Shown here: one piece after another, positions 1-64,000 of the stretch
How positions within the stretch are numbered: position 1 is the first letter of the stretch
Layout of the letters: every line of letters begins with the position of its first letter
From: Bdellovibrionales bacterium
GTDB lineage: Bacteria > Bdellovibrionota > Bdellovibrionia > Bdellovibrionales > UBA1609
Direction of reading: 5' to 3'
Assembly (NCBI GenBank): GCA_023301025.1
Contig: JALZUR010000021.1
Coordinates: 1,183-65,182 of the forward strand
Length of the DNA stretch: 64,000 bases
Position numbers and translations under genes: made by a program
Notes under the pieces: model-generated
Told to the model about the DNA's origin: nothing
The model's input: only the letters and a program-made list of their open reading frames with translations
The model's database searches: none

Positions 1-159
1 TCACACTCACCAGGATATACAGCGCTTTCGCTAGATCATTTACTTACGACTACGGGTTTTTCAGAGACTCATTCTTTAAAAGAAGAGATGTTTGTTTCTC
101 ATAAAAGTAGACCACTTCCATCGGGCTTTTGCTCCTGGAGGTCAAACTTATCTTTATAG
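1..159 (+). CDS. 3' end of an unidentified gene entering from the left edge (partial)
   Basis: Frame 1 is open from base 1 to TAG at 157-159 (52 codons without a stop in an AT-rich sequence). Translation: ...SPGYTALSLDHLLTTTGFSETHSLKEEMFVSHKSRPLPSGF... No family recognised. Confidence 0.3.
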   Translation, partial: SHSPGYTALSLDHLLTTTGFSETHSLKEEMFVSHKSRPLPSGFCSWRSNLSL

Positions 160-162
160 CTG

Positions 163-921
163 TTAAAGTTTGTTTTTTTTACCTAAGGCATGAAGAGTCT
201 TTAAAAGTTCTTTTGAGGCTTTAGTCTTTTCTATTTCAAGTCTTCGTTTCTGTTCTTTAGAAGTGGGTTTGATTTTTTTAAGTTTTTTAATTTGCGTGTT
301 TAGTTCATCGACTTTTCTTTCTAATTTAGTATTTTCAGTTTCTAAGCGTTTATTTAACCCTTCTTGATAGCTCTTAAGAAGAACTTCTTTTTTATTGGTT
401 AATAGGCAGTATTCCGAAAGCTTTTTTTCTTCAAAGCCATCTCTATATGCCTGTCTTTTATTACAATGTTTTAGAAGTCCTAAGTTAAAAAATTTGCTAT
501 AGGTTTTTGTTTTTAAGCAGAGTGGGTGCTTCGGCTGACCTTGTTTTGAGTCAATTTTTGCCTGTTTGATGCTGCAGCTGTTCATTAGTGAAGCGTCATA
601 CCACTTTTTATATTGAGCAATATCTTCACATACTTTATCAATCTCTAAATGTGAATTCGCTCTTAACTGGGCTCTTTTTAGAGTGCAGTAGTTTTTAAGT
701 CCTTTTTTTTGTCCATCTAAATACTTCTCTTTGTATTCTATTTGAGTTTCGTAAGAGCATTTTGGGCTAAGGTGATTTAAGTGGTTTATGCCAAGCTCCC
801 CATCTTTTTGGCCTTTTAGACGCGCTTTATCTAAGTTACAGCTGTTTACAACTTTTTTATGTGAAGAGCATGAAACTAATATAAAGAATCCAAGTAAAAA
901 TGGTAAAAGTTTGAAATGCAT
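163..921 (-). CDS. Lipoprotein with four Cys-paired tandem repeats and a C-terminal coiled coil
   Basis: Internal ATG at 921 gives the signal peptide MHFKLLPFLLGFFILVSC with lipobox LVSC; the ORF-track TTG start at 957 is judged unlikely. Eight further Cys lie in a repeated C-x3-4-A...C...Y...C pattern (CNLDKARL, CTLKRAQL, CSIKQAKI, CNKRQAY). The tail is Lys/Glu-rich and helical (LETENTKLERKVDELNTQIKKLKK). From memory it resembles the DUF2799 lipoprotein pattern; not verified. Confidence 0.6.
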   Translation of the reverse strand: MHFKLLPFLLGFFILVSCSSHKKVVNSCNLDKARLKGQKDGELGINHLNHLSPKCSYETQIEYKEKYLDGQKKGLKNYCTLKRAQLRANSHLEIDKVCEDIAQYKKWYDASLMNSCSIKQAKIDSKQGQPKHPLCLKTKTYSKFFNLGLLKHCNKRQAYRDGFEEKKLSEYCLLTNKKEVLLKSYQEGLNKRLETENTKLERKVDELNTQIKKLKKIKPTSKEQKRRLEIEKTKASKELLKTLHALGKKNKL

Positions 922-1049
922 ATAAATAGTGCTATAAATATTGTCATAAAAAAGCAAGTAGAATGTATTGTATTTACTTTTTTTAAGGATTGATGTGCTT
1001 GGCTTGTATAAAACTAGTCATAATAAGCATGTTTAGATGAGGAGTTCAC

Positions 1050-1790
1050 ATGTCAGAACCAGTTGATTGGACGAATTGGTTAAACCATGAGTTAAAAACG
1101 CCACTGAATAGAATGGAAAGCCTTATTCTATCTCTTAAAAAGTCCAAACTTTCAGGTTTTAGTGAGCAAAAAATAATGATGTCTCTTATGAGCTCATTAG
1201 AAGAGTGCAGGTCTACAATAGATTCACTTTTTCTATTCAATAAGATTCAGGTTGATAATATTCATTTGAAGCTAAACCATTATGATATCAATACATTGGT
1301 GACTCAAGTTTGTCAGGATTTAGATCTAGTTGCTGAAGCAAAACACGTTAAATTTATTATAGAAGCAGAGCCTTTATTTTTAATCCCTTTAGATGAACAG
1401 CTTTTTAAAAGAGCTTTGTCTAACATTATAACTAATGCTGTTAAGTTTAGTCCAAATGACTCAAAAATTTTAATCTCAACGGAGTCTATTAACCGTAAGT
1501 TCTACATTCAAGTTGCTGATCAAGGTGTAGGTATGGATGAAAATGAACTTAATAAAATTTTTGACCCTTACTACAGAGTTGAACAAAGCTCCTATATACC
1601 AGGAACTGGTCTAGGGCTTTTTATTGCAAAAAGCTTTATGAAGTCTTTAAATGGAAGAATTTCTGTTGATTCAGTTAAGGGAGCAGGAACTACATTTACT
1701 ATGATTTTGGATGTTGATGCTTTAGAAAAGATAAATCAATTGAATGAGGAAAAGATAGATTCTTCTTTGAAGGGGGAGCATGCTCTTTAA
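1050..1790 (+). CDS. Minimal cytoplasmic sensor histidine kinase (DHp + HATPase only; no TM or sensor domain)
   Basis: H-box LNHELKTPLN begins at residue 11. N-box NIITNAVKFSP, G1 DQGVGMD, G2 GTGLGL. GAGGAG RBS lies before the ATG and an in-frame TGA 12 nt upstream prevents extension. Confidence 0.85.
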   Translation: MSEPVDWTNWLNHELKTPLNRMESLILSLKKSKLSGFSEQKIMMSLMSSLEECRSTIDSLFLFNKIQVDNIHLKLNHYDINTLVTQVCQDLDLVAEAKHVKFIIEAEPLFLIPLDEQLFKRALSNIITNAVKFSPNDSKILISTESINRKFYIQVADQGVGMDENELNKIFDPYYRVEQSSYIPGTGLGLFIAKSFMKSLNGRISVDSVKGAGTTFTMILDVDALEKINQLNEEKIDSSLKGEHAL

Positions 1791-3297
1791 AACCTTAATA
1801 ATAGATGATGATTATATCTTAAGAAACTCTTTGGATGATATTTTTCAAGAGCATAAAAGTATTGATAAAGTTGTTCATGCGGAAAATGGGAAAAGAGGCT
1901 TAGACAGGTTAAAGAGTGAAGAGTTTGATTTAGTTTTTATAGACATTGATATGCCAATCTTAGATGGCATGAGTGTTTTAAGAAGTGCTATTGATGAACA
2001 TCCTGAACGTATTTTTGTTATGATGACCTCTTTTGGTAAAATTACAGACGCTGTAGAGTCTATAAAGCTTGGTGCTTTTAATTTTATTGAAAAGCCCTTA
2101 AGAAAAGATGCTGTTTTTAAACTTTTAGATGAAATTTCTAATGCTGTAGATCTTTTAAAAAAGATGGAGCATCTTTCGCCTTTGGCTTTTGAAGAAGGTA
2201 AAGAGATAATTGGTAAAACCTCAGAAGTTAAAGAGGTCTTAGATTTAATTCAACGACTATCTAAAGTGATGACACCTGTTCTTATACAAGGAGAGTCTGG
2301 TACTGGTAAAGAGCTTGTTGCAAGAGCGCTTCATTCGAATTCTCCTAGAAAATCAAAACCCTTTATCTCTACGAACTGTTCGGCTATTCCTGAGAATCTT
2401 TTTGAATCAGAATTTTTTGGCCATGAAAAAGGAAGTTTTACTGGTGCAGATGATAAAAAGATTGGGAAGTTTCAATTTGCGCAAGGTGGAACACTTTTTT
2501 TAGATGAAATTGGAGATCTTAGTTTATTGAATCAGGTCAAACTTTTAAGAGTACTTCAAGAGAAAAAATACAGTCCCCTTGGATCACATATCGAAGTGCC
2601 TTATGATGTGAGAATTGTTGCAGCTACTCATAAAAATTTGGAGCAAATGGTTTTAGACAAAGAGTTCAGACAAGATTTGTACTTTAGACTTAATGTGATG
2701 AACCTTACCCTCCCAAGTTTAAAAGAAAGAAAAGAAGACATTCCTGATTTAATAAAGATCTTTATTGATAACTTTAACTTAAAGCATGAAAAAAATATTT
2801 TAGGGTGCACAAAAAACTACTTAAAAGCTCTTATGGACTATGATTTTCCTGGAAATATCAGAGAGTTAGAAAATGCGCTAGAACGAGCTTTTGTATTAAC
2901 TGATCAAGCATGGATTGATGTGGGCGCACTTCCAAGACAAATCACATTAAAAGAAAATAAAAGTACCAGTGAAAATACAGAGCCTAGTTTCAAAGATCAA
3001 AACGAATTTAAAGGTAAGCAGTCATCAGTTAAAGAAAATAGTTCAATTAAAAATTCAGACACTTTTAGCAGTGAGTCTTTAAAAAGCCTGCAACCTGAAA
3101 TTGCTATAGATTCCAGGGATCTGAACTTTCAAAAAAACAAAGATGAGTTTGAAAAAAAATTTATTGAAGAGGCCTTAAAAAGAAATAAAGGTATGTTAAA
3201 TCAAACAGCTCTTCAGGCAAATATTCCTAAAAAAACACTTCAAAGAAAAATTCAGAAGTACAATATTGATTTGCTTAATTTTAAGTTAAAAAAATAG
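1780..3297 (+). CDS. Sigma-54-dependent response regulator (REC + AAA+ activator + Fis-type HTH), NtrC family
   Basis: Receiver motif DLVFIDIDMP, Walker A GESGTGKE, GAFTGA-loop variant EKGSFTGA, C-terminal HTH NQTALQANIPKKTLQRKIQKYNI. The ATG overlaps the kinase stop by 11 nt. Confidence 0.9.
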   Translation: MLFKTLIIDDDYILRNSLDDIFQEHKSIDKVVHAENGKRGLDRLKSEEFDLVFIDIDMPILDGMSVLRSAIDEHPERIFVMMTSFGKITDAVESIKLGAFNFIEKPLRKDAVFKLLDEISNAVDLLKKMEHLSPLAFEEGKEIIGKTSEVKEVLDLIQRLSKVMTPVLIQGESGTGKELVARALHSNSPRKSKPFISTNCSAIPENLFESEFFGHEKGSFTGADDKKIGKFQFAQGGTLFLDEIGDLSLLNQVKLLRVLQEKKYSPLGSHIEVPYDVRIVAATHKNLEQMVLDKEFRQDLYFRLNVMNLTLPSLKERKEDIPDLIKIFIDNFNLKHEKNILGCTKNYLKALMDYDFPGNIRELENALERAFVLTDQAWIDVGALPRQITLKENKSTSENTEPSFKDQNEFKGKQSSVKENSSIKNSDTFSSESLKSLQPEIAIDSRDLNFQKNKDEFEKKFIEEALKRNKGMLNQTALQANIPKKTLQRKIQKYNIDLLNFKLKK

Positions 3298-3449
3298 GCA
3301 TATAAAGAGTCAAGCCTTCTCCAGAACTTTAACCTTGTTTAAAATTTGACCTTAAATCAATTTAAATTCAATTTGAAACCTGCTTTTTATGAAGGCTTAG
3401 TGTTTTTAGTTGCCTTATAAGACAGAGAAATATTAAAACATAGGGTCTT

Positions 3450-4070
3450 ATGTCTTATAAAAAAATGCCACCACAAGCTTACACAAAAGAGACTCTTCAA
3501 GAGGCCTTTGAGTGGTGGAACCAACAACCTGAAGATTTTAGAGATAAAGTTCAGGATAAAGACGATCTTGTTGGCTATTACTTAAAAGTCAGAAGAAGCC
3601 CAATGGACACAGAAGTCAGTGAAGTTGCTAAAGCATCTTTTTCGTCAGAGCTAAAAGGGCTTGCAAAAAATTTAGATGATTTTGAAAGTTATAAAGCAAG
3701 TAGAGCCATGAATAACAGAGTTGGCGGTGGGTCAAATCAAAGCTTTTCAGTGCCCCCATCATTTATAACTCCTGAAAAAACTGAACAGCAAGCCCCCTCT
3801 GTACAATTAAATTTTCCCGAGATGACAAAAAGCGCAGCTGTTGCTGAAAATGCTTTGGTTTTTGAACGAAAAAAGAGTGTTCCAGCAGTTAAGCCTCAAA
3901 TTGATGTCCAGGCTATGGACTCAAATAAGTACTTTAAATTAGATACTGAGTCTTTAAAGTCTCTTAGAAAAATTAGAAAGGCTTTAAATTTATCCTCTGA
4001 TCAAGAGGCTTTAAGAGCTATTGTTGCGGCTGGGACGTCCAGACTTAGCTCTCTTTGCTCTAAAAAGTAG
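3450..4070 (+). CDS. Hypothetical protein (206 aa), no recognisable domain
   Basis: Long ORF in a gene-dense context with no signal peptide; only a weak RBS. Confidence 0.45.
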   Translation: MSYKKMPPQAYTKETLQEAFEWWNQQPEDFRDKVQDKDDLVGYYLKVRRSPMDTEVSEVAKASFSSELKGLAKNLDDFESYKASRAMNNRVGGGSNQSFSVPPSFITPEKTEQQAPSVQLNFPEMTKSAAVAENALVFERKKSVPAVKPQIDVQAMDSNKYFKLDTESLKSLRKIRKALNLSSDQEALRAIVAAGTSRLSSLCSKK

Positions 4071-4162
4071 AATCTTAAGATATTTATATATGAATTGATT
4101 CACTTCTCATTTGTAGAAGACTTTAGATTTGTGTATAAAATTTGATCTCTAGGAGTGTTCAA

Positions 4163-6925
4163 ATGAAACTTAAAGACAGCTTAAATTTACCAAAAACTGA
4201 TTTTCCAATGCGAGCTAATTTGCCAGAAAATGAACCAAAAAGGTTAAAGTCTTGGGAAGAAAAAGACATTTATAATAAGCTGCAAGATCAAAATAAAAAG
4301 TCAGGTAAAAACTTCTCAATGCCTGATGGCCCTCCTTATGCAAATGGAAACATTCACTTAGGTCATGTTTTAAATAAAGTTTTAAAAGATATCACTTTAA
4401 AACAAAAAGCAATGATGGGATATCACGCCCCTTTGTTTCCAGGTTGGGATGGTCATGGTCTTCCTATTGAACTAAAAGTAACAAAAGCTCTTGGACCAAA
4501 AAGAAAAGAAAAAACAAAAAAAGAAGTAAGATCTCTTTGTCGTGATGAGGCAAAAAAGTGGATAAAAAAACAAGAAGAGCAGTTTAAACGCTTGGGTGTT
4601 ATGGCTCATTGGGATCAGCCTTATTGGACTATTCATACAGATTATGAAGCTGAAGAAGTTAGAGTCTTATCTAAAATTTATGACAAGGGTCTTATTTACA
4701 AAGGGAAAAAGCCTGTTTTTTGGTGCCCAAGACTACAAACGGCACTTGCAGACACAGAGGTTGAGTATATTGATCACGTGAGTCCTTCGATTTTTGTGTC
4801 ATTCCCCTTTAAAAAAGAAAACTTAAAAGACAGTGTCTTAAAAGATTTTTTAGATGAAACAATTTCTGCAGTTATTTGGACCACAACACCTTGGACACTT
4901 CCTGCTAATCTTGGAATTTGTGTTCATCCAGACTTTGACTATCAGCTTTTAGACACCTCTAAGGGACGTCTTATCTTAGCAAAAGATCTAATAGAGTCTG
5001 TTGTAAAAGAAACAGAGCTTGAAGTTCAAAGCGTTCTTTTAGAGTTTAAAGGAAAAGATGTAGAAGGTTTAAAAGCAGATCACCCTCTTATAAAAAGAGA
5101 ATCACTTTTTATGTGTGGCGATCATGTGACTTTAGAGGCGGGTACTGGTCTGGTTCACACCGCGCCTGGGCATGGTGTCGATGACTATCAAGTTGGTTTA
5201 AAAAATAACCTTGAAATATACAGCCCTGTTGGGCCTGATGGCAGATACACTAAAGATTATGAAGCAAGACAAGGGGAGTTTATCTTTGATGCCAACCCTG
5301 AGATTGTTAAAGATTTAGAAAGTGCTGGGCACTTGATCCATCACAAAAACTTCAAACACAGTTACCCTCACAATTGGCGTTCAAAAACACCTCTAATTTT
5401 TAGAGCCACTCCTCAGTGGTTTTTAAAAGTTGATGATGAAGAGTTTAGTGTTAGAAAAAAAGCTTTGATGCTTGCTGATGAAAGCATTGGCTTTGTTCCG
5501 GAGTGGGGTAAAGCCCGTTTAGATGGAATGCTTAAGAATAGGCCAGACTGGTGCATATCAAGACAAAGAGTTTGGGGTGTTCCTATACCTGCACTAATTT
5601 GCAATTCTTGTGGTGAAGCTTGGACTAGTGCTGAGTTTATGTCATCTGTTGCTGATCTTATGGAAAAAAGCGGTGAAGGTATTGAAGCTTACTTTGAAGG
5701 TGACTTAAAAGACTTGTATCCTAAAAAGTGTTCTCATTGTAATGGAGATAGTTTTAGCAAATCTGAAGATACTTTAGATGTGTGGTTTGACAGTGGTGTT
5801 TGTCATTCAGCAGTGCAAAGAAAACGAGAAGGTTTAAAGGCTCCTGCAGATATTTATCTTGAAGGCTCCGATCAGCATCGTGGATGGTTTCAAACAAGCT
5901 TACTCTCTTCAGTGGCAGCTTATGATGAAGCCCCTTTTAAGACATTGATCACTCATGGTTTTGTAAATGACTCAAAAGGCAGAAAGATGTCTAAAAGCTT
6001 AGGTAATGTTATTGACCCTATGGATGTTATTAAAAAATCAGGCTCCGAGATTTTAAGATTGTGGGTGTCTTATGAAGACTACGGACAAGATGTAAATGTC
6101 TCGCAAGAGATCTTTTTAAGAGTTACTGAAACCTACAGAAGAATAAGAAACACTATGCGTTTTATTCTAGGAAATATCAGTGACTTTAAAGATTCTGAAA
6201 TTAAACCTAAAGAGTTAAATCCCCTAGACCGTTGGGCTTTGATGAAGCTTAACAATTTGATTGAAGATGTTAGAGGGCATTATGAAAACTACTGTTACTA
6301 TAAGGTTTATCATGCTCTTAATCTCTTTTTTACAGTAGACTTGAGTGCAAGGTATTTAGATATTTTAAAAGACCGTTTGTATGTCGAGCATGAAGATTCA
6401 AATTTAAGACGATCTTCTCAATATGTTTTAAGTAAAATTGTTAAAGAGACCTCTCTTTTAATGGCACCTATATTAAGTTTTCTTTCCGATGAAGTTTATG
6501 AACATTTGAATATTAAAGAAAAAAAAGAATCTGTATTCCTAGAGTCTATGCCTGAGTTTGATGAGACTTTAAATGATAATGTGCTTTTACAAGAGTATGA
6601 AGAGCTTTTTGAGTTAAGATCTGAGGTTTCAAAAGCCTTAGAAGAAATGAGAGCTGATAAAAAGATAAGAGCAAGCTTAGAGGCACAGGTTATTTTGAGT
6701 AAAAAACATCTTAAACACGAACTTTGGGAAAAATATAAAGACTCGCTAGCTGAACTTTTTATTGTATCTAAAGTCGAATACGTAGACAATAATGAAGAAC
6801 TTAAAGTTTTACTTGCCGAAGGTGAGAAATGTCCTCGCTGTTGGCATATTGATGAGTTAAAGGAGCATTCCGTCGGTGAATCTCTATGTAAGAGATGCAC
6901 TGAGGTTATGAATAAAATAGTATGA
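4163..6925 (+). CDS. ileS: Isoleucine--tRNA ligase (type 1, with C-terminal zinc finger)
   Basis: HIGH-class motif NGNIHLGH, KMSKS motif, CPRCWH...CKRC C-terminus. AGGAG lies 7 nt upstream of ATG 4163; the ORF-track TTG at 4142 is judged unlikely. Confidence 0.97.
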   Translation: MKLKDSLNLPKTDFPMRANLPENEPKRLKSWEEKDIYNKLQDQNKKSGKNFSMPDGPPYANGNIHLGHVLNKVLKDITLKQKAMMGYHAPLFPGWDGHGLPIELKVTKALGPKRKEKTKKEVRSLCRDEAKKWIKKQEEQFKRLGVMAHWDQPYWTIHTDYEAEEVRVLSKIYDKGLIYKGKKPVFWCPRLQTALADTEVEYIDHVSPSIFVSFPFKKENLKDSVLKDFLDETISAVIWTTTPWTLPANLGICVHPDFDYQLLDTSKGRLILAKDLIESVVKETELEVQSVLLEFKGKDVEGLKADHPLIKRESLFMCGDHVTLEAGTGLVHTAPGHGVDDYQVGLKNNLEIYSPVGPDGRYTKDYEARQGEFIFDANPEIVKDLESAGHLIHHKNFKHSYPHNWRSKTPLIFRATPQWFLKVDDEEFSVRKKALMLADESIGFVPEWGKARLDGMLKNRPDWCISRQRVWGVPIPALICNSCGEAWTSAEFMSSVADLMEKSGEGIEAYFEGDLKDLYPKKCSHCNGDSFSKSEDTLDVWFDSGVCHSAVQRKREGLKAPADIYLEGSDQHRGWFQTSLLSSVAAYDEAPFKTLITHGFVNDSKGRKMSKSLGNVIDPMDVIKKSGSEILRLWVSYEDYGQDVNVSQEIFLRVTETYRRIRNTMRFILGNISDFKDSEIKPKELNPLDRWALMKLNNLIEDVRGHYENYCYYKVYHALNLFFTVDLSARYLDILKDRLYVEHEDSNLRRSSQYVLSKIVKETSLLMAPILSFLSDEVYEHLNIKEKKESVFLESMPEFDETLNDNVLLQEYEELFELRSEVSKALEEMRADKKIRASLEAQVILSKKHLKHELWEKYKDSLAELFIVSKVEYVDNNEELKVLLAEGEKCPRCWHIDELKEHSVGESLCKRCTEVMNKIV

Positions 6926-7401
6926 AAAAAAAGTATGTGATACTAGCAATTGTATCTTTAATTGTAATTCTAATAGATCAAGTGACTAAAATGGCTATTC
7001 ATTCAGGTTACGCTCTTCATGAGAGTCATGCTGTAATTGATGGCTTTTTTAGTTTAACTTATGTAAGAAACCCTGGAGCTGCTTTTGGTTTTCTACAAGG
7101 TGCACCTGAAATCTTTAGAAAGATTTTCTTTTTATCAGTCACTCCTGTGGCACTCTTAGTGATTCACTACTTTTTGAAAACAACAAAAGATCAGTATTTG
7201 GGGCAAATTGTTTCACTTTGTTTGGTTTTCGGTGGCGCTATAGGGAACTACATTGATAGAGTACGTTTTGGTTATGTAATAGATTTTTTAGATTTTTACC
7301 TAAAAGGTGTTCATTATCCAGCCTTTAATGTGGCAGATTCGGCAATTGTTGTGGGAATAGTTTTTCTACTTATCAGCACTTACCGTGATGAAAAGGCATA
7401 A
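6922..7401 (+). CDS. lspA: Lipoprotein signal peptidase (signal peptidase II)
   Basis: 159 aa with four hydrophobic segments; motifs NPGAAFG, GNYIDR and FNVADS. ATGA overlap with the ileS stop. Confidence 0.93.
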   Translation: MKKKYVILAIVSLIVILIDQVTKMAIHSGYALHESHAVIDGFFSLTYVRNPGAAFGFLQGAPEIFRKIFFLSVTPVALLVIHYFLKTTKDQYLGQIVSLCLVFGGAIGNYIDRVRFGYVIDFLDFYLKGVHYPAFNVADSAIVVGIVFLLISTYRDEKA

Positions 7402-7416
7402 GTTAAACCCCATCTG

Positions 7417-8166
7417 ATGTTACCAGAACTTAAAATATTAGGTCTTTTCTTACCTACGTATTTTTTAGTACTTTCTTTAGTTTTTTCCTTAATTGTTTTT
7501 GTGCTTGTAAGCAGAGCAAAAAAAAATGGTTTAGCTGTATCAAAGGCTCTAGATCTCTACCTTTGTGTTTTTTTTGGGTCCTTAATCGGTGCACGTCTTT
7601 TTTATGTTTTTTACCAAGAGCCTTCGTATTTTTTATCTAATCCACTAGAAATCTTATACTTTTGGAATGGAGGCTTGGTCTTTTTTGGAGGCTTTATTGG
7701 TGGCACATTATCTATTTTAGCTTTTTGTCTTTTTAAAAAAGAAAGTCTGATTTTATGGTTAAACTTTTGTGCGCCACTTCTTGCTCTTGGTTATGGTCTA
7801 GGGCGTATAGCTTGTTTTTTAAATGGCTGTTGTTACGGAGAAGTTACAACTGTCTGGTGGGCTGTATTTATGCATGAAGCCTTAAGACATCCCACGCAGA
7901 TTTACGCATTATTTATGGAGCTTTTGTTATATTTTCTTTTAATTTTGTATGAGAGGAAAAAAGGATTTAATTTTCTAAAGCCACCTGTTTTTTCTTTGTG
8001 GCTCATAGGGCACGGCATTGGACGCTTAGTTATGGAGAACTATAGAGCAGACAACAGAGGGGATCTTGTTTTTGGCTCAATATCCGTCTCATCATTTATA
8101 AGTTTTCTATTAATATTACTTGGGGTTTTTTGTTCACTTTGGATCACTAAAAAACAAATCGCATAG
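7417..8166 (+). CDS. lgt: Prolipoprotein diacylglyceryl transferase
   Basis: Polytopic membrane protein with motifs GGLVFFGGFIGG, GRIACFLNGCCYG and HPTQIY. Confidence 0.93.
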   Translation: MLPELKILGLFLPTYFLVLSLVFSLIVFVLVSRAKKNGLAVSKALDLYLCVFFGSLIGARLFYVFYQEPSYFLSNPLEILYFWNGGLVFFGGFIGGTLSILAFCLFKKESLILWLNFCAPLLALGYGLGRIACFLNGCCYGEVTTVWWAVFMHEALRHPTQIYALFMELLLYFLLILYERKKGFNFLKPPVFSLWLIGHGIGRLVMENYRADNRGDLVFGSISVSSFISFLLILLGVFCSLWITKKQIA

Positions 8167-8178
8167 TTTATTAATAAA

Positions 8179-8880
8179 TTAGCTTTTTTCAAAGACGTAA
8201 ATATAACTTGCACCAAACATCAAAGTTTTAAAATAAGCGTTTTTAAGATTTTTAAAATTTTTACTTAAGGCTATAAAATTACCTTTAGAAGGAAATTTTT
8301 GTGAAGAGTTACTTAAGTATTTATAAGCATCTTTTTTTTTTGTAACTAATCCGCCAATAAAAGGTGTAACGTGTTTTGTGTAAAATGTAATAGGCCAGTT
8401 TAAAATCCCTTCACCTTCACCAGTCTCTAAAATAAGAAGTTTACCATTAGGTTTTAGCACTCTCCACATTTCACTTAAACCCACTTTTGGATCTTGAACA
8501 TTTCTGATACCGTATGCGATAGTTACTGTGTCAAAAGACTGATCTTCATAAGGCAGCTCCATGACATCTCCTAATTGAAATTTAACATCTAAGTTTTTTT
8601 TATTAGCTTTGTGGGGGGCTAGATCTAACATCTCTTTACAAAAATCTTGACCCACAACTCTAGACTCTTTGCCTAGATGTTTTTTAAAGGCAAGTGCTAA
8701 GTCGCCTGTACCTGTTGCACAGTCTAGCACTGCTCCATCTTTTGGAGTTTCAGAAAGCTTAACAATCTTATTTCTCCATTTGTGAGCAAGGCCAAAAGTA
8801 AGGGCATTATTTGCTAAATCATAGGTCTTAGCTACATCAGAAAACATATTTTTTGTTTTTTCAGCTTTAGGACCTTCCAT
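8179..8880 (-). CDS. ubiE: Demethylmenaquinone/ubiquinone C-methyltransferase
   Basis: N-terminus MFSDVAKTYDLAN, SAM motif VLDCATGTGD, FDTVTIAYGIRNV, LKPNGKLLILE. The start overlaps the upstream DAHP synthase gene by 14 nt. Confidence 0.9.
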   Translation of the reverse strand: MEGPKAEKTKNMFSDVAKTYDLANNALTFGLAHKWRNKIVKLSETPKDGAVLDCATGTGDLALAFKKHLGKESRVVGQDFCKEMLDLAPHKANKKNLDVKFQLGDVMELPYEDQSFDTVTIAYGIRNVQDPKVGLSEMWRVLKPNGKLLILETGEGEGILNWPITFYTKHVTPFIGGLVTKKKDAYKYLSNSSQKFPSKGNFIALSKNFKNLKNAYFKTLMFGASYIYVFEKS

Positions 8881-9649
8881 AAATATGTCTCCCTTGAATA
8901 TTTAAAAGAGCTTGGGCTTGATCTAAAAATAGGCGCATATCTTCAGGTTTTACCGCTTGCTGTCCATCAGATAGTGCGTCTTCAGGTTTGTTATGAACCT
9001 CAATCAAAAGACCATCAGCCCCTGCCGCAAGAGCTGCCATTGCGATTGGTAAGACCATGTAAGATTCACCTGTTCCGTGACTTGGGTCTGCGATGACTGG
9101 TAAGTGCGAATGTTTTTTTAAAAAAGGAATTATATTGATATCAAATGTGTTTCTGGTTTCTTTTACAAAAGTTCTAATGCCTCTTTCACAAAGGAGTACC
9201 GATTCATTTCCTTGAGAGGTGATGTACTCTGCAGCATTTAAAAATTCAGAATAGGTTGCAGAAAAAGCTCGTTTTAAAAGCACAGGGGTTTTGCTTTGTC
9301 CAAGCTCTTTTAAAAGATCGTAGTTGTACATGTTTCGTGTGCCAACCTGAAAGGCTTTAGTAAAAGGCATTAGTTTTTCGATCTGTCTAGGGTCAGTAAC
9401 CTCAGTCACAAAGGGCATATTGTAGGTGTCCGTTACTTTTTTAACAAGATCAAAGCCATCTTCACCCATACCTTGAAAAGACTCTGCTTTACTTCTTAAT
9501 TTGTAAAGTCCACCTCTTAATAAAGGAATACCCATGTCTTTTAAATCTTTAGCAATACAACTAAGTTGAGTCTCTGATTCTACAGAACAAGGACCCGCAA
9601 TTACGGGTACTGCTTTTTCACCAAATTTTACCCCTCCAATTTGAATCAT
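8867..9649 (-). CDS. 3-deoxy-7-phosphoheptulonate (DAHP) synthase, short type I-beta form
   Basis: Motifs GPCSVES, LRGGLYKLRS...FQG, QVGTRNMYNYDLL, LCERGIRTF, DPSHGTG, GLLIEVH. The KPRT(S) motif is variant (KLRSK). Confidence 0.8.
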   Translation of the reverse strand: MIQIGGVKFGEKAVPVIAGPCSVESETQLSCIAKDLKDMGIPLLRGGLYKLRSKAESFQGMGEDGFDLVKKVTDTYNMPFVTEVTDPRQIEKLMPFTKAFQVGTRNMYNYDLLKELGQSKTPVLLKRAFSATYSEFLNAAEYITSQGNESVLLCERGIRTFVKETRNTFDINIIPFLKKHSHLPVIADPSHGTGESYMVLPIAMAALAAGADGLLIEVHNKPEDALSDGQQAVKPEDMRLFLDQAQALLNIQGRHIYGRS

Positions 9650-9697
9650 CTTTTTATGCTCCTTTTAACTCACCACATGTCGTGATAAAGTCCTAGC

Positions 9698-10669
9698 GTG
9701 ACCAAAGCAATCACTCAAGACATCATAACAAATAAGGGCTTTTATGTCCTAGAAAGTCCGCAGAAGGATCTCTTTTGGGGTTTACTAACTGAAGATTCGC
9801 AGGCCAATTCGGGTTCTTTTGTAGATTTTTATCAAAACGATACTATCTATCTTGAAAAACCCTTATTTACAGCTACTGAAAAGGTAATTGAATCAAAAAT
9901 AAGCCACCTAGACTTAAGGTTTAAGTCTCCAGATAAAAACTCTTATAAAAAAAGATTTACTGAATTTCAAAAGCAAAAAGAAGTTGTAAAAGCTGTTTTA
10001 TACGAAAACTTTATCGCTGAACATAGTCTTATTTTAGATGAGTATCTTTACTGTTTGGATAAGCTTTTAAAACTAAAAACTACTTTTGGTGGATACATCT
10101 ATGGCTTTTGCGATCCTAAAAACAATAGAGCCTTTTTAGGTTTAAGCCCAGAGTATCTTTTTTACACCGATAAGAATAAAAAGTGTTGGACAACTGCAGT
10201 CGCAGGAAGTCAAAAAAAATCAGAATTTATAACTTGGTCTCAAAAATTAAAAAATGAACATAAATTAGTTGAAGATGGAATCAAAGGCTCTTTGTCTGAG
10301 TCTATTGTTTTTGGTGAAGCTGAAAATAAGAACTATGGAGAGCTTGTTCATTTGCATTCAAAAGCAGAAGTTTTTGATGAATTGCTTACAGTATCTAAAA
10401 AACTTCACCCAACAGCTGCTGTAGGTACATTGCCAAATTCTAAAAATCTTGAATTGGGTCCGGAACCTAGAGGTTATTTCGGTGGATATGCTGAACTTTT
10501 AAGTGTTGAGTTTCCTTTTTCATTAGTGACTATACGTGGACTTGAATGGTCAAAAGGACAAGTTAAAGCTTCAATTGGTGGGGGTGTTTTACACGAAAGT
10601 ACTTTAGATGAAGAGTGGGCAGAGATAGCCTTTAAATGGGAGCAATTTAAAAAACTTTGGGCTTTTTAA
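9698..10669 (+). CDS. menF: Isochorismate synthase (short form)
   Basis: Chorismate-binding C-terminal half: SPEYLF, LHPTAAVGTLP, GYFGGY, IGGGVLHESTLDEEWAE. GTG start. First gene of the men operon. Confidence 0.75.
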   Translation: MTKAITQDIITNKGFYVLESPQKDLFWGLLTEDSQANSGSFVDFYQNDTIYLEKPLFTATEKVIESKISHLDLRFKSPDKNSYKKRFTEFQKQKEVVKAVLYENFIAEHSLILDEYLYCLDKLLKLKTTFGGYIYGFCDPKNNRAFLGLSPEYLFYTDKNKKCWTTAVAGSQKKSEFITWSQKLKNEHKLVEDGIKGSLSESIVFGEAENKNYGELVHLHSKAEVFDELLTVSKKLHPTAAVGTLPNSKNLELGPEPRGYFGGYAELLSVEFPFSLVTIRGLEWSKGQVKASIGGGVLHESTLDEEWAEIAFKWEQFKKLWAF

Positions 10670-10736
10670 GGATGAATCGTTATCTTATTAATATATATAG
10701 ATTACAGACCTCATATACGAGTGAATTAGGTGAATA

Positions 10737-12221
10737 GTGAAAATTGTAGAACTGCTAATTTTTTTTAAAGAACTTGGTGTAAAACATGTTGTGTGCTCTC
10801 CAGGTGGAAGATGTAGAGATCTTTTATTGGCTTTTTCTAAAAGTGAAGACTTCAGTGTAACGACTCTTTATGATGAGAGGTCTTCAGGATTTTATGCACT
10901 AGGTCGCTCAATTAAAGAGCCTACCTTAGTATTAACAACTTCAGGAACAGCAGCAACAGAATTGTTTTCAGCAATGGCTGAGTCCTATCATCAAAAAAAT
11001 TCTAAAATTATAGCCCTAACTGCAGACCGGCCTGTCGAACTAAGAGGTACTGGGGCACCTCAAACTATAGATCAAAAAAAACTTTTTGAAAGGTTTGCTA
11101 AAATTTCTGTTGATCTGACTCATGATATTTCTGATCTTAAAGATACTGTAAAAAAAACTAAATCAGATGCATTGTATCCGATGCATATTAATGTCTGCTT
11201 AAAAGAGCCTAACCCATTAAAAGTTGAGACATCAGATTTAAACTGTGGACCACTGGTTATTGTTTCCGAATTAGACAAAGACTCAAGAACTAAAATAAAA
11301 GAGGCTCTTAAAGACTATAGAGGTGCTCTTGTTTTAGAGCCTTTATCTAATTTAAAATCTAGTGATTTTCCAAAAGCCATGTATCTGCCATTTGCTGAGT
11401 CTTTTATCACTTCAAAAAGTTTAGATTCTTTTACCTCAATTTACAGATTGGGTGGTGTCCCTGTTTTAAAGGCTTGGCGAGAAGTAGAGCGCTTTAAGAG
11501 TTTTTATTGGTCCGAGGTTACGAGTTTTTCTGGAGGTTTAGGAGTTAAACCCTTAAGTTTATCAGAAATTAAAGATCAATTAGCTCAAGAACTTAAGATC
11601 TGTGGTGATATTGATATTACAAAAAAAGACATTTCTGAGTATTCGAATAAAGTGTTTAAACTTATAGATAAGTACTCAAATTCTGAAGTTTCACTTTTAA
11701 ATAAATTATCAAAAGTGATTGAAAAAGATGATGAGGTTTTTGTTGGAAATTCGCTCCCTATTCGTGAATGGGACTTTGTACAAAATAAGGACTACAAAAT
11801 TTATGGTCAAAGAGGTGTTAATGGTATTGATGGTTCATTAGCCTTTGCTTTGGGTCGATTGTCTTCAGATAAAGTAAACTGGATTGTACTTGGAGATTTA
11901 ACAAGTCTTTATAACTTTAATGACTTTCAGATTTTAGAGCACATAAAAAATACTAATGTTCGAATTGTTGTTGTTAATAATGGTGGGGGTCAAATTTTTT
12001 CTAAAGTTATAAAAAAAGATTCAGACCTATTTCTAAATGCACATACTAAATCATTTCAAAACATAGCTGATTTCTGGGATTTAAACTATGTTAATGGCTT
12101 AAAAGGAATTGAAAAAAGCTTAGACTCAAAAACCTATTCTAATCAAAGGCCAACTCTTATTGAGCTTAAACCAGACTCTTTAGAAAGTGAGTCTTTTTGG
12201 AAAGAGCTGAGTCTTATATGA
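10737..12221 (+). CDS. menD: SEPHCHC synthase (2-succinyl-5-enolpyruvyl-6-hydroxy-3-cyclohexene-1-carboxylate synthase)
   Basis: ThDP-enzyme layout: SPGGRCRDL, ERSSGFYALG, TSGTAATE, and the ThDP motif GDLTSLYNFNDF...NNGGGQIF. GTG start. Confidence 0.85.
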   Translation: MKIVELLIFFKELGVKHVVCSPGGRCRDLLLAFSKSEDFSVTTLYDERSSGFYALGRSIKEPTLVLTTSGTAATELFSAMAESYHQKNSKIIALTADRPVELRGTGAPQTIDQKKLFERFAKISVDLTHDISDLKDTVKKTKSDALYPMHINVCLKEPNPLKVETSDLNCGPLVIVSELDKDSRTKIKEALKDYRGALVLEPLSNLKSSDFPKAMYLPFAESFITSKSLDSFTSIYRLGGVPVLKAWREVERFKSFYWSEVTSFSGGLGVKPLSLSEIKDQLAQELKICGDIDITKKDISEYSNKVFKLIDKYSNSEVSLLNKLSKVIEKDDEVFVGNSLPIREWDFVQNKDYKIYGQRGVNGIDGSLAFALGRLSSDKVNWIVLGDLTSLYNFNDFQILEHIKNTNVRIVVVNNGGGQIFSKVIKKDSDLFLNAHTKSFQNIADFWDLNYVNGLKGIEKSLDSKTYSNQRPTLIELKPDSLESESFWKELSLI

Positions 12222-12910
12222 AAGCTCTATATCTTCATGGTTTTTTGGGAGATCCACAGGACATGAGTCCTTTTTTTTTAGAGGGGGTTGAGTCTTATAG
12301 CCTTAATCTTCGTACCAAACTTCTACAAAGCACAAATGTAGAAAAAGAGGTAGTTCATAAACTCAATGAAGAGCTTTTAGACTCTGGACCCTATGACTTT
12401 GCTGTTGGCTATTCTTTTGGGGGACGTGTTCTTGCAAAACTGTTAGAGAAAAACCCAAAACTTGTCAAAAAGCCTGTATTTTGTTCGGCGAGAATCACTT
12501 CATATAAAATTGAAGACTTAAAGAAAAGAGAAGCTTTTAAATTAGATCTCTTGTCTAAATTAGACAGTTCATCAAATGAGTTTTTTGCCTATTGGCAAAG
12601 CCTTGAACTTTTTGGTGGGCACAATATGAACGACTTCAGAAAAAATTTTAACATCAAATATAGCCCATGGAATACAGATGAGATAAAAAAATACTTAAAG
12701 GTCCACTTTACGTATGAAACTCCTAAACTTGATAGCTTTAAAAATAAATCTATTTACACTTATGGAGAGTTAGATTCAAAGTATAAAAAAGAGTGTGAAA
12801 AACTTAATATGAAAAGCTATGAATTTAAAGGCTTAGGGCATAGATTTTTATACGAAGACCCAGAAAAGTTTAAAAATTATTTAAAAAATAAGGTAGCCTT
12901 AAACTTATGA
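12218..12910 (+). CDS. menH: SHCHC synthase (alpha/beta hydrolase)
   Basis: YLHGFLGDPQD and nucleophile elbow GYSFGG. ATG 12218 forms an ATGA overlap with the menD stop. Position within the men operon supports the call. Confidence 0.7.
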   Translation: MKALYLHGFLGDPQDMSPFFLEGVESYSLNLRTKLLQSTNVEKEVVHKLNEELLDSGPYDFAVGYSFGGRVLAKLLEKNPKLVKKPVFCSARITSYKIEDLKKREAFKLDLLSKLDSSSNEFFAYWQSLELFGGHNMNDFRKNFNIKYSPWNTDEIKKYLKVHFTYETPKLDSFKNKSIYTYGELDSKYKKECEKLNMKSYEFKGLGHRFLYEDPEKFKNYLKNKVALNL

Positions 12911-13788
12911 AGACACTGCACCAAGTACTACTTGCCACTCGACCTAAAACTCTCTTAGCAATTGTAGGTCCATTGGTTTTATCTGCAGGTCTTATAAAGT
13001 TTTATACTGGAAGTTTTTATGTGTATTTAATACTGATGGCACTTCTTTCGGCTACTTGTATACAAATTGCCACTAATTTTTTCAATGATGCTTTAGATGG
13101 AGAACAGCTTAGAGACACTAAAGATCGTTTGGGTCCTGAAAGGTTTTCATCAACAGATAAAAAATTTTTAAAACTCATAAAAACTTTGGCTTTTGTTTTT
13201 TTAGCTTTAGCTTTTTTATTTGGTCTAATCCTTGTAAAAAAAGGTGGATTAGTTGTTCTTTTAATTGGGATTCCTGCACTTTTTCTAGCTTATCTGTACA
13301 CAGGCACACGTTTTTCTTTATCAACAAATGGTATTGCTGATGGCTTTGTTGTTTTCTACTTTGGCGTTGTTCCTGTTTGGACAATGTTTTATATTGTTAC
13401 TGGTGCAATGTCTTTTTATGCCGCTTTAATTGGTTTTCAGTGTGGTTTATTAGCCAACACTCTCTTAGTCGTAAACAACCTAAGAGACCAATATGAAGAT
13501 GAAAAGACTTTAAAAAAAACACTAGTTGTACGATTTGGTAGGACTTTTGCCTTAGGTCTTTTGTTTGTTTGTTTTTTTACACCATATTTTGTAAATATTT
13601 ACTGGCTTAAAAGTGAATTTTTTAGAGCAGGTCTTTGGAGTTTTTCAACTTTACCCATTGCAATTATGTTGTTCTATTTGGTTTACACTACAAAGCCATC
13701 AAAAATCTATAATGTTTATCTAGGCCTTTGTTCTTTAAATCTATTAGCTTTTTGTACACTCTTTTCATTAGGACTGATCTCTTCGTGA
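12907..13788 (+). CDS. menA: 1,4-dihydroxy-2-naphthoate polyprenyltransferase
   Basis: UbiA-family polytopic protein with NFFNDALDG and NNLRDQYEDEK motifs. ATGA overlap with menH. Confidence 0.9.
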   Translation: MKTLHQVLLATRPKTLLAIVGPLVLSAGLIKFYTGSFYVYLILMALLSATCIQIATNFFNDALDGEQLRDTKDRLGPERFSSTDKKFLKLIKTLAFVFLALAFLFGLILVKKGGLVVLLIGIPALFLAYLYTGTRFSLSTNGIADGFVVFYFGVVPVWTMFYIVTGAMSFYAALIGFQCGLLANTLLVVNNLRDQYEDEKTLKKTLVVRFGRTFALGLLFVCFFTPYFVNIYWLKSEFFRAGLWSFSTLPIAIMLFYLVYTTKPSKIYNVYLGLCSLNLLAFCTLFSLGLISS

Positions 13789-14657
13789 ATATTTATTACA
13801 CTTTATATGAGCTTAAGAATAAATCTTTTAAGGCTAAGCATGTCAGTCATAAAGGTGTGCTTCTTTGTTTTGAAGAGAAAAATGAATTGAGTTATAGTCT
13901 TTACCATCCTATTGAAAGTTTAGGGGATATTCCTGTTAAAGATTTTCTTAAAAATTGTAAAATCTTAACATCTGATAAAGGACAGCTTAGAAGAGTAAAA
14001 GATCTGGCTTTAAGAGAGTCTTTTAAAACTGAAATTTTTGTTGATACTTACGATCAAGTAGCAGACCTTAAAGCTGCAGAAGAATCAAAAAGTAAACTAA
14101 TAAAACTAAAGACGACTTCTGTTAAAGATCTTATTGACAAGTTTAATTTTGATACAGAAAAGACTTTTATACTTGATCCTAATGGCAGTTGGTCTGAGTC
14201 TGATTTTGAAACTCTTGAGAAGAGTAAGATTTCTGATCATATAAAGTATATTGAAGACCCTGTTCTAAATAAGAAGTTTAAATCTAAAAATAAATCTCAT
14301 TCTCAGCTTGAGTTTAAGATTAAAATAGCATCTGATTTTATTGAGTATGATACATGTGACTATAATATCATTAAACCAACAGGTTTTTGCCATAAGTTAA
14401 AAGATAGTTCAACACACCCCTTTGTAGTGACTACATACTTAGACCACCCACTTGGTCAGATTATCGCAGCACTTTTTGCAAGAAATAAAGGTGTCAAAGA
14501 AGCCTGCGGGTTAATGTCTCACAGACTGTTTGATATTAATATATATTCTGAAATGTTTAACGATAGCAATATCAATAAAAACAATGAGAAATTTATATTC
14601 TCTGACTTTGAAAATTTATTTAAATTATTAAAAAAAGAAAATTGGAAAAAAATTTAA
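13785..14657 (+). CDS. menC: o-succinylbenzoate synthase (enolase superfamily)
   Basis: KxK motif LIKLKT and metal ligands in ILDPNGSW and YIEDP; IIKP. Proposed GTG start forms a GTGA overlap with the menA stop. The exact start is uncertain. Confidence 0.7.
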   Translation: MNIYYTLYELKNKSFKAKHVSHKGVLLCFEEKNELSYSLYHPIESLGDIPVKDFLKNCKILTSDKGQLRRVKDLALRESFKTEIFVDTYDQVADLKAAEESKSKLIKLKTTSVKDLIDKFNFDTEKTFILDPNGSWSESDFETLEKSKISDHIKYIEDPVLNKKFKSKNKSHSQLEFKIKIASDFIEYDTCDYNIIKPTGFCHKLKDSSTHPFVVTTYLDHPLGQIIAALFARNKGVKEACGLMSHRLFDINIYSEMFNDSNINKNNEKFIFSDFENLFKLLKKENWKKI

Positions 14658-15773
14658 ATGAAAGAAAGATCAAAATTAAATACAATTACTGAATATAGAA
14701 GTTTTGTTCAATCTGTGACAGTTCCAGATTTATATTTAGTTTCTAATTTTGATGATATCAGATCTTTGATAGAATCTTTTGATGTACAAGATACTCAAAA
14801 CAAACATGAATCTTACTATTTATTGTCCACTTCTGGTTCTGAGAAAAAAAAATACGTTCTCCATACATCTTCTAGTATAAAAAATGCCACTGAATCTTTT
14901 TTAAAAACTCACCCTTTAAACTCTAATGATCGTTGGTGGCTGAGTCTTTCAACACATCATGTGGCAGGTTTTTCAATATTAGCAAGGTCTTACTTTGCTA
15001 ATATTAAGCCTCCTTATGAAAAAGAGTTTGTTTTAAACAATATAATTATAGAACAAGAAAAAATAAGTCTACTTTCGCTTGTTCCTACACAAATTTTTGA
15101 TATCGTTTCGAAGTCTTTAAAAGCCCCAACATCACTTAAGTATGTTTTTGTAGGCGGAGCTCCTTTAAGCAAAGGCTTATTCTTAAAAGCTAAAAGCTTG
15201 GGATGGCCAATTGTTCCTTGTTTTGGTGCTACAGAAACGTTTGCTCAATTCTCTTCATCATCTGATAACTCCTCTTATAGTGTTTTTGATGATTGGAGCT
15301 TAAAAACAAACTCTGAGAATGAGCTGATGGTTTCAGGTCCAGGGCTCTATGATTCAGAGGTTTTCCCTGATGGTAAAATAGTTAAACGTCAGAGCGCTTG
15401 GTGCAACCTTAAGGATAAAGTTTCTGTTGAGGGTCAAAAATTTATCTTTTTAAAAAGAAATGATGATTTTTATAAACAAAAGGGTTCTTTTAAAAGCTTT
15501 TCTGAAGTTTTGAAGAAATTTGAAACCTTATGTATTGAATTCAATATTAATCCAATGAAAGTTTTTGTTGTTGTTTTAGAAGAAGAGCGCTCAGGTGCTG
15601 GTTTGTACTTAATAAGCTCTGATTTAGAAGCTTCAAACAAAATACTAGACTCCTTAGATGATCTAAGGGGAGTTTTTCTTTTTAAAGAAATAAGTTTTTT
15701 AAAAAGTGAGATTCACAAACCAGTTAAGGCTAAGATTGAAGATGTTTTGCAAAGGACTCTTTTATTTTTGTAG
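14658..15773 (+). CDS. menE: o-succinylbenzoate--CoA ligase-like adenylating enzyme (short, degenerate P-loop)
   Basis: AMP-binding-like motifs LSTSGSEKKKYVLHT (versus TSGTTGxPK) and GATET. The start immediately follows the menC stop (TAAATG). Only 371 aa. Confidence 0.6.
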   Translation: MKERSKLNTITEYRSFVQSVTVPDLYLVSNFDDIRSLIESFDVQDTQNKHESYYLLSTSGSEKKKYVLHTSSSIKNATESFLKTHPLNSNDRWWLSLSTHHVAGFSILARSYFANIKPPYEKEFVLNNIIIEQEKISLLSLVPTQIFDIVSKSLKAPTSLKYVFVGGAPLSKGLFLKAKSLGWPIVPCFGATETFAQFSSSSDNSSYSVFDDWSLKTNSENELMVSGPGLYDSEVFPDGKIVKRQSAWCNLKDKVSVEGQKFIFLKRNDDFYKQKGSFKSFSEVLKKFETLCIEFNINPMKVFVVVLEEERSGAGLYLISSDLEASNKILDSLDDLRGVFLFKEISFLKSEIHKPVKAKIEDVLQRTLLFL

Positions 15774-16134
15774 GTACATTCATTTTTTCTCTTTTTTCAG
15801 AGTCTACAAAACAGTGTGTCACTTCTGTTGTTACATGATTGATCTTATTTTCATCTTCAACTTCAAATAAAAAAGTTACTGTAGAGTCGCCAATATGCTT
15901 GATTTTTAAATTAGCTTTATAAGTTTTACCAAAAGCAAGAGGTCTGTTGTAGCTCGTTTTTAAGCCTCTTATGGGTGCGCCGTAGCTTTTTTTAAACCAA
16001 TCTTCCCAGCTTATATCAAAGGCATCAATGTGGTTCTCAAGAAATTGATGGTAGATTTCATACAAAGAACCAAAAAAAAGTATCTTTGCGGGGTCACACA
16101 GATGAAAAGGAATCTTAATAGTACTGGTAAACAT
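15730..16134 (-). CDS. Hotdog-fold (4HBT/YbgC-type) thioesterase, candidate DHNA-CoA hydrolase
   Basis: 134 aa with an N-terminus typical of 4HBT thioesterases (FHLCDPAKILFFGSLYEIY). Adjacent to the men genes. Its 3' end overlaps the menE 3' end. Confidence 0.6.
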   Translation of the reverse strand: MFTSTIKIPFHLCDPAKILFFGSLYEIYHQFLENHIDAFDISWEDWFKKSYGAPIRGLKTSYNRPLAFGKTYKANLKIKHIGDSTVTFLFEVEDENKINHVTTEVTHCFVDSEKREKMNVPTKIKESFAKHLQS

Positions 16135-16249
16135 AGTTACACGCTAAAAAGACTTTTTAATAATGTCTAGTGTAAATCTGTGGTTTACCAAGATGAGTGT
16201 TGTTTTAGTTTTATTTTGACTCAGAATTTTGCTAGTAGATAATTCTATT

Positions 16250-17179
16250 ATGAATATTAGTTTTAAGTCCATTGATGCAGGTATACCACCTAGTCTAAAA
16301 AAAATGAGAGATTTATACTCTGATCTATTTTCTGACGGAAAACAGTATCGTGGCGCATTGGTTCAGATGCTTTCTGATGAAATAGGTTTGAGTGAAGACA
16401 AGGCTAATGTCTTGTCCAGAACAGCTGAATTCATTCATAACTCATCACTTCTTCATGATGATGTTTTAGACAATTCCACTCTACGAAGAGGGAAAACTGC
16501 GGCTTGGAAAAAGTATGGAGGAAGTTACGCCATACTTGCTGGGGACTATTTACTTGCTCGAGTGATTAAAGATTTATGTGTTCTTTCTCACCTTGAAATA
16601 ATCGAGTATACAAGTGAAACAATTTTGGAACTTATTGAAGGTGAATGGCTTCAAGATGAAAATTTTAAAAAAATTGATATTAAAGAAGATCGTATTAAAG
16701 AGGTTCACCGGCTTAAAACAGGGGCTCTGTTTTCATGGTGTTTTAAAGCTCCTTTTCTTCTAAGCGATAAAAGCAAGAGTGATGTAATACGTGCCTATAA
16801 AGTTGGTGAAATTTTTGGTCATTTGCTTCAAAGAAGTGATGACCTTCTAGATTTCGATATAAGAAATTTTGAAAATAAAGAATTTTTTAAAGATCTTCCT
16901 TCTGGAAATTTAAATCTTTTTGCTTTTAATATGATCAAAGATAAAGAACAAAACGATAAGGCTTATAGTTTTAAAACTATGAATGACTTTTTAGAGTTTT
17001 ACAGCATTGATCTTACAGCTGAAGTTAAAAAATTTGATAGCCAAAGTTTAGAAATGATTTTAGAGCTTCAAAATTTAATTGATGAATTTGATGATTTCTC
17101 AAAAGAGTTTAAAGAAAATTTAAAGGTAATGAGCCAACTCATATACTGGCGAACGTCAGATAAATCCCAAAGATATTAA
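16250..17179 (+). CDS. Long-chain polyprenyl diphosphate synthase
   Basis: First Asp-rich motif LLHDDVLD and second Asp-rich motif SDDLLDF, plus GKTAAWKKYGG. The start is ambiguous (ATG 16250 or TTG 16229). Confidence 0.85.
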   Translation: MNISFKSIDAGIPPSLKKMRDLYSDLFSDGKQYRGALVQMLSDEIGLSEDKANVLSRTAEFIHNSSLLHDDVLDNSTLRRGKTAAWKKYGGSYAILAGDYLLARVIKDLCVLSHLEIIEYTSETILELIEGEWLQDENFKKIDIKEDRIKEVHRLKTGALFSWCFKAPFLLSDKSKSDVIRAYKVGEIFGHLLQRSDDLLDFDIRNFENKEFFKDLPSGNLNLFAFNMIKDKEQNDKAYSFKTMNDFLEFYSIDLTAEVKKFDSQSLEMILELQNLIDEFDDFSKEFKENLKVMSQLIYWRTSDKSQRY

Positions 17180-17238
17180 GTATAAATGAATTTTAAAAGA
17201 CTCCGTAATCACATGAATCTAAAAAATATAAAGTTTAT

Positions 17239-18030
17239 ATGAGTTTAAAAGTTTTTAATTTTTTAGATTTAGGCGTTGAAAAAAATATTAGTAATGAGTT
17301 AAAAAAATCTCTAATTCATAAACAAAAAACACAAGATTTTGATCTTAGCCTTAAAGATAATAAACTAACAGTTGAAATAGCTGATCAGACTTACTCATGT
17401 GATTTTTTAAACCCTAAGTATATTATTGAAGTTAAACAAAACTACTCAAGATCAGAAAGCGTGTATAGTTTTTTAAAAACTATCGCTAAAGGGTCTAGTA
17501 AAAAACGTTTAAAAATTTTAGATTTAACCGCAGGTTTTGGAAGAGATCTTTTCAAATTTGTTTTAGCGGGGCATGAGGTTATTGCCTTTGAAAAAGATCC
17601 TTTAGTTTTCAGTCTTTTAAAGGACGGTTCAAATCGGTTTTTTTCCTCAGATAAGCTTAGTCTTTATAAAAAAGAGTTTAGATTAGAAAATAATTTTTCT
17701 TTGGAACTAATGTATAAAGATTCTAATCTCTTTTTAGAGGAGTCACTTTTAGAGCAAGCTAATGATACAGATTTAAAAGTTTATGATTTAATTTACTTTG
17801 ATCCTATGTTTGATGATAAACAAAAAAAAGCAGCTCCAAAAAAACACATGCAAATAATTAAAAAAAGTCTTTTAACACACCCTGAGAACGTCCAAAAGGA
17901 AGATGTGATTGAAAAATGTTTAAAAATTTCTAACACAGTTGTTTTAAAGTCTTCAAAGTATGACGGCAAAAAAATTAAAGCTCAAAAAATATTTTCATTT
18001 AAAGGCTTTAACTACTACTTATTTAAATAA
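17239..18030 (+). CDS. rsmJ: 16S rRNA m2G1516 methyltransferase-like SAM-dependent methyltransferase
   Basis: ILDLTAGFGRDLF and LIYFDPMFDDKQKKAAPKKHMQ match the RsmJ signatures as I recall them (DATAGLGRD, YLDPMFP...K..K). Confidence 0.7.
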   Translation: MSLKVFNFLDLGVEKNISNELKKSLIHKQKTQDFDLSLKDNKLTVEIADQTYSCDFLNPKYIIEVKQNYSRSESVYSFLKTIAKGSSKKRLKILDLTAGFGRDLFKFVLAGHEVIAFEKDPLVFSLLKDGSNRFFSSDKLSLYKKEFRLENNFSLELMYKDSNLFLEESLLEQANDTDLKVYDLIYFDPMFDDKQKKAAPKKHMQIIKKSLLTHPENVQKEDVIEKCLKISNTVVLKSSKYDGKKIKAQKIFSFKGFNYYLFK

Positions 18031-18039
18031 ATAAATAAA

Positions 18040-18792
18040 TTAATGATTAACCGCAGAGTATTTAAAAGTTTCTAAAGCTTTTATACCTTGAAGTTCCATT
18101 ATAGCGAGTTTCACTGTTTCTGAACAGTTTCTACCATCTGTCAAAAATATATATTTTTTTAGGTCTTTTAAAGCTTCGTTGTAGTTAAGAAGATCTTTGT
18201 TTGTAATTCCACGTCTTGCAAGCCACTCAACATCTCTTGGATCATAATTGATAAGAAAGGTCTGTGCTTTTCTAAGATTTATTAAATCATTTTGATTACG
18301 ATAAAAATTTGTTACTTGTTCATAAAAAAACTTTACAAAGTCTTGCAAGGTAAAATGTTTTGAATTGTCACACATCAAAAGTGCTCTGTGCTCTTCCTTG
18401 CTTAAAAATCTTTTCTCTAAAGAAGAATAAGCTGTTTTTAAAGATATAAGGCAGTAGTATTGATCTCCATTTTTAACAACAGAAGCCCTTGTGGGGGCTC
18501 CATCTCGACATTTTAAAGACATCGCCAAGGTTAAAAACTCTGGCCATAAAAATTTTTTGCTTTCTTTTGAGACTGCCGTCACTTTTTTACAAAGCTCTTC
18601 ATAGGCAGAAATTACTGTTTTAGTGCTTGTAAAAAAACTTTCACAGTTCCCTAGTTTTAGAAAATTTTCATCACTTAGACACGAGCCTAGTGCAAAGGCT
18701 GGTTTTTTTGTAATAAAATCACAGTTATAATGCTTCATATTTTGGCCCATTGCTCCCCCCAGAGTAATTAGGTCGTAGTATTCTATCCCCAT
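18040..18792 (-). CDS. Hypothetical cytoplasmic Cys-rich protein
   Basis: Long ORF with 8 Cys, no signal peptide and no recognised domain. ATG 18792 is preferred over ORF-track TTG 18828; neither has a clear RBS. Confidence 0.45.
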   Translation of the reverse strand: MGIEYYDLITLGGAMGQNMKHYNCDFITKKPAFALGSCLSDENFLKLGNCESFFTSTKTVISAYEELCKKVTAVSKESKKFLWPEFLTLAMSLKCRDGAPTRASVVKNGDQYYCLISLKTAYSSLEKRFLSKEEHRALLMCDNSKHFTLQDFVKFFYEQVTNFYRNQNDLINLRKAQTFLINYDPRDVEWLARRGITNKDLLNYNEALKDLKKYIFLTDGRNCSETVKLAIMELQGIKALETFKYSAVNH

Positions 18793-18864
18793 TATATTTT
18801 TATGTGTTTGCCTTTGACTCTGCAACAAGAACTAATTTAAATTGAAAAAAATTTAGGACTTATA

Positions 18865-19734
18865 ATGTCAAACAAACAATGCAGCGTAATATTAGAGCAA
18901 GAGTTAAGAAAACTTAAGGGTGAGCTTGAGCAGAAGAATTTAGATTTAGTTTTTTACAAAGAAGAGCTTGATCGGATCAACCAAGGCCTTTCAAAGCTTT
19001 TGATGGGTTTAGATCAAGACCTTTCAGCTATTCGTACTGTTTTTAAATACTTAGTTCCTTCAAGGTTTCCTCATATTTCAGGTTTTCAATTTAGCACTAA
19101 GTATATTTCAGGTATGAGGTTTAATGGAGATTATATTGATGTTTTTGAGCAAAAAGATAAGTTTAAATTTAACCTTATCATGTCTACAACAAGTGGACCT
19201 GCCTTAACAGCATTACTTATTGGGTTTTTACTTAAATTCGGAAGAGACTTTGGTGAAGAAAAAGGTGTTACTAGTCCAAAAGATTTTTTAAATAGAGTTG
19301 TTGCTGAAATAAAAGATAAAGATGAAAAGCCGACAGATATTCAGTTGGCATGTGCTTTGATTAATAAAAGAACCTATGAATTAGAGTGTGAGATTCATGG
19401 TGGAGTAAAGTGTTACTTTCAAAAGAGCGACTCTACAGATGAAGTCTTAGAAATAAACTCTAAAGATGGAAATAAAAAAATAAAGCTCAATTCATATGAT
19501 AGGTTTTTACTAGTCTCACCTGGACTTTTGGGAGCACTTAATCAAAGTGGTGAGGCTTTTGGTTCGGCTCCAGTGATTAGCTCTATAAAAACAGTGTCCA
19601 ATACGCAATCTATTCATGACTTGAGAAACGATATTTTATTTAAACTAGACCGGCACTTAGGTGGAAGAAAGCCTATGCAAGATGTGTCTCTTATAATACT
19701 CTCTGTAGACAACAACGTAATCAAATTAGTTTAG
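18865..19734 (+). CDS. SpoIIE/PP2C-like protein with degenerate metal-binding motifs and an N-terminal coiled coil
   Basis: NGDYIDVFE matches the GGDxYD motif. The DxSGHG motif is replaced by STTSGPA and TDG by SPG. The terminal QDVSLIIL resembles DDxTLL. Confidence 0.55.
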   Translation: MSNKQCSVILEQELRKLKGELEQKNLDLVFYKEELDRINQGLSKLLMGLDQDLSAIRTVFKYLVPSRFPHISGFQFSTKYISGMRFNGDYIDVFEQKDKFKFNLIMSTTSGPALTALLIGFLLKFGRDFGEEKGVTSPKDFLNRVVAEIKDKDEKPTDIQLACALINKRTYELECEIHGGVKCYFQKSDSTDEVLEINSKDGNKKIKLNSYDRFLLVSPGLLGALNQSGEAFGSAPVISSIKTVSNTQSIHDLRNDILFKLDRHLGGRKPMQDVSLIILSVDNNVIKLV

Positions 19735-19745
19735 GAGCAAAAGCA

Positions 19746-20867
19746 ATGTCCATTGAAGTATATGATAAAGCAGTAGATAGAGGTTTAGAGGGCATCGTAG
19801 CGTGTTCGACCTCGGTGTCTTCTATAGTTGATGCAACATTAACATATAGAGGTTACACAATTGAAGACCTTGCTGCCAATGCAAGTTTTGAAGAGGTGAT
19901 CTGGCTTCTTTGGAACAGTTCAAAGCCTACAGAGGCTCAAACAAAATCGCTTAGAGAAAACTTATGTGAAGCATCAGCACTTACGACAGAAGAGTTAAAT
20001 TTTTTACAAACATTACCTGTTAAAAGTGTTCACCCGATGGCGTGGTTAAGAAGTGCCGTTTCTTCATTGAGCTTATGGGATGAAAAATCACAGAGTGATG
20101 AAGAGTCTGATCGAAAAAGTGTAGCTTTAAGGCTTCAATCAAAAATGCCAAGTTTAGTAGCGTTCTTTCATAGAAGAAGAGAAGGAAAAGACTTTGTTCA
20201 GCCTAAAAAAGATAAAAATATGGCTTGGAACTTTTTATGGATGATGAAAGGTGCAGAACCTTTAGCTGAAGAGGTAAAAGTTATGGATACATGCCTAACT
20301 CTTCATGCAGACCATGAATTAAACTGCTCAGCTTTTTCTACAAAAGTAACTGCTTCTTCTCTAAGTGATATTTATTCTGCTGTAACTTCTGGAATTGGCG
20401 CTTTAAAAGGACCTCTTCATGGTGGAGCTAATGAGCAGGTCATGAGAATGCTTTTAGATATTGGAAGTGTTGAGGGTGCAAAAACTTGGGTGAATGAGGC
20501 CTTAGCTAATAAAGTAAAAATCATGGGATTTGGCCATAGAGTTTATAAGAATGGTGACCCTAGAGCCAAAATACTTCGTGATATGAGTAAAGAGCTTAGT
20601 GAAAAAACAGGAAATGAAAAGTGGTACTTAATGTCTAAGACCATTGAAGAGACTGTTGTTTCAGAAAAAGGTCTTCTCCCAAATGTAGATTTTTACTCTG
20701 CTACCGTATACTACTCAATGGGTATTCCACTTGATTTGTACACTCCGATTTTTGCAGTTTCTAGAACGTCTGGTTGGTTGGCTCATATCTTTGAGCAGTA
20801 CAGCAATAACAGAATCTATAGACCTAGAGGAAAGTGGGTAGGGAAGACTCATTTAAAATGGAGCTAG
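19746..20867 (+). CDS. gltA: Citrate synthase (small, type I form)
   Basis: HADHELNCSAF, GALKGPLHGGANEQV, GFGHRVYKNGDPRA, NVDFYSA. AGGAG RBS. Confidence 0.9.
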   Translation: MSIEVYDKAVDRGLEGIVACSTSVSSIVDATLTYRGYTIEDLAANASFEEVIWLLWNSSKPTEAQTKSLRENLCEASALTTEELNFLQTLPVKSVHPMAWLRSAVSSLSLWDEKSQSDEESDRKSVALRLQSKMPSLVAFFHRRREGKDFVQPKKDKNMAWNFLWMMKGAEPLAEEVKVMDTCLTLHADHELNCSAFSTKVTASSLSDIYSAVTSGIGALKGPLHGGANEQVMRMLLDIGSVEGAKTWVNEALANKVKIMGFGHRVYKNGDPRAKILRDMSKELSEKTGNEKWYLMSKTIEETVVSEKGLLPNVDFYSATVYYSMGIPLDLYTPIFAVSRTSGWLAHIFEQYSNNRIYRPRGKWVGKTHLKWS

Positions 20868-20910
20868 GAGCTTTTAAAAGATTTAATTTAATCTTTTTGT
20901 TCTAAAAAAA

Positions 20911-20940
20911 GAGCATATTTTTTTAAATATGCTCTTTTAA
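20911..20940. terminator. Bidirectional rho-independent terminator
   Basis: Perfect 10-bp stem gagcatattt (20911-20920) / aaatatgctc (20925-20934) with loop tttt. T4 follows on the plus strand and A7 precedes it at 20904-20910, which reads as T7 on the minus strand. Confidence 0.7.
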
Positions 20941-21071
20941 AAAGAGAAACTTATTTTGGTTTCAACCCTATTGTTCTGCTCTGATGAGACAAATTTACAG
21001 TTCTGAAACGCAAAGGCAAGAACAGACACAGAAAATACTGTCCAAAATGTCCAAAAGCCCCTACTTCTCAT
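20937..21071 (-). CDS. Candidate unannotated small membrane/secreted protein (44 aa)
   Basis: My own translation: MRSRGFWTFWTVFSVSVLAFAFQNCKFVSSEQNNRVETKISFSF. It has a basic N-terminus followed by a 17-residue hydrophobic core. AAGGGTGG lies 8 nt upstream of ATG 21071. The stop abuts the hairpin that has a T7 tract on this strand. It is below the 60-aa ORF-track cut-off. Confidence 0.3.
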   Translation of the reverse strand: MRSRGFWTFWTVFSVSVLAFAFQNCKFVSSEQNNRVETKISFSF

Positions 21072-21358
21072 AATTTAAACCACCCTTAAATTTAGCCAGT
21101 GTTTTTGCTAAAACCTGAGACACACTGCCTCAGTCACAATTAACATATATATAACCTAACTTATGTGACTGTGATTGTATTTTTTTGCACTCAAAAACGT
21201 AAAATTTAACCAAAGAATTAACACATTCTTAAAGTTAAATGACAAATTCTTAAAAAAAATATAAAAGTTTACAATCAGATAAGATCTCATTTACAGGACT
21301 TCTAACACAGTGATATTTTTAAACAGGGTTTGTTTTTAAGCACTTTTTAGGGGGTTTC

Positions 21359-23605
21359 ATGAAAGTTTATTTGTTATTTTTTAGTTTCTTATTTGTAAGT
21401 ATAAGCGCTTCTGCGACTGGTGAGGTACTACTTTATCAAGAAGAAGTTTTGTGCCCACAAACGCCAGAGGCTGTGAGCAGTTTGTTAGATGATATCAAAG
21501 ACATACAAAAACAATTTTCTGAAAACTTAGACTGCCAAGAGATTGATATTCAGTTTGATAAGCTGACTTCAATAATAGACGGAAGCCTTCTTCAAACGGA
21601 TGGCATAGAGGCTATTATTTATGAGGTTGAAGTTGTAATATCTAATTTACCTAGAAAAAAACTCCCTGTTGTTTATGTTATAAATAAATTGCAAGTCTTA
21701 AGAGAGATTTTAAACAGATCTAATCTTACACAAGACAATATCCCTAAAATCATGAATGAAGTCAGACAGCTTTTTTTAGATATAGATGCTGAGTTTGAAG
21801 AGCACTATTTTACAATCATTCATGGAATCCAAGAGTCATTATTAAAAAGAACAAACAATAAACTTGCTAAAGGCACTCCAAGTCGCCAAGATTTTTTAGA
21901 TCTTATTTTTAATAATGAAGGAAAGACTCTTTCAGTTAAAGATGCGTTAAAAATACAAAGCTACAGTGCGGCTGTTACTGAAGAAGCTGGTGTTCTTATA
22001 TCAATGATTTCAAATGCTGCATCAAATGGTGGATCATTTTTTAATCAGAACGCATGTCAAATCAATCCAGAAGAAGAGTTTTCAGCCACTGAGAGAATCA
22101 CTAATATTTTATATGAAGCCTCATCTTTTATAAGTAAAGTTGCAGGTCCTTATGGCGTGCCTATTCAAATTGGTGCATCTGTTTTTAGCGGAGGAATTAA
22201 AGGTCTTTTATCTTACAGAGAGCGTAGAAGAAATATTGATTTTAATAAAGGTGAGCTTGGTGGTTTAAGAAAAAGACAGTTTTATGAAAATTCTGTTTGT
22301 CTCTTAGAGAAAACCAATGCTGAAGCGCAAAGAATCTTAAACCCCAATAGACACCTTCAGCGTCTTTTGTATGTAAGAGACAGTGTGATTACAGAGTTTC
22401 AAAAAGCGATACCAAACACCTGTGCTTACTGTAGAAGGCTTACTATCGCTCTTAATTCTGAAGATCCTGTTAAAGCTGTTGATGAAATATCTGAGAGTAT
22501 GAATCAATCTCCAGTGTTAGATTTAGAACCTTTTGAAAAATTGTTTCTTGATATGGCAGAAAGTGAAGCCTTAAATATTGATTGGCTGAATAAAGAGATT
22601 GAAAGCTTCACAACCTTGGCCGATAACAATGCCAATGGTATAGGTGCCGCCGAAGTTATAGCAAATCTAGAGCTTCTAAAAAAGTTTTTGTTTAGAACAG
22701 CAAGTAAAAACTTTTTGGAGTACTATCAAAGTAAGTACAAAATTGCTTCAAAAGAGTTAAATCAAATGACTAATGCTTTGGTTGGAGTTTTTAATGAAGA
22801 TTTAAAAGTAATTTCTGAAAAAGTGGATTTTAAAATAATACCGGAAGGGTTTAAAAACTATGTAATGTCTAAACATGATTTAAAAGAAGAGCAAAAACAA
22901 AGTTTATATTACAAACAGTCTGATTTAGATATGATGCTTGATTATGAACGCTATGTTTTTGAATCAGTTTATCCCTCTGTTTATAAAATGTTTTTTATAA
23001 ATGAAAAAGCAAAGCTTATTTCAAGGTACACCCCTTATTCATTCTCAATGTCATTAGAAGCTATCAGAAAGTGGCAAGAAAAAGATTTAAATTTAAGAGT
23101 CATTACTGAGTACTGTGACTTTTTTAGAAATGTATTAAAAGCTAATAATTCTGTTCTTTCAGTTTGTGATTCTGAAAAAGTTAAAGAAGCTCAACTTAGT
23201 GTTTCGTATTTGAGCTTTTCTTTTGCAGCTCTTTTATCGGGTGATAAGCGAGCCTTAGTTGAAAGTAGAGATGGTCCAATTGATTTTAATCTTCGAGAGC
23301 GATTTCGTGTGATTAAAAACTTAAGATTTGATGTTTCGCAACCCGTATTTTTTGCAGATTTTTCTTATGATTTTGAATCTTTAATTCAAGAAGAAGAAGA
23401 CTACATCATATTTGATGGTGGTGCAGATTTTCTAATCATCAGAGGTGGTGAAAAATTTCAGAACTGGCATTTAACTGCAATTAAAGAATTTAATGAAAGA
23501 CTTAGTAATAGGGCTGAAAGCATATTAAACGTAGAAAAATTTGATCAAGGCTCAGTCGATGAGAGTTCTTTTGAAGTTGAAAGTACGGATAAGAGTCTAC
23601 CATAA
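21359..23605 (+). CDS. Large secreted protein of unknown function (748 aa)
   Basis: Signal peptide MKVYLLFFSFLFVSISASA and an AGGGGG RBS. Mostly helical and Cys-containing, with no recognised domain. Confidence 0.7.
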   Translation: MKVYLLFFSFLFVSISASATGEVLLYQEEVLCPQTPEAVSSLLDDIKDIQKQFSENLDCQEIDIQFDKLTSIIDGSLLQTDGIEAIIYEVEVVISNLPRKKLPVVYVINKLQVLREILNRSNLTQDNIPKIMNEVRQLFLDIDAEFEEHYFTIIHGIQESLLKRTNNKLAKGTPSRQDFLDLIFNNEGKTLSVKDALKIQSYSAAVTEEAGVLISMISNAASNGGSFFNQNACQINPEEEFSATERITNILYEASSFISKVAGPYGVPIQIGASVFSGGIKGLLSYRERRRNIDFNKGELGGLRKRQFYENSVCLLEKTNAEAQRILNPNRHLQRLLYVRDSVITEFQKAIPNTCAYCRRLTIALNSEDPVKAVDEISESMNQSPVLDLEPFEKLFLDMAESEALNIDWLNKEIESFTTLADNNANGIGAAEVIANLELLKKFLFRTASKNFLEYYQSKYKIASKELNQMTNALVGVFNEDLKVISEKVDFKIIPEGFKNYVMSKHDLKEEQKQSLYYKQSDLDMMLDYERYVFESVYPSVYKMFFINEKAKLISRYTPYSFSMSLEAIRKWQEKDLNLRVITEYCDFFRNVLKANNSVLSVCDSEKVKEAQLSVSYLSFSFAALLSGDKRALVESRDGPIDFNLRERFRVIKNLRFDVSQPVFFADFSYDFESLIQEEEDYIIFDGGADFLIIRGGEKFQNWHLTAIKEFNERLSNRAESILNVEKFDQGSVDESSFEVESTDKSLP

Positions 23606-23642
23606 TAGATCACTCAAACAGTAGAATTTAACATTTAATAAT

Positions 23643-23668
23643 AAAAAGCCTAACTGATAAGGCTTTTT
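23643..23668. terminator. Bidirectional terminator between convergent genes
   Basis: aaaaagcct (23643-23651) / aggcttttt (23660-23668) with an 8-nt loop. A-tract/T-tract flanks serve both strands. The GC core is short. Confidence 0.55.
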
Positions 23669-23702
23669 ATATTAGACGCTTTAGTGATTGAGTTATATTT
23701 TT

Positions 23703-24857
23703 CTAAAGAGCATTAAAAATTTGGAAGAGTGAATCTTTATTATTTTGGTAGTAGTAGTCTATAGTCTCATAGTTAGGCCATTTATCGTTTGAGAGTTCTA
23801 TTGTGAGATGAGGTGATTTTTTATAGTGAGTGCTCCAATCTTGCAGTCCACCAAAGACTGGATACCACTCATAGCCTCTCGTCACACCTGTTGGAAAAAA
23901 ACTAGATTTCATATACTCAGCACCATTTGTTATATATTCAAAGCTAAGATCTTTTAAGAAGTCTTCTAGTGGGCCTTTTTCTGTGCTGTTGTCCCAGGGG
24001 TAGTTAACCACCTCTGCCCCGCTGTGAAAGTTTGTAGAAAATTTAAAATTATATTGGGTGTAGTAGTTCATAATGGCTTGAACTTCTGGCTCTCGCTCAT
24101 CTATTACATCTAATTCAGCCCTTGTCCAATCTGGGAAGTTCCTATTTAGATCTACTCTATTTGCATTAGTTCGTTGTCTTTTCTCAGCTCCATCAGGATT
24201 TAATGAAGGAATAATGTGAATTCTAAAATTTTCAAGAAGTTTGTAAACAGAGTTACTTTTATTTTTGGACTTACTAATTATATCTTTTGCAAAGAGCATC
24301 ATAAGATCTCTTCCCGTAATTTCATTTCCGTGAATATTAGCAATGAATAAAACATCAGTTTTACTTGATCTGTTTGCATTTGTTATTTGTAGTGACCAAA
24401 TATCTCTTAACTCAACAGAAGAACCAATACTTTTAAGTGTGACATGTTTCGGGTAATTATTAGCCATATTAATGAGTTCATTTTCCATTTCTTTAAAACT
24501 TGGATAGCTTGAAAACTTATTAATGACTTCACTATGTATATGTTCTGTTTCTTGAGTTTGGTTTTTAATTTTATACTTAACTTTTAAAGAGTCTAAGATA
24601 CTAAAAAGTGTATCATCACCATACACCTCAAATCCCAAATTTGTAGGATGATCTACTACTAAATCTTTTCTTTTAGATAATCTTTTTAATTTAGAGTTTT
24701 GATTAAAAGAAGAATAAGGTTCAACAACAAAAACTGTATTTTTATGAATTACATTTGTTACTGCAAAAGAAATAGAGGGTGTTAGTGAAGCTGCAACAAA
24801 AAGAAAAACAAGTAAAAATATAAAAATAGAAGGGTTAATTTTTTTTTCTGATATCAT
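23703..24857 (-). CDS. Secreted M14-family zinc carboxypeptidase
   Basis: Signal peptide, zinc motif IHGNEITGRD (HxxE), NPDG, DLNRNF and a second His in NFHSGAEVVNYPWD. Confidence 0.85.
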   Translation of the reverse strand: MISEKKINPSIFIFLLVFLFVAASLTPSISFAVTNVIHKNTVFVVEPYSSFNQNSKLKRLSKRKDLVVDHPTNLGFEVYGDDTLFSILDSLKVKYKIKNQTQETEHIHSEVINKFSSYPSFKEMENELINMANNYPKHVTLKSIGSSVELRDIWSLQITNANRSSKTDVLFIANIHGNEITGRDLMMLFAKDIISKSKNKSNSVYKLLENFRIHIIPSLNPDGAEKRQRTNANRVDLNRNFPDWTRAELDVIDEREPEVQAIMNYYTQYNFKFSTNFHSGAEVVNYPWDNSTEKGPLEDFLKDLSFEYITNGAEYMKSSFFPTGVTRGYEWYPVFGGLQDWSTHYKKSPHLTIELSNDKWPNYETIDYYYQNNKDSLFQIFNAL

Positions 24858-25011
24858 CTTTTTATTCTATAAGTAACTTTCATCGATGTAATTAAAAACT
24901 GTTATTATCCAAAGTATCAGCTGGACGTAAGTTCAGAGTATCTTTAGTGATTCTATGAATCGACTCAGTAATCAATACAATAGAGAAACAACATACAACT
25001 AGGAGTATTGA

Positions 25012-26796
25012 ATGTTAGGTTACGTTCGCATGATTATTTTTTTAATGTTAAGTTTTTTATTTAGTTTTGCTAATGCTAAAAGTGTTACACCGCCGAGTTT
25101 TACAAATAAAAATCTAAGTCAAAAAATTGATATTTATAATAATAAAGTTTTTTTAGAAAAAAGAGATTTAGTTTCAGAAGATCAATCGCGTGAGCTTTTA
25201 GGGTTACCGCCTAGATTTGCAATAACTAATAAAACATTTATCAATCCTCAAAGTTTCGGAACTTGGGAATCTTTAAACAGTCAAACATCTGTTTGGAGAC
25301 TTGATATTAGTTCTGAAAATGCAACATCAATAAACTTAGGCTTTACGCAATTTAGTTTACCTCAAAGTGCAAGTCTTTACATTTACTCTAAAGATAAAAC
25401 ACAAGTGAGAGGTCCTTTTACTGGTGAAGCTTTTAATAAAGCAAAAGAGCTTTGGACACCTGTTGTTTTGGGTGATGAGCTAAGAGTTGAACTTGTTGTT
25501 GATAAATTTGAGCAAAAAGATGTCTTTTTGATTTTAGGTTCAGTCAATCATGGGTATAGAGGTTTTGGAACTCAAGATAAAATGTCTAGATCAGGCTCTT
25601 GTAATGTTGATGTTGCATGTTCAATGAGTGAAGGCTGGGAAGATCAGATAAGATCAGTTGCTGTAATTTCAACTGGCGGTAGAACTTTTTGTACGGGTTT
25701 TTTAGTAAATAACACAAATCAAGATGGGCGCCCTTTATTTATGACTGCTAACCACTGTAGGATTACTGATTCTAATGCAGCCAGTTTAGTGTCTTATTGG
25801 AACTATCAAAATACTACATGCAGAGAGCCTTTATCTTCTGAAAGTGGCGCTTCTGGTGATGGGGAGCTTGATCAGTTCTCTACCGGTGCAACGTCTTTGG
25901 CAAGTGGAGAAGATTCAGATTTTTCAATTGTAGAATTCAACGAATCTATTGATCCTGCTTTTGATGTTTTTTACTCAGGTTGGGATGCGCGTACTGTTGA
26001 TCCTTTAGCTACAACAGCAATTCATCATCCTAATACAGACGAAAAGAGAATAAGTTTTGATTATGATCCTGGAACAACAACAACGTATTTATCTGAAAGT
26101 GTTGATGATCAGGGAACACACATTATGGTTGCAGATTGGGATGTTGGAACAACTGAGCCTGGGTCATCAGGATCGCCACTTTTTGATCAAAACAAAAGAA
26201 TTGTGGGACAACTTCATGGTGGACGTGCTTCTTGTGGAAATGATAGTGCTGATTGGTACGGACGAATTTCTTACTCTTGGAACTTTGGTCTAAAAGAAAT
26301 TTTAGATTCAGGTAATACAGGGGAGTTATTTATTGATGGTCTTAATGGTCAACCAAGTAGTGAAACTCCTGATGAAGATAGCCAAGATGTGTGTAGTACT
26401 GAGCTAACAGCAGCTTCAAATGATGAGAGTGTAGAGATTCCAGATAACAATTCACAAGGTGTAAGTGCTACTGTTTCTTTTTTAAATACAGAAGAGCTTG
26501 CCGCAGATATAAAAGTTTCAATTGATGTGAGCCACACGTATATCTCAGATTTAAAAATCACTTTAACATCTCCATCAGGACGTTCAGTGGTCCTTCATGA
26601 TGGTACTGGATTTAACTCTGATAATATTATCGGTGTATATCCCCTTGATTTAATTGCAGAAGAAGAGCTTTCAATCTTTAACGGCGAAGCCCTCAGCGGA
26701 GATTGGACACTAACTATTGTAGATAGTGTTGGTTTTGATTTTGGAATTTTAAATTTGGTACAGATTGAAAATGGCAAAGCGCTAATTTGTCGCTAA
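25012..26796 (+). CDS. Secreted lysyl-endopeptidase-like S1 serine protease with a C-terminal proprotein-convertase P-domain
   Basis: Signal peptide. Catalytic triad in MTANHC (His248), DSDFSIVE (Asp303) and EPGSSGSPLFD (Ser386). P-domain signature HTYISDLKITLTSPSGRSVVLHD...GDWTLTIVD. AGGAG RBS. Confidence 0.85.
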   Translation: MLGYVRMIIFLMLSFLFSFANAKSVTPPSFTNKNLSQKIDIYNNKVFLEKRDLVSEDQSRELLGLPPRFAITNKTFINPQSFGTWESLNSQTSVWRLDISSENATSINLGFTQFSLPQSASLYIYSKDKTQVRGPFTGEAFNKAKELWTPVVLGDELRVELVVDKFEQKDVFLILGSVNHGYRGFGTQDKMSRSGSCNVDVACSMSEGWEDQIRSVAVISTGGRTFCTGFLVNNTNQDGRPLFMTANHCRITDSNAASLVSYWNYQNTTCREPLSSESGASGDGELDQFSTGATSLASGEDSDFSIVEFNESIDPAFDVFYSGWDARTVDPLATTAIHHPNTDEKRISFDYDPGTTTTYLSESVDDQGTHIMVADWDVGTTEPGSSGSPLFDQNKRIVGQLHGGRASCGNDSADWYGRISYSWNFGLKEILDSGNTGELFIDGLNGQPSSETPDEDSQDVCSTELTAASNDESVEIPDNNSQGVSATVSFLNTEELAADIKVSIDVSHTYISDLKITLTSPSGRSVVLHDGTGFNSDNIIGVYPLDLIAEEELSIFNGEALSGDWTLTIVDSVGFDFGILNLVQIENGKALICR

Positions 26797-26810
26797 TAGT
26801 TTTGAACTAC

Positions 26811-26843
26811 TAAAGTAAGAGTAGAAAAATAGCCCTTACTTTA
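26811..26843. terminator. Weak hairpin between convergent genes (possible bidirectional terminator)
   Basis: taaagtaag (26811-26819) / cttacttta (26835-26843) with a 15-nt loop. AT-rich stem and no clean T-tract. Confidence 0.3.
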
Positions 26844-26872
26844 ATAATTAGAAAGGCTGCGAAGAGTATTTT

Positions 26873-27253
26873 TTAAAGATCTTCGTCTTCGCTGTCACTT
26901 TCATTTTCAGATAAAAACTGTTCTAAGTCTTCAGAGTTTGAAGACTTAACTTTGAAAAGCCATCCATCTTCATTATTATCATCAAATAAAAGTTCAAAGT
27001 CAGATTGTACAGCCGTATTAATATCGACGATTTCGCCTTCAATAGGGGCGTATAGGTTTATTGGGCCGTCATCGGTTTCCACTTCCCCACAAATCTCTTC
27101 AGTGTTCACTTCATTTCCCTCTTCAGGAAGATCAACACCCCAAACTTCATTTATGTCTTCAAAGACCTCTTGTTTAACACCGATTGTAACAACATCTTCA
27201 TTAACTATAGCCCAAAGCTGATCATTGTATTCGATTATACTTTCATCTTCCAT
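26873..27253 (-). CDS. GcvH-fold (glycine cleavage H-like) protein lacking the lipoyl-lysine, with an acidic tail
   Basis: Aligns without gaps to the H-protein core: VTIGV...VDLPEEG...CGEVETDDGPINLYAPIEGEIVDIN...DGWLFKVK. The canonical ESVKA is ETDDG here. The C-terminus is SENESDSEDEDL. Confidence 0.75.
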   Translation of the reverse strand: MEDESIIEYNDQLWAIVNEDVVTIGVKQEVFEDINEVWGVDLPEEGNEVNTEEICGEVETDDGPINLYAPIEGEIVDINTAVQSDFELLFDDNNEDGWLFKVKSSNSEDLEQFLSENESDSEDEDL

Positions 27254-27302
27254 TCATAACCTCTTATTAAATAAAATTGATCTTAGGTTTAAGTTTAAAG
27301 TT

Positions 27303-28718
27303 TTAAACGTCGTAGTACAATTCAAATTCGTAAGGGGTTGGGCGAAGTTGAAGAGCTCTAACTTCATTTTCCCACTTTGTATTAAGCCACGCATTTAAAA
27401 GATCATCATCAAAAACTTCGCCTTTTTGTAAAAATCCACGGTCTTTATCAAGACTTTCTAATGACTCCCCTAAACTGGAAGGCACAGATTTAATACCCTC
27501 AGCTTCTTGCGGAGGAAGTCCGTAAATGTCTTTATCTAAAGGTTCTCCTGGTTCAATTTTATTCTCAATTCCATCAATACCTGCCATCAATAGAGCAGCA
27601 AAAGCAAGATAGACATTAGCTGTAGCATCTGGAGTTCTAAATTCTATGCGCTTAGCCTTTGGATTGTCTCCAGAATTTGGAATTCTTATGGCTGCTGATC
27701 TGTTTTTATAGCTGTAGGCAAGCTTAATAGGTGCTTCATAACCTGGCACAAGTCTTCTGTAAGAGTTTGTTGTTGGATTTGTAAAAGCGCATAAGGCTGG
27801 AGCATGTTTTATAATTCCACCGATAAAGTAAAGAGCCTCATCAGATAGACCAGCGTACTTTTCTCCAGCAAAAAGTGTATCTCCATTTTTCCATAAAGAC
27901 ATATGAGTGTGCATGCCTGATCCATTATCACCGTATATTGGTTTTGGCATAAAGGTCGCACTCTTTCCGTTTCTGTAAGCAACGTTTTTCACAACATATT
28001 TAAACCACATCATTTTATCAGCCATTTCTAAAAGCTCATCAAAACGAATATTGATCTCACCTTGGCCAGCTGAAGCTACCTCATGGTGGTGACGTTCAAC
28101 TTTTATATCAAGAGCATCTAACTCTAAAGATATTTCGGTTCTTAAGTTGTGTTGCGAGTCCACAGGCATTGCTGGAAAGTAACCACCTTTAGCTTTTGGT
28201 CGGTAGCCATGGTTGGCGCCATCTTCATCGCGACCAGAGTTCCAATGACCTTCGTCAGAATCTATAGAGTAAAAGGCTGAGTTTTCTTTTTGCTCAAAAC
28301 GTATGTCATCAAAAATAAAAAACTCTGCCTCTGGTCCAAAAAAAGCAGTGTCCGCAAGACCTGTAGCTTTTAAATAGTTCAAAGCTTTTTTTGCCACTTG
28401 TCTTGGATCACGGTTGTAAGGCTTAAAGGTTTCAGGGTTTACAATGTCACAAATTACTGAGTAGGTAGGAACTTCAGTGAAGGGGTCTATTTTTGTGGTT
28501 TTTAAGTCAGGAACCATCTTCATGTCAGAGTCTTCGATGGACTTCCAGCCTCTTATGGAGCTTCCATCAAAATTGAAGCCTTCTTCTAAAGTATCTTCAT
28601 TTATTTCTGTCATAGGAATTGTTAAGTGCTGCCAAGCCCCATGGAGATCTGAAAATTTCAAATCGATCATTAATATATCGTTCTCTTTTGCTTTTTTTAT
28701 AAACTCACTGGCTTTCAT
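27303..28718 (-). CDS. glnA: Glutamine synthetase type I
   Basis: [33 protein letters not shown] and [16 protein letters not shown]. The adenylylation-loop Tyr is retained ([10 protein letters not shown]). Confidence 0.97.
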
Positions 28719-28804
28719 ATTTTTAGAGTCCTTTGCTACTTTTTCTTATTGGTTTTTATCTGTCTTTTGATTTTTATTTATACTAATTGTTTTGTTCTTT
28801 GAGG

Positions 28805-29152
<348 letters not shown>

Positions 29153-29184
29153 TTATTTAAGGTATAGGCAAACTGGTATCATGT

Positions 29185-29745
29185 ATGGAGCTTAAGTCAA
29201 AAAAAAATCTCAATGTCGTATTGGTAGAGCCTGAAATTCCGAATAATACAGGCAACATTGGAAGAACTTGCGTCTCTTTAGAGGCTTCTCTACATTTAGT
29301 TGGCCCTTTGGGCTTTGATTTAGAAGAAAAAAAGCTTAGACGGGCAGGTTTAGACTACTGGCCCCATCTGGACCTACATTTATATAAGAATCAGGAGGAG
29401 TTTTTTTCTAAACTTGAAAGCTCCAAGTCTGAAAATACAACAGTTCAAAATTCTATTTCTATGGATTTTGCAGACCGGGATACTAAAATACAAAAAAAAG
29501 ATCAGCTGGCATTTCTTACAACTAAAACAGATCGATCTTACTTTGATGCCGACTTTTCTAATCAAGACTACTCGGATTTATGGTTAATTTTTGGCAAAGA
29601 GACAAAGGGGCTTAGTGAAGATGTGAGACAGCGCTACTGTGATGACCTTTACACTATACCGATGATTGGTAAGACGAGAAGTTTAAATTTAGCTAATTCT
29701 GTAGCCATTGTACTGTATGAAGCCTACAGGCAGATTATAAGTTAA
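29185..29745 (+). CDS. trmL: tRNA (cytidine/uridine-2'-O)-methyltransferase, SpoU/TrmL type, with an internal insertion
   Basis: LNVVLVEPEIPNNTGNIGRTC, RRAGLDYW, LIFGKETKGL and RSLNLANSVAIVLYEAYRQ. There is an extra hydrophilic segment of about 25 aa relative to the E. coli protein as I recall it. Confidence 0.85.
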   Translation: MELKSKKNLNVVLVEPEIPNNTGNIGRTCVSLEASLHLVGPLGFDLEEKKLRRAGLDYWPHLDLHLYKNQEEFFSKLESSKSENTTVQNSISMDFADRDTKIQKKDQLAFLTTKTDRSYFDADFSNQDYSDLWLIFGKETKGLSEDVRQRYCDDLYTIPMIGKTRSLNLANSVAIVLYEAYRQIIS

Positions 29746-29901
29746 GGTTTAAAAATAAAATATTGCGAATAAAATTTGCATTTTATAAATTAACAGGACT
29801 GACAATCAGAAATTTTCTATAAGTAACTATTTACTAAAATTAGCAGTCTTAGTCTTAAGGGGGTCTAGCCTTTAAAGTTATTTGGGTTTAGTGTTAAGAG
29901 T

Positions 29902-32571
29902 ATGAAATTACTAACTAAAATTTTTGGCACTCAGCATGACAGAATGATGAAAACTTTAAGACCTGAAGTTAATCGGATCAATGAGCTTGAGCCACACTTT
30001 AAAAAGCTAACTGATGATGAGCTAAGAGCTCAAACTGTAAAATTTAGAGAAAGAATAAATAATGGAGAAAGCTTAGACAATCTTTTGCCTGAAGCTTTTG
30101 CAACATGTAGAGAAGCGGCCACTAGAGTTTTAGGTATGAGGCACTATGATGTGCAGCTTATTGGTGGCATGATCCTCAATCGAGGTAATATTGCAGAGAT
30201 GAGAACTGGTGAGGGAAAAACCCTCGTGGCGACCCTTCCTACGTATTTAAATGGATTAAGTGGCAAAGGTGTTCACATTGTTACAGTAAATGACTACTTA
30301 GCTACGAGGGATGCAGAGTGGATGTCTCAAGTTTACAATTGGATGGGACTCAGTGTTGGAACAATCACTCACAATTTGTCTGATCAAGAACGTAAAACTT
30401 CGTATGGCTCAGATATCACTTACGGAACAAACAATGAATTTGGTTTTGATTATCTAAGAGATAACATGAAATTTGATCCAGAAAATTTTGTACAAAGACC
30501 TTTAAACTTTGCCATAGTAGATGAGTGCGATTCAATTTTAATTGATGAAGCTAGAACACCACTTATAATTTCTGGTGCTGCTGAAGATGATGTAACAATT
30601 TATAAAGAGATTGATAAGATTGTTCCCCACTTAAAATTAGATCAACACTTTACCTTAGAAGAAAAATCAAAAACGGTTTCAATAACTGAAGAAGGAAACT
30701 CTCAGGTTGAAAAATTTTTAGGTGTTGAAAATGTTTATGATATTCAAAACATTGGTAAACTTCACTACATTTACCAAGCACTAAAGGCTCATCACCTTTT
30801 TAAGAGAGATGTAGATTATATGGTTGTTGAAGGTGATGTTATTATCATTGATGAATTTACAGGACGACTTATGGAAGGTCGCCGTTGGAGTGATGGGCTT
30901 CATCAAGCGGTTGAGGCTAAAGAAGGAGTTCCTGTTAGAAAAGAAAATCAGACTTTAGCAACAATTACGTTTCAAAATTATTTTAGAATGTACAATAAAC
31001 TTTCTGGAATGACAGGGACTGCAGAAACTGAATCTGTGGAATTTCAAAAGATTTACAACTTAGGTGTTGTTGTTATCCCTACAAACAAACCCATCGCTAG
31101 AAAAGATAAAAATGATATAGTTTTTCAAACAGAGAATGCAAAATTTAAAGCCATTGCAAAAGACATTAAGAATAGATCAGACTCTGGCCAACCAATTTTA
31201 GTGGGTACTGTTAGTATCGAACGTTCGGAAAAACTTAGTAATTTGCTAGATAAAGAAAAGGTTAAGCATAATGTTTTAAATGCTAAGCAGCACGAGCGTG
31301 AAGCAGAAATTGTGGCCCAAGCGGGTCGCAAAGGTTCTGTTACTATTGCTACAAACATGGCTGGGCGTGGAACAGACATAATGCTTGGGGGAAACCCGGA
31401 GTTTATGTCAAAACTTGAAACAGGTGTTGAGGAAGGGGATGACTTTGATAGTGCTCTTTTAAAATACAAAGAACAGTGTGATCAAGAAAAAGAACTTGTT
31501 AAGACTGCTGGTGGTCTTTACATCATCGGAACTGAACGTCACGAAGCACGACGTGTGGATAATCAGCTTCGAGGTAGGGCTGGGAGACAAGGGGATCCTG
31601 GAGAGTCTAGGTTTTATCTTTCATTAGAAGATGATCTTATGCGAATTTTTAATGGCGAACGAATGAAGGCCATTATGTCTAGGCTAAATGTTGATGAAGA
31701 AGAGCCACTTGAAGCTAAAATGGTTTCAAAGGCTATTGAAAATTCGCAGAAAAAAGTTGAAGGTCACAACTTTGATATAAGAAAGCATCTTTTAGAGTTT
31801 GATGATGTTATGAACCAACAAAGAAATATTGTTTATACCTTAAGGCGAGAAGTTTTAAACGATCAAGATGTGGATAGAAAAGTTTTAGATATGATGGGGA
31901 ATAGAGTATCTGACCTTCTAGATCAGTATGTTCCTGATGAACATAAAAAAGAAAATTGGGATTTAGAGGGCTTAAAGTTTTCTCTTCATCAACAGTTCGG
32001 TGTGAGTTTAGAGTTTAAAGATAGCATTGAGGCATCCGAACTCACAGAGCTTGTGAGTACTTCAGTGAAAATGGCATTTGACGATCAAAAAGAAAATCTT
32101 GATAAAGTTTTTTCTAGAATCAGAAAAATTATATACCTTCAAACAATAGATACTCAGTGGAAAGATCATCTTAAAACTGTGGATAGACTTAAAGAAGGTA
32201 TAAACTTAAGAGCTTACGCACAAAAAGATCCAATTATTGAGTATAAAAAAGAAGCCTTTAAGGCTTTTGAAGAGATGAATCATCAGATTCAAGCAGAGAC
32301 TCTAGAAAAACTTTTCAAAGTAAATTTAGTATCTCATGAAGATGTTGATGAGTCAGAACTTTTTGAAGAGGATCAAGATTTAAATTATGAGGGTTCTGAA
32401 CAGAGTGAGAGCTCTCTTAGCTCTGGTAATGCCATTGCTGGAATGTCCAATGAGACAGTTATGGAGCAGGGAGCAAACTTCAGGTCTCAGGGAAATGAAC
32501 CAAACCTTAGTCGAGCACAAAGAAGAAAAATGGAGAAAAAAAGTAAAACTAAAACTAAAATTAAGATCTAG
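29902..32571 (+). CDS. secA: Preprotein translocase ATPase SecA
   Basis: MRTGEGKTLVATLP (Walker A), VDECDSILIDEARTPLIISG, TNMAGRGTDI, RGRAGRQGDPG. The Lys-rich C-terminus has no Cys/His zinc motif. Confidence 0.98.
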   Translation: MKLLTKIFGTQHDRMMKTLRPEVNRINELEPHFKKLTDDELRAQTVKFRERINNGESLDNLLPEAFATCREAATRVLGMRHYDVQLIGGMILNRGNIAEMRTGEGKTLVATLPTYLNGLSGKGVHIVTVNDYLATRDAEWMSQVYNWMGLSVGTITHNLSDQERKTSYGSDITYGTNNEFGFDYLRDNMKFDPENFVQRPLNFAIVDECDSILIDEARTPLIISGAAEDDVTIYKEIDKIVPHLKLDQHFTLEEKSKTVSITEEGNSQVEKFLGVENVYDIQNIGKLHYIYQALKAHHLFKRDVDYMVVEGDVIIIDEFTGRLMEGRRWSDGLHQAVEAKEGVPVRKENQTLATITFQNYFRMYNKLSGMTGTAETESVEFQKIYNLGVVVIPTNKPIARKDKNDIVFQTENAKFKAIAKDIKNRSDSGQPILVGTVSIERSEKLSNLLDKEKVKHNVLNAKQHEREAEIVAQAGRKGSVTIATNMAGRGTDIMLGGNPEFMSKLETGVEEGDDFDSALLKYKEQCDQEKELVKTAGGLYIIGTERHEARRVDNQLRGRAGRQGDPGESRFYLSLEDDLMRIFNGERMKAIMSRLNVDEEEPLEAKMVSKAIENSQKKVEGHNFDIRKHLLEFDDVMNQQRNIVYTLRREVLNDQDVDRKVLDMMGNRVSDLLDQYVPDEHKKENWDLEGLKFSLHQQFGVSLEFKDSIEASELTELVSTSVKMAFDDQKENLDKVFSRIRKIIYLQTIDTQWKDHLKTVDRLKEGINLRAYAQKDPIIEYKKEAFKAFEEMNHQIQAETLEKLFKVNLVSHEDVDESELFEEDQDLNYEGSEQSESSLSSGNAIAGMSNETVMEQGANFRSQGNEPNLSRAQRRKMEKKSKTKTKIKI

Positions 32572-32620
32572 GTTTTACTTTTTGTTTAACTACTTTTTTT
32601 ACCTTTGATAGCGAGGCTTG

Positions 32621-33613
32621 ATGAACGCAACATGTCCAGAATGTAACACAGAGTTAGATGAAGATTTTGGGATAGTGACTTGTACGTCTTGTGGAGCCGT
32701 GTGCTCAGTAGATTTAGATGGAAGTGTTGTAGTTCAATCTGATGACGTAGATACGGTAGCAGGTGTAATAGAAGTTGAAGCGACTGCAGGTGATACGAAA
32801 GAAGCTACTTTTGATACAGATAATAAGGGTAGTTTTGAAGATCTTGAATCTTTAGCAGAAGAAAGCTTAAGTTCGGAAGAAAGTACGCTTGATCAAGTTC
32901 CAAATTTTTCTTTAGAAGACATTGATTCTGAAGCTTCTGCACTTGAAGAGCCTGGTTTAAAAAATACTGAGGATGTTATAAATGAATCACTTGAAGCAGG
33001 CACTTCATCAAGTTCAAGTGCAGTTTTGTCTAGTAAGGCTTTTTTTCAAGGCTTAGATATTTTTTCAGATCAATTAGAGTCAGTAGATCATTTTCATACT
33101 TTTTTTGATTTATTTGTTTCAGGTTTTGAAACAAAAAAGGATTTAAAAGAGGCTTTAGAGCTGACGCTTGATGAACGTCTTGAGGTTACAGCAGATAAAA
33201 TACTATTCGATACAAACAGACAAGAGTTTAGAGTAGCTAAAGTTAGCTATCTTAGATTAGTCAATCTACATAAACGTCTTTCTACTCTTGGCTTTGTAAA
33301 ATTAGATTGGCTCTTATCAGAAAGTCCAAAAGCGCTTAATCTTTCTGAAAAATTTATAAGTCCTCTTACAGCTGAAGAGTCTCTATCTGAAAATTTAGAT
33401 TTCTCTGAAAAAAGTGAAGAAGATGTTGAAGTAGCAGAAGATCCTACTCAAGATGTGGATAGAACTGAAGATTCAGGTTTTGTAGAAGAAGATAAAGACA
33501 CTAGTATGGTTTATGATTCAGATTTAACAGCTACGGCTGAAACTGAAGATTCACCACCACACTTTGATGACGAAGACTTAAACACTCTCGACTCTGAAGA
33601 TGATTTTAATTAA
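32621..33613 (+). CDS. Zinc-ribbon protein with a long acidic low-complexity body
   Basis: N-terminal CPEC-x16-CTSC ribbon, a very Asp/Glu/Ser-rich middle and tail, and a globular segment of about 90 aa (FFDLFVSGFETKKDLKEALE...LGFVKLDWLL). GCGAGG RBS before ATG 32621. Confidence 0.55.
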   Translation: MNATCPECNTELDEDFGIVTCTSCGAVCSVDLDGSVVVQSDDVDTVAGVIEVEATAGDTKEATFDTDNKGSFEDLESLAEESLSSEESTLDQVPNFSLEDIDSEASALEEPGLKNTEDVINESLEAGTSSSSSAVLSSKAFFQGLDIFSDQLESVDHFHTFFDLFVSGFETKKDLKEALELTLDERLEVTADKILFDTNRQEFRVAKVSYLRLVNLHKRLSTLGFVKLDWLLSESPKALNLSEKFISPLTAEESLSENLDFSEKSEEDVEVAEDPTQDVDRTEDSGFVEEDKDTSMVYDSDLTATAETEDSPPHFDDEDLNTLDSEDDFN

Positions 33614-33615
33614 AC

Positions 33616-35319
33616 CTAATGCTCTCGATTCTTGAAATTAAAGGGCTTAGGGTTTAAAAGTTTTTGATAATAGCTCTGACATTCTAATAAAACCTTATTT
33701 TTTTCATAGTCACTTTTTCGTTTTACAGGTTCTATAAGCCCATTTTTATATATATCAGTATTGACCATTGCTATATCAAAAAGGCTTTCTTCAAAAAGTT
33801 TTATATCTATTGGAGCTCTAAAAGTATTTGGCAGAGATGTTAGTTTTTTTGAAAAAGAAAAGAGTTTATCAATAGTACTGTACTTTAAAGCATTAAGTTT
33901 AAAATCATTTGGACTTACAAAAGAGGACTTAAACACATTCAAATTTTTATTGGGTGCAATAACTAACCCGCCTTTATGAGTTAAGAGTAAACTGTCAATA
34001 TCAGAGGAGTTGTATTCAATATATAAGCTTAATGTTCCAGTTGATTTTGGGGCTATAGTTAAAATTTTATTAGCTTTTATGTCATTTTGTTTTGAAGACT
34101 TCCAGTAAAGTTTTACAGCTATTGGGTGTCTTTCAAGTCTATAGTGTTCATACATGTATATTGGATATGAGCCCTTACAGTGTTTTTCAACTAGGAGTTC
34201 ATCAGAAGATTCGTGATAACTTGTTTTCTTCATATTAAAAGAAAAAACATCAGTATTGTTTAAGGCTTCAAGTTCTTTAAAATGAAGCCTTAATTCCTCG
34301 TTACTGATATTTTCATAATCCACTTGAAGCAAAACGTTTGGAAGTTCGAGATCGACATTGTTATTGCCTCTAATAAACGTATTTCTCTTTTTCACACTGT
34401 AATGATATTTTAGAGGTTTTTCGGTCAATTCATCTATGACTCTTAGATTTAAAAAATTAAGAGAATTTTTTATTTTTTCATAAGATCTTATAAAATCAAA
34501 AGTCTTTGAAGTTATCAGCCTTCCGTCTTGATTTAAGGCTGTGAAAATACAGTTTTCAATGGGATTAGTTTTAGTTTCAGGGTGGAGCTTAAGTTTAGTT
34601 TTTGAAATAGTAATTCTGTTTGTATAAGGCTTTTCTGTTTGATCAGGAGGGTCTAAAAATTCAGTTAAATCTAGTTTCTTCAATGAATTGCTATAACAAA
34701 GAAGCTGAGGTTTGTCTAAAGCCAACTGTCTTTTTGAAGCTTCGCCCATAGGCAGAGTACTTTTGTAAACAGCCTGCGGAAGAGAATGGCTTTCAAAAAG
34801 ATTAGGCCTTTTTTTACTTATAGACTTAGAGGTTTTTAGTTTTAACTCATGAGATGAGTCTTTGTATTCAAAGTTAAACCCTTTGAGATTTTTTTGATCT
34901 GTAGAGCCAAAAGAGTTTTTTACAGAGGCTCTAAAATCACATTTTTCAAAATGATTAGGGTAAATAAGTAAGGTTTCTGGTAAATGGTTGGCTAAAGGTA
35001 AAGAAGGCAAAGCGCGTTTACCTTCATTAGTGTAGTAGACGGTTTTTTTATACACTTTTTTCTTACTCAATACGGATGTTCTCTTATAGCAGCTTGCCTG
35101 AAGCTCAAGTTGCATGTTTTCCGATAACCCTGATATTAAAAAATATGAGTTTAACTTAAAATTTTTAGATTCAGTCAAACTTTTACTGACATCTTGAATC
35201 TTAAACTCTTTTATTCCAGGCCAGGGGTCATCAATGTAAAACTCAGAAGAGTCGCCACAAGAGATAAGAGAAAACAAAAAGATTAAAAGGACATACGGTT
35301 TTAGTGCTAGAAAAAGCAT
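33616..35319 (-). CDS. Large lipoprotein of unknown function (567 aa)
   Basis: Signal peptide with lipobox LISC (LLIFLFSLISCGDS) and an AGGAG RBS. No recognised domain. Confidence 0.6.
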   Translation of the reverse strand: MLFLALKPYVLLIFLFSLISCGDSSEFYIDDPWPGIKEFKIQDVSKSLTESKNFKLNSYFLISGLSENMQLELQASCYKRTSVLSKKKVYKKTVYYTNEGKRALPSLPLANHLPETLLIYPNHFEKCDFRASVKNSFGSTDQKNLKGFNFEYKDSSHELKLKTSKSISKKRPNLFESHSLPQAVYKSTLPMGEASKRQLALDKPQLLCYSNSLKKLDLTEFLDPPDQTEKPYTNRITISKTKLKLHPETKTNPIENCIFTALNQDGRLITSKTFDFIRSYEKIKNSLNFLNLRVIDELTEKPLKYHYSVKKRNTFIRGNNNVDLELPNVLLQVDYENISNEELRLHFKELEALNNTDVFSFNMKKTSYHESSDELLVEKHCKGSYPIYMYEHYRLERHPIAVKLYWKSSKQNDIKANKILTIAPKSTGTLSLYIEYNSSDIDSLLLTHKGGLVIAPNKNLNVFKSSFVSPNDFKLNALKYSTIDKLFSFSKKLTSLPNTFRAPIDIKLFEESLFDIAMVNTDIYKNGLIEPVKRKSDYEKNKVLLECQSYYQKLLNPKPFNFKNREH

Positions 35320-35517
35320 TTGGGTGCACTCCTGAATTGTTTAAAAGCGTAGTTGCTATAAACTGAATACAAAAAGTGGTGTTTGCCTCTAAGGTTATAA
35401 TAAATAAATTCTATGTGTTTGATCCGGAGCTTTGTCCGAATTCTGGAAAGGGCTTTTTTAAGTTGTGTGTTTTAACAGTATGGTTAATGTCATATAAGAA
35501 TGATAGGTCTTATAGAA

Positions 35518-35826
35518 TCAGTCTTCATTTCCAAATTCAGAGATCTCTTTTTTTGTAAAAGAGCGTTTAAATGTTTTTTTGATCATAAGATTGTCCTCAA
35601 AAGTAAAAATATGGGTGTATAGAATTTTTTCTGCACCTACTTTTGAAGATGTAACAGACTCAAAAAACCACACATCTTGACCTTTTCCATGGTATTTTTT
35701 TACCGGATTTGAAAACTGATAAAGCACTTGTCTTTTGGTTTGGCCTAAAGGCGCGTCTAAAAGTTTTTTGTGCATACTTGTGCACCCACTGAGCATGAAA
35801 AATACGGTAATGATTTTAAGTCTCAT
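35518..35826 (-). CDS. Small lipoprotein (possibly BamE/SmpA-OmlA-like)
   Basis: Internal ATG 35826 gives MRLKIITVFFMLSGCTS with lipobox LSGC. About 100 aa. The BamE similarity is only a size and pattern impression. Confidence 0.45.
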   Translation of the reverse strand: MRLKIITVFFMLSGCTSMHKKLLDAPLGQTKRQVLYQFSNPVKKYHGKGQDVWFFESVTSSKVGAEKILYTHIFTFEDNLMIKKTFKRSFTKKEISEFGNED

Positions 35827-35974
35827 TGTGTTGCCTTGTTGTGGAGATTTGTATCTTTTTAAGTCCATTTTCCCTTAAGTTAATATGAAACCATTTCGTA
35901 AAAAAATTGCATAATGATAACAGTGTGTGTAACACTTTAAATGTTTACAAATTACTAATTGGAGTGTTTTTAAA

Positions 35975-36520
35975 ATGAGTTCTGAGCAAGATCACTATTC
36001 AAAATCTGGCATGGTCATGTTTATTCTTTCTATGTCTATCAGTTTTTTATTTTTTATCTATATAGCTTTCATTCATCCTGGTGTTGAAAATCTAGATAAG
36101 TTTGAGCAGATAAAAAAAGTCGAAAAAGGCTCAAGCCCTCAAGCTGAAGTAAAATCAGTTGACCCTGAGTCTGAAAAAGAGCCTTGGATAACTTCAAAAG
36201 AGATGATAGCTGCAGGGGCTAAAGTTTATGCCCAGAACTGTGCCACCTGCCATGGTAAAACTGGTTTAGCAGATGGAATTGCTGCAACTCCTGATACAAG
36301 AAACTTGGTTACAGGCAACTGGAAGGCCGGCGGGACGTCTGTTGCACTTTTCAAAACTTTGCAAAATGGTCTAGAAGGTACCGGTATGGTTTCTTTTAAG
36401 GCTTCAGTGAGTCCGGCAAATAGGTGGGCTCTAGTGCATTGGATCCGCTCAATTACTGAAAATAAAGTAGAAGATGTAAGCCAAAATGAACTTAAATCTT
36501 TTGCTTCAACTGCTGATTAA
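35975..36520 (+). CDS. Membrane-anchored mono-haem cytochrome c
   Basis: N-terminal TM helix, haem motif CATCHG and a distal Met in GTGMVSF. First gene of the oxidase operon. Confidence 0.8.
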   Translation: MSSEQDHYSKSGMVMFILSMSISFLFFIYIAFIHPGVENLDKFEQIKKVEKGSSPQAEVKSVDPESEKEPWITSKEMIAAGAKVYAQNCATCHGKTGLADGIAATPDTRNLVTGNWKAGGTSVALFKTLQNGLEGTGMVSFKASVSPANRWALVHWIRSITENKVEDVSQNELKSFASTAD

Positions 36521-36533
36521 AGAATTTTTTGAA

Positions 36534-37364
36534 ATGAAAAAGTATTACGTCTTATTATTTATAACTTTTCTTCTAGCTTCTCTAGAAGCTGGTGCTGTAG
36601 ATCCTAAACAGACAGCACTACTTCCTAAAGAGCTTGAGTTTATTGGTATCGATAAAGCTGTGGTTGGCAGTACAATTACAACAGACCTTGAGTTTACAGA
36701 TGAAGAAGGTGAGATTGTTTCACTTTCGTCTCAATTCTTAGATGGCAAGCCTGTACTTTTATCCATGGTTTATTACAATTGCCCAGGCCTTTGTAGCATA
36801 CACATGAATGGAGCTGCTGCGCTTTTTAACGAAATGGACCTTAAGCCCGGCGTTGATTTCAACTGGATTGCTGTTTCAATGGATCATAACGAATCTGCTG
36901 ATCTAGCAGTTGAAAAAAAGATAAATTATATGGATCAGTTTTCTGGTGAGTATGCGGAAGCTGGCTGGAGGTTTCTAACTTCTAAAAACTCCAAGGCAAA
37001 TTTAGATAAGCTTACTAAAGAGCTTGGTTTTACTTATAGGTGGGATGAAAAAACAAAACAGTTTGCTCATACCGCTGCTTTTTATGTTTTAAGTCCTGAG
37101 GGAGTCATTACACAAATAGTTCCTGGTGTTGGCTTTGATAAGAAGACTGTTCGTTTATCTTTGGTGGAGGCTTCAGATGGTAAAATTGGGAACACAATCG
37201 ATAAACTATTATTAATTTGTTTTGAATTTGATCCCAACAAGAGTAAGTATGTACTATACTCTTGGAATGTTATGCGCGCAGCGAGTGCTTTAACAGTTTT
37301 AATTTTAGGTATTATACTTATTCCAATGTGGAGAAAAGAAAGATCCAAAGGTGCAAACTCATGA
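36534..37364 (+). CDS. SCO1/SenC copper chaperone
   Basis: Signal peptide from ATG 36534, CxxxC motif YYNCPGLCS, conserved His in FAHTAAFYVLSPEG, and a C-terminal TM helix. Confidence 0.85.
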   Translation: MKKYYVLLFITFLLASLEAGAVDPKQTALLPKELEFIGIDKAVVGSTITTDLEFTDEEGEIVSLSSQFLDGKPVLLSMVYYNCPGLCSIHMNGAAALFNEMDLKPGVDFNWIAVSMDHNESADLAVEKKINYMDQFSGEYAEAGWRFLTSKNSKANLDKLTKELGFTYRWDEKTKQFAHTAAFYVLSPEGVITQIVPGVGFDKKTVRLSLVEASDGKIGNTIDKLLLICFEFDPNKSKYVLYSWNVMRAASALTVLILGIILIPMWRKERSKGANS

Positions 37365-38359
37365 TTAAAAAGTTGTCAGCTTTTACTTCTATACTTTTTA
37401 CAAGTGCATCAGCTTTTGCTGAATACGGCATGCCCCAGGCGGGAAACAACTATGCCTCACGTGTAGATTCCTTATATTATTTTTTGCTTATCGCAAGTTT
37501 AATCTCTTGCATACTAGTGATTGGCGGAATGATTTTCTTTGTATTTAAATACAGAAGAAAATCTGAATTTGACCAAACGCCATATATCTCTCACAACAAC
37601 ACTCTTGAGTTTTTATGGAGTTTTATTCCATTCGTCATATTCATGATTGTTTTTGTCTGGGGATTTTTACTTTTTAGAGAGGCTGAAACAGCTCCTAAAA
37701 ATGCTTTTGAAATTCATGTTTATGGCAGGCAGTGGGCTTGGGACTTTGCCTACAAAAGCGGTAAAACTACGACCAATGAACTTGTTGTTCCCGCGGGTAG
37801 ACCAGTAAAGCTTATTATGACTTCAAAAGATGTTCTACATAGCTTTTTTATACCGGCACTTAGAATCAAACAAGATGTGATTCCTGGAAGATATACAAGC
37901 TTGTGGTTTGAAGCTGAAAAAAAAGGTGAGTACCAAGTTTTTTGTACAGAATACTGTGGAGCAGAGCACTCAGGCATGCTTGCAAAAATGAAAGTTTTAT
38001 CAAATGAAAAATTTGAAGAGTGGCTTTCTGATGATCCAATGAAAGAGTATGAAGGTTTATCTTTAGCTGCTCGTGGTGAAAAAGTGGTCTCAAAAAAGGC
38101 CTGTACAGCCTGTCATAACTTTAATGCAGATGTAAACGGAGCTATAGCTCCAGGTCTTAAAAACTTAATTGGGAAAAAGAGAAACTTTGCAGATGGAAGC
38201 TCCATGATTGCGGATAGAGAGTATATTCGTGAGAGTTTAAAGTATCCTCAGAAAAAAGTTGTTGCGGCTTATGATGGAAAAGCTGCGATGCCACTCATTC
38301 CGTTAAATGAAGATGAGATCACTTGGATTATTGAATATATAAAATCAGATAAAGATTAG
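37361..38359 (+). CDS. coxB: Cytochrome c oxidase subunit II with a fused C-terminal cytochrome c (caa3 type)
   Basis: CuA site [13 protein letters not shown]...[12 protein letters not shown] and C-terminal haem motif CTACHN. ATG 37361 forms an ATGA overlap with the SCO1 stop and has an AAAGGTG RBS. Confidence 0.93.
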
Positions 38360-38420
38360 TTTAAAGCTAAGTTGTTGGTTTAAGACAAAAAAAAGTCTTA
38401 GACAAAAGGAGAAGTTAACT

Positions 38421-40004
38421 ATGTCTTACGCGGCAGGTTCAAATTACTTAAATCACGAAAAAGGTTTATGGTCTTGGTTGACCACTCTTGATCATAAAAG
38501 AATAGGGATCATGTATATGATCTCTGTATTTACATTCTTTTTTATAGGTGGAGTTTTTGCGATGCTTATGAGACTGGAGCTTTTTGATCCAGGTCCACTT
38601 TTTGCGGCGCAAACCTACAATCAAATGATGACCTACCATGGAGCTATAATGACCTTTATGGTCATTATACCAGGAATCCCTGCATTTATAGGAAACTTTA
38701 CTCTACCTTTACTTATTGGCGCTAAAGATGTGGCCTTTCCAAGAGTGAATTTACTAAGTTGGTACTGTTTGATGGTTGGTGCTGCTATATCTTTTGCAAC
38801 TTTGTTTTTTGCAGGAGTAGATACAGGGTGGACGTTCTACACTCCGTATTCTATTCAAACGAGTGGTACAGTTTTAATGGTTTTGGGTGCCTTTGTTATG
38901 GGGTTTTCTTCAATTCTTACAGGGCTTAACTTTATTGTTACTGTTCACAAGCTTCGCGCTCCAGGTATGACCTTTTTTAGAATGCCGTTAATGGTATGGG
39001 CTTTGTATTCGACGGCTGTTATTCAAGTTTTAGCAACTCCAGTGCTTGCCATAACTTTGCTTCTTCTCGCTTTTGAAAAAATGTTTGGTGTGGGTATTTT
39101 TGATCCTAATTTAGGTGGCGATCCAGTGATGTTTCAGCATTTTTTTTGGTTTTATTCTCACCCTGCCGTTTATATAATGATTCTTCCAGCGATGGGAATC
39201 ATCTCCGAACTTATAACAACGTTTTCTAGAAAAACGATTTTTGGTTACAGAGCAATTGCTTTTTCAAGTATTGGTATTGCTGCTGTAAGCTTCTTTGTGT
39301 GGGGCCACCATATGTTTGTGTCAGGCCAGTCTTCATTTGCAGGGATCATTTTTTCATTTATTACAATGCTAGTGGGTGTACCTACTGCTATTAAAACCTT
39401 CAACTGGGTAGCCACAATGTACAGGGGCTCCATTCAGTTAAAAAGCCCTATGCTTTATGCCCTTGGCTTTCTTTTTCTTTTTACTATTGGTGGAGTAACA
39501 GGGATTATGCTTGCAACTCTTGCTGCTGATGTACATTTTCACGACACTTATTTTGTTGTGGCACATTTTCACTATGTGATGGTTGGTGGAACACTTATGG
39601 CTATCATGGGTGGTGTTTACTACTGGTTACCAAAAATGTTTGGTAAAATGTATAACGAGTTTGGTGCGCAGCTTTCATTTTTGTTTATTTTCTGCGGCTT
39701 TAACATAACCTTTTTCCCACAGTTTCTTTTAGGCTCTGCTGGGATGCCTAGGCGTTATCATGAGTATCTACCTGAGTTTACATCATTAAATAAGATTTCT
39801 AGTATTGGTGCTTGGACCATTGGTTTTGGTTTTTTGATTGCCTTAGCTGTTATTATTCATTGTATACTTAAAGGTGAAAAGGCTCCGCAAAATCCTTGGG
39901 GTGGTAAAACACTTGAGTGGACTCATGCGGACTCTCCGCCTATACACGAAAATTTTGCAACTACCCCTGTTGTTGAAGCAGGTCCTTACGAATACGGAAG
40001 GTGA
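38421..40004 (+). CDS. coxA: Cytochrome c oxidase subunit I
   Basis: 12-TM haem-copper oxidase: [35 protein letters not shown]. Confidence 0.97.
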
Positions 40005-40007
40005 TTT

Positions 40008-40745
40008 ATGGCCCATAGAATAACTGATACAGACGGCTCTCATTATGCCTTTCATTACAAAAATTCAAACCACGAGTTTGAGGCTTCAAAGTTTGGTATA
40101 TGGGTATTTTTGTGTACAGAAATACTTATGTTTGGAGGGCTTTTTGTTGGCTACATTTTAAATTCTGGAAAGTACCCAGAGGTTTTTGAAGTGGGTGCTA
40201 CATTTCTAGATTGGAAACTTGGTTTTCTAAATACAGTGATACTTCTGTTCAGTTCATTTACTATAGCTCTCTCCATTAGAAATATTCAAATTGGCGAGCA
40301 GAAAAAAGCTTTTAACAATCTTCTAGTCACAGTTTTATGTGGATTTGGATTTATGGGAGTTAAAGGTTACGAGTACAGTCACAAGTTTCACTTAGGTTTA
40401 CTGCCCGGAAAGTTTTTCAACTACACTCCACACACTGCAGAGAGTGACTCTCATCCCACCGGTGAAGCTGATGAAAAGCCTGCTAGATCTAATGCATCTG
40501 AGACTTCTCATGTAAGTGAACTTCCAAAAAATATGCCTATGTATTTTTCGTTCTATTTTGTGATGACTGGAATTCATGGAACACACGTAATAATTGGTAT
40601 GTGCTTGATACTATGGGCGATGCTACGATTGAAGCGTGGTGATTTTGATCCAAAGCACTACACATTTGTAGAAGGGGCAGCCCTTTTTTGGCATTTGGTT
40701 GATTTGGTTTGGATTTATCTTTTCCCACTACTTTACTTGGTATAA
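40008..40745 (+). CDS. coxC: Cytochrome c oxidase subunit III
   Basis: FGIWVFLCTEILMFGGLF, YFVMTGIHGTHVIIG and WHLVDLVWIYLFPLLYL. Contains a hydrophilic insert at about aa 139-176. Confidence 0.9.
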   Translation: MAHRITDTDGSHYAFHYKNSNHEFEASKFGIWVFLCTEILMFGGLFVGYILNSGKYPEVFEVGATFLDWKLGFLNTVILLFSSFTIALSIRNIQIGEQKKAFNNLLVTVLCGFGFMGVKGYEYSHKFHLGLLPGKFFNYTPHTAESDSHPTGEADEKPARSNASETSHVSELPKNMPMYFSFYFVMTGIHGTHVIIGMCLILWAMLRLKRGDFDPKHYTFVEGAALFWHLVDLVWIYLFPLLYLV

Positions 40746-40757
40746 GGAGCTTTGCAA

Positions 40758-41063
40758 ATGAGTGAACATGAACATCATATTCTTCCTTTTAAGTTGTATT
40801 TAAAGATCTTCTTAAGTTTGGTCCTTTTCACCTTTATAACTGTTTGGGTTGCACAGTTTAATTTTGGTAGTTTAAATACTCTTATTGCGATGATTGTTGC
40901 AACAATTAAAGCTACACTTGTGGCTCTTTATTTCATGCATTTAAAGTATGATGATAAGACAAACGCTGTGTGCTTACTTGCCGGTGTGTTTTTTCTTGTG
41001 GTGATGTTTGCTTTTATTGCCATAGATGTTGCAAGCCGTATTCCTTTAGAGAGTACACTTTAA
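40758..41063 (+). CDS. Cytochrome c oxidase subunit IV (prokaryotic small subunit)
   Basis: About 100 aa with three TM helices and the motif YFMHLKYDDK. AGGAG lies 8 nt upstream of ATG 40758. Confidence 0.75.
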   Translation: MSEHEHHILPFKLYLKIFLSLVLFTFITVWVAQFNFGSLNTLIAMIVATIKATLVALYFMHLKYDDKTNAVCLLAGVFFLVVMFAFIAIDVASRIPLESTL

Positions 41064-41067
41064 ATAA

Positions 41068-41952
41068 GTGTTGTCTTATTTAAAAAAAGTTTTTAAAGCT
41101 TATCAGTCCCTTACAAAGTTTGGAATTGTACTTTTTGTTCTAGTTGTAGGCCTCTCCGGCTATGCTTTAGGTTTACCTGCGGGTTCAGGTGTCGATTTTT
41201 CAATTGTTTTAGTTTTTGTATTTGGTCTTTACACTTTAAGTGCCGGAAGTCTTGCGCTGAATCAGGTGCAAGAGGTGGATATTGATAAAAAAATGACCCG
41301 AACCCAAACGCGACCTATTGTGTGTGGTTTTTTCTCTAAAGTCCAAGCTCTTTCAATTTCACTTCTTTTGATCTCTTTTGGGCTGATTTCTTTATTACTT
41401 GTCAGTCCACGGTCTTTCTTTTTTGGCCTACTTACATTAATTCTTTATAATTTGCTCTACACCTATCTTTGGAAAAAGAAGTGGGCCTTTGGAGCTGTGC
41501 CTGGAGCTATTCCAGGAGCACTTCCTCCAGTCATTGGCTATCTTGCACACAGTGGGGCAAAGCTTACAGACCCTGATTTATTTTATCTTTTTATGATTTT
41601 ATTTTTATGGCAGATGCCGCATTTTTGGATATTAGCCATAAAGCTTAAAGATGATTACAAAGCTGGTGGAATACCAGTGCTGCCTGTTTTAATCGGAGAA
41701 GAAAGAACACGCTATCATATTGCTCTTTATCTTTTGCCTTATTTAGGTTTAGCAGCTTCTGCTCCTCTTTTTGTTGTAGGTTCAATGGTTGGATCTGTTT
41801 TGATGTGGTTTACAGCTTTAACAGTGCTGGTTTTTTTCTTAAGGTATTTACAAAATAATAAAAAGTGGCTTCTGTTTTTTCTTTCTTTAAACATGTCAGT
41901 TTTAATTTTTGTGTTGGTTCCAGCCTTTACAACTTTAAAATACTACATCTGA
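41068..41952 (+). CDS. ctaB: Protohaem IX farnesyltransferase (haem o synthase)
   Basis: UbiA family: LNQVQEVDIDKKMTRTQTRP and WQMPHFWILAIKLKDDY. GTG start. Confidence 0.9.
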   Translation: MLSYLKKVFKAYQSLTKFGIVLFVLVVGLSGYALGLPAGSGVDFSIVLVFVFGLYTLSAGSLALNQVQEVDIDKKMTRTQTRPIVCGFFSKVQALSISLLLISFGLISLLLVSPRSFFFGLLTLILYNLLYTYLWKKKWAFGAVPGAIPGALPPVIGYLAHSGAKLTDPDLFYLFMILFLWQMPHFWILAIKLKDDYKAGGIPVLPVLIGEERTRYHIALYLLPYLGLAASAPLFVVGSMVGSVLMWFTALTVLVFFLRYLQNNKKWLLFFLSLNMSVLIFVLVPAFTTLKYYI

Positions 41953-42010
41953 TTTTAATTTACATACCTAAGCCTTTTAAAAAACAATTAATACTTACTT
42001 TCTTATACTT

Positions 42011-42646
42011 TTAAGGCGTGTCTGGTTGCACGTCAGGGTGAGCTTTTGAAAACGAATCAAGGTCTTTACAGTTATCATAAATTCTTTGAAGATTTTCGTA
42101 CTTAGTAAGATCTAGTTCAAATCTTTTAGCATTATAGAGTTGTGGCAGTAAAAACATATCTGCAGCAGTGACATTAGAACCCATTGCAAAAGGTCCATCA
42201 TTTGAACATTTGGTGTTAAAAGCTTCTAAGCCTTTATCAATAAAGTACCTACACCACTCTATTTTTTGATCTTCTGATATTAAGAACTCTTTTTTCAACT
42301 TTTTTAAAACTGAGAGATTTTGAAGAGGTTGTGTACCACTATTAATGATTTCAACCAGTTCTAAGCACTTCTCAAAGTCAGGTAGATGTTTTGGAAACAA
42401 CTGCTTTTCTATATAGGCTCTATCTAAATAAAAAAAGATTGCAACACTTTGACTAAGAGAAATATTTTTATCAACTAGGGTAGGCACTTCAGCCTTAGGG
42501 TTAACTTTTGTATAAGCGTCTTTGTTCTGTTCACCGCCATCTTTTAAGAGGTGAACAGCTTTATAGTCATAACTAATTTGTTTATGGTTTAGAGCAATTC
42601 TTACTCTGTATGCACTTGAACTTCTGTAGTAGGAGTATAATTTCAT
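42011..42646 (-). CDS. maiA: Maleylacetoacetate isomerase (zeta-class GST)
   Basis: MKLYSYYRSSSAYRVRIALNHK and GGEQNKDAYTKVNPKAEVPTL. Confidence 0.85.
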   Translation of the reverse strand: MKLYSYYRSSSAYRVRIALNHKQISYDYKAVHLLKDGGEQNKDAYTKVNPKAEVPTLVDKNISLSQSVAIFFYLDRAYIEKQLFPKHLPDFEKCLELVEIINSGTQPLQNLSVLKKLKKEFLISEDQKIEWCRYFIDKGLEAFNTKCSNDGPFAMGSNVTAADMFLLPQLYNAKRFELDLTKYENLQRIYDNCKDLDSFSKAHPDVQPDTP

Positions 42647-42731
42647 TAAAGGAAAATACTAGATTATAAGCCTAAATTAAAAATACCTCGCGTTATTTAG
42701 CTTTTGGATAAAAAGTTTAGTCTATCTCACC

Positions 42732-42775
42732 TGTAAAGCCTAGAAGTGTAAAAAACACCTAATTGCGGCTTTACA
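42732..42775. promoter_or_regulatory. Inverted repeat in the divergent maiA / FAH promoter region (candidate operator)
   Basis: tgtaaagcc (42732-42740) / ggctttaca (42767-42775), with an inner gtgt/acac pair. Confidence 0.25.
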
Positions 42776-42839
42776 CTAAAGGCCTTAAATTAATAGCACT
42801 CTTATGATATTAAATGTGAAATTAAGAGGGAGTTTTTTA

Positions 42840-43823
42840 ATGAAATTAGGCACTTTAAAATCAAATGAATCTAAAGATGGTAAGCTTGTTGTTGTAAGTA
42901 AAGACAATAAAAAAGCCGCACATGTTGATACTGTCCAGAATTTAATTACAGCGTTAGAAAATTGGGACAAGTTTACTCCAAAATTTAAAAGTATCTATGA
43001 GTCTTTAAACAGTGGTGATTTTAATAAAGTAGATGCTTTTGATGTAGAGCCTAAAGATTTTCATTCTCCACTTCCAAGAACTTGGCAGTGGTTAGATGGC
43101 TCAGCTTTTATTCATCATATAAAGCTTGTTAGAATGGCAAGAAATGCAGCTTTACCAGAAACTTTAGAAACTGTTCCTTTAATGTATCAAGGCTGTAGCG
43201 ATAATTTTTTAGCTCCAACTGAAGATATACCTCAAGTTGATTTCGCGCACGGAACAGACTTTGAAGGTGAGGTTGGTGTTATTTTAAAAGATGTTCCCAT
43301 GGGGACAAAAGCAAAGGATGCGCTAGATTATGTAGCCTTAATCGTTCTTATTAACGATGTTTCATTAAGAGGTCTAATACCTGCTGAACTTAAGCAAGGT
43401 TTTGGTTTTGTGCAATCAAAGCCAGCTTCTAGTTTTGGACCATTTGCTGTAACACCAGATGAGCTAGGTTCTGATTGGAAAAATGGACGCATTCATTTGC
43501 CTTTAAGTGTTTCATTCAATGGCGAGTTTTTTGGTAAAGCTAATGCAAAAGAGATGTTTTTTAGTTTTTCTGAACTTATTGAACACGCTGCAAAAACTCG
43601 TGATTTAGCTGCCGGAACAATTATTGGAAGCGGGACAGTTTCAAATGAAAATCCAGAAATGGGCTCTAGCTGTTTAGCAGAAAAAAGAATGTTAGAGAAA
43701 ATTAATAAGGGTGAATTTAAAACCCCATTTATGAAACACGGGGATCACATCGAAATGGAGATGCTAGACTCAAATAATCAAAGTCTTTTTGGTAAAATCA
43801 ATCAAAAGGTTAAAGCTTTATAG
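42840..43823 (+). CDS. Fumarylacetoacetate hydrolase-family enzyme
   Basis: FAH-fold motifs DFEGEVGVIL, LINDVSLR and GTIIGSGTVSN. AAGAGGGAG RBS before ATG 42840. Confidence 0.8.
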   Translation: MKLGTLKSNESKDGKLVVVSKDNKKAAHVDTVQNLITALENWDKFTPKFKSIYESLNSGDFNKVDAFDVEPKDFHSPLPRTWQWLDGSAFIHHIKLVRMARNAALPETLETVPLMYQGCSDNFLAPTEDIPQVDFAHGTDFEGEVGVILKDVPMGTKAKDALDYVALIVLINDVSLRGLIPAELKQGFGFVQSKPASSFGPFAVTPDELGSDWKNGRIHLPLSVSFNGEFFGKANAKEMFFSFSELIEHAAKTRDLAAGTIIGSGTVSNENPEMGSSCLAEKRMLEKINKGEFKTPFMKHGDHIEMEMLDSNNQSLFGKINQKVKAL

Positions 43824-43837
43824 CCTTAACCTTTTTT
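43806..43837 (+). terminator. Rho-independent terminator overlapping the FAH stop codon
   Basis: aaggttaaagc (43806-43816) / gccttaacctt (43823-43833): an 11-bp stem with one A-C mismatch and loop tttata. A T-run extends to 43837. Confidence 0.6.
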
Positions 43838-43857
43838 AAACTGAGAAGTAGAATATC

Positions 43858-44142
43858 TTAGTTAACTATTTTATTATCTTCTAATCTACTTTTAGAAGTG
43901 ATAATTGAAGTGATACAGCTCTCTTCACGAAGCATAAAATTTGTAATCAAGCTTGTAACGAAATCTTTTTTCTCACCCTCTAAAGCATCAATATCTCCGT
44001 AATGAGAAACAACACCATCTGTATAATGATCAACTAAAGACTCACATGTTGTTGAAAGGGTTTCGATATCAATAGTTTCGATTGAAGCAAAACTAACATT
44101 TGCACTCAAAATTAAAGCTAAAAAAATTAATGTCTTTTTCAT
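43858..44142 (-). CDS. Small secreted protein of unknown function
   Basis: ATG 44142 is preceded by AGGAG 5 nt upstream. Signal peptide MKKTLIFLALILSANVSFAS; two Cys in the mature part. Confidence 0.5.
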   Translation of the reverse strand: MKKTLIFLALILSANVSFASIETIDIETLSTTCESLVDHYTDGVVSHYGDIDALEGEKKDFVTSLITNFMLREESCITSIITSKSRLEDNKIVN

Positions 44143-44344
44143 AAAAACTCCTGTTTTCATAATTTATTTACCTTTTACTAAGCAAAAGCTATGCCTAAAA
44201 TATAAAGGCTCAAATACCTCTAAAATAGATTTGAGACATCAAAAATGAGCTTTAAATCGACACGCTGTCAAAAGTTTAGTGACCTGTAAACTAAAGTCGA
44301 TAGCTATCATAAGAGAAGTAAGCTTTAAGGTGTATCAAAGAAGC

Positions 44345-44923
44345 TTATAAATTTGATACAAAGTCTTTGATTTCACGAAACGAAGCTTGAAGTGTCTTTA
44401 AGTGACTACTGTTATAAAGTGGAACGCCATTTTGTTGAAGTTTAATTAGCGTATAAATAGTACAAAGCTTCGGAGCTAAAAAATCTTTTAGATAAGCTTG
44501 TTTCTCTAAATCTTTTTGAGGGTCTATTGTCTTAGTATCAATACTTGTAGAATCGATTTGAAAGCCAATAAAAAATGAATGATCTTCAATAACAATGGGA
44601 AGCGTGACTAAGCGATTGTAGAACTTTGTTCCATCTTTTCGGTAGTTTATCACATCAGCATAAAAAGGGATCTGTTGATTTAAAGCCTCTCTCATCCTTA
44701 AGATTGTGGACTGATCTGATTCTTTACCTTGAAGAAATTTACAGTTTTTACCAACACAGTGCTCTTTTGAGTAACCTGTAAGTCTACTAAAAAGGTCATT
44801 AACCCTAAGTATTTTTCTACTATTTGGGTCGGCATCAGTTAATATTGCGGCACACTTTGATGAATCAACAATATCAAAAAGTATTGATGTTTTTGATTTA
44901 AGTTTAACTAAAGAATCAAGCAT
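44345..44923 (-). CDS. Short LOV (light-oxygen-voltage, flavin-binding PAS) photosensor protein
   Basis: GKNCKFLQGKESD (canonical GRNCRFLQG; Cys codon at 44741-44743), NYRKDGTKFYNRL and FFIGFQID. Collinear with the YtvA core as I recall it. ATG 44923 overlaps the upstream stop (ATGCTTGA). Confidence 0.85.
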   Translation of the reverse strand: MLDSLVKLKSKTSILFDIVDSSKCAAILTDADPNSRKILRVNDLFSRLTGYSKEHCVGKNCKFLQGKESDQSTILRMREALNQQIPFYADVINYRKDGTKFYNRLVTLPIVIEDHSFFIGFQIDSTSIDTKTIDPQKDLEKQAYLKDFLAPKLCTIYTLIKLQQNGVPLYNSSHLKTLQASFREIKDFVSNL

Positions 44924-47459
44924 TTTTTGACTCTTCTTTATAAAATTCAATTGCTGAAATAATAAGACCAAGGATAGAGTTAGTCTCTTTATCTTTTGAA
45001 GGAAAAATTTCTATTAAGACTCTTACACCAGTATTAAGAAAAATTTCTTTTCTTAAATAATCTTTTTTACCATTAAATATCTGAGTAATTTCATGATTGA
45101 TATCAAAATCTTTACCTTTAAAAGAGAAATCTAAAATACTTCGTCCTTTATCAAATTCAGTTAAGTTGTAAATTATATTAGATTTTGGGGTAAATCTAAG
45201 AACTTCATATGAAGGCCCAAGAAAAATAAAGGCTTTTTGAGTTAAAGAAAAAAGGCGGTCTACATTACTGTTCGAAGATTTATAGTGTCCAATAGTTTTT
45301 TGATACTCAAAATTAAGCACATGAAGCTGTTCATTAACAGATTGAAGTTCTTCATTTGTACTCATAAGTTCTTCATTAGAAGACAACAACTTTTCATTAA
45401 TACTATTGAGTTCATCATACATAGTCTCAAGTGATTGGTTTTTTTTGTCTATTATTGATTGTTTTTGAATAATTTCATTTTCAAGACTCTTTATTCTTAA
45501 AAGTGTTTCATCGTTTAAGAATAAAGTTTCTGTTGATTGATCAAGGCTATTTAACTCGTGATTTTTAATGTGGATAATACAAGAGTACCTGTCTTTATCT
45601 AATTTTATGGGAAGAGCTGTTAAAATATAAGCCTTATCATTAATAGATATTGGAGATCCAGTTTTGACAGATTTTCCTTTTAATTTTGCCTCTTCAATGA
45701 GTGCCAAGGTTGAGTCTTTTAATTTTAAGTTTGTTAAGTTCGAAAGTGAAATATTTAATTTTCCACGATTTATATCATTTAAAAAAACACTTCCAAGGCC
45801 ATAAGAGTGAGTAATGTTATTATTAGGATCAATGAAAATACCATCTTTTACTATACTGTCTAAAATACAGTTGGATAAATTTTTATCATCAATTGAATTT
45901 TTTTTTGTTCTTAAATTTGAAACGTTATTTGTGGAAATAACATCAAAATCATCTTTTTCTTTAGAGTGTAATAAGTGCTGAATATTTTTTTTCTTAGTTG
46001 GCGTTAGTTCTTTTCTTTGAAATATTCTCCATTTGTCATTAATTACATCAAAACTATCCTCAAGATCATGTAGCGATTCACTTGGCCCTAAGAGTAAAAC
46101 TCCTTTCTCATTTAAAGCATAGAAAAAAGATTTTAAAGAAGATTTTTGATACATCTGTTTTAAGTAAATCAATAGATTTCTGCAGCTTAAAAGATCTATA
46201 TTTTTAAAGGGAATATCTTTAAAAATATTATGCGTAGAAAAAACTATTTTTGATCTTATTTGTTTATTTATAATGTATGTATCATTGATTTTATTGAAGT
46301 ATTTAAGAATTTGATCTTTTTCTTTTAAGTTATCAAAACTTTTTTCTGAGTAAACCCCACGGGAGGCTTTTGAGATAATATCAGGGTTAATGTCTGTTGC
46401 AAAAATTGTATAATCAATAGGAGGAATTATATTTTTACGTATACATTCTTCAATAGAAATGGCGATAGAGTAGGGCTCTTGTCCAGTGGAGCACCCTGCT
46501 GACCATATTCTAAGTGAATCATCCTCTTTTTTTTTCGCTATAAGATCCGGCAAAACCCTATCTGTGATAAGTTCAAAAAAATTTGGATCTCTAAAAAAAT
46601 TTGTGACAGGAACAAGTAAGCTATTAAATAGTTGCTTAAGTTCAGAGGGGTCATTATAAAGATAATCTAAATAGTCATCACCATTTGTAACTTGAAGAGT
46701 ACTGAACCTATTTTTAAGCCTTCTGTTTATTGTATTTGATTTGTATGCATTCAAATCAAGATTGTAAGTGTTTTGAATAAGATCAAAAATTTTTTTTAGA
46801 GAACCTATCTGCTCAATTTTTTCATCGTTAAACAAGCTCTCTGTGTCTTCTATATTTTCAATGTGACGGTTAATTTTACCAAAGATATCTTTGGATTTAC
46901 AGACAATATCTACAGCATCGGTTTCTAGAGTTTGTGTCGGCATTCCATCAAAAGTACTTTCATGTGGATCTTGACAGATTACTAAGCCATTGTTTTTTTT
47001 AATCTCTTGTACACCAAGTGATCCATCAGAGCCTGCGCCGGATAGAACAACCGCAACGCAGTTGTTCTTCTTCTCTTTTGCAAGTGATATGAAAAAGTTA
47101 TCAATCAAATGTCTACTTTTAGATCCTGTTGGTGGCTTGTCTATAAGTCTTAATTTATTATCGTTTAGACTAATATGTACACCAGGTGGTGTTAGGTAAA
47201 CATGTCCAGATTTAATATCTTGATCATTAGATGTATTGATAAATTTTAAATCAGAGTCTTTTTTAAGTATCTCAAGCATTGAGCTTTTATGATTTGGTGA
47301 GAGGTGTTGTGTAACAACAAAAGCACAGTCTTTTACAGACTCAGAGTTTTTTGATTTAAACATTGCTTTTAAAGCACTTAAGCCGCCAGCTGAAGCACCT
47401 ATACCTACAATATATGTTGGATCAGATTTATCATTATCTTTAATAAGTGATAGCATCAA
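44916..47459 (-). CDS. CheB methylesterase - CheR methyltransferase - PAS - coiled coil - PAS fusion protein (no kinase or receiver)
   Basis: CheB triad context GIGASAGG / TQHLSP / LSGAGSDGS. CheR SAM site LRIWSAGCSTGQEPYS. Coiled coil SSNEELMSTNEELQSVNEQL. PAS_10-like LRFTPKSNIIYNLTEFDKGRSILD. Confidence 0.9.
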   Translation of the reverse strand: MMLSLIKDNDKSDPTYIVGIGASAGGLSALKAMFKSKNSESVKDCAFVVTQHLSPNHKSSMLEILKKDSDLKFINTSNDQDIKSGHVYLTPPGVHISLNDNKLRLIDKPPTGSKSRHLIDNFFISLAKEKKNNCVAVVLSGAGSDGSLGVQEIKKNNGLVICQDPHESTFDGMPTQTLETDAVDIVCKSKDIFGKINRHIENIEDTESLFNDEKIEQIGSLKKIFDLIQNTYNLDLNAYKSNTINRRLKNRFSTLQVTNGDDYLDYLYNDPSELKQLFNSLLVPVTNFFRDPNFFELITDRVLPDLIAKKKEDDSLRIWSAGCSTGQEPYSIAISIEECIRKNIIPPIDYTIFATDINPDIISKASRGVYSEKSFDNLKEKDQILKYFNKINDTYIINKQIRSKIVFSTHNIFKDIPFKNIDLLSCRNLLIYLKQMYQKSSLKSFFYALNEKGVLLLGPSESLHDLEDSFDVINDKWRIFQRKELTPTKKKNIQHLLHSKEKDDFDVISTNNVSNLRTKKNSIDDKNLSNCILDSIVKDGIFIDPNNNITHSYGLGSVFLNDINRGKLNISLSNLTNLKLKDSTLALIEEAKLKGKSVKTGSPISINDKAYILTALPIKLDKDRYSCIIHIKNHELNSLDQSTETLFLNDETLLRIKSLENEIIQKQSIIDKKNQSLETMYDELNSINEKLLSSNEELMSTNEELQSVNEQLHVLNFEYQKTIGHYKSSNSNVDRLFSLTQKAFIFLGPSYEVLRFTPKSNIIYNLTEFDKGRSILDFSFKGKDFDINHEITQIFNGKKDYLRKEIFLNTGVRVLIEIFPSKDKETNSILGLIISAIEFYKEESKNA

Positions 47460-47504
47460 AATTCCTATAAACTAAAAGTTAAGTAATAGTGAAAACAACA
47501 AGAG

Positions 47505-48245
47505 TTAATGTGCTACTCTTAGGTGCTCAACGTTCATTGCACTAGAGTGTAAGTGACTAAAGTCAGTATTAAACTTTTTCTGAATACTCTTAAGATCTCT
47601 TGGCACTACAGAAAATACGGATTTAAAACTCTTGATCATGTGAGATTGATCATAAAATCCACAGTGTGCAGCAATAGAGGCGCCGTGTTTTTTGTTAGCT
47701 AGTATGTGTTCTAAAGCAAGGTGACATCTAATGATTTTTAAGAATGTAAATGGAGTAAGACCGTAGCTTTGTTTAAAAGAGCGCATCAGATAGCCAGTGC
47801 TCACTAGAGATTTTTTAGCTAACTCTTCAACAGAAAATTTTTCTATTGTGTGGTCTAAGATATAATTCATGGCAAATTCAGCACCTTTTTGACCTTTGTT
47901 TTCTAGTTTATCAAAATTTAGTGTTCTATTCAAAAAATAGTCTGCGCTGTTTGTTAGTCTATATTCAATATGAAATTCTACATCTTCACCTTCGGTATAA
48001 ACAGAAAAGAATAAAGGAGTGTCCCAATAAAATTTGTTGTAATTTGGGTTCGGACATTGAATCAGATTGTTTTTAACGTTTAGTTTTAGAGAGCCTTTTG
48101 TGACAGTAATATTACCGCCAGAAAAGCCATATAGCCCTACAGGCGAATCAAAAGTGGCTTCCTTAGTAAGTTTAAATGAAAATAACACATAATTATCATC
48201 TTTAGATATATCAATGTTTTGGAAGATTAGGTTTTGAGTGTTCAT
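47505..48245 (-). CDS. AraC-family transcriptional regulator
   Basis: C-terminal double HTH (FSVEELAKKSLVSTGYLMRSFKQSYGLTPFTF...AAHCGFYDQSHMIKSFK) with an N-terminal beta-rich sensor-like half. AAGGAG RBS. Confidence 0.85.
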   Translation of the reverse strand: MNTQNLIFQNIDISKDDNYVLFSFKLTKEATFDSPVGLYGFSGGNITVTKGSLKLNVKNNLIQCPNPNYNKFYWDTPLFFSVYTEGEDVEFHIEYRLTNSADYFLNRTLNFDKLENKGQKGAEFAMNYILDHTIEKFSVEELAKKSLVSTGYLMRSFKQSYGLTPFTFLKIIRCHLALEHILANKKHGASIAAHCGFYDQSHMIKSFKSVFSVVPRDLKSIQKKFNTDFSHLHSSAMNVEHLRVAH

Positions 48246-48371
48246 AGCATTTTCTCCTTCTAATAAAGTCTTCTTTTATTTAATCCAATTAACTTCATCT
48301 AAAATTATAGACATAATTTTTATTGTATAATAATTACTAGAAACTAATTATAAAAATTACCATTCTAAACA

Positions 48372-48419
48372 TGTAAAAAGGTAAATTAGCACATAAAGTA
48401 TGTTGTATTACCTTTTACA
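48372..48419. repeat. Nested imperfect palindrome in an AT-rich intergenic region
   Basis: tgtaaaaaggtaa (48372-48384) / ttaccttttaca (48408-48419) with a one-nt bulge, enclosing acata (48391-48395) / tatgt (48399-48403). Confidence 0.5.
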
Positions 48420-48476
48420 GTTAAATTAAAAATTTTAAATTTTCTAGAAGTACATAACATAAAAAAATAAACGTAA

Positions 48477-48534
48477 AAAATACAAAAAAAATTAAAGCAA
48501 TAAAATACAATAAAAATGTCATTTTTTGTATTTT
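48477..48534. repeat. Perfect 13-bp inverted repeat
   Basis: aaaatacaaaaaa (48477-48489) / ttttttgtatttt (48522-48534) with a 32-nt spacer. The composition is low-complexity. Confidence 0.45.
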
Positions 48535-48786
48535 ATATATTTATGCAAGGTTAAATTAAATTTTTTACATGAAAATCTTGTTAGAAAGGGTGTCAAAAGG
48601 GAACCAGAAAATAATTCTAGCAAATAGCTGTTGTAGCAATTTGCGCTTTTTCCTTTTGTTAATTTTTTGATGATCAAGAAAATGAAAGGCTCAAAAAGAG
48701 AAAGCGTCATTATCAATCTAATTGAAAAATTTATTTTAATATAAAATTAAAAAATACTTTTAGTTAAAAACCATAGGAGGTTTTAT

Positions 48787-49131
48787 ATGAATAAAGGTTA
48801 TTACCAAGCAGATACAAAAAAATCAAAAGTAAGCAAAGGTAACGTTGGGTTTTTTGATTTTGATAGTGATGATTTTTTAAATATAGGCTGGTCGGATTCT
48901 GAACTTTATGAAAAAGATATTTTAGATTCTGATGATCAAAGTCTTCTTGTTGATTTAGATAATGATGTTGAAAAAAATATGTATTTTGGAAGTCTCAATA
49001 GTCGAAATTCTATTTGTAAATCTATTGATAAGTCTTTAGTGATCAAAAGCCTGTCTTCTGTTAAGAGACTTACTTTTAAGCTAAATGAAATTGTTCCCCT
49101 TCATACTCTAGTAAAAATGGTTGATTTTTAG
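48787..49131 (+). CDS. Hypothetical acidic protein (114 aa)
   Basis: Strong RBS TAGGAGG 7 nt upstream of the ATG. No recognised domain. Confidence 0.5.
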   Translation: MNKGYYQADTKKSKVSKGNVGFFDFDSDDFLNIGWSDSELYEKDILDSDDQSLLVDLDNDVEKNMYFGSLNSRNSICKSIDKSLVIKSLSSVKRLTFKLNEIVPLHTLVKMVDF

Positions 49132-49191
49132 TACTGAGTCTAAGTTTACTCTAAAGTCCTTAAATTACCTGTTATTTATATTATTCTTAAA

Positions 49192-49220
49192 CAGCTTTTA
49201 GGTGATTTACCTTAAAGCTG
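49192..49220 (+). other. Stem-loop between the orphan ORF and prpD (weak terminator or attenuator)
   Basis: cagcttttaggt (49192-49203) / accttaaagctg (49209-49220): a 12-bp stem with one mismatch and loop gattt. No T-tract. Confidence 0.3.
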
Positions 49221-49329
49221 TAGTTTCACCCTATGCATAGTGACGAATGTCTCAGGCTGTATAAATATATTTTAATTAAAATGTGTAATTAATTTTAGTT
49301 TAAGTCTAAAACTAAGGAGAACTTTAGCC

Positions 49330-50838
49330 ATGATAACCCATAAAGTGCGTGTTTACCCTTCAAAAGAAAAACTTCCAAGAACTGATGAGCTTGCCTGGAA
49401 AATGGCAGACATGGCCACTGATAATGTTGCTCTTGAATCTGAAGTAAAAGATATGATTATAAATAGAATCATCGATAACGCCTCGGTTGCGATTGCTGCT
49501 ATAAACAGAGGTCCTGTCGCCAATGCCAGAAGTATGGCTCTTGCTCATCCTGTAAATGGAGGTGCTCGTGTTTTTGGTCTATCTAATGATCAGGGCTTTT
49601 CACCAGAGTGGGCCGCTTGGGCTAATGGAACAGCAGTGCGTGAGCTTGATATGCACGACACCTTTTTAGCAGCTGACTATTCACACCCGGGAGACAATAT
49701 TCCTCCTCTTTTAGCAGTGGCTCAGAAAAAAGAAAAAAGTGGAAAAGATCTTTTAAGAGGTTTAGCTACCGCCTACGAAATACAGGTTAATCTAGTTAAA
49801 GGTATTTGCTTACACAAACATAAAAAAGATCATATAGCGCATCTTTGTCCAGCTTCTGCTGCAGGTATTGGAACAATGCTTGATCTACATACAGAGCGTG
49901 TTTATCAGGCCATTCAGCAAGCTGTTCATGTTTCTTTTTCTACTAGACAGTCTAGAAAAGGACAGATTTCAAGTTGGAAAGCCTATGCGCCAGCTCACTC
50001 AGGTAAACTTTCTGTAGAAGCTGTTGACCGTACGATGAGAGGTGAAGGTGCACCTTCACCTATCTATGAAGGTGAGGATTCTGTCATTGCTTATATGCTT
50101 GATGGGAAAGATGGCAGTTATGAAGTGCCTCTTCCAGAAAAAGGTGAGGCAAAAAAAGCAATTTTAGAGACCTACACGAAAGAGCATTCGGCAGAGTATC
50201 AATCACAAGCGCTTATAGATTTAGCTTTTGATATGAGAAAAAAAATAACGGATCTTACAAAAGTAAAAAGCATTGTTTTACACACGAGTCATCACACGCA
50301 TTACGTTATTGGCACAGGCGCTGGAGATCCACAAAAAATGGACCCTACAGCTTCAAGAGAGACTCTTGATCACAGTATAATGTATATTTTTGCAGTAGCT
50401 CTAGAAGATGGCAATTGGCATCATGTTGACAGTTACACTCCAGAAAGAGCTGGAAAAGATGAGACTGTTAAACTTTGGCATAAAGTTTCAACAGTAGAAG
50501 ATCCAAAATGGACAGAACTTTATCATAACCCTGATCCTAATAAAAAATCCTTTGGGGCTAGAGTTGTTATAACAATGGAAGATGGAACAGTTGTTGAAAA
50601 TGAAAAGCATGTTGCTGATGCTCATCCAGCAGGTGATCGTCCGTTCAAAAGGCCAAACTATATCAATAAATTTATGACACTCACCAAAGGTTTAATCTCT
50701 GAAGTAGAACAAAAAAGATTTGTTGATCTTTGTGAAAACTTAGAGGATTTAAGTCCTCAAGAGCTGATGCAGCTTAATGTGCAGCTTGATCCACAATCTT
50801 TGGTAAATTCTGAGCGCGATGATTCTGGAATTTTTTAA
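49330..50838 (+). CDS. prpD: 2-methylcitrate dehydratase
   Basis: MmgE/PrpD family, about 500 aa: [29 protein letters not shown] and SHPGDNIP. Next to prpB and prpC. AAGGAG RBS. Confidence 0.92.
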
Positions 50839-50926
50839 GAGTGTCATAAATTTAAGTTTTGAACGCTTGAACCAAATAAAACTGCAAAGATTAGCTGAAA
50901 ATTATAATAGGTGAGGCAAAAAAAGC

Positions 50927-51820
50927 ATGATTAAAACAGAAACATCTGCACAAAAAAAACGTGAAAATTTTGTTAAAGGTTTAAAGTCTGGAAAGCTTCA
51001 ACGTTTTCCAGGAGCCTTTTCTCCATTAGTTGCTAGACTCATTGAAGATATCGGTTTTGATGGGGTCTACATTTCAGGGGCGGTGTTATCTAATGATCTA
51101 GCCTACCCTGACATTGGTTTAACAACCCTTAGTGAAGTTTCAACTAGGGGACGTCAAATCTCAAGAGCTACAAATCTTCCTACATTGATAGATATGGATA
51201 CAGGTTTTGGTGAAGCCATGTCTGCAGCTCGTACTATAACCGATCTTGAAGATGCAGGCTTATCAGGCTGTCACATTGAAGATCAGGTCAATCCAAAAAG
51301 ATGTGGGCATCTAGACAATAAAACACTAGTGCCTGCAGCTGATATGATTAGAAAAATCAAAGCCTGTTCTGATGCTAAAAGAGATTCTAATTTTGTAATC
51401 ATGGCTAGAACTGATGCAAGAGCAAGTGAAGGTTTAGACAAAGCAATTGATAGAGCAAAAGCTTATGTTGATGCAGGGGCTAATGCTATATTTCCTGAAG
51501 CTATGAAGGATGAGACTGATTTTGAAGCTTTTAGAAAAGCTTTAGATGTGCCACTTTTAGCTAATATGACAGAGTTTGGAAAATCAAAAATTCTTGATAA
51601 AACAAAACTTGAAGATCTTGGGTACAATATGGTTATTTACCCGGTTACCACCTTAAGACTTGCAATGTACCACGTTGAAGAGTCTTTAAGGTCTATTAAA
51701 GATGCTGGCACTCAAGAGCATCTTTTAGATAAAATGCAGCACAGGAGTAGACTTTATGAGCTTGTAGACTACGAAGCCTACAACTCATTTGATAAATCCG
51801 TTTATAATTTTAAACTGTAA
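50927..51820 (+). CDS. prpB: 2-methylisocitrate lyase
   Basis: ISGAVLSN, DMDTGFG and the catalytic loop HIEDQVNPKRCGHLDNK; ARTDA. Confidence 0.93.
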   Translation: MIKTETSAQKKRENFVKGLKSGKLQRFPGAFSPLVARLIEDIGFDGVYISGAVLSNDLAYPDIGLTTLSEVSTRGRQISRATNLPTLIDMDTGFGEAMSAARTITDLEDAGLSGCHIEDQVNPKRCGHLDNKTLVPAADMIRKIKACSDAKRDSNFVIMARTDARASEGLDKAIDRAKAYVDAGANAIFPEAMKDETDFEAFRKALDVPLLANMTEFGKSKILDKTKLEDLGYNMVIYPVTTLRLAMYHVEESLRSIKDAGTQEHLLDKMQHRSRLYELVDYEAYNSFDKSVYNFKL

Positions 51821-51880
51821 AATATATTTTTGAGACTTATAAAATAAAACCATAAATACAACGTAAAAAGGAAGGACCCC

Positions 51881-52996
51881 ATGTCAGATACTAAAGTGAA
51901 TGTTAAAAAAGGTTTAGAAGGTGTTGTAATAGACACTACATCTGTATCTAAAGTTATGCCGCAAACAAATTCTTTAACTTACAGAGGATATGCTGTTGAA
52001 GACCTTTGTGAAAGATGCAGTTTTGAAGACGTGGCTTTTTTAATGTGGAATGGCGAGCTTCCTACAAAAGAAGAGTCTGAATCTTTTAAGAAAAAAGAGC
52101 GCTCTTATAGAGAACTTCCAAATTCTATCGTTCAAGCTTTTAAAGGCATGAACATGAATGCGCACCCTATGGATATACTTAGAACTGGTGTGAGCATTCT
52201 TGGGACAGAGGACACTCGTATTTGGGATGATTCGAAGGAAATAAATATTGATAAAGCCACCATGATGATGGCTAAAATTCCAACTATGATTGCTGCAGCT
52301 TACCGTTTAAAGCACGGAAAAGAATTGATTGCACCTGACCCTAGTCTTTCTATGTCAGAAAACTTCTTTAAGATGTGTTTTGATAAAGTGCCGGCTCCTG
52401 AAGTTGTTAAAGCTTTTGATGTATCTTTAATTCTATATGCAGAACATAGTTTTAATGCTTCAACCTTTACTTCCCGAGTTATTACATCCACCACCTCTGA
52501 TATTTACAGTGCAGTAACTGGTGCTATCGGTGCTTTAAAAGGACCACTTCATGGAGGCGCTAATGAGCAAGTTATGTATGTCTTAAAAGAAGTTGAGGAT
52601 CCAGCTCGTGCAAAAGATTGGATGCATCAAGCTTTAAAAGACAAAAGAAAAGTTATGGGTTTTGGGCATCGTGTGTATAAAAATGGAGACTCTAGAGTTC
52701 CAACAATGAAAAAGTATGCGCTTAAAATGGCTGACTTTACAGGGGATAAAAAATGGATGGAGATTTCTCAAGCCCTAGAGGATGTTATGGTCGGTGAGAA
52801 AGGTATTTATCCTAACTTAGATTTTCCTGCAGGCCCTGCTTACTACATGATGGGTTTTGAAATTGAAATGTTCACACCTATATTTGTTATGAGTCGTATC
52901 ACAGGTTGGTCAGCACATATCATTGAGCAGACGGAAAATAACAGAATTATTCGCCCACTTAGTGAGTATGTTGGTCCGGATCAAAGAACTCTTTAG
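51881..52996 (+). CDS. prpC: 2-methylcitrate synthase (assignment from context; citrate synthase family)
   Basis: AEHSFNASTFTSRV, GALKGPLHGGANEQV and GFGHRVYKNGDSRV. Last gene of the prp cluster. Confidence 0.88.
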   Translation: MSDTKVNVKKGLEGVVIDTTSVSKVMPQTNSLTYRGYAVEDLCERCSFEDVAFLMWNGELPTKEESESFKKKERSYRELPNSIVQAFKGMNMNAHPMDILRTGVSILGTEDTRIWDDSKEINIDKATMMMAKIPTMIAAAYRLKHGKELIAPDPSLSMSENFFKMCFDKVPAPEVVKAFDVSLILYAEHSFNASTFTSRVITSTTSDIYSAVTGAIGALKGPLHGGANEQVMYVLKEVEDPARAKDWMHQALKDKRKVMGFGHRVYKNGDSRVPTMKKYALKMADFTGDKKWMEISQALEDVMVGEKGIYPNLDFPAGPAYYMMGFEIEMFTPIFVMSRITGWSAHIIEQTENNRIIRPLSEYVGPDQRTL

Positions 52997-53033
52997 TTTT
53001 TTTAGTCTATGCTGGGTAGTATTTAAGTTCTAC

Positions 53034-54056
53034 TCAGCTTGAAAGGGCAAAGCAGGATAGGGCATACAACAGTCTTACAGCTGTAACTTCATCTATACCT
53101 TCACCAAGTGCATTTAAAGAGCTATTAGGTGAGACTTCGACTAAATCAAAACCTATAAGTTTGTGACCTCTTCTGTGAAGCTCTTCAATAAGAAAGTTTG
53201 CCTCGTTGTAACTTAACCCTCCAGGAACTGGGGTTCCAGTATTTGGGCAAAACTCAGGGGATAAGCCATCGATATCAAAACTAATGTAAATATTTTCATT
53301 AAGGTCTTCAAAAAATTTATCTAAAATTTGAGAAAAAGATGTTCCAAAAAACTTTAATTTTTGAAACTCCTGATCAAGAATAAATTTAGAGTTCTCAAGG
53401 GCAAAATTATATTCTGATTCACAAAAGTCACGAAGACCTATTTGGTAAAGTGTGGGCGGTGTTTTAAGTTTTGTTCTTATGTTGTACATGATTGAAGCGT
53501 GAGAGTGTGTGAAACCTTGATAAGCGTCTCTAAAATCAAAATGAGCATCCAAGTGAACAATTGAAAACTTACCTCTGTATTTTTCAGAAACAGCTTTAAT
53601 CAATCCAAAGGGTGCAGAGTGATCACCGCCAACAAGACCAACAGTTTTATTTTTTTCTAATAGGCTTAGAGACTCATTATAAATAAATGTATTGTAAGTG
53701 TTAGATAGATCATTAGCTCTTTCAATACTTTTTTGATCTGGAATTTTTTCTTCATCCAAGTTTTTTTGAATTCCATCGCATATAATCGATGCCTTATCAT
53801 TAAGATCGGTGATTTTATCAGCTGTACTATAATCCCATTGAATACCTTTGTTGTAGATCTTTTTAAAGTAAGGGTGAAAAAGATCCATTTGTTTTGAAGC
53901 CTCAAAAACAGATTTAGGGCCATTTTTACAGCCTTTTTTAAAAGATGTAGTAGGCTCCCACGGGCTTGGAAGAATATGAAGTTCAGCCTTCATGTCTTTT
54001 GGGAGTCCAAAAACAGAAGAGTTTTTAGAAAAATGTCCTTCGGGGTTAAATGTCAT
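53034..54056 (-). CDS. Arginase-family ureohydrolase, probable agmatinase
   Basis: Mn-binding motifs GGDHSAPFG, HLDAHFDFRD and SFDIDGLSPEFCPNTGTPVPGGLS. The arginine decarboxylase gene is in the same window. Confidence 0.7.
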   Translation of the reverse strand: MTFNPEGHFSKNSSVFGLPKDMKAELHILPSPWEPTTSFKKGCKNGPKSVFEASKQMDLFHPYFKKIYNKGIQWDYSTADKITDLNDKASIICDGIQKNLDEEKIPDQKSIERANDLSNTYNTFIYNESLSLLEKNKTVGLVGGDHSAPFGLIKAVSEKYRGKFSIVHLDAHFDFRDAYQGFTHSHASIMYNIRTKLKTPPTLYQIGLRDFCESEYNFALENSKFILDQEFQKLKFFGTSFSQILDKFFEDLNENIYISFDIDGLSPEFCPNTGTPVPGGLSYNEANFLIEELHRRGHKLIGFDLVEVSPNSSLNALGEGIDEVTAVRLLYALSCFALSS

Positions 54057-54152
54057 AGAGGGACTATAGTCAAAAAATCAGGATAGGCAATAAAGCATTA
54101 ATTTTAAACACTTTATACAGATGTTTAAAAGAAATCTTTTGGGAAAGTTGAA

Positions 54153-54770
54153 CTAGAAAAAAAAGATTTTTAACACCAAGAGGCTAACTACTAATACGGT
54201 TATAACCAAAAATATGGCTTCTAACCTCTTTTCAATAAAATCTCTTATGGAGTCTCCAAAAAAGTATATTAAAGCCCCAAGAGTGAAGTATCTTAAGCCT
54301 CGTCCAAAAAAAGCTCCTAGTGCAAAAGGAAGAAGAGCTAAATTCATAGAGCCTGCAGCTAATGAAAAAACTTTAAAGGGTAGTGGGCTAAAAGCCCCTA
54401 AAAAAACAAATAAAAAAACATTATCTTTTAACCCATTGTATACAGCCATATAGGTGCTTTCAGAAAAAATATAGGTGTATATAAATGGGCTAATGCTCTT
54501 CCAAAAAAAAGCACCAATAAAGTACCCAGTCATAGCCCCTAAAAGACTTGTCACTGTTATATAAAAAGCTGTGAAAAAAGCTCTTTTCGGCTTTGCAGTG
54601 GCTCTGGCAATTAGAAGTGGGTCTGTGGGGATTGGTATTATGATAGCTTCTAAAAATGAAAAGCCTGCGATAAAAAAATCCGCATAGGGTTTTTTAATTT
54701 CTTCTAAGCTCCAGTGATAGATCTTACGCAGTAGGTTTTTGGGCTCTTTACTTGCCTTTGAATTGGTCAA
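54153..54770 (-). CDS. DedA/YqaA-family (VTT domain) membrane protein
   Basis: 205 aa polytopic protein with FLEAIIIPIPTDPLLIA and FGRGLRYFTLGALIYFFG. Confidence 0.7.
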   Translation of the reverse strand: MTNSKASKEPKNLLRKIYHWSLEEIKKPYADFFIAGFSFLEAIIIPIPTDPLLIARATAKPKRAFFTAFYITVTSLLGAMTGYFIGAFFWKSISPFIYTYIFSESTYMAVYNGLKDNVFLFVFLGAFSPLPFKVFSLAAGSMNLALLPFALGAFFGRGLRYFTLGALIYFFGDSIRDFIEKRLEAIFLVITVLVVSLLVLKIFFF

Positions 54771-54855
54771 ATGAGTCCTTTCTTCTTGATTTTAGCTATA
54801 GTTTTGAACAGTCTACATTTTTATTGAGTATAGCTCTATGACTTAGGAGATCAAG

Positions 54856-56523
54856 GTGAAATTACTGTTAAAACTTTTGGTTCGTGTTGGCTTTGTTTTT
54901 TTTGGTTTGATTCTAACTTTATTTTTTCTTACGTCTTGCTCCAGCAAAAGTGAAAAATCTAACTCTATGAGTGGTATTTACTTTAGAGTGCTTCAAAGTG
55001 AGCCTGGAGACATTCATCCTATCAGATCAAATGATTTAGTTAAGACTCAAATGGTTATGCAAAATATATATTATGGGTCAGGTGTTATTGAGTCTCTTAT
55101 GTATAGTGATCTTGATACGGATGAGTTGATGCCTGGCTTAGCCACCTCTTATGAAGTGTCGGCTGATAAAAAAGAATTTATTTTTAACTTAAGACAAGAT
55201 GTTAAATTTCAAGATGGCTCTGTGTTTAGTGCAGAAGATGTTAAGTTCTCTTTTGATGTTATTTTTGATGATAAATTTGAAGGTTTTGTTCTAAGATCAT
55301 TTTACGCAAATATTAAAAAGGTTGAGATTTTAGATAAATACAAAGTTAAGTTTACTGTTGCAAAGCCCTACTTTCAAAACTTAAATCTAATTACGGGTCT
55401 ATATATTTTGCCTAAAGCCACTTATTCGAAACAATCAGATACAAATAGACTTTCTAAAACTGTTACAGGCTCTGGTCCTTATAAGTTTTTAAAATGGGAG
55501 CAGGGAAAAGCTTTAACACTACAAAAAAATCCTGATTGGTGGGGTTTAAAAGATCCAGTGCTTTCAAAAAGGTTTCTTCATAAAAAAATTGTTTTTAAAT
55601 TTGTTAAAGACTCAATGTTAAGAAAATCTATGTTAGAAAGAGGTACGGTGGATTACGATGATCGTATTCGTGCTGAACACTATGTTAAAAAAATGAACGA
55701 AAAGCCTTGGGGTGAGAAGGTTTTTAAAGTAGCAGCTGAGAATAAGGTTCCTAAACAACAGTCGTATATTGGCCTTAACAACAACCACCCTATATTTAAA
55801 GATAAAAAAGTAAGATTTGCCCTAGCCCACACAGTAAATCGTGAGTTTTTAAACAAAAAGTTTTACTACGATATGAACAATTTAGCCACAGGTCCTTTTA
55901 GAGTAACAAGTGACTATGTTAATAAAAATGTTAAGCCTATCGCTTTTGACTTAGAAAAAGCTCGAGTGATGTTTAAAGCTGCAGGCTGGAGTGACACAGA
56001 TAAAGATGGTCTTTTGGACAAAATTATCGATGGTAAAAAAGTTAAGTTTTCTTTTAATTTAATTTCAGCAAACAAAGACACAGAAAAAATGCTTACCGTA
56101 ATGAAAGAGGATATGAAAAAAGCAGGGGTTGAGATGGTCATAAACTCTGTTGATTGGAATGCCTTGATTAAAGCAAAAAATGAAAAGAAGTTTGATGCAA
56201 TTATTATGGCCTGGGGTGGTGGTGACGTTGATCCAGATCCAACACAGATTTGGCACTCAGAGAGTTCTAAAGGAATTGGATCAAACTACATCAATTACAA
56301 AAATCCTGAAGTAGACAGTCTCATCAAAAAAGGTGTTGCTCTGTCTGATAAAAATGAAAGAGTTAAAGTTTATGAAAAGATTCATAAACTCATTGCTGAA
56401 GATGCCCCTTATATTTTTCTATTTGAACCTAAGTATCAACTCTATGCAGTGAGTTCCAGAGTGGATAGGCCTAAAGATACCTTTAACTTCTCTATTGGCT
56501 CTCAATATTGGTCTGTGGAATAA
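54856..56523 (+). CDS. ABC transporter substrate-binding lipoprotein, family 5 (peptide/opine type, YejA-like)
   Basis: Lipobox LTSC. About 550 aa with SBP_bac_5-type motifs (GSGPYKFLKWEQGKALTLQKNPDWWG, MAWGGGDVDPDP). AGGAG RBS before a GTG start. Confidence 0.85.
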   Translation: MKLLLKLLVRVGFVFFGLILTLFFLTSCSSKSEKSNSMSGIYFRVLQSEPGDIHPIRSNDLVKTQMVMQNIYYGSGVIESLMYSDLDTDELMPGLATSYEVSADKKEFIFNLRQDVKFQDGSVFSAEDVKFSFDVIFDDKFEGFVLRSFYANIKKVEILDKYKVKFTVAKPYFQNLNLITGLYILPKATYSKQSDTNRLSKTVTGSGPYKFLKWEQGKALTLQKNPDWWGLKDPVLSKRFLHKKIVFKFVKDSMLRKSMLERGTVDYDDRIRAEHYVKKMNEKPWGEKVFKVAAENKVPKQQSYIGLNNNHPIFKDKKVRFALAHTVNREFLNKKFYYDMNNLATGPFRVTSDYVNKNVKPIAFDLEKARVMFKAAGWSDTDKDGLLDKIIDGKKVKFSFNLISANKDTEKMLTVMKEDMKKAGVEMVINSVDWNALIKAKNEKKFDAIIMAWGGGDVDPDPTQIWHSESSKGIGSNYINYKNPEVDSLIKKGVALSDKNERVKVYEKIHKLIAEDAPYIFLFEPKYQLYAVSSRVDRPKDTFNFSIGSQYWSVE

Positions 56524-56586
56524 GAATGTTTTTGTTTTGCAATCAAAGTAATTTTTCTAATTTTTTTTTAAAGGTGAGCTTTTATA

Positions 56587-57594
56587 ATGCTTAAGTATTT
56601 TATAAAAAGAATTTTACTCCTCATTCCAACGCTAATAGGTGTCACGCTTATATCTTTTCTCTTGCTTAACATAACTCCAGGGGGGCCCATTGAACAAAAA
56701 ATTCAGCAGATTCAAATGGCTCAAGAGGCGGGGGGTGCTAATTTTGGAGTTTCTGAAGAGGTTATCGAGGGATTAAAAAAGCAGTATGGTTTTGATAAAC
56801 CGGTGCATGTGAGATACGGAATTTGGCTTAAAAACCTTATAAGGTTTGATTTTGGTAAAAGCTTTTCTTTTGAAGAACCTGCTGTAGATGTTATTTTAGA
56901 GCGCATACCTATTTCACTTCAATTTGGTCTAATTTCATTTTTACTTATCTATTTGATCTGTGTCCCTCTCGGCGTTTTAAAGGCTGTAAAAGATGGTTCT
57001 CGCTTTGATCACCTTACAAGTGTGGTTTTAATTGTTCTTTACTCAATTCCTCCTTTGATGCTTGGAATACTATTAAGAAACTTTTTTGCAAATCCAAGTT
57101 ATTTTGATTTTTTTCCTCTTCAAGGTGCTTTTTCTGATAACTATGAGTACATGAGTTTTGGTGAAAAGATTCTGGACCGCATTCATCACTTTATTTTGCC
57201 ACTTTTGTGTTACATGATCGGAAGCTTTACAGCACTTACCTTTTTAATGAAAAACTCTTTATTAGATGAAGTTAAGCTAGATTATGTAAGAACAGCCAGG
57301 GCTAAAGGACTTTCTGAAAGAATAGTTGTTTACAAACATGCTCTAAGAAACGCACTTATTCCCATTGCCACAAGCTTTGGATCTTTTTTAGGAATTTTCT
57401 TAGCAGGCTCGATTATTATAGAAGAAATTTTTAATATTCACGGAATGGGGCAACTCAGTTACACAGCTTTATTGCAAAGAGACTACAACATCAGCATGGG
57501 TATTATTTTTCTATCTTCATTATTTTTACTCTTAGGTCGTTTGATTAGTGATTTTTTGTATGTACTTGTAGATCCAAGGATTGATTTTAGATGA
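56587..57594 (+). CDS. ABC transporter permease (YejB/DppB-like)
   Basis: N-terminus MLKYFIKRILLLIPTLIGVTLISF and EAA-loop region YVRTARAKGLSERIVVYKHALRNALIP. Confidence 0.9.
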   Translation: MLKYFIKRILLLIPTLIGVTLISFLLLNITPGGPIEQKIQQIQMAQEAGGANFGVSEEVIEGLKKQYGFDKPVHVRYGIWLKNLIRFDFGKSFSFEEPAVDVILERIPISLQFGLISFLLIYLICVPLGVLKAVKDGSRFDHLTSVVLIVLYSIPPLMLGILLRNFFANPSYFDFFPLQGAFSDNYEYMSFGEKILDRIHHFILPLLCYMIGSFTALTFLMKNSLLDEVKLDYVRTARAKGLSERIVVYKHALRNALIPIATSFGSFLGIFLAGSIIIEEIFNIHGMGQLSYTALLQRDYNISMGIIFLSSLFLLLGRLISDFLYVLVDPRIDFR

Positions 57595-58598
57595 TTGAAC
57601 GATTTATTGAAAATGAGTTAACTTTAAAAAGAATCAAAAGATTTAAAAATCAAAAAAGAGCAGTCTTTTCACTCTACGCTATTTTGATTATCCTATTTAT
57701 AAGTTTAAGTGCAGAGTTTTGGGCCAACTCAAAACCTATAGTTATGAGTTATAAAGGCTCTGTTTACTTTCCAGTGGTTAAGACCTACCACCCTTCTGAG
57801 TTTGGAAGAGCTAATGACTTAATTACAAACTACAGAACACTTGATATGAATTGGTCTGTATGGCCTCTTATTAAATGGAATCCTTATGAGTCTAATATTG
57901 AGGTTGAAGACTATCCAGCCCCTCCGTCTTCAATAAATATTTTAGGAACAGACGATAGAGGCAGAGATGTTTTTGCTAGGCTTCTTTATGGCTTTAGGTA
58001 CTCTTTTGGTTATGCGCTTTTAGTTTGGCTTTTTTCATACACGCTAGGTGTAACCATTGGCTCACTGATGGGTTTTTTAGGCGGTAAGATTGATCTTTTT
58101 GGACAACGTGCTGTTGAAGTTTTTGAATCTATGCCTATTTTTTATATGCTTCTTTTTATCTCCTCTATTTTCACACCAAGTCTTTTTCTTTTGGTTGGAA
58201 TTGCAACAGTCTTTTATTGGATGACAATTTCTGTTTATATAAGAGCTGAGTTTTTAAAATTAAGAAAAAGAGATTTTGTTGAAGCTGCAAGAGCCATGGG
58301 TGCTACGAGAGGTTCTATAGTATTTAAACATATACTTCCGAATGCACTAGCACCTGTGATCACTTTCTCACCTTTTTCTATTGCCATTCAAATTTCATTT
58401 TTAGCGAATATTGACTATTTGGGCTTTGGGCTCAGGCCTCCAACTCCAAGTTGGGGAGAGCTTTTACAACAGTCTAAACAGCACTTCATGTCTGCCTGGT
58501 GGCTAGGTCTTTTTACATCTATTGCTTTATTTATCTCTTTAGTGGTTTTAAACTTTATAGGTGAAGGCGTAAGAGACGCTTTTGATCCAAGAAAGTAA
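57591..58598 (+). CDS. ABC transporter permease (YejE/DppC-like)
   Basis: ILGTDDRGRDVFARLLYG and FVEAARAMGATRGSIVFKHILPNALAP. ATGA overlap with the preceding permease. Confidence 0.9.
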   Translation: MIERFIENELTLKRIKRFKNQKRAVFSLYAILIILFISLSAEFWANSKPIVMSYKGSVYFPVVKTYHPSEFGRANDLITNYRTLDMNWSVWPLIKWNPYESNIEVEDYPAPPSSINILGTDDRGRDVFARLLYGFRYSFGYALLVWLFSYTLGVTIGSLMGFLGGKIDLFGQRAVEVFESMPIFYMLLFISSIFTPSLFLLVGIATVFYWMTISVYIRAEFLKLRKRDFVEAARAMGATRGSIVFKHILPNALAPVITFSPFSIAIQISFLANIDYLGFGLRPPTPSWGELLQQSKQHFMSAWWLGLFTSIALFISLVVLNFIGEGVRDAFDPRK

Positions 58599-58600
58599 GT

Positions 58601-59875
58601 TTAACTTTCTTGAGTAGCGATAGCAGCAGCCTCTTTTTCAGATGTGGATTCACTTCTTTCGGCGTATTCACTCCATAAAAATCCAAGTTTTGCTCTTAAA
58701 GATTTAGCTTCAAAAAGACTTACAAATAAAGCTGTAAAAAATATCGTAAGTGGGATCAAAGAGAAGATGACTGATTGAAGCCAGTCGCCACCCTCTATGC
58801 CTTTTTGTGTCGGAAGTGTTGCTAAGACGGCACAAGCAAGACCACGTGGACCCATCGCCGTTGTTACCATAACATCAAGTTTTGACCAGGTTTCTTTTTT
58901 CAATACGAAGCGCACAGAGAAGTATCTAGTCACAAAAATAAGTGCTGTAAGTAAAAGAGCAATGGCAACTATAATAGGCTGGTTGAACTTTACTAAAACA
59001 CCTAGATATATAAAGAAAACTGTTTTCAACATAAAGCTTAGTGTGTTTAAAAAAGCCATATCTCTGTATGTTACTGGAGACGTGTTGATGATAGACTTCA
59101 TCCAAGAAGGTAAAAGATCTAAGTTTGCTAATAAAAACCCTAAAACTAAAACACCAATTGCACCATTATAGCCGTTAGCTTCAATCAGCCCATAAACTAA
59201 AATAGCCCAGGCCTCTCCAGCAAAAGGCATTTTAAAAATTTGTGCAAAATACTTTTTAAGTGTTGCCCACATAAAAGCGCCAGCTAAACCAAAAACAATA
59301 GATAGAAGTGTTTTTGGTCCAAGCCCAATAAATAAAGTTTGTGCTGAAAAACTTCCTTTTGTCAGCCCATCAAGAAACACTAAAAAGATTACGATGGTTA
59401 GCACATCTGTAAACGCTGATTCTAATGACAGTATAGTTTTAGCGTTACCACTCAAAGACAGTGGTTTTACCATCGGGATCACTACGGCAGAAGATGTGCT
59501 TCCAATTCCAAAACCTAAAAGAAGTGAGATTCCAACAGGCTGTCCTGCAAGTAAGAATGCCACCGAAAAGCCTAAAAGAGCTATGGATAAAAAAGTAAGC
59601 ATAGACAAAAGAAAAGATTTAAAAAAACCCTCTTTAAGTTCCTGAAAACTTAATTGCAAGCCACCTTGATATAAGATCACAACTAAAGCCATTGAAGATA
59701 ATAAGGGCCCTGCCTTACCAAAATCTGAAGCTGAGAAAAATCCAAGTACTGGTCCTAAAATATAACCAATGAGTACAAGAATTAAAAGATCAGGTATTTT
59801 TGTTTTTTCAAAAAACCAACCTAAAAAGTGACCCGAAAAAAACAGCACAGCTAGTGCAATTAAAGATATATGCAT
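58601..59875 (-). CDS. Cation:proton antiporter (Na+/H+ exchanger family, CPA1-like)
   Basis: 424 aa with about 11-12 TM segments and a layout typical of the Na_H_Exchanger family; acidic cytoplasmic tail. Confidence 0.8.
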   Translation of the reverse strand: MHISLIALAVLFFSGHFLGWFFEKTKIPDLLILVLIGYILGPVLGFFSASDFGKAGPLLSSMALVVILYQGGLQLSFQELKEGFFKSFLLSMLTFLSIALLGFSVAFLLAGQPVGISLLLGFGIGSTSSAVVIPMVKPLSLSGNAKTILSLESAFTDVLTIVIFLVFLDGLTKGSFSAQTLFIGLGPKTLLSIVFGLAGAFMWATLKKYFAQIFKMPFAGEAWAILVYGLIEANGYNGAIGVLVLGFLLANLDLLPSWMKSIINTSPVTYRDMAFLNTLSFMLKTVFFIYLGVLVKFNQPIIVAIALLLTALIFVTRYFSVRFVLKKETWSKLDVMVTTAMGPRGLACAVLATLPTQKGIEGGDWLQSVIFSLIPLTIFFTALFVSLFEAKSLRAKLGFLWSEYAERSESTSEKEAAAIATQES

Positions 59876-59927
59876 ATTCTAATGCTAACGAATTAACATA
59901 TATGTTCAAGGTGATTATTTATACGTT

Positions 59928-61835
59928 TTAGGTTTTAAGGTAAGTGTAGCTAAGTAGCGACTCTTCAAATTTTTTAATCAAAAGTTTTGATTGTTTATCT
60001 GTCATTATTTTTGAGTTACAGGCTTTAAGACAGTCTTGCTTTAGGTCTCTAATCAAGTTTTTAGGTTCAAAAGACACATAATTTAGCATCTCACCAATAG
60101 TGTCTCCCTCTACAACATCAATGACTTTGTACTTCTCTTTTTTGTCAAAAATCACATGAACAGCATCTGTGTCTCCAAAAAGATTGTGCATATCACCCAA
60201 AATCTCTTGATAAGCGCCAGTTAAAAATACTCCTATGTAGTAAGGTTTTTTAGAGTCTAACTCATGCACTTCTAAATAGTTCTGAGGGTGGGCAGAGGTG
60301 GGATCAATAAATTTATTAAGTGTTCCATCAGAGTCACAGGTTAAATCAACTAATACGGCACGTTTTTTTGGTTCTTCAGTGTGTCTGTGAATAGGAACTA
60401 CTGGAAAAACCTGATCCATAGCCCAAGAGTCAGGGAGTGATTGAAATAAAGAGAAGTTGCAGTAGTAGGATTCACATAAAATTTCATCAAGGTTGTGAAT
60501 AAGTTCACCAAAGTCTTTTTCAGAATCAGCAGCAAGTCTTCTGATCTTTACGTAGAGATTATTAATCATAACCTCTGCACGAGCTCGCTGAGATAGGTTT
60601 AGAACTCCGTAACTAAAGAGCTGCATGATGTCTTTTCTGATTTGGTTTAAATCATGATAACTTTCTAAAAGAGTTTTAGGTTTTAAATATTTTGTGATTT
60701 CATCAAGGTCTCTTAAAACCTGATGATCTTTTTCACTAATGCTCTCTGTTTTTCTTACAGTATTAGTTTTATTAGAACCTAAAACGTTAAAAATTAAAAC
60801 AGATGAGTGCGCAACTAAAGATCTGCCTGATTCAGTAATAAGGTGAGGATGAGGTATTGAGCACTCATTGCATATGGCTTTTATGGTGTAGACCACATCA
60901 TTTGCATACTCTTGATCTGTGTAATTTACAGAGCTTTGAGAGTTGCCTGATCCGTCGTAATTGACCCCTAAGCCGCCACCCACATCAAGATATTTAAGTT
61001 TAGCACCAAGATTGTAAATCTCTGCAAAAAAACGAGCTCCTTCTTTTAAAGAGGTTTTAATATCTTGAATAGAGGGAACTTGTGAGCCTATGTGGTAGTG
61101 TAAGAGCTCAAGTGAATCTATAAGTCCTTCTTCTTTTAGTATCTTGCACCCTTCAACAATTTCACTAGGACTTAAACCAAATTTTGATTTTTGTCCGCTA
61201 CTTTCTGACCATTTGCCAGAGCCTCTAGAGTAAAGCTTTGCTCTAAACCCAATTCTTGGTTTAATTTTATGTTTTTTATAAGCTTTAATAACTAAAGATA
61301 GTTCAGAAAAGCGATCAATAACTGTTAGCGTTTGTCGGCCCATCTTTAATGAAAGCAGTGCTGTTTCAATATAGTCATAGTCTTTAAAACCATTGCAAAC
61401 GATAAGGCCTTTGCTGTCTTTTATTTTTGAAAGTGCAATCAAGAGCTCAGGCTTACTTCCACACTCTAAGCCAAGTCCGTAACTCTTCCCAAGTTTTACA
61501 AGATCCTCTACAAGATGACGCTCTTGATTTACTTTAACAGGGTAAACACCCATGAAAGCTCCTTCATAAGAGCTTTCTGTAATAGCATTCTCAAAGCAGT
61601 CAAAAAGGTGTTTTACGCGTTCTTTTAATATGTCGGGAAAGCGAACAAGAATAGGAAGATTTAGTCCTCGTTTTTCTAAGTCTTCAACTAGCTCTAAAAG
61701 ATCAATATTATCTTTAGATTTTTTTTCATAATTTTCACTAACAGTGACATGCCCTTTATTATTAAAATTAAAAAAAGGAGTGCCCCATTTTTCAATTCCA
61801 TATAGTTTTTTACTTTGCTCTACATCCCAATTCAC
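59928..61835 (-). CDS. speA: Biosynthetic arginine decarboxylase
   Basis: MNWDVEQSKKLYGIEKWG, YPVKVNQ (PLP Lys), HYHIGSQ, GGGLGVNYDG and DSWAMDQVFPVVP. GTG start 8 nt after the leuS stop. Confidence 0.95.
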   Translation of the reverse strand: MNWDVEQSKKLYGIEKWGTPFFNFNNKGHVTVSENYEKKSKDNIDLLELVEDLEKRGLNLPILVRFPDILKERVKHLFDCFENAITESSYEGAFMGVYPVKVNQERHLVEDLVKLGKSYGLGLECGSKPELLIALSKIKDSKGLIVCNGFKDYDYIETALLSLKMGRQTLTVIDRFSELSLVIKAYKKHKIKPRIGFRAKLYSRGSGKWSESSGQKSKFGLSPSEIVEGCKILKEEGLIDSLELLHYHIGSQVPSIQDIKTSLKEGARFFAEIYNLGAKLKYLDVGGGLGVNYDGSGNSQSSVNYTDQEYANDVVYTIKAICNECSIPHPHLITESGRSLVAHSSVLIFNVLGSNKTNTVRKTESISEKDHQVLRDLDEITKYLKPKTLLESYHDLNQIRKDIMQLFSYGVLNLSQRARAEVMINNLYVKIRRLAADSEKDFGELIHNLDEILCESYYCNFSLFQSLPDSWAMDQVFPVVPIHRHTEEPKKRAVLVDLTCDSDGTLNKFIDPTSAHPQNYLEVHELDSKKPYYIGVFLTGAYQEILGDMHNLFGDTDAVHVIFDKKEKYKVIDVVEGDTIGEMLNYVSFEPKNLIRDLKQDCLKACNSKIMTDKQSKLLIKKFEESLLSYTYLKT

Positions 61836-61843
61836 TTCTAATC

Positions 61844-64000
61844 TTATCCTTTAACAATAATGTTGAGTATGCGAGTGGCTTTATAGATGACTTTCACTCT
61901 TTCTTTATTTTCAAGATAAGAGCTAATGCCGTCTTGTGCTTCAGCAAGTTTTAAAGCCTCATCTTCAGATGTTGTTTCTTGAACTTTTATAGTTCCTCTC
62001 ATTTTCCCATTCACTTGAACACCCATTTTAACTAAAGACTCTGTACAAAGTGCTTCATCAAAATTAGGCCAAGTGGTTTTAGCGACTAAAGCTTGTTGTG
62101 TGTCATTTGCAACAATGATTGACCAAATCTCTTGGGTAAGATGAGGGGCGAAAGGATTTAAGAGCTTTATTAAAGGCTCTAAAGCTTCACGGCTATTAGA
62201 CTTTTTTTTGTAAAGATCATTAACTAAAATCATCATGGCACTAACGGCTGTGTTAAAACTCATATTCTCGATATCTTCAGTGACTTTTTTAATGCACTTG
62301 TGAAGTGATGATTTAAGCTCACTGTCTAATGGCACTTCAGTAACAATTGATTTAGACTCATGAATACAAAGTCGGTAGATGCGGTCTAAAAATCTTTTTG
62401 AGCCTTCTATGTTTTTTGTGCTCCAAGGTTTTTCTTTTTCAAAAGGCCCCATAAAAGCGATGTATACTCTTACCGCGTCTACCCCAAATTCAATTTTTAC
62501 TTCATCAGGATTTACAACGTTGCCTCGAGACTTAGACATTTTTTCACCATCATCCCCTAAAATCATTCCTTGGTGAGCTAATTTTTTAAAGGGTTCATCA
62601 AAGTTTATTAAGCCTTCTTTATTTAAGAATTTTGTCCAGAACCTTGAATATAAAAGATGTCCTACTGTGTGCTCAGGGCCTCCAACGTAGAGGTCAACTG
62701 GTAACCAGTATTTGAGCTTGTCTTCACTGCAAATCGCACTTTCATTTTGTGTGTCGGGATATCTTAAAAAGTACCACGAAGATCCAGCAGACCCAGGCAT
62801 GGTGTGTGACTCTCGCTCTCCTTCTTTAGTATTAATCCAATCACTGTTGTTTTTTAAAGGAGCCTCACCTGAATCACTAGGCTCGTAATCTGCAACTTCA
62901 GGTAAAAGAAGAGGTAGTTCTTTTAAATCTAAGGCTCTGGATGCACCATCATTTGTGTGTATTATTGGAATAGGCTCTCCCCAATACCTCTGACGACTGA
63001 AAAGCCAGTCTCTAAGTTTATAGCGAGTGTCGCGCACACCTATTTTTGTGTCTTCTAGATGCGAGATCATTTTTTCTATGGCTTCTTCTTTTAAAAGACC
63101 GTTTAAAAAATCAGAATTTATAAGTTTTCCGTTTGAGGTGACAGGAAGATCATTCCCTTCAACAACTTGTAAAATTTTAAGATCAAATTTATTAGCAAAA
63201 TCAAAGTCTCTTTCATCATGGGCAGGCACTGACATTACAGCCCCTGTTCCGTAATCCATTAGAACATAATCAGAAATCCAGATTGGAATTTTAGTGTTAT
63301 TAACAGGGTTTATGGCAAATGCTCCTGTAAAAACTCCAGTTTTTTCAGACTCACTTTGTCTTTGGACTTCACTTTTTTTAAGTGTATTTTTAATATACTC
63401 ATCAATAGGAGTAATTTGCTCTTTAGTGCATATCTTTTTTACTAAAGGGTGCTCAGGGGCTAAAACCATAAATGTAACACCAAAGATTGTATCAGGTCGG
63501 GTAGTGTATATTTTAATGTCTTTAGAAAAGCCATCCACTTTAAAATCAACTAAAGCACCACTGCTTTTTCCAATCCAGTTTGTTTGGCCCTGTTTAGTTC
63601 TATTAGGCCACTCTATAGTATCTAAGCCTTTTAAAAGATCTTCAGCATAGTCTGTGATTTTTAGCATCCATTGCTTCATTGGAACACGTTTTACAGGATG
63701 CCCTCCACGTTCACTTTTTCCATCAACAATTTCTTCATTTGCTAAAACAGTTTTAAGTTCAGGGCACCAATTAACAGGAACTTCTTTTTGATAAGCAAGA
63801 CCTGCTTCAAATAGTTTTTTAAAAATAAATTGAGTCCATTTTAAAAAACTAGGATCAGTAGTAGCAAGCTCTTTTGACCAGTCAAAACTAAAGCCAAAAG
63901 ACTTTAGCTGTCTTTTAAAGTTCTCAATAGCTTTTTCTGTTGTGATCTGTGGATGTACGCCAGTTTGAATGGCGTACTGTTCTGCTGGTAAACCAAAGGC
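61844..64000 (-). CDS. leuS: Leucine--tRNA ligase (5' end lies beyond the right edge; partial)
   Basis: KMSKS motif, MKQWMLKITDYAEDLL and RQRYWGEPIPI. My own translation of 63680-64000 on the minus strand stays open and in frame (AFGLPAEQYAIQTGVHPQ...NWCPELKTVLANEEIVDGKSERGGHPV), so the ORF-track start at 63679 is only the first internal Met. Confidence 0.97.
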   Translation of the reverse strand, partial: AFGLPAEQYAIQTGVHPQITTEKAIENFKRQLKSFGFSFDWSKELATTDPSFLKWTQFIFKKLFEAGLAYQKEVPVNWCPELKTVLANEEIVDGKSERGGHPVKRVPMKQWMLKITDYAEDLLKGLDTIEWPNRTKQGQTNWIGKSSGALVDFKVDGFSKDIKIYTTRPDTIFGVTFMVLAPEHPLVKKICTKEQITPIDEYIKNTLKKSEVQRQSESEKTGVFTGAFAINPVNNTKIPIWISDYVLMDYGTGAVMSVPAHDERDFDFANKFDLKILQVVEGNDLPVTSNGKLINSDFLNGLLKEEAIEKMISHLEDTKIGVRDTRYKLRDWLFSRQRYWGEPIPIIHTNDGASRALDLKELPLLLPEVADYEPSDSGEAPLKNNSDWINTKEGERESHTMPGSAGSSWYFLRYPDTQNESAICSEDKLKYWLPVDLYVGGPEHTVGHLLYSRFWTKFLNKEGLINFDEPFKKLAHQGMILGDDGEKMSKSRGNVVNPDEVKIEFGVDAVRVYIAFMGPFEKEKPWSTKNIEGSKRFLDRIYRLCIHESKSIVTEVPLDSELKSSLHKCIKKVTEDIENMSFNTAVSAMMILVNDLYKKKSNSREALEPLIKLLNPFAPHLTQEIWSIIVANDTQQALVAKTTWPNFDEALCTESLVKMGVQVNGKMRGTIKVQETTSEDEALKLAEAQDGISSYLENKERVKVIYKATRILNIIVKG

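Follow-up and report, generated by a model that had tools for sequence, protein, structure and literature searches.

Three minus-strand genes lie consecutively in the window (the whole 64-kb stretch of DNA analysed), in the order AraC-type regulator, kinase-less CheB-CheR fusion (CheBR) and short LOV protein, as verified against the ORF list and coordinates, which matched those given in an earlier note on this DNA (Table 1). CheBR comprises 847 aa when read from TTG at 47459, and 846 aa from ATG at 47456, the start taken by gene callers. The 45-nt gap between araC and the CheBR TTG, on which the earlier note was also correct, showed no terminator-like site. An orthologous locus, L003, retains the araC-cheBR-LOV order, and comparison with it at dS ~0.9 revealed purifying selection on all three genes, with dN/dS values of 0.11 for araC (82.5% protein identity, position kept), 0.12 for cheBR and 0.10 for LOV. 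The block is gained or lost as one, being missing from relatives that retain the cox-ubiA...prpD synteny, and stands apart in composition. It is a conserved accessory operon made up entirely of members of known families. In precomputed Pfam tables, which span essentially the whole 64-kb window, MCPsignal, CheW, CheA/Hpt and single-domain CheY had no match, so that the reported lack of MCP, CheA, CheW and CheY stands within these 64 kb, which are its full scope. What the same tables do contain is only an NtrB/NtrC-like pair at 1050-3297.

Table 1. Coordinates of the genes, domains and sites of the operon within the window, with the evidence for each.
Feature	Position	Strand	Evidence
AraC/XylS-family transcription regulator, 246 aa	47505-48245	(-)	Pfam HTH_18, HTH_AraC
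Kinase-less CheB-CheR fusion (CheBR)	44916-47459	(-)	Pfam, AF2, Foldseek
CheB methylesterase catalytic domain, aa 18-195	46875-47408	(-)	Pfam CheB_methylest 1.6e-44; PDB 1chd 1.6e-15
CheR_N + CheR SAM-dependent methyltransferase, aa 221-477	46029-46799	(-)	Pfam CheR 5.8e-51, CheR_N 4.8e-10
PAS-like alpha/beta domain, aa ~525-634	45558-45887	(-)	AF2 + Foldseek only
Single ~90-residue helix, aa ~650-739	45243-45512	(-)	AF2 helix 649-738
N-E-E-L-x-[AS]-[ST] heptads, residues ~681-718	45306-45419	(-)	Homolog alignment
C-terminal PAS_10, aa 734-837	44949-45260	(-)	Pfam 5.9e-10; AF2 pLDDT ~90
cheBR/LOV gene junction	44916-44936	(-)	GAAGAG, 7-nt spacer, LOV ATG, CheBR stop (exact match)
Short LOV protein, 192 aa, ATG 44923	44345-44923	(-)	Pfam, NCBIfam, PDB matches
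LOV core, aa ~14-127	44543-44884	(-)	Pfam, NCBIfam, PDB
Variable LOV linker, aa 129-138		(-)	dN/dS 0.36
Conserved LOV C-terminal tail, aa 139-192, 54 aa	44348-44509	(-)	dN/dS 0.054

Profile searches of the kind proposed in the earlier note matched LOV/PAS_9, CheB_methylest, CheR and PAS_10, all far beyond chance. CheBR has 7766 homologs at E<=1e-10, and its AF2 model (mean pLDDT 83) was matched by Foldseek to CheR 5ftw (TM 0.87) and to CheB 1chd/3sft (TM 0.81-0.87); 5ftw was also the PDB match for the CheR part, with an alignment at 1.2e-29. The CheB domain lacks an N-terminal receiver domain and retains its triad motifs GASAGG (Ser), QHL (His) and GSDG (Asp), with S22, H51 and D144 (P0003 numbering) invariant in 119 homologs. 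The CheR part has intact RIWSAGCSTGQEPYS, ATDI and CRNLLIY motifs, the basic RRLxxR helix of CheR_N is invariant among homologs, and R245, R246, R250, W318, G325, E327, D355, C425, R426 and N427 form invariant columns across the same 119 sequences. The description of both enzymes as intact-looking was therefore borne out, their catalytic motifs lying in invariant columns. For the remainder of the protein, a PAS domain, a coiled coil and a second PAS domain had been proposed, of which the coiled coil SSNEELMSTNEELQSVNEQL and the PAS_10 domain were confirmed; the first PAS was recovered by AF2 and Foldseek only, Pfam giving no match to residues ~525-634. AF2 orders this PAS-like region as H-E-E-H-E-H-E-E-E with pLDDT 75-88, and Foldseek links the C-terminal half of CheBR to tandem-PAS proteins over 310-390 columns. 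It is at PAS_10 that relatives fuse further PAS/LOV and output domains.

The long helix carries the heptads DELNSIN EKLLSSN EELMSTN EELQSVN EQLHVLN. In the 119 homologs, which share ~33% identity, N-E recurs without exception (100%) at five successive heptads, and the EE pairs are found in 117-119 of them, EK and EQ replacing two EE pairs in the window lineage only. Together with CheR, the heptad helix ties for the lowest dN/dS among CheBR segments (0.077 vs 0.078). We take these N-E-E heptads to resemble chemoreceptor methylation sites, and the enzyme may therefore modify itself there, an idea drawn solely from this resemblance of motifs to those of MCPs. Alternatively, the helix may need the invariant Asn, which sits at a core heptad position, for its structure or as a switch. 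The earlier note had listed the substrate as unknown; a candidate can now be pointed to inside the protein.

The 192-aa protein is, by sequence, a short LOV photoreceptor with every sequence hallmark of photoactive LOV domains. Pfam LOV/PAS_9 matched with E 6e-14 and NCBIfam YtvA_fam with 1.7e-33, the latter spanning the LOV part only, and the PDB match was YtvA-LOV (1.1e-22, 83.7 bits), to which GKNCKFLQG, NYRKDGTKF and FIGFQID align. These results uphold the complete, YtvA-collinear core and the adduct cysteine codon TGT at 44741-44743 (-) noted earlier, the cysteine being C61. The flavin-contact residues Q65, R78, N93, N103 and Q122 are present, and the sole hallmark change is K62 where Arg, the canonical flavin-phosphate residue, is usual (GxNCRFLQG). 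Purifying selection is strongest on the C-terminal tail (dN/dS 0.054, against 0.094 in the core and 0.36 in the linker), which AF2 models as a pair of helices (139-164 and 172-191) with a low pLDDT of 50. Tail residues 139-192 have no Pfam or PDB match, and a search of 1.84e9 representatives gave no second protein spanning residues 1-192; the tail is strongly constrained and lineage-specific.

At the gene junction, a Shine-Dalgarno-like GAAGAG (44931-44936) precedes the LOV ATG (44921-44923) by a 7-nt spacer, and this ATG overlaps the end of CheBR (stop TGA, 44916-44918) in the 8-nt ATGCTTGA at 44916-44923, exactly the overlap first reported. L001 and L002, which are independent Logan and ENA assemblies, have exactly this junction, and GAAGAG...ATGCTTGA is kept in the ~81%-identical ortholog L003 although flanking bases differ, so that overlap and Shine-Dalgarno site persist at dS ~0.9. 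The A-run ahead of the LOV ATG lacks such conservation, which argues against programmed frameshifting. Given this recurrence and the purifying selection on both genes, cheBR and LOV are two genuinely separate ORFs, as the earlier note had supposed, and LOV is, judged from the junction, translationally coupled to the kinase-less cheBR. That a sequencing frameshift or recent pseudogenising indel artificially split one CheBR-PAS-LOV gene is exceedingly improbable and effectively refuted: frameshift-broken CheBR genes are known from low-coverage long-read assemblies (for example P0065/L004, at 3.4x coverage), but here independent assemblies share the junction, the ortholog also retains the stop codon, and strong purifying selection extends over both ORFs, LOV tail included.

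A CheBR protein without a kinase is common, not unusual. Among the best 120 homologs, 53 have no HATPase_c match, and those bearing a kinase have HisKA (PF00512) and not HisKA_2/HWE, so that the claim of a usual continuation into an HWE/HisKA_2 kinase fails for the nearest relatives. A split CheBR with a small adjoining signalling partner is a recurring layout: kinase-less relatives are followed by a PAS-HK gene 4 nt downstream, by a GGDEF-HD-GYP gene 15 nt downstream or, on four contigs, by Hpt 13 nt downstream with REC overlapping the start. Some kinase-less cheBR genes stand alone, and the scaffold thus needs no neighbour. In the relative P0065/L004, a canonical LOV is built in behind PAS_10-PAS and ahead of the kinase, which links the LOV and CheBR module types independently. 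The window LOV is nearer to YtvA (83.7 bits) than to this fused LOV (60.7 bits), which indicates that the two LOV-CheBR associations, the only ones found, are independent events and not one design. In the neighbourhood survey, the pairing was kept in L003 and fused in P0065, and LOV was found in none of the 8 other CheBR gene contexts inspected (11 loci; L015–L018 repeat one context).

Our preferred reading, to which we assign a probability of roughly 45%, is that araC-cheBR-LOV is a blue-light signalling module of separate polypeptides in which LOV shifts the methylation balance of CheBR, whose own helix is the substrate. LOV would dock in trans on the PAS_10/helix end of CheBR, a site suggested by the PAS/LOV domains and outputs that relatives fuse there. 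Blue light, through FMN-Cys adduct formation, would alter this contact and thereby shift the balance between the fused CheR and CheB activities, most likely on the invariant N-E-E heptad helix, and the module would store or adapt the light signal as methylation state, with the AraC-type regulator probably acting as the operon's transcriptional output or as its controller. In favour of this reading, short LOVs are expected to work through partner proteins (PMC4335406), and one does so with a partner encoded alongside it (PMC9758184). The predicted partnership is a candidate one, as genes can overlap without their products being physical partners, and K62 in place of the canonical Arg and the LOV model pLDDT of 50 count against a light-gated module. 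As for the earlier proposal of LOV as a detachable sensor subunit of a methylation enzyme, the LOV hallmarks, real split, conserved coupling and P0065 fusion speak for it, and its distinctiveness was overstated. The arrangement is not undescribed either: a short LOV with an adjacent effector has been published, there not a CheB-CheR protein (PMC9758184). The operon offers a testable candidate partner for short LOV sensors, whose partners are mostly not known.

That published pair, in which PmSB-LOV of Pseudomonas mendocina acts on the adjacently encoded transcription factor PmlR2 through a proven interaction (PMC9758184), makes AraC a serious rival target and, by analogy, an equally legitimate candidate effector. 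Lit LOV would then bind the N-terminal domain of the regulator and alter its DNA binding, with CheBR co-expressed as cargo or serving as an independent second input. The C-terminal half of AraC matches HTH_18 (1.8e-13) and HTH_AraC (4.3e-12), and its N-terminal ~120 aa have no Pfam match at E<=10 and fit no known ligand-binding family. The gene is close by on the same strand and retained with the LOV-cheBR pair in L003 under purifying selection, and a conserved TTGTATTTT repeat cluster that lies upstream of this gene could serve as the operator for AraC. However, LOV is translationally coupled to cheBR instead, the precedent regulator is of the LitR/MerR type, and fusions tie LOV to CheBR-type proteins, no LOV-AraC fusion or other pairing having been seen; we regard AraC as target as possible but rather doubtful.

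It is unlikely that the genes merely adjoin, with no direct functional link, LOV signalling to an unlinked partner, as proposed for RsLOV and DsLOV, and CheBR acting on conventional chemoreceptors or other substrates encoded elsewhere. For short LOVs, unlinked or unidentified partners are the norm (PMC4335406). Stand-alone kinase-less cheBR genes, the conserved basic helix in CheR_N, a typical feature of CheR proteins that recognise MCPs, and the 64-kb extent of the window, beyond which MCPs may lie, are likewise compatible with this explanation. Against it stand the overlap and internal Shine-Dalgarno site kept at dS ~0.9, the compositionally distinct block gained or lost whole, and the signalling partners that repeatedly adjoin CheBR proteins in other lineages.

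The proposed light-gated methylation module can be compared with several known systems. As in PmSB-LOV/PmlR2, a short LOV without fused effector is encoded next to its proposed target; signalling there proceeds in trans via light-dependent protein-protein binding, here a proposal only, and the effector is a class II LitR/CarH-type repressor, whereas here a coupled CheB-CheR enzyme and an AraC-type regulator are found. The window LOV shares a YtvA-like core (E 1e-22), small size and predicted helical extensions outside the core with other short LOVs (YtvA-LOV core, PpSB1-LOV, DsLOV, RsLOV). RsLOV also bears a two-helix C-terminal extension. Unlike these, the window LOV has a 54-aa tail without detectable sequence relative, K for R in GxNCRFLQG, and a gene overlapping that of a signalling enzyme. 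For the CheB/CheR fusion family, a functional study was not found in the searchable literature. KEGG K13924 cheBR (CheB_methylest-CheR_N-CheR-coiled coil-PAS_10, then usually PAS and HisKA-HATPase_c-REC) has the same architecture as the window CheBR over the N-terminal ~850 aa, with catalytic motifs intact and the invariant NEE-heptad helix present; the window CheBR has no fused kinase or other output, and its LOV is a separate polypeptide. In AppA-PpsR of Rhodobacter sphaeroides, a separate flavin blue-light sensor likewise binds a PAS/long-helix partner, such binding being only proposed here, and Foldseek matched the CheBR C-terminal half to PpsR N-Q-PAS1 and the AppA-PpsR2 complex at low TM scores; AppA, however, is a BLUF and not a LOV protein, and PpsR a DNA-binding repressor and not an enzyme. 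Finally, MCP/CheR/CheB chemotaxis adaptation employs homologous methyltransferase and methylesterase domains, and the heptad-spaced EE (one EQ) pairs of CheBR are followed by small residues as in receptor methylation sites, whereas MCP, CheA and CheW are absent from the 64-kb window, CheB has no receiver, and the two enzymes and a putative methyl-accepting helix form one fusion protein.

The best reading of the araC-cheBR-LOV operon, to which we assign a probability of roughly 0.45, is that the 192-aa short LOV protein would act as a trans light input to the 847-aa kinase-less CheB-CheR-PAS-coiled coil-PAS_10 scaffold (CheBR), with the AraC/XylS-family regulator (AraC) as the likely transcriptional arm. 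Short LOV proteins carry no effector domain of their own and are expected to work via partner proteins (PMC4335406). Under illumination, PmSB-LOV of Pseudomonas mendocina binds PmlR2, a repressor encoded next to it, and thereby keeps this repressor from binding DNA (PMC9758184). This precedent makes AraC a serious alternative target of the LOV protein, although the neighbour in that system is of the LitR/CarH family, whereas the adjacent regulator here is AraC-type, not LitR, according to Pfam; on balance, action on AraC is considered rather unlikely. The same precedent narrows the earlier note's view that the two-component arrangement was undescribed, as the concept of a separable LOV sensor serving the product of an adjacent gene is, in general form, already published (PMC9758184). 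The part that stands is the CheB-CheR enzyme as the short LOV's neighbour, which is unpublished as far as literature searches reach. Most bacterial short LOV proteins are without a known signalling partner, and the preferred pairing with CheBR would offer a concrete one, a translationally coupled enzyme gene that is cheap to test. The operon thereby supplies work on short LOV proteins with a partner that can be tested and the uncharacterised CheBR family with a small model addressable by light, in which a kinase-less two-protein assembly with light as the controllable input would be convenient for finding what such enzymes methylate. Should LOV and CheBR truly be in contact, this would represent a new type of natural LOV effector, with possible use in optogenetics.

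That the genes are merely adjacent is unlikely. The three minus-strand ORFs at 44345-48245 (AraC, 847 aa and 192 aa) were confirmed as the earlier note had described them, as were the 45-nt gap between araC and the cheBR ORF on the same strand and the 8-nt overlap that places the LOV start within the upstream gene, which is exact. The C-terminal double helix-turn-helix of AraC/XylS regulators is present in AraC (Pfam), and no terminator-like site was found between the three genes. The order araC-cheBR-LOV-small gene and the 8-nt overlap recur at L003, a locus carrying an 81%-identical ortholog (P0002). The window and L003 share GAAGAG and ATGCTTGA unchanged across the junction, with variable bases around them, and differ in the A-run before the LOV ATG. 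Thus, the arrangement is accounted for neither by an assembly frameshift nor by programmed frameshifting, the latter having been ruled out at the A-run because this is not kept in the ortholog. Selection was estimated from the window and L003 by the Nei-Gojobori method (dS ~0.8-1.0), which gave dN/dS values of 0.10 for LOV, 0.12 for CheBR and 0.11 for AraC. An artefact, in which the split ORFs would not be genuine, is extremely improbable in view of these values, the overlap kept in L003 and the identical 192-aa LOV protein called on six contigs from independent assemblies. The operon is a genuine, conserved and selected arrangement of genes from known families.

Features of the operon and its surroundings, and gene contexts of homologous CheBR proteins
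Feature	Position in window, or locus	Strand	Details
AraC-family regulator, 246 aa	47505-48245	-	Pfam HTH_18 1.8e-13, HTH_AraC 4.3e-12
CheBR ORF, 847 aa	44916-47459	-	gene callers' start ATG 47456, giving 846 aa
Short LOV ORF, 192 aa	44345-44923	-	ATG inside last codons of CheBR gene
cheBR/LOV overlap	44916-44923		ATGCTTGA
GAAGAG ahead of overlap	44931-44936		
Adduct Cys61 codon TGT	44741-44743	-	YtvA-aligned motif GKNCKFLQG
NEE heptads of CheBR	45306-45419		residues ~681-718
Small signal-peptide gene, 94/100 aa	ORF 43858-44160	-	ATG 44142 or 44160
Candidate sigma-54-type -24/-12 site	44182-44195	-	GGCATAGCTTTTGC
Terminator-like hairpin	43804-43835		after small secreted-protein gene
TTGTATTTT cluster	48477-48534	two minus, one plus	three exact copies in 58 bp
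NtrB-like HATPase_c and NtrC-type activator	1050-3297		REC-Sigma54_activat-HTH_8 activator
P0073	L005		PAS-PAS-HisKA-HATPase gene 4 nt downstream of kinase-less CheBR
P0106	L006		GGDEF-HD-GYP gene 15 nt downstream of kinase-less CheBR
P0019	L007		PAS-kinase-REC 70 nt downstream; 2x long-read contig
P0028	L008		sole signalling neighbour an upstream GAF-PAS-GGDEF-EAL gene
P0022	L015-L018		single-domain REC overlapping CheBR start by 1 nt; Hpt 13 nt downstream; four contigs
Unnamed 870-aa ORF	L020		monocistronic CheBR; signalling neighbours absent

A LOV/PAS fold, for which the earlier note had suggested a profile search, was scored by Pfam (PAS_9, 6e-14) and by the NCBIfam models YtvA_fam (1.7e-33) and blue-light HK. 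The best match among solved structures was YtvA-LOV (2pr5, 1.1e-22), and EL222 and phototropin LOV2 were also matched. The claim of a complete LOV core collinear with YtvA was thus borne out, including the adduct cysteine codon. GKNCKFLQG aligns with GKNCRFLQG of YtvA with C61 present, and K62, which replaces the arginine after the adduct cysteine and recurs in the ortholog (GRNCKFLQG), is the sole deviation. Residues Q65, R78, N93, N103 and Q122, invariant between both orthologs, align with Q66, R79, N94, N104 and Q123 of YtvA, which we take to be its flavin contacts. Against the YtvA family NF052652 (LOV+STAS), the protein scored 116 bits over model positions 2-122 of 243, below the cut-off of 250 bits, and this comparison revealed no STAS domain. 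At 192 aa in total, it carries no fused effector, as is the case for short LOV proteins.

The C-terminal tail (residues 139-192) is the most constrained part of the LOV protein, with a dN/dS of 0.054, compared with 0.36 for the relaxed linker at 129-138, which marks the tail as functional, not as a remnant in decay. Two helices were predicted for it by AlphaFold2 with low confidence (2-sequence alignment, pLDDT 50). The tail has no relative in Pfam or the PDB, residues 128-192 yielding no Pfam match at E<=10 and a best PDB match at E 0.87, and its interpretation as a degenerate DHp/HisKA is likewise unsupported by any Pfam match at E<=10 or PDB match. Among 1.84 billion representatives searched exhaustively with phmmer, none outside the query's own cluster matched over the full length or was a close short-LOV relative; multi-PAS giants ranked first, and the longer alignments to multi-PAS proteins covered ordinary inter-PAS linkers.

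CheBR carries the CheB_methylest-CheR_N-CheR-coiled coil-PAS_10 order of CheB/CheR fusion proteins (K13924), with Pfam E-values of 1.6e-44, 4.8e-10 and 5.8e-51 for CheB_methylest, CheR_N and CheR, respectively, and 5.9e-10 for PAS_10. Its structure was modelled with AlphaFold2 on 119 homologs (mean pLDDT 83), giving in order a CheB-type alpha/beta domain, the CheR helical and methyltransferase domains, a disordered linker, a PAS-like domain, a helix and PAS_10. The CheB and CheR parts look intact, as had been proposed: the Ser-His-Asp triad motifs of CheB (GASAGG, QHL and GSDG) and the SAM motifs of CheR lie in invariant alignment columns, and CheR_N and the SAM-binding domain align with the CheR proteins of B. 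subtilis and P. aeruginosa. Foldseek matched CheR 5ftw (TM 0.87) and the CheB catalytic domains 1chd and 3sft (TM 0.81-0.87). There is no N-terminal REC domain before CheB, which starts at residue 18 with no Response_reg match, and the NCBIfam CheB models match by their C-terminal halves alone. The layout of PAS, coiled coil and second PAS is supported, but the first PAS (residues ~524-633) was missed by Pfam and rests on the model. Residues 649-738 form a single unbroken helix of ~90 residues in the same model, and the C-terminal half matched tandem-PAS proteins with long helices in Foldseek (DosP, FixL and PpsR), including the AppA-PpsR2 complex. Pfam revealed neither HisKA nor HATPase_c, in agreement with the absence of a kinase noted before.

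The kinase-less state is ordinary in this family, as HATPase_c is not on record for 53 of the 120 best CheBR homologs. The kinase-bearing ones among these carry HisKA and HATPase_c, often with REC, and none has HisKA_2/HWE; the notion that CheB-CheR fusions usually continue into a HWE/HisKA_2 kinase therefore fails for the nearest relatives. The family is large, with at least 7766 matches at E<=1e-10 among 8000 candidates scored. The neighbourhoods at L005-L007 and L015-L018 (see the table) indicate that tight operons pairing a CheBR-PAS_10 scaffold with a signalling partner, small or separately encoded, recur, and the short LOV adds a further kind of CheBR partner. Judging from the REC - CheBR-PAS_10-PAS - Hpt unit, some kinase-less CheBR proteins may receive their phosphorelay control in trans. 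No functional study of CheB-CheR-PAS_10 proteins was found, the literature on CheB-CheR fusions or LOV-CheR giving KEGG-style annotations. Genome and metagenome scans returned no useful further orthologs, which is weak evidence because the known ortholog contig was not returned either; one match (L012) was a classical che operon.

A CheBR relative with a built-in LOV domain, P0065 on contig L004, has a canonical LOV (GRNCRFLQG, NYRKDGTKFWN) after PAS_10-PAS. Its interpretation as a kinase-less CheBR-LOV Rosetta-stone fusion was ruled out, as the frames past the LOV J-alpha helix encode FLANMSHELRTP (HisKA), followed by HATPase_c and REC, and L004, assembled from long reads at 3.4x, shows clear frameshifts. 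P0065 is in fact a CheBR-PAS-LOV hybrid kinase; it still ties LOV to CheBR proteins, though not to those lacking a kinase. On the same contig, COX1 lies in three pieces, and HisKA and HATPase_c occupy separate overlapping ORFs; kinase-less or truncated architectures from low-coverage long-read contigs (L004, 3.4x; L007, 2x) are unreliable. The LOV in the window scores higher against YtvA (83.7 bits) than against the LOV of P0065 (60.7 bits), so that the two LOV-CheBR joinings are independent; P0065 shows LOV input to have been joined to a CheBR scaffold at least twice. In two more CheBR homologs, LOV-like PAS domains lack the cysteine, and a LOV signature occurs in none of the other eight CheBR gene contexts (11 loci, L015-L018 repeating one context). 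Within the small sample covered, LOV and CheBR are genuinely, though rarely, associated.

No MCP, CheA, CheW, Hpt or single-domain CheY was listed in the precomputed Pfam tables for the 64-kb window, which upholds, for this stretch, the earlier statement that chemotaxis partners (MCP, CheA, CheW and CheY) are absent. The block GST - fumarylacetoacetase-family - small gene - LOV - CheBR - AraC (~42000-48250) is missing from relatives (loci L013 and L014) that keep the cox-ubiA...prpD synteny with PrpD 81-88% identical, and the GC content of the signalling genes is 0.25-0.34 versus 0.35-0.39 in the flanks. With its GST, fumarylacetoacetase-family and small neighbours, araC-cheBR-LOV constitutes an accessory island. 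A candidate sigma-54-type site, kept as GGCACAAGTTTTGC in L003, lies in the spacer that follows the LOV stop (44345), ~20-50 nt before the small gene begins, which encodes a secreted protein and is followed by a hairpin. This gene probably has its own sigma-54 promoter, outside the araC-cheBR-LOV transcript, and the site could be served by the NtrC-type activator of the window's only two-component pair. Upstream of araC, in the intergenic region 48246-48786, the TTGTATTTT copies form an imperfect inverted repeat. The whole window holds 8 copies versus 3.4 expected, and those of the cluster are conserved in L003, plus one extra; the cluster may be an operator for the AraC-type regulator or for a different one.

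The long helix of CheBR also points to a possible substrate. In an alignment of 119 homologs at ~33% identity, N-E is 100% invariant at five successive heptads, a conservation equal to that of catalytic residues; EE pairs, each with L-x-[AS]-[ST] behind it, are present in 117-119 of these 119. The window protein keeps all five N-E, and two of its EE pairs are EK and EQ, in this lineage alone. A basic RRLxxR helix in CheR_N is invariant across the 119 homologs. Canonical CheR recognises the receptor methylation helix through a basic helix, and glutamine at receptor methylation sites is a substrate of CheB deamidation. These sites in chemoreceptors are heptad-spaced [EQ][EQ] pairs with small residues alongside, as in EETAASM-EQLTATV of Tsr, a consensus reportedly due to Alexander and Zhulin (2007). 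The NEE heptads resemble these MCP sites, which suggests that the helix may be a methyl-accepting substrate of its own fused CheR and CheB, and the invariant RRLxxR helix and the lineage-specific EK/EQ pairs would fit such a self-substrate. The invariant asparagine at the core heptad position could instead denote a dynamic switch helix. It is an improbable extension of the self-substrate idea that CheB-CheR-PAS_10 proteins are self-contained methylation-memory devices, the methylation state of which would be rendered light-dependent here by the LOV protein. If true, this operon would encode a blue-light integrator without kinase, second-messenger enzyme or chemotaxis machinery, and the CheB-CheR-PAS_10 proteins of thousands of bacteria would constitute a soluble, receptor-free analogue of chemoreceptor adaptation.
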